Under the pieces are notes generated by a model, which saw nothing but the letters and a program-made list of their open reading frames with translations, made no database searches and had not been told where the DNA came from. 12,243 bases of DNA, from assembly GCA_016793095.1 (NCBI GenBank), contig JAEUJQ010000037.1, positions 1-12,243 of the forward strand, written 5' to 3'. The translations under genes and the position numbers were made by a program. This DNA comes from Myxococcaceae bacterium. Lineage in GTDB: Bacteria > Myxococcota > Myxococcia > Myxococcales > Myxococcaceae. This document shows positions 1-12,243 of this stretch, one piece after another. Numbering within the stretch: the stretch's first letter is position 1; each line of letters begins with the position of its first letter.

Positions 1-102
1 TGACGGTTCTCACCGGCTTTGACCCCTCTGCGGGGAAGTTTCTCACGAGCATTGACCCCCCTCGGGGTGGGGATTCTCAGGGGCATTGACCCCTCTGCAC
101 CT
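1..102 (+). repeat. IS left terminal region. It contains three direct ~33-bp repeat units, at roughly 1-35, 36-68 and 69-102, each with a 'ttctca...cattgacccc(c)tc' core. This is the multiple-IstA-binding-site architecture typical of IS21.
   Basis: The units are visible directly: 'ggttctcaccggctttgacccctctgcgggg', 'gtttctcacgagcattgacccccctcgggg', 'gattctcaggggcattgacccctctgcacc'. Confidence 0.75.
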
Positions 103-179
103 GCGCGACGCGGCTAGGCCGCCCGCACCAGCCATGTCGGCTGGGACGGGAGGCCCAGGTGGCGTTTCGCGAGGTGTCG

Positions 180-1766
180 ATGCTGGAAGTCAAAGAGGTC
201 CTCCGTCGGTGGTTGGCTGGCGAGGCGAAGAAGGCGATCGCCCGAGCCGTCGGCGTGAGCCGAAACACCGTGCGCACGTACGTGCGCCTCGGCGTGAAGT
301 GCGGGCTCGAAGGCCAGAGCACTGTCACTGACGAGGCGCTCGCCTCCGTGATGGCCGAGTTGCACGGCGCTCAGCTCGAGCCGCAGCGTGGCGAGTCGTG
401 GGCGGCTTGCGACCGCCACCGCGACTTCATCAAGGCCAAGCTGGACGAGGGGCTGCTGCTCACAAAGGCCCATCGGCTCCTGATGAGGCAGGGCGTGACC
501 GTGCCGTACGCGACGCTGCACCGCTTCGCGGTGAGCGAGCTCGGCTTCGGTGACAAGGCGCCGACCATCCCGGTGGCGGATTGTGCGCCCGGCGCTGAGG
601 TGCAGCTCGACACGGGCGTCATGACGCTGCTCGAGCCAGACATCCTCGGGCGTCGACGGCGCTTTCGCGCGTGGATCTTCACATCCGTCTACAGCCGACA
701 TCGCTTCGTGTACCCGTGCTTCGAGGAGACGACGAAGTCGGCCATCGAGGCATGCGAGGCGGCGTGGGCCTTCTTCGGTGGCGTATTCCCCGTCGTCATC
801 CCCGACAACACGAAGACCATCGTCCAGAGGGCAGACCCGCTGGACCCGCTCATCACTCCGGCCTTCCTCGAGTACGCGCAGTCGCGGAACTTCGTCGTGG
901 ACCCGACGCGCGCGAGGAAGCCGCGCGACAAGGGGCGCGTCGAGCGTGCGGTGCAGCCGACCCGTGAAGACTGCTTCCGCGGCGAGCGCCTGCGGAACCT
1001 CGACGACTGTCACCGCCGAGCGCGCACCTGGTGCCTCGACGAGTACGGCATGCGGCGTCACTCGCGGACGCAGCGGTTGCCGCGAGAGGCGTTTGAGGCC
1101 GACGAGAAGGCGAAGCTGCGGCCGGCGCCGACCGAGCTCTACGACGTGCCGCTGTACTCGGACCCGAAGGTGGGGCTCGACCAGCACGCCGAGGTGGCGA
1201 AGGCGCTCTACTCGTTGGCCTTCGAGTACCGGCGCAAGAAGGTCCACGCGCGCGCAGATCGCTCGACGGTGCGCTTCTACTTCAACCAGCAGCTCATCGA
1301 GACGCACCCACGCAAGCCTCCGGGCGGGCGCTCGACGAAGCCGGAACACTTCCCGCCGGAGAAGCTGGCCTACGCGCAGCGCGACGCGGGCTTCCTCATC
1401 CGCCAGGCCGAGGCCCAGGGGCCGAACGTCCACCGCTTCGCGAAGGTGCTGCTCGAGCAACCCCAACCATGGCTCTCGATGCGTCAGTGTTTCGGGCTCC
1501 TCGGCCTGTGTCGCCGCTTCACGCCTGCTCGCGTAGACGAGGCCTGTCAGCTCGCGCTCTCCGTCGAGATGCACGAGTACAAGCGACTGAAGCGCATGGT
1601 GCTGCTGGGCGTCACGACAGCCCCGCCGCCGAAGCCACCACCGGATTCCCACGACAACGTGGTGCCGCTCGCCCGCTTCCTGCGGCCCTCCTCTCAGTAC
1701 GCCCTCCCGCTCGCATCCCGCGAGCAGGCTGCATCACCCACCCAAGGAGAAGTCGATGACGACTGA
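180..1766 (+). CDS. istA: IS21-family transposase IstA. An N-terminal HTH (MLEVKEVLRRWLAGEAKKAIARAVGVSRNTVRTYV) is followed by a DDE integrase-like catalytic core.
   Basis: ORF 159..1766 with high-GC codon use. I place the start at ATG 180, which is preceded by GAGGTG. The ORF-track start at 159 is GTG. The N-terminal HTH is typical of IS21 IstA. The stop overlaps the istB start. Confidence 0.85.
   Translation: MLEVKEVLRRWLAGEAKKAIARAVGVSRNTVRTYVRLGVKCGLEGQSTVTDEALASVMAELHGAQLEPQRGESWAACDRHRDFIKAKLDEGLLLTKAHRLLMRQGVTVPYATLHRFAVSELGFGDKAPTIPVADCAPGAEVQLDTGVMTLLEPDILGRRRRFRAWIFTSVYSRHRFVYPCFEETTKSAIEACEAAWAFFGGVFPVVIPDNTKTIVQRADPLDPLITPAFLEYAQSRNFVVDPTRARKPRDKGRVERAVQPTREDCFRGERLRNLDDCHRRARTWCLDEYGMRRHSRTQRLPREAFEADEKAKLRPAPTELYDVPLYSDPKVGLDQHAEVAKALYSLAFEYRRKKVHARADRSTVRFYFNQQLIETHPRKPPGGRSTKPEHFPPEKLAYAQRDAGFLIRQAEAQGPNVHRFAKVLLEQPQPWLSMRQCFGLLGLCRRFTPARVDEACQLALSVEMHEYKRLKRMVLLGVTTAPPPKPPPDSHDNVVPLARFLRPSSQYALPLASREQAASPTQGEVDDD
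1744..1750 (+). promoter_or_regulatory. Shine-Dalgarno (AAGGAGA) for istB.
   Basis: Seen 5 nt upstream of ATG 1756. Confidence 0.6.
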
Positions 1767-2577
1767 AGTGGTTTCCCCCGACCTGACGACCGTGCTGCGA
1801 CGGCTCAAGCTGTCTGGCCTGCTGCACACGCTCCCCGAGCGGCTCGCGCTCGCTCGCACGCAGATGATGCCCTACCAGGACTTCCTCCTCCTCTTGCTGG
1901 CCGACGAGGTTTCCCGGCGCGAGGGGCTCTCCGCGACGCTGCGCGCGCAGCGGGCGCACCTCGACCCGGCCATGCAACTCGAGGCCTGGGACGCGTCGGC
2001 CAACGTCTCCTTCGACAAGATGCTGCTCAACGAACTGGCGTCATTGCGCTTCGTCGAGACGCACGCCCACGTCGCCATCGTCGGCCCTGTAGGCGTCGGG
2101 AAGACCTTCCTGGCTCACGCTCTCGGCCACGTCGCCTGCAGGCGCGGCTACACCGTCCACGCGGCGCGCGCCGACGCCATGCTGAAGACGCTCCGACACG
2201 CACGGCTCGACAACTCCTACGAGGCCGAGCTGCGCAAGCTGCTCGCCGTCGACCTCCTCGTCGTCGACGACTTCGGCCTCGACAAGATGGATGCCGTCGA
2301 GAGCCGTGACGCCTACGAAATCTTCACCGAGCGCCACCGCGCAGGCTCGATGATCATCACCTCGAACCGCGGTCCCGATGAGTGGCTCGCTACCTTCGCC
2401 GACCCGGTCCGAGCGCAGAGCGCCGTCGACCGCTTCACTGGCAACGCGTACGACCTCATCATCGAAGGCGAGAGCTACCGTCCACGGCAGAAGCCTTCGC
2501 GCTCAAAGGACCCCGTCCCTCAACAGCCCGTCCCGCCGAAGCGTCGGGATTCGCGTCGACGCAGGAGGGCCGCATGA
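1756..2577 (+). CDS. istB: IS21-family ATP-binding helper protein IstB (AAA+/DnaC-like).
   Basis: Walker A 'GPVGVGKTFLAHALG' and Walker B 'LLVVDDFG'. The ATG at 1756 is preceded by AAGGAGA at 1744-1750 and overlaps the istA stop (ATGA coupling). Confidence 0.9.
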   Translation: MTTEVVSPDLTTVLRRLKLSGLLHTLPERLALARTQMMPYQDFLLLLLADEVSRREGLSATLRAQRAHLDPAMQLEAWDASANVSFDKMLLNELASLRFVETHAHVAIVGPVGVGKTFLAHALGHVACRRGYTVHAARADAMLKTLRHARLDNSYEAELRKLLAVDLLVVDDFGLDKMDAVESRDAYEIFTERHRAGSMIITSNRGPDEWLATFADPVRAQSAVDRFTGNAYDLIIEGESYRPRQKPSRSKDPVPQQPVPPKRRDSRRRRRAA

Positions 2578-2770
2578 AGCACGCCGTGCCCGCGGCCCCC
2601 GCTCCGGTCGACGGCTTCGCCGCGCGCGCTCACGCACGCGCCCTCCGGGTCGACCTGGGCCGCCACGGACTTGTCCTCAAGCCCGACCCCTCATGGCTCA
2701 GGGGACAAGACGCGCCCGCTGGATCGCAGGCTCGTTTTCGGTGACTCTTACGTCGTCGCTCAGGTCAGAC

Positions 2771-2824
2771 CCCCGGGGTCAATGCCTTTGAGAAGCAGGG
2801 GGTCAAAGGTGGTGAGAGCCGGCA
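2771..2824 (-). repeat. IS right terminal inverted repeat region. It holds two units inverted relative to the left-end units.
   Basis: 'cccccggggtcaatgcctttgagaag' is the reverse complement of 'cttctcaaaggcattgaccccggggg', matching left unit 2. 'cagggggtcaaaggtggtgagagccggca' is the reverse complement of left unit 1. Confidence 0.75.
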
Positions 2825-3019
2825 GTGGAGCGCGACATGGAAATGTCCGTTCCGCGGAGGCTGCATTGCCTGCGCCCCGCTGCAGGTCGGAAGACCGGGG
2901 CGTTCCCGCCGGCGCGACTGCAGTTTGTGCGTGGGCCTCCGTCGAGCGCACGAACTGCGCAAGGCCGCCACGCCTTCTCTCGGGCGACTGCTGGCGCACG
3001 AAGTGCAACCCTCCTCGCT

Positions 3020-3715
3020 ATGCGCGCGCTCCGTGTCCTCCCCATCCTCTTCCTGCTCGGCTGTCCCTCGGAGTCAGTGGACGGGCTGATCAAGGAACAG
3101 CGGGCCGCCGTCGAGGCGACCTTCGACGCGATTCGACGGATTCAGCTGCCCCAGACGACCCACGAGGCGCCCGCGGTGCCGCTCGTGCTCCAGACGTCCG
3201 CGAAGGACGGTGTGAACGCGGCCTTCATCTACAGCGAAGACCTCGCGAAGCCCGGCGGCGCGAAGGACGTTCCGCTGAGGACGATGGACTCGTTGACCCT
3301 GGTTCAGTGCGGCTCGCTGCTCGACACCGGGAAGCTCTCCGCGGGAGGTCCGCAGATGCGGCTGACGCAGACCCCGCTCACGCCCACCGTCGCCAGGGCC
3401 TACCTCTCGGCGTGCGCGCGGCTGCGCTACGCGCTCGTCATTCAGGGCACCGCGTTCAAGGCGCCGCAGGTCACCTCCGAGCAGAAGTTCGAGCCGGGGT
3501 TCTTCCGCGCGGACGTGGTGGCGATCGATCTCACCAGCGGGAAGTCGGTGGGAGCGTTCCAGATCGACGCGGCGAACAAGCCCGACGTCAGCGTCATCGC
3601 CGGCGAGGACCGGGGGCAACGGCTGCTGCGCGATCTCGAGGGCTCCATCTACAGCGCGCTGCGTGACGGGCTTCGCACGGCGTTTCCGGGCTCGGTGCCT
3701 CCGCCGGCGTTCTGA
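3020..3715 (+). CDS. Hypothetical lipoprotein of 231 aa. It has a signal peptide with an L-L-G-C lipobox (MRALRVLPILFLLGC).
   Basis: ORF 2825..3715. The internal ATG at 3020 gives a classic lipoprotein signal. Amino-acid composition is protein-like (K, F, I, Y, Q present), whereas the overlapping 2671..3666 frame is R/A/G-rich. I recognise no functional domain. Confidence 0.65.
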   Translation: MRALRVLPILFLLGCPSESVDGLIKEQRAAVEATFDAIRRIQLPQTTHEAPAVPLVLQTSAKDGVNAAFIYSEDLAKPGGAKDVPLRTMDSLTLVQCGSLLDTGKLSAGGPQMRLTQTPLTPTVARAYLSACARLRYALVIQGTAFKAPQVTSEQKFEPGFFRADVVAIDLTSGKSVGAFQIDAANKPDVSVIAGEDRGQRLLRDLEGSIYSALRDGLRTAFPGSVPPPAF

Positions 3716-3828
3716 GGTGCGCTCGCGACGCTCCGGCTGGCGCGAGTCGCCGAGCTGCCTCATCGCCACCTTCGCGGGCGTCGTGATGTCAGCGCTCGCG
3801 GGTGGGTTCGGCCCTCACTGACGGTGGC

Positions 3829-5118
3829 TCAGAGCGAGTCGCGCAGGCGCAGCGCGTCGGGCGCCGCCGAGGTGTCGCCGAACTTCTTCAGCACGACGTC
3901 GGCGACGGCGCGGGCCTGGTCCTTCTTCCCCGTCGCCAGCAGCGCGCGGGCCTTGCGCACCAGCACGCTCGCCTCGAGGTCGCGGGACTCGGCGCCCCGC
4001 GCGAGGTACTTGTCGAGCAGCTTGATGGCCCTCGCCGGCTGCGACAGCTCGTCCTGCAGCACCGACGCCGCCATCAGCGTCGCCCGGTTCGCCTCGACGC
4101 CCTTGCCTGCGGAGGCCTTGAGGTAGCTCTCGACGGCGCCCTTCTTGTCTCCCGTGCGCCGCTGACAGTCAGCCAGCGTCATCCGCGCCGGCACGTCGTC
4201 GGGCGCCTGACCGAGCGACTTCTTCACCTCGACCATCACCAGCCCACATTCGCCTCGCGACGCGCGGGTACGCCACTCGGCCAGCTTCGCCGCCGGAGCC
4301 CCCTTCTTCTTCGGGCTCGCCGGCTCGTCCTTCACGGCGGGCTCGGGCTCCTCGACCGGCTGCACCTCGACGACCGGCTCGGGCTGTGGCGGCACGGGGG
4401 GAACGACCGCGGGCTTCTCGTTCAGCTCGTCGAACACGCCCGCGCTCTCGACCTTGCTGAGCGCGCCGACGCCGCCCTTCACCGTCAGCAGCTGGTTCGC
4501 CGTCACCCGCGAGGTCTGCTGGCCGTACGTCACCTCGACAGTGCCGCGCTGCACCTCGACCGACAGCTCGTCCTCGAGGGCGCGCACGCGGAAGATGGTG
4601 CCCACCACGTGCACGCGGCCGAGCGGGGTCTCGACGTCGAAGCTGCGCTTGCCGCGTGATGGATCGACGTGCGCCGCCACCGAGCCCTTCGACAACACCA
4701 GCCGCGTCGCCTTGTTGCTGGCGGCGGCGATCTCCACCCGCGAGTCCGGTCCCACGCCGACCGTGTCGTCACCGAGCGAGAAGATGGTGCGCCCATCGGC
4801 CGCCGTCTCGGTCACCGAGCCCGTCGTCGTCACCGCCGTCGCGACCACCGGCTTCGCCGTCCACGCCACCTCGGGCTCGCCGCGCAGCAGGACGAAGGCC
4901 AGCACGCCCGCCACCACCACCGCGAGCGCCCCGGCCGGCGCCAACACACGCAGCCACGACGGCGCCTGGGCCTCGGCCTCTTCGGCGCGCTGGAGCAGTC
5001 GCGCCACGTCGTTCGGTCCCGGCGGCTGGGCGAAGGGCGCGCGCGCGAGCTTCAGCTCACTCGAGAACTTGTCCCACGCCGGGTCGGTGGCGGGCGTCTG
5101 GGGAGCGTCGGCGCTCAT
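3829..5118 (-). CDS. Transmembrane anti-sigma factor. A short cytoplasmic N-terminus is followed by one TM helix (LAPAGALAVVVAGVLAFVLL), a periplasmic FecR domain, a proline-rich linker and a C-terminal TPR-like helical domain.
   Basis: The FecR-like segment is 'RLVLSKGSVAAHVDPSRGKRSFDVETPLGRVHVVGTIFRVRALEDELSVEVQRGTVEV'. The linker is 'PAVVPPVPPQPEPVVEVQPVEEPEPAVKDEP'. Its ATG at 5118 overlaps the sigma-factor stop (ATGA) on the minus strand. Confidence 0.75.
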   Translation of the reverse strand: MSADAPQTPATDPAWDKFSSELKLARAPFAQPPGPNDVARLLQRAEEAEAQAPSWLRVLAPAGALAVVVAGVLAFVLLRGEPEVAWTAKPVVATAVTTTGSVTETAADGRTIFSLGDDTVGVGPDSRVEIAAASNKATRLVLSKGSVAAHVDPSRGKRSFDVETPLGRVHVVGTIFRVRALEDELSVEVQRGTVEVTYGQQTSRVTANQLLTVKGGVGALSKVESAGVFDELNEKPAVVPPVPPQPEPVVEVQPVEEPEPAVKDEPASPKKKGAPAAKLAEWRTRASRGECGLVMVEVKKSLGQAPDDVPARMTLADCQRRTGDKKGAVESYLKASAGKGVEANRATLMAASVLQDELSQPARAIKLLDKYLARGAESRDLEASVLVRKARALLATGKKDQARAVADVVLKKFGDTSAAPDALRLRDSL

Positions 5119-5693
5119 TCGGCACCTCCACTCTCGCCAAGCTCTTTGATCTTCTGCCGCGCCCGGTGGAGCCGCGTGAAGACGGTGTTGGGGCTCACGC
5201 CGAGCGACGCGGCGATCTCCTCGGCCGTCCACCCCTCGACGACGTTCAGGACCACCACCGTGCGCCACTCCTCGGGCAGCTTCGCGAGCAACCGCTCGGC
5301 GTCGCGACCCGCATCGACGCGGAGCTGCGGCGTGGTGGTTCGCTCTTCCTTCGAGACGTGGCGGTCGATCAGCTTGCCGCGAACCCACTCCACCACGCCC
5401 GACTTCTTCCCCTTCTTCGCTGCGATGCCGACCAGGAACGACTTCACCGACACGCCGGGGCGCAGCCGGTCCGCCACCTTCGCGAACGTGAGGAACACCT
5501 CCTGACAGAGGTCGTCGAGCTCGCTGTCTCGTACCTGATGTCGAAGGACGTTCATCACCACTCCCCTGTGACGGGTGTAGAGAGGACCGAGCGCTTTCAG
5601 GTCGCCAGCCACCAGCCGCCTGACACACGCGTCGTCGTCTTCACCCGCCGTCAATTCATCTGGAATCCCGTGACGGCTCAAAGTCCTTCCCAT
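5115..5693 (-). CDS. ECF (sigma-70 family group IV) RNA polymerase sigma factor.
   Basis: Region 2: 'DDLCQEVFLTFAKVADRLRP'. Region 4.2 HTH: 'WTAEEIAASLGVSPNTVFTRLHRARQKIKE'. The start is ATG at 5693. The gene is translationally coupled to the downstream anti-sigma. Confidence 0.85.
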   Translation of the reverse strand: MGRTLSRHGIPDELTAGEDDDACVRRLVAGDLKALGPLYTRHRGVVMNVLRHQVRDSELDDLCQEVFLTFAKVADRLRPGVSVKSFLVGIAAKKGKKSGVVEWVRGKLIDRHVSKEERTTTPQLRVDAGRDAERLLAKLPEEWRTVVVLNVVEGWTAEEIAASLGVSPNTVFTRLHRARQKIKELGESGGAE

Positions 5694-6763
5694 GCGAGAC
5701 CGATGCCGGCGTGCAGCGAGAGCGCAGGCTGCCGCCAGACGACATGATCGCCAGGCAGTTCAACGAGTTGGGCGCGGCCGAGGCGGGCGAGGGCCTGGAG
5801 GCGGAACACGATGGAAAAGGCCTGAGTACCTGCACTTACATCGACGCCGAGGAGTCCAGCCCCCGTGAGTGTGGTGATCTGTCCGGGCACCGACTGGCGA
5901 GAGCTGGTCCAGGTGAGTTCCGGGCCGAGGCCGACGCGTGGCCAGAAGGCGAAGTCGCCCAGTGTGTAGCTTCGGGTCCCCACTGCGAGGACGGGAAGCG
6001 ACACCGAAGAGACGGCGGCAGACTCGAGCGGCACAGCGCGGTGGCCGGTGGCAGACACGTCGATGCCAAAGCCGAGGCGGTGGTTCAGCTTGAAGAGCGC
6101 GCTGAGGGCGCCGCCATAGCGGGTCGCTCCCCCGAGGTGGTCGATCACGCCCGAGTCGACGAGCCCGAAGGCCATCAGCCGCAAGCGCTTCGGGTCCGGT
6201 GGGCGGGCAGGCGCGGGTGGCGCGATCGGCGTGTCGGCGATGGCCAGCGGCGCGACGTCGGGGGCGTACGACATGGTCGCGCGCGTCTGCTTCACCACGG
6301 CTCGCAGCTGGGGCGGAACGTTGGCGGGCGCCTCGTAGAGAAAGGCCGTGCCCAGCAGCTCGCGCATCATCAACGCCAGCGCGCTCTCGTTGCGGCTCTT
6401 GCGGTCGAACTCGAGCGTGCGCACCAGGGTGCGGCCAGTGCCCTGGGCGACGAGGTGCAGCATGAGCTGTCCCGGCAACGGCTCCGAGAGCCACACCACG
6501 GCCGCAGCGTCGTTGGCCTTCGCGACGGGCAGGACCGCGGCGAGCTGATCGGCCAGCGGCTTTCGCGGGAAGTCGGGCACCGCGATGGGCGTGTTGAGCA
6601 CGATGAACGAGTCGAGGAGCAGGGTGAGCTCTTCATGCAGGCGCGCCTGCGTCTTCACGAACGCCGGCGGCCCGTCGGTGCGGATCATGACGATGAGCGG
6701 CGGGGGTGGCCCGATGGACACCCTGGGCGCGGCCAGCACCAGCGTGAGCAGAAGCGCGGTCAT
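5678..6763 (-). CDS. Exported hypothetical protein of 361 aa. It has a signal peptide (MTALLLTLVLAAP) and a C-terminal ~170 aa of alternating hydrophobic residues that suggest an outer-membrane beta-barrel. It is the first gene of the ECF sigma operon.
   Basis: ORF 5678..6853, which begins with GTG. The internal ATG at 6763 gives a clean signal peptide. The 3' end overlaps the sigma start by 16 nt. I recognise no named domain, and the beta-barrel call rests on the residue pattern only. Confidence 0.55.
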   Translation of the reverse strand: MTALLLTLVLAAPRVSIGPPPPLIVMIRTDGPPAFVKTQARLHEELTLLLDSFIVLNTPIAVPDFPRKPLADQLAAVLPVAKANDAAAVVWLSEPLPGQLMLHLVAQGTGRTLVRTLEFDRKSRNESALALMMRELLGTAFLYEAPANVPPQLRAVVKQTRATMSYAPDVAPLAIADTPIAPPAPARPPDPKRLRLMAFGLVDSGVIDHLGGATRYGGALSALFKLNHRLGFGIDVSATGHRAVPLESAAVSSVSLPVLAVGTRSYTLGDFAFWPRVGLGPELTWTSSRQSVPGQITTLTGAGLLGVDVSAGTQAFSIVFRLQALARLGRAQLVELPGDHVVWRQPALSLHAGIGLAWEGL

Positions 6764-6870
6764 CGACAGCGCTGCAGTGTGCCTGTCACGTCGAGCTTTC
6801 TCACGCTCAAAGCGCGAGGGCAGGCGCTGCTGGTTCCCTGGCGTTCGCGACACCGCTATGCAACCGGCGC

Positions 6871-8109
6871 ATGTCGCCCTCGCCGCCCGCCGGCCTGCTG
6901 ACGCTGCAGCTCAGGCCAGGCCACCCTGACCTGCTCGACCTGCCCTGGCACCTGCCCCTGAGCGCGTGGGAGGGCGCGTGCCCCCGCTGGGTGGAGATTC
7001 CGCGTGGGCTCTCGCGGCACGAGGTCCTCTTCGTCAGCTACGGCGAGGTCGTCTACGCGCTCAAGGAGCTGCCGGGGTCGGTCGCCGAGCGTGAGTACGC
7101 CGCGCTGCGCGAGCTCGAGGCGCGGGCGCTGCCGGCCGTCACGCCCGTTGGCCTCGCCCACACGCGGCCCGAGGGCACGGGCGAAGAACGTGGGGTGCTG
7201 GTGACGCAGTACCTCCAGGGGTCGCTCCCCTACCGGACGCTCTTCATGCAGCCGGGTCTCGAGCGCTACCGGGCGCGCCTCGTCGACGCCCTCGCGGTGC
7301 TGCTGGTGCGCCTGCACCTGGGCGGCTGCTTCTGGGGCGACTGCTCGCTGTCCAACAGCCTGTTCCGCCGCGACGCAGGCGAGCTGCAGGCCTACCTGGT
7401 GGACGCCGAGACGTCCGAGCTGCACCCGACGCTGTCGGACGGGCAGCGGCGCTTCGACCTGGACCTGATGGAGGAGAACGTGGCGGGCGGGCTGGTGGAC
7501 CTGATCGCCGCGGGAGCCGCCAGCGCTGCCGCGCTCGACTGGCGCGAGACGAGCGCCAGCGTGCGTCGCCGCTATGAGCAGCTCTGGGCGGAGATCACCC
7601 GCGAGGAGCTGGTCGGAGCCGGTGACTCGTTCCTCGTGCAGGAGCGCATTCGCAAGCTGAACGCCCTGGGCTTCAGCGTCGGGGAGGTCGAGCTGGTCGC
7701 CACCGGTGACGGCGCCCACCTGCGCATGCGCACCATCGTGACCGACCGCAACCACCACCGGCACCTGCTGCACAACCTCACCGGCCTGGTCGCCGAGGAG
7801 CACCAGGCGCAGCTCCTGCTCAACGACGTGCGCGAGTGGAAGGTGGCCGCCACCCGCGAGCTGAACCGCAGCCTCCCGCTGTCCGTCGCCGCGCACCGCT
7901 GGCTCAACGAGCGCTTCCTCAGCGTGACGCAGTCGATGCAGGGCGCCGGCGCGCCGGAGGACCTCTGCGAGCTCTTCTGCCAGGTGCTCGAGCACAAGTG
8001 GCTCATGTCCGAGCGCGAGAAAGAGGACGTCGGCTTCAAGCGCGCCGTGGCGGACTACCGCGCGCTGCGCGGGCTCGCGGAGCCGGTCGAGCCCGCGCCA
8101 TCTGAGTGA
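6871..8109 (+). CDS. Atypical protein-kinase-like fold protein (412 aa). A Kdo-kinase-like / RIO-like architecture is suggested. I recall this as DUF4032 but cannot verify it.
   Basis: ATG at 6871. Kinase-like landmarks: 'VVYALKEL' (beta3 Lys-like), 'EYAALRELE' (alphaC Glu-like), 'LHLGGCFWGDCSLSNSLF' (HxD...N catalytic-loop-like, residues ~149-162) and 'AYLVDAETSE' (DFG-like D178). Confidence 0.6.
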   Translation: MSPSPPAGLLTLQLRPGHPDLLDLPWHLPLSAWEGACPRWVEIPRGLSRHEVLFVSYGEVVYALKELPGSVAEREYAALRELEARALPAVTPVGLAHTRPEGTGEERGVLVTQYLQGSLPYRTLFMQPGLERYRARLVDALAVLLVRLHLGGCFWGDCSLSNSLFRRDAGELQAYLVDAETSELHPTLSDGQRRFDLDLMEENVAGGLVDLIAAGAASAAALDWRETSASVRRRYEQLWAEITREELVGAGDSFLVQERIRKLNALGFSVGEVELVATGDGAHLRMRTIVTDRNHHRHLLHNLTGLVAEEHQAQLLLNDVREWKVAATRELNRSLPLSVAAHRWLNERFLSVTQSMQGAGAPEDLCELFCQVLEHKWLMSEREKEDVGFKRAVADYRALRGLAEPVEPAPSE

Positions 8110-9488
8110 CGACCCGAGGCCACGCGCTCCCGACGTCGGCGGCGCATGGCACCGAAGGCCAGCGCCAGTCCGGGCACCGCCCCCGCGTCCGAGCCGCACC
8201 CGCACCCGAGGCGCTGGATGGTGACTCCGGGGCCACTGGGGAACGGCGACGAGCTGGGCGGCACCTCGAGCACTGACGACTTGCCCGGCAGCCCGGCGCC
8301 CGCGCCGTAGTCGCCCGCCGGCACCCGGCCCGCGAGACCGCCGAGCACGGACATGGGGCACTCGGCCACGCGACCTGCACGCAGCGACACGTGGCCGCCA
8401 CCACCTCCACCGCCGGGCCCGTTGTCGGTGGCCGCACCACCAGCGCCGCCATTCGCGAACAGGGCACACCGCGCGGCCTCGACGACCTCGACGACGACGG
8501 AGCCGCCCGCGCCCGCCCCACCACCTCCGCCAAACCGGGAGTCGGTCGCCGGCCCTTCCTGGCCATCAGCCACCACGAGCCCCGCGCCTTCGAGGGTCCG
8601 CGCTCGAAGGAAGACGCCGCCGCCGCCGCGCCCACCACCGCGCCCTCGCCCGAAGGTGCCGTTGGTCGCCCCGCCGCCGCCCCCGAAGAGCAGCCCCGCC
8701 CACGTGAGCGCCGCGGCGCCGAACCCACCGACGTCGCGCTTCCCGTCACCGCTGAACCCGCCCTGCCCGCCTTCGCCGAGTCCGGCGCCGCCGCCGCCGC
8801 CCGAGTACGCGCACGCCCCGCCGCCGCCGCCCGAGTCGTTGTTGCGCCGGCCGGTGAAGGTGGTGCCGAACCCTCCGACGAGCGCGCCCTCGCCCCGCTC
8901 CGCGCCTCGGGGACCGGCCTCGTCCTCGCCCAGGCAGCCGAGCTCGGCCTGGCCAATCTCGCGGGGGGCGCCGCCGCGGAACCCGGCGCCGTTCGCCGAC
9001 AACGTTCCGTCGTTGCGCACCGTCCCGTTCGCCAGCAACGCGAGCACGCCGCCGCTGGCGCCGTTCCAGGCTGGCGCGACCAGCGACGTCCCCGAGTGGA
9101 CGATGACGTCGGTGAACTGGGGCACCAGCACCGCCTGACTCTCTCCCTGTCGCCACGGCCGGTTGAGCGGTGTCGCGAGCTCGAGCTTCGGGCCGACGAC
9201 GCGCTCGACGAAGTGCAGCGAGTACTCGCCGACACGGTAGCGCTCCCCGTCCGAGCGCCACTGGCTCTGCAGCAACAGCACCACCGCGCCGCTCGAGAAC
9301 GGCGTGGAGTCTGCGACGAGAACGAACGGGTCTCCGGCGGCTGCGTCGGCGGCCAGGGCAGTGGCCGCGTTGATGACGCGACTCAGCGTCGTCACCTCGA
9401 GCACGCCGTCACGCCCATCGCCGAGCTGCTGCACCTGACCCAGCACTGGCCCCGACAGGCAGAGCAACGCGAAGAGGACGCCACGCAC
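8055..9488 (-). CDS. Glycine-rich secreted or cell-surface protein with a C-terminal MYXO-CTERM-like sorting signal (GCGCG...GLALAFGAMRRRRR). The N-terminal domain of ~200 aa is of unknown function. The central region carries runs of GGGGG.
   Basis: ORF 8055..9611, which begins with TTG inside the neighbouring gene's SD. I prefer GTG at 9488, which gives the signal peptide 'RGVLFALLCLSGPVLGQ'. The C-terminus has two Cys, a hydrophobic stretch and five Arg, matching the Myxococcales-type C-terminal sorting domain. The start assignment is uncertain. Confidence 0.6.
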   Translation of the reverse strand: MRGVLFALLCLSGPVLGQVQQLGDGRDGVLEVTTLSRVINAATALAADAAAGDPFVLVADSTPFSSGAVVLLLQSQWRSDGERYRVGEYSLHFVERVVGPKLELATPLNRPWRQGESQAVLVPQFTDVIVHSGTSLVAPAWNGASGGVLALLANGTVRNDGTLSANGAGFRGGAPREIGQAELGCLGEDEAGPRGAERGEGALVGGFGTTFTGRRNNDSGGGGGACAYSGGGGGAGLGEGGQGGFSGDGKRDVGGFGAAALTWAGLLFGGGGGATNGTFGRGRGGGRGGGGVFLRARTLEGAGLVVADGQEGPATDSRFGGGGGAGAGGSVVVEVVEAARCALFANGGAGGAATDNGPGGGGGGGHVSLRAGRVAECPMSVLGGLAGRVPAGDYGAGAGLPGKSSVLEVPPSSSPFPSGPGVTIQRLGCGCGSDAGAVPGLALAFGAMRRRRRERVASGRHSDGAGSTGSASPRSAR

Positions 9489-9609
9489 GCCGCGCAGTGT
9501 GCCTGAAAACGCGGAGTTCGACGGCGAAACCGACGGCCCCGCACACCCGCCGAGACTTTTTCCTATTCTGCGGGTTGCGGTGTCTGTCCACTCAGCCGCC
9601 GCTCGTCGC

Positions 9610-9615
9610 AAGGAG
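9610..9615 (+). promoter_or_regulatory. Strong Shine-Dalgarno (AAGGAG), 9 nt upstream of GTG 9625.
   Basis: Seen in sequence: 'gcaAGGAGaacccccgcGTG'. Confidence 0.6.
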
Positions 9616-9624
9616 AACCCCCGC

Positions 9625-11028
9625 GTGCACCGAAGCCTCCTCGTCTGGAGCGTTCTGCTCTCTGCTGCTGCGTTGGCGAAACCACCGGCAGGGGGCGTGT
9701 TCTGCGCGAAGTACCCGACCTCGCCTGACTGCGTCGGCCGGCAACCCGCGTGCGCGTACTGTCACGTCGCGCCCCCGCAGCGGAACGTCTTCGGGGCGTC
9801 GCTCGAGGCCGCCCTCGCGCCCGGCGCCCCGCGGCCCTTGTCCGACGCCGACTTCGCGATGGCGCTCCCGGCGGCGCTGATGGCCGTCGAGTCACGGGAC
9901 GCTGACGGCGACGGCGTCACCAACCTGCTCGAGATTCAGCGGGGTACGCAGCCGGCCGACGCCGCGAGCAAGCCGGTGGAGCGCGCCTGCGAGGGCAGTG
10001 AGAACCCACAGTTCTCGGTCTGCCGATACGACCTGCGCTACGTCTACAAGAAGCTGCTGCTCGACTTCTGCGGCGCGTCGCCGTCGTACGCCCAGGTGAA
10101 GCGCTTCCTCGAGTGGCCCACCGATGATGACCGCCGCGCCTTCCTCGTGACCGAGCTCGACCGCTGCACGCGCACCGACTTCTGGCGGGGGAAGAACGGC
10201 CAGCTCTGGAAGGTGGCGCACCCGAAGATCCGTCCGGTCGGCTCGCTGAAGCAGGGCGAGGACCCGGGCGGAATCCCTCTCGCCGACTACTACGACGACT
10301 ACGCGCTCTTCGTGTGGACGCAGACCGAGGACCGCGACGCGCGCGAGGTGCTGACCGCCGACTACTTCGTTCGCCGCACCGCCAACCCGACGACGTACAC
10401 GAAGGTGGCGAACCTGCCCTCGCAGAACGTCGACCTGGCCCATCGCGCCGGCAACATGACGACCGCGTGGGCGCTGACGTACTTCGTGATGTTCACCGCG
10501 CTCCCGCGCAACGCCGCGTCGCAGGCCTACCGCGCGTACCTGGGCCTCGACATCGCGAAGCAGGAGGGCCTCTACAGCGTGCCCAACGAGCCGCAGGACT
10601 ACGACGCCAAGGGCGTGCAGGCGCCGGCCTGCGCGGCGTGCCACGCGACGCTCGACCCGCTCAGCTACCCGTTCCGCAACTACAACGGCATCTCGTCGGC
10701 GATGTTCGCGAACCGCTACATCCCCAACCGGCTCGAGCTGGGCTTCAGCACGCTGGCGCCGCGCATCACCCAGACGCCCGAGCGCGGCGTCATCTTCGGG
10801 CAGCCGGTGAACGATCTCCGCGAGTGGGCCCGCGTCGGCGCCGACAGCGACGCGTTCGCCATCGCCACCACCACCGACTACTGGAAGCTGCTCATCGGCC
10901 ACCCGCCGCGGCCGGAGGAGAACGCCGAGTTCGTCGCCACCTGGCGCCGCTTCAAGGGCGAGCACCAGTACCGGGTGCAGCGACTGCTCCACGACCTCGT
11001 GAAGACGGAGGCCTACGGTGCGCCCTGA
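9625..11028 (+). CDS. Exported c-type-cytochrome-like protein (467 aa). It has two CXXCH haem-attachment motifs (CAYCH and CAACH) and a canonical EF-hand Ca-binding loop (DADGDGVTNLLE).
   Basis: In-frame GTG at 9625 with an AAGGAG SD. Signal peptide 'VHRSLLVWSVLLSAAALA'. CXXCH motifs at 9751-9765 and 10630-10644. EF-hand loop at 9898-9933. Cys is otherwise rare in this high-GC proteome, so two CXXCH motifs are unlikely by chance. Confidence 0.65.
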   Translation: MHRSLLVWSVLLSAAALAKPPAGGVFCAKYPTSPDCVGRQPACAYCHVAPPQRNVFGASLEAALAPGAPRPLSDADFAMALPAALMAVESRDADGDGVTNLLEIQRGTQPADAASKPVERACEGSENPQFSVCRYDLRYVYKKLLLDFCGASPSYAQVKRFLEWPTDDDRRAFLVTELDRCTRTDFWRGKNGQLWKVAHPKIRPVGSLKQGEDPGGIPLADYYDDYALFVWTQTEDRDAREVLTADYFVRRTANPTTYTKVANLPSQNVDLAHRAGNMTTAWALTYFVMFTALPRNAASQAYRAYLGLDIAKQEGLYSVPNEPQDYDAKGVQAPACAACHATLDPLSYPFRNYNGISSAMFANRYIPNRLELGFSTLAPRITQTPERGVIFGQPVNDLREWARVGADSDAFAIATTTDYWKLLIGHPPRPEENAEFVATWRRFKGEHQYRVQRLLHDLVKTEAYGAP

Positions 11029-11671
11029 GAGACTCCTCGCGTTGAGCTCGCTGGCGGTGGCGTTGTCCGGCTGCCCCGGCCGCATCATCGAGCCGCCGGT
11101 GCCGCCCATCGTGGTGGACACGCCGGACGCCGGCAGCCTCGCGCGCTCGGCCCGCGGCAACCTGCGCTTCAAGGGCCCCGAGCGCCTGCAGGCGGACTTC
11201 GCGGCCGCGCTCGAGCTTCAGCCGTCCGACGTCTGCACCGAGCTGGGCCAGTACCAGTGCGCCACCTTCGTGCACAACGTGGCGCTGGGCGGCGTGGACC
11301 CGTACGGCCCGGGCCTCTACGAGTCCTCCGGCATCACCGCGGTCACCACGCCCCTCGTCATCGACCGGCTGGCCTGGTCGGCCTGCACGAAGCGGGTGGA
11401 CCTCGACCTCCTCGCGCCGGGCCTGGCGCAGGTGTTCCGCGGGGTGCCGATGTCGAACGGGAAGCTCACGAACCCCGAAGGCCAGGAGGTCTCGAACCTC
11501 ATCGTGGACCTCACCCGGCGGGCGTTGACGCGAGACCCCTACGCGAACGAGGTGACGCGCTACGTGAAGCTCGCGAAGGACCTCGAGGCCACGTCGGCGC
11601 AGCCGGCCCGCGCGTGGATGCAGTCGGTGTGCTTCGCCATCCTCTCGTCGGCCGAGTCGGTCTTCTACTGA
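11018..11671 (+). CDS. Hypothetical lipoprotein of 217 aa with a lipobox 'ALSGC'. It is translationally coupled to the upstream cytochrome-like gene.
   Basis: The GTG at 11018 overlaps the upstream stop (gtgcgccctga), with GGAG 7 nt upstream. Signal: 'MRPERLLALSSLAVALSGC'. Confidence 0.6.
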   Translation: MRPERLLALSSLAVALSGCPGRIIEPPVPPIVVDTPDAGSLARSARGNLRFKGPERLQADFAAALELQPSDVCTELGQYQCATFVHNVALGGVDPYGPGLYESSGITAVTTPLVIDRLAWSACTKRVDLDLLAPGLAQVFRGVPMSNGKLTNPEGQEVSNLIVDLTRRALTRDPYANEVTRYVKLAKDLEATSAQPARAWMQSVCFAILSSAESVFY

Positions 11672-11682
11672 AAGGGCACCCC

Positions 11683-12243
11683 ATGTCGCTCAAGCGCAAT
11701 GGCCGGCTGTCGCGCCGGGAGATGCTGAAGGCGCTGTCCCTCGCGGCGGCGGGCTCGACCACGTTGTCACCGTTCCTCGCCGGTTGTCGGCAGGCCCAGC
11801 AGACGCCGGAGGACGTCGAGCGTGGGCTGCGTCGCGACGCGCTCGACGGCAAGCCGAGGTTCCTCATCGTCGTCGCGGCCGCGGGCGGCGCCAGCATCGT
11901 CGACAGCTTCCTCGCCGTGCGGGCGGGCGAGGCGGGCCTGAACGCCGCGCGCCTCAACACGTTCCCCGACGCGCAGGTGCAGGCAGTGGCGAACAGCCCC
12001 TTCCGCGCGGTGCGGGTGAGCAACCCGCGGCTCGGCAGCATCCCCGTGCCGGTGAACACCGACCAGCTCGCCTTCGTGAACAAGTACAAGGACGACATGC
12101 TGGTGGCCACGTCGGTCGGCACCAGCGTGAACCACGTCATCGCGCAGAAGCGGTCCATCACCGGGAACGCCGCGTGGAAGGGCCGCACGCTGCAGGAGTG
12201 CGTCGCGCTGCAGTGGGGCCAGGGCTTCGCGCTGCCGAACGTG
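11683..12243 (+). CDS. Tat-signal (twin-arginine, 'SRREMLKALSLAAAGS') exported protein, 5' partial and running off the window end. It is possibly a DUF1501- or DUF1552-type partner protein.
   Basis: ATG at 11683, 12 nt after the previous stop. The frame stays open for 187 codons to the window end. I translated it by hand, because it is absent from the ORF track, which lists only closed ORFs. The segment 'GKPRFLIVVAAAGGASIVDSFL' resembles the N-terminal core of Tat-exported sulfatase-like DUF proteins. Confidence 0.55.
   Translation, partial: MSLKRNGRLSRREMLKALSLAAAGSTTLSPFLAGCRQAQQTPEDVERGLRRDALDGKPRFLIVVAAAGGASIVDSFLAVRAGEAGLNAARLNTFPDAQVQAVANSPFRAVRVSNPRLGSIPVPVNTDQLAFVNKYKDDMLVATSVGTSVNHVIAQKRSITGNAAWKGRTLQECVALQWGQGFALPNV

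Follow-up and report, generated by a model that had tools for sequence, protein, structure and literature searches.

To our knowledge, understanding of cell-surface signalling to ECF sigma factors is almost confined to TonB-dependent transducers. A related concept is found in the Rcs system, where an outer-membrane-associated protein (in RcsF-OMP complexes) reaches the inner-membrane negative regulator IgaA and thereby reports the state of the outer membrane. Moreover, the recently described Dma proteins have shown that small barrels too can be wired to anti-sigma factors: in Dma1 of Bacteroides, an 8-stranded barrel is coupled to the anti-sigma factor across the periplasm by a disordered linker (PMC10927553).

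Among myxobacterial sigma factors, the ECF267 group was defined bioinformatically on 28 proteins of Sorangium and Chondromyces in the ECF classification 2.0 (Casas-Pastor et al. 2021; PMC7826278, bioRxiv supplement). Its members are FecR+TPR-regulated and have no FecA-like partner; one to three protein kinases are encoded nearby at non-conserved positions, and no conserved gene at position -1 is mentioned (PMC7826278, bioRxiv supplement). In the phylogeny, the group lies far from the FecI clade and shares a clade with the envelope-stress group ECF02/RpoE (PMC7826278). The classification gave these FecR+TPR anti-sigma factors neither an outer-membrane partner nor a signal.

The window analysed here (the whole stretch of DNA, 12,243 nucleotides) encodes a sigma/anti-sigma pair of this type behind a third gene, termed gene A, whose product is a predicted small outer-membrane barrel with a tethered periplasmic domain. 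Its strict co-conservation with the pair makes this protein a concrete, testable candidate for the ECF267 partner, and suggests that the module may link the outer membrane to gene expression with no TonB-dependent receptor involved. With only three genes, it is also a compact system in which to study TonB-free information transfer across the periplasm.

Layout and conservation of the three-gene unit

The operon order originally predicted, from an exported protein through an ECF sigma factor to a FecR/TPR anti-sigma factor, holds at the coordinates of Table 1, with all three genes on the minus strand. The same order was found in 37/37 related places with enough DNA, amid unrelated flanking genes and down to members at about 20% identity, so the three genes are co-conserved as the prediction required. 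These places belong to Myxococcaceae/Archangiaceae, one Polyangiales MAG (L023) and unclassified Myxococcota; a metagenome scan with a narrower alignment yielded 14 loci. One locus, L026, carries a second, divergent paralogous copy of the module, its own gene A included. No conserved fourth gene was found downstream of the module in the distant loci. The family members are all uncharacterised proteins from metagenomes, and exact look-ups of the window's own proteins returned no record.

Table 1. Features of the three-gene unit and its upstream neighbour, with nucleotide positions in the window
Feature	Residues	Nucleotides	Strand	Remarks
Second GGCACACT copy		9496..9503	(-)	7 nt before GTG 9488, where the AgmC_N-like gene starts
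AgmC_N-like protein		8055..9488	(-)	477 aa, Gly-rich; signal peptide and MYXO-CTERM sorting tail
Promoter-like element before gene A		6776..6811	(-)	TTTG-N2-CGTG-N19-GCACACT; in full GGCACACT
Gene A		5678..6763	(-)	361 aa; exported two-domain outer-membrane protein (predicted)
Gene A, signal peptide	1-18	6763-6710	(-)	
Gene A, TolB-N-like alpha/beta domain	19-142	6709-6338	(-)	
Gene A, Pro/Ala-rich linker	143-193	6337-6185	(-)	disordered
Gene A, 8-stranded beta-barrel (predicted)	194-361	6184-5681	(-)	
Gene A, stop codon		5680-5678	(-)	
ECF sigma factor		5115..5693	(-)	192 aa from ATG 5693; Sigma70_r2, Sigma70_r4_2 and TIGR02937 matches
Anti-sigma factor, single-pass		3829..5118	(-)	429 aa; FecR PF04773 and TPR matches
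Anti-sigma, cytoplasmic helices	13-50			
Anti-sigma, TM helix	55-78	4956-4885	(-)	
Anti-sigma, FecR beta-domain	88-222	4857-4453	(-)	PupR-like
Anti-sigma, Pro/Glu-rich spacer	223-275	4452-4294	(-)	disordered
Anti-sigma, TPR domain	276-429	4293-3832	(-)	9 helices

The genes are translationally coupled. The sigma stop and anti-sigma start overlap as ATGA in the window and as NTGA in 12/14 loci compared, the remaining two junctions showing an 8-nt overlap, while in the window's clade gene A and the sigma gene overlap or lie within about 30 nt of each other. Thus, of the two overlaps originally predicted, the ATGA junction stands, whereas the 16-nt overlap between A and sigma exists only if ATG 5693 is the start of the sigma factor. 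Two in-frame TTG codons could also serve as starts, TTG 5681 (TTGA, a 4-nt overlap with A) and TTG 5654 (179 aa, no overlap). In most of 20 Myxococcaceae/Archangiaceae-type junctions compared, an in-frame sigma start lies 23-29 nt past the stop of A, and in L003 this is the sole candidate; L007 is an exception, with candidates at -61, -4 and +11.

A 599-aa ORF (3829-5628) was rejected: part of it runs across the sigma gene in a different frame, and in relatives this frame is closed by stops shortly before the anti-sigma start. Like a 391-aa extension of gene A (see below), it is an artefact of the 70% G+C content. A scan for sigma-70 promoters and terminators gave nothing above chance. Co-transcription of the three genes would be no less expected if A were just the principal target of a sigma factor that regulates its own expression.

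Predicted architecture of the three proteins

The first protein had been described as small (about 360 aa), which agrees with its length and with that of its homologues (350-375 aa), whose start position it shares. Its putative barrel is likewise sustained at the level of structure prediction, the model being a closed, antiparallel barrel of 8 strands with a dyad hydrophobic pattern. No Pfam or NCBIfam match was obtained for this protein at E<=0.1, Pfam OMP barrel families included, nor any PDB sequence match. The C-terminus, ...GIGLAWEGL in the window, is conserved, with a final L or F among relatives. The putative signal peptide of the window's protein is atypical, being short and lacking a charged n-region, whereas those of distant family members are canonical and end in AxA. 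With the barrel predicted to sit in the outer membrane, the N-domain of A has to be periplasmic. The periplasmic N-domain of about 190 aa proposed at first needs to be divided: about 120 aa (23-142) form a folded domain, and the rest is a disordered Pro/Ala-rich linker of about 50 aa. The N-domain is much more conserved than the barrel (majority-residue fraction 0.82 versus 0.53), as would be expected if it had a conserved protein partner and the barrel were its anchor.

The sigma factor matches Sigma70_r2 (1.2e-8), Sigma70_r4_2 (7.9e-17) and TIGR02937 (1e-18), with only sub-threshold generic matches among NCBIfam models and no equivalog cut-off reached. The family-wide motif is DLCQEVFL...GIAxKKxxK. 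The C-terminus is short and rich in G, E and D (...KELGESGGAE in the window; ...ELTEGEPS, ...ELESEDEP and similar in relatives).

In the anti-sigma factor, modelled as a single chain, residues 104-195 match FecR PF04773 (3.3e-12) and residues 297-418 match TPR families, in accordance with the C-terminal TPR domain after a Pro-rich linker that had been predicted; FecR_C/DUF4974 or FecR_N-type Pfam matches were absent at E<=0.1. The similarity of the TPR domain to BamD is generic, many unrelated TPRs scoring higher. Deeper relatives carry a canonical zf-HC2 anti-sigma domain, which identifies the family as genuine anti-sigma factors. In the window's clade, about 25 N-terminal residues have been lost, including the HxxxCxxC motif, which makes the grip of the anti-sigma on the sigma factor uncertain in this clade.

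The pair fits ECF267 when compared with the published description of the group. By that description ECF267 is the closest group, and the sigma factor does not belong to one with a well-known unrelated partner. A Kdo/DUF4032 kinase-fold gene adjoins the module in the window and in no relative. The description of ECF267 names no gene conserved at -1, and so does not cover the barrel partner. The distinct envelope-to-sigma relay first envisaged is partly supported: the predicted barrel partner is co-conserved, while its contact with the anti-sigma and its part in signalling are putative. The sigma/anti-sigma architecture is already known; only the conserved barrel partner is new. The non-TonB character of the arrangement was also upheld: neither the window nor the loci of relatives encode a TonB-dependent transducer, Plug, TonB_dep_Rec and STN giving no match in the window ORFs scanned or in the relatives' gene calls.

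The upstream motif and a neighbouring surface-protein gene

A conserved element precedes gene A once per locus and at a constant position, its 8-mer ending 12 nt before the ATG. In an alignment of the otherwise divergent upstream regions of 12 loci, its columns are the only invariant ones. A longer gene A (GTG 6853, 391 aa) was considered, since the in-frame 'RRHT' upstream of ATG 6763 looks conserved. The conservation is nucleotide-exact, however, and GGCACACT recurs before a different gene; it is thus a DNA motif, and the GTG 6853 start was rejected.

This other gene encodes the AgmC_N-like protein. The window holds two copies of GGCACACT against 0.46 expected, and in 10 loci the motif stands before A and again before the AgmC_N-like gene, lying 7-8 nt from the GTG of the latter. 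Such distances to the start codons would imply nearly leaderless mRNAs. Although the motif may be the promoter of the sigma factor, the conserved 8-mer is unlike usual ECF -10 elements and could also be an operator or a 5'-UTR element. In the search for a -35 element shared by the two sets of GGCACACT promoters, TT at -27/-26 was the sole enrichment; GGGAAC at 6833-6838 is not conserved in relatives.

The AgmC_N-like protein begins with MRGVLFALLCLSGPVLG and scores 256 bits against NCBIfam gliding_AgmC_N, below the cut-off of 275; its tail matches TIGR03382 with 18.3 bits (cut-off 15.85). In most relatives of the Myxococcaceae/Archangiaceae clade, its homologues (42-71% identity) are encoded directly upstream of A on the same strand, at times with a 4-nt overlap, while in the window and L009-type loci an unrelated opposite-strand gene lies between the two. 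The gene is absent from deeper clades that keep the module (L004, L022, L023, L026, L034, L036, L039-L042), and hence is a clade-specific addition, probably a regulon member and not a core part. The shared motif points to this MYXO-CTERM surface protein, a relative of the N-terminal part of a gliding-motility protein, as a first candidate for the regulon.

A candidate relay across the periplasm and its relation to known systems

These features may be combined into a three-component envelope-to-transcription module of Myxococcota, to which we assign somewhat less than an even chance. The single-pass anti-sigma would keep the ECF sigma factor at the inner membrane, its FecR/PupR-type beta-domain being followed by a TonB-like Pro/Glu-rich spacer that would carry the TPR domain towards the outer membrane. 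Gene A would supply the outer-membrane end, where an OmpA/NspA-type 8-stranded barrel would anchor the TolB-N-like domain on its Pro/Ala-rich tether. If the TPR (or FecR) domain of the anti-sigma is the binding partner of this domain, the two proteins would bridge the periplasm, and their contact could respond to changes at the outer membrane or at the cell surface. Inactivation of the anti-sigma might follow, with regulated proteolysis, known from other FecR and RseA-type systems, as the likeliest route; once released, the sigma factor would transcribe the operon that encodes it and also, within the window's clade, the MYXO-CTERM surface-protein gene nearby.

It is also conceivable, but unlikely, that A is an effector, namely an OmpA-like envelope tether or scaffold and the main output of an autoregulated envelope-stress sigma factor, with the FecR/TPR anti-sigma sensing alone. 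A comes first in the operon, directly behind the conserved promoter-like motif; ECF267 is placed with envelope-stress sigma factors; TPR domains are able to bind ligands or peptides by themselves; and autoregulation is well established as common among ECF operons (PMC7826278). However, ECF targets are rarely found in a fixed order and tightly coupled to sigma and anti-sigma across such divergence. Moreover, each paralogous module keeps its own copy of A, which is typical of cognate interacting partners, and the most constrained part of A is the periplasmic domain, not the membrane part.

A decidedly improbable reading is a sigma-E-like surveillance of OMP assembly, in which the TPR domain of the anti-sigma would recognise an unassembled barrel, for instance by the ...AWEG(L/F) beta-signal of A or of OMPs, A being a sentinel substrate of BAM. 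Precedents exist, since DegS/RseA senses OMP C-termini and BamD binds beta-signals; furthermore, the W-E-G-(L/F) ending of A is invariant or nearly so among homologues, and ECF267 clusters near ECF02. Against this, the likeness to BamD is of the generic kind noted above, and surveillance would account neither for the folded N-domain being the best-conserved part of A nor for its long tether. Finally, the module could be an accessory of the MYXO-CTERM surface protein, with A and the anti-sigma monitoring or assisting the AgmC_N-like protein during its export and anchoring while the sigma factor adjusts its expression, a very unlikely reading despite the adjacency of the genes, the shared GGCACACT and the MYXO-CTERM tail, given that deeper clades keep the module without the AgmC_N-like gene and that an opposite-strand gene separates it from A in the window and L009-type loci.

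Returning to the three-component module, its resemblance to the TolB N-terminal domain and the Tol-Pal system is limited to the fold of gene A's domain, with no sequence similarity and no beta-propeller; the TPR similarity is generic, and no Tol-Pal genes lie near the module. With Rcs it shares the concept, while the proteins are unrelated and the Rcs output is a phosphorelay instead of a sigma factor. The RpoE-RseA-RseB/DegS pathway likewise joins an ECF sigma factor to a single-pass anti-sigma and to a third protein that is co-transcribed and exposed to the periplasm; here, too, the input is likely to be outer-membrane status, and ECF267 and ECF02 share a clade. Yet the module shows no RseA, RseB or RseC homology, its third protein is first in the operon and outer-membrane-anchored, and the periplasmic part of its anti-sigma is FecR+TPR.

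The FecA-FecR-FecI and PupB-PupR-PupI systems have in common with the module the periplasmic FecR domain of the anti-sigma. Their outer-membrane protein, in contrast, is a 22-stranded TonB-dependent transducer, while that of the module is 8-stranded and of OmpA size, lacks Plug and STN, and has a TolB-N-like periplasmic domain. Instead of the FecR_C/STN-binding subdomain, the anti-sigma has a Pro-rich spacer and a TPR domain, and in its ancestral forms a zf-HC2 domain is present; the barrel gene precedes the sigma gene in the same transcript, and the sigma factor itself, going by the ECF267 description, is far from the FecI clade (ECF239-243). With ECF267 the module shares a myxobacterial ECF sigma factor with a G/D/E-rich C-terminus, an anti-sigma of the FecR+TPR kind that is encoded at +1 and has a single TM helix, and the lack of FecA or any TonB-dependent receptor, although it occurs here in a Myxococcaceae MAG as well as in the Polyangiales MAG L023.

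Dma offers a parallel in overall design, with an 8-stranded outer-membrane barrel, a long disordered periplasmic segment and an anti-sigma holding an ECF sigma factor, all TonB-independent. In Dma, barrel and anti-sigma form one polypeptide and the sigma group is ECF21, in another phylum; here they are separate genes in all loci, and each protein combines a Pro-rich tether with a folded periplasmic part, TolB-N-like in A and FecR+TPR in the anti-sigma. The module might accordingly be viewed as a 'split Dma', a reading we hold possible but rather doubtful: a TonB-independent two-protein bridge in which the TolB-N-like domain of A would be presented to the TPR domain of the anti-sigma, each on its proline-rich tether, the signal would be mechanical or pass by regulated proteolysis, and the sigma factor would drive the nearly leaderless module and the myxosortase-anchored surface protein. 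If true, it would give ECF267-type systems their missing outer-membrane partner and add a third architecture to cell-surface signalling, beside TonB-dependent transducers and Dma.

Layout and conservation of the three-gene operon

Since the G+C content of the window is ~70%, long spurious ORFs are found on both strands. The operon described in the original prediction was recovered as three consecutive minus-strand genes, arranged head to tail between 6763 and 3829: gene A, which encodes the exported protein, followed by the ECF sigma and the FecR/TPR anti-sigma genes. In the window, sigma and anti-sigma do overlap by ATGA, and an NTGA overlap is kept in 12 of the 14 loci compared, with the other two overlapping by 8 nt. 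The 16-nt overlap proposed between gene A and sigma holds if ATG 5693 is used, and is uncertain given the alternative starts TTG 5681 (a TTGA overlap) and TTG 5654. ATG 5693 and TTG 5681 both arise from the codons of the gene A C-terminus (...AWEGL-stop), which is invariant; TTG 5654 is the window counterpart of an in-frame start that most of the 20 window-type junctions compared have 23-29 nt past the gene A stop. A start at this position is the sole candidate in one related locus (L003) and is missing from another (L007).

Related loci (n=42) were gathered from exact-protein look-ups, a genome collection and a metagenome collection, and were annotated with profile HMMs for gene A, sigma, anti-sigma and the upstream neighbour. 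The sigma gene is next to gene A in all 40 places with DNA past gene A, and the FecR/TPR anti-sigma gene comes next in all those extending further (37/37), so that the expected co-conservation, order included, was found wherever there was enough DNA; three contigs stop within ~240 nt of gene A. Moreover, the order is kept in members only ~20% identical to the window protein (L026, L039-L042), in a Polyangiales MAG (L023), and in the second of two divergent paralogous copies in L026, where the anti-sigma has an extra PEGA domain. The flanking genes vary from clade to clade, and none of the related loci encodes a TonB-dependent receptor.

The loci with paralogues, L026 (2597-9162) and also L027, carry two divergent modules side by side, one consisting of an A-like gene, sigma and FecR/TPR anti-sigma, and the other of an A-like gene, sigma and FecR+PEGA+TPR anti-sigma; both are followed by an unrelated protein of 560-620 aa with no Pfam matches.

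Features of the window and their coordinates
Feature	Position	Strand	Remarks
IS21-family element	159-2577	plus	IstA-like transposase (rve, Mu-transpos_C_2, HTH), then IstB (PF01695, 4.9e-51)
ORF convergent on the operon	2825-3715	plus	N-terminus like that of a lipoprotein (MRALRVLPILFLLGC, read from an internal Met); no family match
Anti-sigma	5118->3829	minus	429 aa
Anti-sigma residues 1-54	5118-4957	minus	shortened N-terminus
Anti-sigma TPR domain, with two conserved cysteines	4293-3832	minus	RGEC and DCxRR
ECF sigma	5693->5115	minus	192 aa counted from first ATG
Gene A	6763->5678	minus	361 aa
TTTG-N2-CGTG-N19-GCACACT	6811-6776	minus	upstream of gene A
GGCACACT copy 1	6776-6783	minus	ends 12 nt before gene A ATG
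DUF4032 + Kdo/WaaP-like kinase-fold gene	6871-8109	plus	between AgmC_N-like gene and gene A
AgmC_N-like gene	9488->8055	minus	Gly-rich, signal peptide, MYXO-CTERM tail
GGCACACT copy 2	9503-9496	minus	before AgmC_N-like GTG start

Predicted architecture of the encoded proteins

The gene A protein has no match in Pfam, NCBIfam or PDB sequences. Its 39 close relatives are all of ~360 aa and come from Myxococcota MAGs or metagenomes, and searching 1.84 billion representatives with a profile gave 223 cluster representatives, mostly of 340-400 aa and matching over their full length; those with a name are all "hypothetical protein" from Myxococcota or "Deltaproteobacteria" MAGs. AlphaFold2, run on a 32-sequence alignment, modelled a beta-alpha-beta-alpha-beta-beta-beta-alpha domain (residues 23-142, pLDDT ~85), a disordered Pro/Ala-rich stretch (~143-193) and a beta-barrel (194-360, pLDDT >90). 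In most of the strands hydrophobic residues alternate as they do in membrane barrels, in agreement with the barrel anticipated for this protein. In the OmpA family, both ends of an 8-stranded barrel are on the periplasmic side and, by this topology, the N-domain and its tether would be periplasmic. The N-domain, with its signature motifs GTGRTLVR and RELLGTAFL, is better conserved than any other part of the protein (majority-residue fraction 0.82, versus 0.53 in the barrel).

Family searches place FecR (PF04773, 3.3e-12) at residues 104-195 of the anti-sigma and several TPR families at 297-418. In the AlphaFold2 model, residues 13-50 form two helices on the cytoplasmic side and residues 55-78 the transmembrane helix. 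These are followed by a beta-rich domain (88-222, pLDDT ~90), a disordered spacer rich in Pro, Glu and Val (223-275), recalling that of TonB, and nine TPR-type helices (276-428, pLDDT >90), a layout which agrees with the family matches and with the FecR domain, Pro-rich linker and C-terminal TPR domain originally described. Deeper-clade relatives have the N-terminal zf-HC2 (HxxxCxxC) anti-sigma motif, which makes this a genuine anti-sigma family. In the window clade ~25 N-terminal residues have been lost, the zinc motif included; a start-codon artefact was excluded as the cause by in-frame stops just upstream in relatives. Nearly all members keep two cysteines in the TPR domain, within RGEC and DCxRR, which may be joined by a disulfide in the periplasm.

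For the sigma, matches were found to Sigma70_r2, Sigma70_r4_2 and TIGR02937, and no NCBIfam equivalog cut-off was reached. Region 2.4 of ECF sigmas usually reads IAxNxxxDxxR; regions 2.3-2.4 of this family read GIA(A/V)(K/R)K(G/A)(K/R)K (GIAAKKGKK in the window), and the Pfam r2 match ends ahead of them. This atypical region 2.4 may be linked to the unusual upstream motif described below.

The shared upstream motif and the neighbouring genes

In an alignment of divergent gene A upstream regions from 12 loci, TTTG-N2-CGTG-N19-GCACACT is the only conserved element. The 8-mer GGCACACT is found upstream of gene A and also 7-8 nt ahead of the AgmC_N-like GTG start. Ten loci of the close clade keep both positions, and the 8-mer is at no other intergenic place in the loci compared. 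Its evidence is positional conservation and not copy number, since the two copies in the window (0.46 expected) are reached by 16 of 200 shuffles. Across 20 sites, TT at -27/-26 is the sole further enrichment and no -35 element is definable. What looks like in-frame conservation upstream of ATG 6763 is explained by this DNA motif. We infer that GGCACACT, which is unlike common ECF -10 elements, is a dedicated promoter element, from which transcripts would start with almost no leader, and for whose recognition the operon's own sigma would be the obvious candidate; the shared positions would imply co-regulation of gene A and the AgmC_N-like gene. The motif also fixes the start of the latter at GTG 9488, which yields a good signal peptide.

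In the Myxococcaceae/Archangiaceae clade, gene A is immediately preceded by a same-strand gene for a Gly-rich protein, in some cases with a 4-nt overlap. The window protein resembles the gliding protein AgmC in its N-terminal domain (256 bits, just short of the NCBIfam cut-off of 275), and its tail (GCGC...RRRRR) is a sorting signal of the MYXO-CTERM type (18.3 bits with TIGR03382, cut-off 15.85). Its homologues stop at the Arg run; the window copy extends 25 codons beyond it and shares 55 nt with the 3' end of the convergent DUF4032 gene. The latter gene is absent from this junction in all relatives, and the junction seems to tolerate insertions, because L009-type loci have a different opposite-strand gene there.

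Proposed role and comparison with known systems

The best-supported reading, held tentatively, is that gene A and the anti-sigma would together bridge the periplasm and thereby govern the sigma. It is suggested by a co-inheritance which is strict, order-preserving and paralogue-specific, by the stronger constraint on the periplasmic domain of gene A than on its barrel, and by the tethered TPR replacing the transducer-binding subdomain in the anti-sigma. It is rather unlikely that gene A is no more than the chief output of an envelope-stress sigma that controls its own operon, and less probable still that the TPR, by analogy with the sigma-E pathway, detects barrel protein that has not been assembled. 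Least probable of all is that the module serves the MYXO-CTERM protein, whose gene is missing from deeper clades and is for this reason not a core part of the module. The distinct envelope-to-sigma relay originally envisaged is supported in part: the predicted barrel partner, the gene order and the lack of a TonB-dependent receptor are shared by the related loci, and the relay itself is what we infer.

The strictly co-conserved outer-membrane barrel partner of an ECF267-like sigma/FecR-TPR pair is previously unremarked, and the pair with its predicted barrel offers a directly testable system. With classical FecIRA the window system shares only the FecR domain of the anti-sigma, as both the transducer and the STN-binding anti-sigma subdomain are lacking, consistent with the non-TonB arrangement first suggested. 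Compared by group description, the sigma/anti-sigma pair is best matched in the literature by ECF267 (ECF classification 2.0, PMC7826278), a group of 28 proteins from Sorangium and Chondromyces, described without a conserved -1 gene; its sigma has a G and D/E-rich C-terminus, as do the window sigma and its relatives. In function, the nearest precedent is Dma1 of Bacteroides (PMC10927553), in which an 8-stranded barrel is joined via a disordered linker to an anti-sigma in one protein, whereas the window system splits these elements over two proteins, gene A and the anti-sigma each adding a folded periplasmic domain.

Follow-up and report, generated by a model that had tools for sequence, protein, structure and literature searches.

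The 3' end of the window (the whole stretch of Myxococcaceae DNA that was analysed, 12,243 nucleotides in length) carries three genes that form a translationally coupled operon conserved among the myxobacteria. Judged from the proteins that they encode, this trio is seemingly a very divergent, split version of the Planctomycete-type pairing of a PSCyt/PSD protein with a DUF1501 protein, in which the CXXCH-containing partner is divided between two genes and the third gene encodes a putative enzyme of the alkaline phosphatase superfamily. As an explanation of the whole we consider it somewhat probable that the products constitute a membrane-tethered periplasmic enzyme system with an accessory subunit. 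Few protein families that lack an assigned function are as large as those of the PSCyt/PSD proteins and of the DUF1501/DUF1552 proteins encoded next to them, and dozens of such pairs may be present in the genome of a single Planctomycete or Verrucomicrobium. The function of these modules is reported as unknown (PMC3542564; PMC5615132, Text S1), in agreement with an earlier note on this DNA.

A conserved, translationally coupled operon

All three genes are located on the + strand in the order 1-2-3, as read directly from the sequence, with their bounds also deduced from the lengths of homologues. Gene 1 (9625..11028, 467 aa) starts with GTG at 9625, 9 nt downstream of a Shine-Dalgarno-like AAGGAG (9610..9615, +), and ends with TGA at 11026-11028; its full-length homologues comprise 460-475 aa. 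Gene 2 (11018..11671, 217 aa) extends from a GTG at 11018 to a stop codon at 11669-11671. The 5' part of gene 3 (11683..12243) begins with ATG at 11683 and includes 187 of approximately 513 codons, the remainder lying beyond the end of the window. The DNA encoding the invariant TEAYGAP-stop C-terminal end of gene 1 also contains the signals for starting gene 2, a ribosome-binding site (GGAGG) and the GTG codon (11007..11020, +), a sign of translational coupling. Genes 1 and 2 overlap by 11 nt, and a spacer of 11 nt precedes gene 3. The arrangement of three co-directional, almost gapless genes with a GTG over the previous stop codon is thus as described in the earlier note, which was also right about a short gap before the third gene but gave its length as 12 nt.

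This gene order is kept in all of the approximately 80 Myxococcota loci with enough downstream DNA, so that the co-occurrence for which the earlier note had proposed a survey is universal among them, and it is also kept in a relative with 45% GC. The trio is conserved across the Myxococcaceae, the Archangiaceae and beyond. Of the 80 loci in which the start of gene 2 was read, 79 have the GTG with its 11-nt overlap and one, L032, has an ATG start with a 14-nt overlap; the GTG overlap likewise occurs in the 45% GC relative. Among approximately 85 loci no other family is found in more than 12, and there are no conserved neighbours besides the trio itself; in Myxococcus xanthus and in locus L003 gene 3 is followed by genes that run in the opposite direction. 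Archangium minus possesses several copies per genome, represented here by three loci and four paralogs of gene 3.

The CXXCH protein and its detached lipoprotein domain

The N-terminus of the gene 1 protein, MHRSLLVWSVLLSAAALA followed by KPP, reads as a Sec-type signal peptide (residues 1-18; 9625..9678, +) with likely cleavage between ALA and K; A18, K19 and P20 are invariant or almost so in the family alignment (A1). The mature protein contains two CXXCH motifs separated by 293 residues, close to the figure of about 290 given in the earlier note. The first, CAYCH (C43-H47; 9751..9765, +), lies in an N-terminal cytochrome-c-like domain and is invariant in A1, and the second, CAACH (residues 336-340; 10630-10644, +), is directly followed by an equally invariant ATLDPL. 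Between them, the loop DADGDGVTNLLE (D92-E103; 9898..9933, +) agrees with the EF-hand pattern D-x-D-x-D-G-x-x-N-x-x-E at positions 1, 3, 5, 6, 9 and 12. In the AF2 model this EF-hand or TSP3-type loop connects helices 74-88 and 100-106 in a helix-loop-helix, and Ca2+ binding is predicted; 5 of 46 family members match TSP3_bac. Among 46 homologues (60-95% identical), C43, C46, H47, C336, C339 and H340 are invariant, as are the loop residues D92, D94, G95, D96, N100 and E103, which bears out the canonical EF-hand loop described previously. Ten relatives were inspected from clusters at no more than 50% identity. The second CXXCH is retained in every one of them, and the first, together with the loop, in nine; relative P0347 does not have the N-terminal domain that carries them.

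Residues 41-122 match the NCBIfam model diheme_GEGP (E 2e-7, far under its cut-off), and relative P0330 scores 20.8 bits against the Pfam Cytochrom_C cut-off of 21.3. No invariant Met or His that could provide a sixth ligand to the first haem is evident in the N-terminal domain in A1, and no solved structural homologue of the protein was found. The AF2 model is of moderate confidence (pLDDT 72.8), with low confidence in residues 317-357 around the second motif. The gene 1 product is likely to be an exported PSCyt-like protein with two haem-c sites.

PSCyt-like traces were identified with Pfam, although none of the three proteins in the window reaches a gathering score. A helical stretch (residues 139-177; 10039..10155, +) resembles PSCyt2/DUF1549 (16.3 bits, where the cut-off is 29.8, E 0.0098; E 1.5e-4 for the M. 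xanthus orthologue), and 32 of the 46 family members show this match, all under the cut-off. A second stretch (residues 332-356; 10618..10692, +), merely 25 residues around the CXXCH motif, resembles PSCyt3/DUF1588 (PF07627; 22.7 bits against 27, E 1.3e-4), a match shared by 45 of the 46 members at E <= 0.01 (best 3.3e-6), also under the cut-off. PSD2 was not detected in the gene 1 protein of the window itself. The relative P0353, however, aligns with positions 136-466 of the gene 1 profile (E 1.3e-74) and its residues 435-503 match PSD2 above the cut-off (38.8 bits against 25.8), so that the C-terminal helical region of gene 1 (approximately 400-467; 10822..11025, +) may be regarded as PSD2/DUF1585-like by transitivity. 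PSD2 follows PSCyt3, under the cut-off, in P0315, P0317, P0329 and P0347 as well.

The gene 2 protein possesses a signal peptide ending in a lipobox, LSGC (Cys19; 11063-11074), and is predicted to be lipidated; a Pro-rich tether then leads to a domain some 175 aa long (alignment A3), and a lipobox-like Cys follows the hydrophobic segment in every locus examined except L081. Four Cys residues in the domain are invariant (A3), and gene 1 contains six invariant Cys in addition to its CXXCH motifs (A1), which fits an oxidising compartment. Residues 160-213 (11495..11656, +) resemble the PSD5/DUF1595 helical hairpin (PF07637; 15.6 bits against a gathering cut-off of 34.2, E 0.02), with matches at E <= 0.1 in 13 of 39 family members (best 3.4e-5). 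A gene 2-like domain forms the C-terminus of five of the inspected proteins, which range from 616 to 675 aa in length (P0315, P0317, P0329, P0347 and P0353), as illustrated by BLASTP matches to P0353 (E 4e-25) and P0315 (E 5e-18), and the gene adjoining the P0353 fusion in locus L086 encodes a homolog of gene 3 (39% identity, E 2e-98). The fusions imply that the CXXCH partner and the lipoprotein function as a unit. On the evidence of these homologies the lipoprotein is a split-off C-terminal domain of the PSCyt-like protein, and not the extra component that the earlier note took it to be.

The Tat-exported protein and the proposed working of the trio

Full-length gene 3 comprises 513 aa in P0211, which is 97% identical to the gene 3 product of the window. 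Its N-terminus displays a twin-arginine motif, SRREMLK (residues 10-16), and a lipobox, LAGC (residues 32-35, Cys35), encoded together at 11710..11787 (+). In the family alignment (A2) conservation reaches at least 90% at R11 and R12, and L32, C35 and R36 are invariant. Distant homologs also carry twin arginines (RRRHFLK in L086, NRRQAMQ in L090), so that Tat motifs of the kind expected of DUF1501 proteins occur in all three lineages; the 45% GC relative lacks the lipobox Cys. Gene 3 thus encodes a predicted Tat lipoprotein, and two of the three products would be lipid-anchored. The earlier note reported the twin-arginine signal, which is confirmed by this reading, but overlooked the lipobox of gene 3. 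The Sec, lipoprotein and Tat signals are all present, but they are not three different kinds distributed one to a protein.

DUF1501 (PF07394, cut-off 27 bits) is the sole family matched by gene 3 proteins, at E <= 0.01 in 29 of 49 members and under the cut-off (17.6 bits for P0211, 18.3 bits for the M. xanthus orthologue); no member matched DUF1552 (PF07586) and no redox-cofactor family was retrieved in the profile searches. The AF2 model (pLDDT 69.5, moderate confidence) has the core alpha/beta fold of the alkaline phosphatase superfamily and matches solely hydrolases and transferases of that superfamily. By its fold the protein belongs firmly to this superfamily, and it is DUF1501-like by its family matches; sequence identity to enzymes such as the Xanthomonas NPP (PDB 7mw8) is 9-15%. 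Gene 3 differs from NPP-type enzymes in a helical insertion of approximately 120 residues (220-335), in Tat export combined with a lipid anchor and in having a dedicated partner protein. The canonical Asp after the first beta-strand also appears to be replaced by Ala (AAAGG), so that the metal site may be atypical.

Two conserved loops are candidates for the active site. GGASxxD (G68-D74; 11884..11904, +) follows the first beta-strand and may contribute to the metal site; G68, G69, S71 and D74 are invariant in A2, and the L086 homolog has GGASVHE. The invariant TSVNH (T147-H151; 12121..12135, +) is positioned at a strand-to-helix junction directly after strand 139-145 in the model, in a loop of low confidence, and is a candidate nucleophile site, which we presume to be analogous to the T-F-P-N-H motif of NPP. 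S148 and H151 are retained in the 39%-identical L086 homolog, as are most of the invariant polar residues of A2 (S71, D74, T147, S148, H151, D366, H369, H372 and H436); position 418 is always acidic (D/E). As read from the model itself, TSVNH, D366, H369, H372, D/E418 and H436 occupy plausible active-site positions.

We favour the membrane-tethered enzyme system with an accessory subunit, in which gene 3 would provide the catalytic part, a metallo-enzyme that folds in the cytoplasm, is exported by the Tat pathway and is then anchored by lipid. Its Ser/Thr nucleophile (S148 in TSVNH) probably cleaves or transfers a phospho-ester, sulfo-ester chemistry being less likely, and the substrate may be derived from the envelope or from prey. 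Genes 1 and 2 would together supply a single accessory subunit, gene 1 being the soluble, Sec-exported part with a Ca2+ loop and two sites where haem c is likely to be bound, and gene 2 a former C-terminal domain that would now, as a separate lipoprotein, hold gene 1 at the membrane. The most likely role of this subunit is to bind or present the substrate, or else to regulate or activate the enzyme. Where the system acts is suggested by its two membrane anchors.

The earlier note surmised a periplasmic redox or substrate-processing role. In an electron-transfer reading, gene 3 would be a cofactor-bearing redox enzyme exported by Tat, with gene 1 as its dedicated c-type cytochrome donor or acceptor and gene 2 as an anchor. 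Electron transfer has been proposed for PSCyt/DUF1501 clusters (Kamneva et al. 2012, PMC3542564), and this unlikely reading accords with the pair of invariant CXXCH motifs that gene 1 carries behind a Sec-type signal, with the weak cytochrome c or dihaem likeness of the N-terminal domain and with a Tat route typical of redox enzymes. It is not supported by the gene 3 fold, by the searches, in which no redox-cofactor family was matched, or by the existence of the P0347 lineage without the first CXXCH domain. The Tat pathway also serves metal-loaded phosphatases; PhoD, PhoX and PlcH are all exported in this way. We regard as similarly unlikely that the CXXCH motifs play a structural role, through a metal or a disulphide, in a non-redox scaffold, with gene 3 perhaps a non-catalytic binder like PbgA/YejM, because CXXCH motifs whose His is invariant, when they occur in a protein exported by Sec, are the classical haem-c signature and invariant Asp, His and Ser residues are densely represented in gene 3 at the expected active-site positions.

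It is very unlikely that gene 1, with gene 2, acts in the periplasm as a haem enzyme of the MauG kind, modifying gene 3 post-translationally without being a permanent subunit; the Ser/Thr of TSVNH might, for instance, be oxidised to an aldehyde or another cofactor. In favour of such maturation, MauG and anSME are precedents, partner and enzyme are paired strictly 1:1, the proposed nucleophile loop is invariant and, in the fused lineage, the 5' end of the fusion gene is overlapped by a gene for a B12-binding radical-SAM protein, which recalls the radical-SAM sulfatase maturases. Against it, that neighbour is confined to one lineage, gene 1 has no similarity to MauG or CCP apart from CXXCH, the sulfatase signature C/S-x-P-x-R is absent and the presence of a lipoprotein tether on each partner suggests that the two stay together.

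A bolder and quite unlikely reading is that a haem/Ca2+ partner is obligatorily coupled to an enzyme of the alkaline phosphatase fold, either for ester cleavage that the redox or ligand state of the haem gates or is coupled to, or for oxidative maturation of the enzyme, making the trio a third, hitherto unrecognised architecture of PSCyt/PSD-DUF1501/DUF1552 modules. If the haem sites are real, it would be unusual among enzymes for an esterase fold to be coupled to a dihaem partner. Were the coupling obligate, a single compact, neighbour-independent operon in M. xanthus, whose orthologue offers a tractable system, would provide a first experimental handle, and one applicable to hundreds of Planctomycete and Verrucomicrobia pairs.

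PlcH and PlcR of Pseudomonas aeruginosa offer an analogy for the favoured reading of an enzyme with an accessory subunit. PlcH is a Tat-exported phospholipase C with an alkaline-phosphatase-like core that forms a complex with PlcR, an EF-hand accessory protein encoded in the same operon. The analogy concerns working alone: the two systems are unrelated in sequence, CXXCH is absent from PlcR, and PlcHR is a secreted complex, unlike the lipid-anchored trio.

Relationship to Planctomycete-type modules

Group II modules consist of a PSCyt1-PSCyt2-PSD1 (DUF1549/DUF1553) protein and a DUF1501 protein with a Tat signal, and it is with this group that DUF1501 enzymes are paired in the literature (Kamneva 2012, PMC3542564; He 2017, PMC5615132). 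The trio resembles them in that an exported CXXCH protein with a weak PSCyt2-like stretch adjoins a twin-arginine DUF1501-type protein, and in the multiple copies per genome of A. minus. It differs in showing no match to PSCyt1 or PSD1, in having PSCyt2 and DUF1501 matches under the cut-off, in its partner (467 + 217 aa against approximately 1000 aa, and without carbohydrate-binding modules), in an enzyme that is also a lipoprotein and in its host phylum, Myxococcota as opposed to the PVC phyla. With PSCyt2 under the cut-off and neither PSD1 nor PSCyt1 found, assignment to group II was rejected.

Group III modules combine a PSD3-PSD5-PSD4-PSCyt3-PSD2 (DUF1587/1595/1592/1588/1585) protein with DUF1552 (He 2017, PMC5615132), PSD4 being reported as the exclusive partner of PSCyt3. 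Here the likeness lies in PSCyt3 followed by PSD2 traces, in PSD5 and in a common CxxCHxxxDP. The PSD5-like part, however, is located 3' of PSD2, as a fusion C-terminus or a separate gene, and not before PSCyt3 as in group III, and the trio enzyme is DUF1501-like. Neither PSD3 nor PSD4/DUF1592 was matched at E <= 1 in the window proteins or at E <= 10 in the M. xanthus orthologue, and the same searches retrieved no PSCyt1, PSD1/DUF1553, DUF1552 or DUF1800 (PF08811). Group III membership was rejected on both counts, the PSCyt3 + PSD4 combination and an adjacent DUF1552 gene, since gene 3 proteins match DUF1501 alone. Gene pairs of DUF1800 with DUF1501 occur in Proteobacteria and Actinobacteria (PMC5122149). 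A DUF1800 partner was likewise rejected for want of a PF08811 match, and the structural resemblance is not significant. We know of no CXXCH motifs in DUF1800 proteins.

The Pfam comparison suggested earlier therefore returned weak PSCyt3, PSCyt2, PSD5 and DUF1501 matches but no DUF1553, DUF1552 or DUF1800, and the kinship with Planctomycete-type pairs proposed at the same time stands on the recurrence of PSCyt3, PSCyt2 and DUF1501 across the families, although every match within the window is under its cut-off. By its domain traces the trio is a mosaic, a group III-like partner (PSCyt3, PSD2, PSD5) beside a DUF1501-like enzyme. The module is compact and split here, and it stays under the thresholds at which current family models would detect it. 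We found no expression, phenotype or biochemical data for any member of the three families. The trio proteins are named hypothetical in the public records that we looked up; some sources already label gene 3 members as DUF1501, and one source labels one member as DUF1552.

Layout and conservation of a translationally coupled operon

All three genes of the trio are encoded on the forward strand. Gene 1 runs from a GTG at 9625, preceded by AAGGAG, to a TGA ending at 11028 (467 aa); gene 2 (217 aa) extends from a GTG at 11018, with a GGAGG 6 nt upstream, to 11671; and gene 3 is read from an ATG at 11683 for 187 codons, where the window ends. Genes 1 and 2 overlap by 11 nt, the gene 2 start lying within the last codons of gene 1, and an 11-nt spacer separates genes 2 and 3. 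Homologue lengths confirm these boundaries: P0001, a 467-aa protein, is 95% identical to gene 1, the gene 3 fragment matches the 513-aa protein P0211 at 97% identity, and the metagenomic contig L003, which aligns to window positions 2825-12243 at 90% identity, encodes a trio of 467, 217 and 513 aa followed by genes on the other strand. These observations bear out the earlier note, which had described three co-directional, tightly packed genes. With a GC content of ~70% in the window, scans for promoters and terminators gave no useful information.

When one genome of each species was scanned for gene 1 relatives, 112 were returned, and 80 loci were examined; nearly all belong to Myxococcaceae or Archangiaceae, with a few metagenome-assembled genomes under other labels. 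Searches with tblastn placed gene 2 and then gene 3 directly downstream in every locus not ended by a contig edge, so that the co-occurrence check proposed in the earlier note gave the same order in all Myxococcota loci with enough DNA. In 79 of these 80 loci gene 2 begins with a GTG and overlaps the end of gene 1 by 11 nt, the exception (L032) having an ATG start and a 14-nt overlap; the 11-nt overlap recurs in the same arrangement in a metagenomic relative of 45% GC (L089, 2914-2924). Because this GTG and overlap are conserved, the invariant gene 1 terminus TEAYGAP-stop (11007-11028) also encodes the GGAGG and GTG of gene 2 and is therefore under a dual coding constraint. When flanking ORFs were clustered, no other family occurred in more than 12 of ~85 loci and no conserved neighbour was found, which indicates that the module is autonomous. 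The trio is thus a translationally coupled, autonomous three-gene operon.

Several copies may occur in one genome: among the loci examined, three are from Archangium minus and two from Cystobacter fuscus, and the gene 3 homologue list contains four A. minus paralogues. Across loci, identity (tblastn) is 41-73% for gene 2 but higher for gene 1 (54-81%) and gene 3 (55-83%), which makes gene 2 the fastest evolving of the three. In Archangium gephyra PVMSAZ (L026, 8074-9628) gene 3 is divided into two overlapping ORFs and is thus a frameshift pseudogene unless the sequence is in error. A tblastn search with gene 3 against plasmids gave no match.

Genes 1 and 2 as parts of one split protein

As the earlier note had proposed, gene 1 possesses a Sec-type signal (ALA↓KPP), two CXXCH motifs (CAYCH, residues 43-47, and CAACH, residues 336-340) and a canonical EF-hand loop, DADGDGVTNLLE, at residues 92-103. 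In an alignment of 46 sequences (60-95% identity) no substitution occurs at the Cys and His residues of either CXXCH motif or at any liganding position of the loop, and six further Cys residues, likely to form disulphides, are equally invariant. The second CXXCH is retained in all ten listed relatives from clusters at ≤50% identity, and the first, together with the EF-hand loop, in nine; the tenth protein, P0347, lacks that N-terminal domain. This domain recurrently matches the first-haem region of the NCBIfam "GEGP motif-containing diheme protein" (E ~1e-7), far below the cut-off. Profiles of the gene 1 and gene 3 families found no homologue among PDB sequences, the sole matches being two chance CXXCH alignments. 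We rejected identity of gene 1 with MauG/CCP peroxidases, since the CXXCH alone matches (E 0.03). The Myxococcus xanthus orthologue (L001, 10001-11404) is annotated with 467 aa in GenBank (QDE68653.1) and with 388 aa in RefSeq (e.g. WP_237078370.1), the latter call omitting the signal peptide and the first CXXCH. In five distant relatives of gene 1 (P0292, P0296, P0297, P0289 and P0330; loci L089-L091) an inserted segment of 60-150 residues, Gly-rich in part, directly follows the second CXXCH; downstream of P0330 (L091) there is no gene 2 or gene 3, and the next gene is on the opposite strand.

Gene 2 contains a lipobox (LSGC), and the earlier note had regarded its product as an "extra" lipoprotein. 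This reading does not hold. Among 1.84 billion cluster representatives searched with a profile, 147 matched at E ≤ 1e-30 and 1043 at E ≤ 0.001, of which the best 150 were inspected; among the matches listed, at least five gene 1-like proteins of 616-675 aa (P0315, P0317, P0329, P0347 and P0353) end in a gene 2-like domain. Gene 2 residues 44-217 align with the end of P0353 at 36% identity (E 4e-25) and with that of P0315 (E 5e-18), and the alignment of gene 2 with the fusions takes in all four invariant Cys residues and the terminal ...SxExVFY. Since gene 2 is fused to gene 1 in these relatives, we rejected the possibility that the lipoprotein is an unrelated add-on; genes 1 and 2 constitute one functional unit, the soluble part and the lipoprotein part of a single split protein. 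The L086 locus has, 20 nt downstream of the fusion gene, a homologue of gene 3 (39% identity, E 2e-98) whose Tat signal reads RRRHFLK. In the lineage of the window the unit has been split, leaving the C-terminal domain with a predicted lipid anchor and a flexible tether rich in Pro or Gly. One of the fused lineages, P0347, no longer has the N-terminal CXXCH/EF-hand domain and possesses a lipobox itself, an architecture suggesting that anchoring to the membrane is important and that the first haem domain is accessory.

A gene for a B12-binding radical-SAM protein (714 aa; L086, 3860-6004, and L087, 646-2790) shares 4 nt with the beginning of the fusion gene and could encode a maturase. Among the loci examined it occurs only in this fused lineage, in which the gene 3 homologue is followed by an eCIS_core gene.

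Gene 3 and the family relationships of the trio

Homologues of gene 3 were gathered with the full-length M. xanthus orthologue, the 187-aa fragment having returned fragments alone as a query. The N-terminus combines a twin-arginine motif (SRREMLK) with a lipobox that the earlier note did not mention (LAGC). All 49 aligned homologues keep its Cys35, and gene 3 is therefore predicted to be a Tat lipoprotein; of the three different export signals previously proposed, the Tat signal stands, whereas the kinds are not distinct, as gene 3 also has a lipobox. Structural modelling assigns this putative enzyme to the alkaline phosphatase superfamily fold. Invariant motifs are GGASxxD (residues 68-74), TSVNH (147-151, after a strand at 139-145), FDFSHNDHR (365-373, before a long helix), AT(D/E)FGRT (416-422, after a strand at 411-417) and GHDLNNG (435-441); S148, H151, D366, H369, H372, the acidic residue 418 and H436 are all kept in the 39%-identical L086 homologue. 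NPP enzymes have a T-F-P-N-H nucleophile loop and the motifs D-x-x-x-H, S-D-H-G and H-G-x-D-N and, by analogy, the layout of gene 3 would fit a Ser/Thr-nucleophile metallo-esterase. The Asp usual after the first strand is seemingly Ala. A formylglycine sulfatase was rejected, as there is no C/S-x-P-x-R motif. The helical cap is the part modelled with least confidence, which together with the fast evolution of gene 2 is compatible with substrate-specific diversification among paralogues.

No protein of the window reached the Pfam gathering score. Sub-threshold matches were to PSCyt3/DUF1588 (45 of 46 homologues) and PSCyt2/DUF1549 (32 of 46) for gene 1, to PSD5/DUF1595 for gene 2 (13 of 39) and to DUF1501, the sole family matched, for gene 3 (29 of 49); in the fused relatives PSD2/DUF1585 follows PSCyt3, exceeding the cut-off in P0353 (38.8 versus 25.8 bits). 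The sub-threshold matches are nonetheless both specific and recurrent. PSCyt1, PSD1, PSD3, PSD4, DUF1552 and DUF1800 gave no Pfam match in the window proteins or M. xanthus orthologues, and NCBIfam has no model for any protein of the trio. The earlier family guess was essentially right, with all scores in the window below cut-off; of the Pfam profiles it named, PSCyt2 and DUF1501 gave sub-threshold matches and PSCyt1 (PF07635), PSD1 (PF07587), PF07586 and PF08811 none.

PSCyt2 pairs with PSD1 and adjoins DUF1501, whereas PSCyt3 has PSD4 as its partner, frequently with PSD2, PSD3 and PSD5 as well, and adjoins DUF1552 (He et al. 2017, PMC5615132, Text S1). The partner in the trio shows traces of PSCyt3, PSD2 and PSD5, although its PSD5-like part comes last instead of first, and the enzyme is DUF1501-like, as beside PSCyt2, in contrast to the DUF1552 neighbour of PSCyt3 modules. 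On these profile matches the system is a mosaic of PSCyt2- and PSCyt3-type modules. Public records describe all three proteins as "hypothetical", a few sources adding "DUF1501", "Cytochrome c domain-containing protein" or "Lipoprotein". Our literature search found no function for PSCyt, PSD, DUF1501, DUF1552 or DUF1800 proteins, in agreement with the earlier note, and no functional data on the Myxococcus orthologues. The trio is real and is best described as a newly seen split, mosaic form of the known, uncharacterised PSCyt/PSD-DUF1501 pairs; it is of value mainly because, through the M. xanthus orthologues, it offers a compact and tractable way into a long-standing blank of protein-family space.

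Possible function and genomic surroundings

On the most likely reading, the three products would assemble at the periplasmic face of a membrane; the Cys patterns of genes 1 and 2 are typical of an oxidising compartment. Gene 3, its metals probably loaded before Tat export, would hydrolyse or transfer a phospho-ester (or sulpho-ester), and the unit formed by genes 1 and 2, carrying two haem c groups and one Ca2+, would bind or present the substrate or regulate the enzyme. PlcH-PlcR of Pseudomonas aeruginosa, in which an operon encodes an EF-hand accessory protein for a Tat-exported phospho-esterase, is a precedent for such a partner and enzyme in one operon. Readings of the trio that involve neither haem nor catalysis are improbable. 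It is similarly doubtful that the trio is an electron-transfer pair with a true redox role (Kamneva et al. 2012, PMC3542564), as the hydrolase/transferase fold of gene 3 speaks against a classical redox enzyme. Least probable is a MauG-like maturation role for gene 1.

Elsewhere in the window, positions 1-2824 hold a complete IS21-family element (istA, 159-1766; istB, 1756-2577) bounded by inverted repeats at 1-26 and 2799-2824, with additional copies of the repeat inside the element close to either end. The element has no relation to the trio and, since L003 aligns from 2825 onward only, represents an insertion or an assembly break point. On the reverse strand (3829-5693), Pfam identifies an ECF sigma factor (5115-5693) followed by a FecR/TPR anti-sigma-like gene. 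Both are syntenic with L003 and have no apparent link to the trio, because the pair is absent beside the M. xanthus orthologues. Divergent from gene 1, a reverse-strand gene (8055-9611, likely start near 9533) encodes a Gly-rich secreted protein with no Pfam match; its 3' end overlaps by ~55 nt a convergent DUF4032/Kdo-kinase-like gene (6871-8109), and the C-terminus of the protein, ...LGCGCGSDAGAVPGLALAFGAMRRRRRE, resembles a MYXO-CTERM sorting tail.
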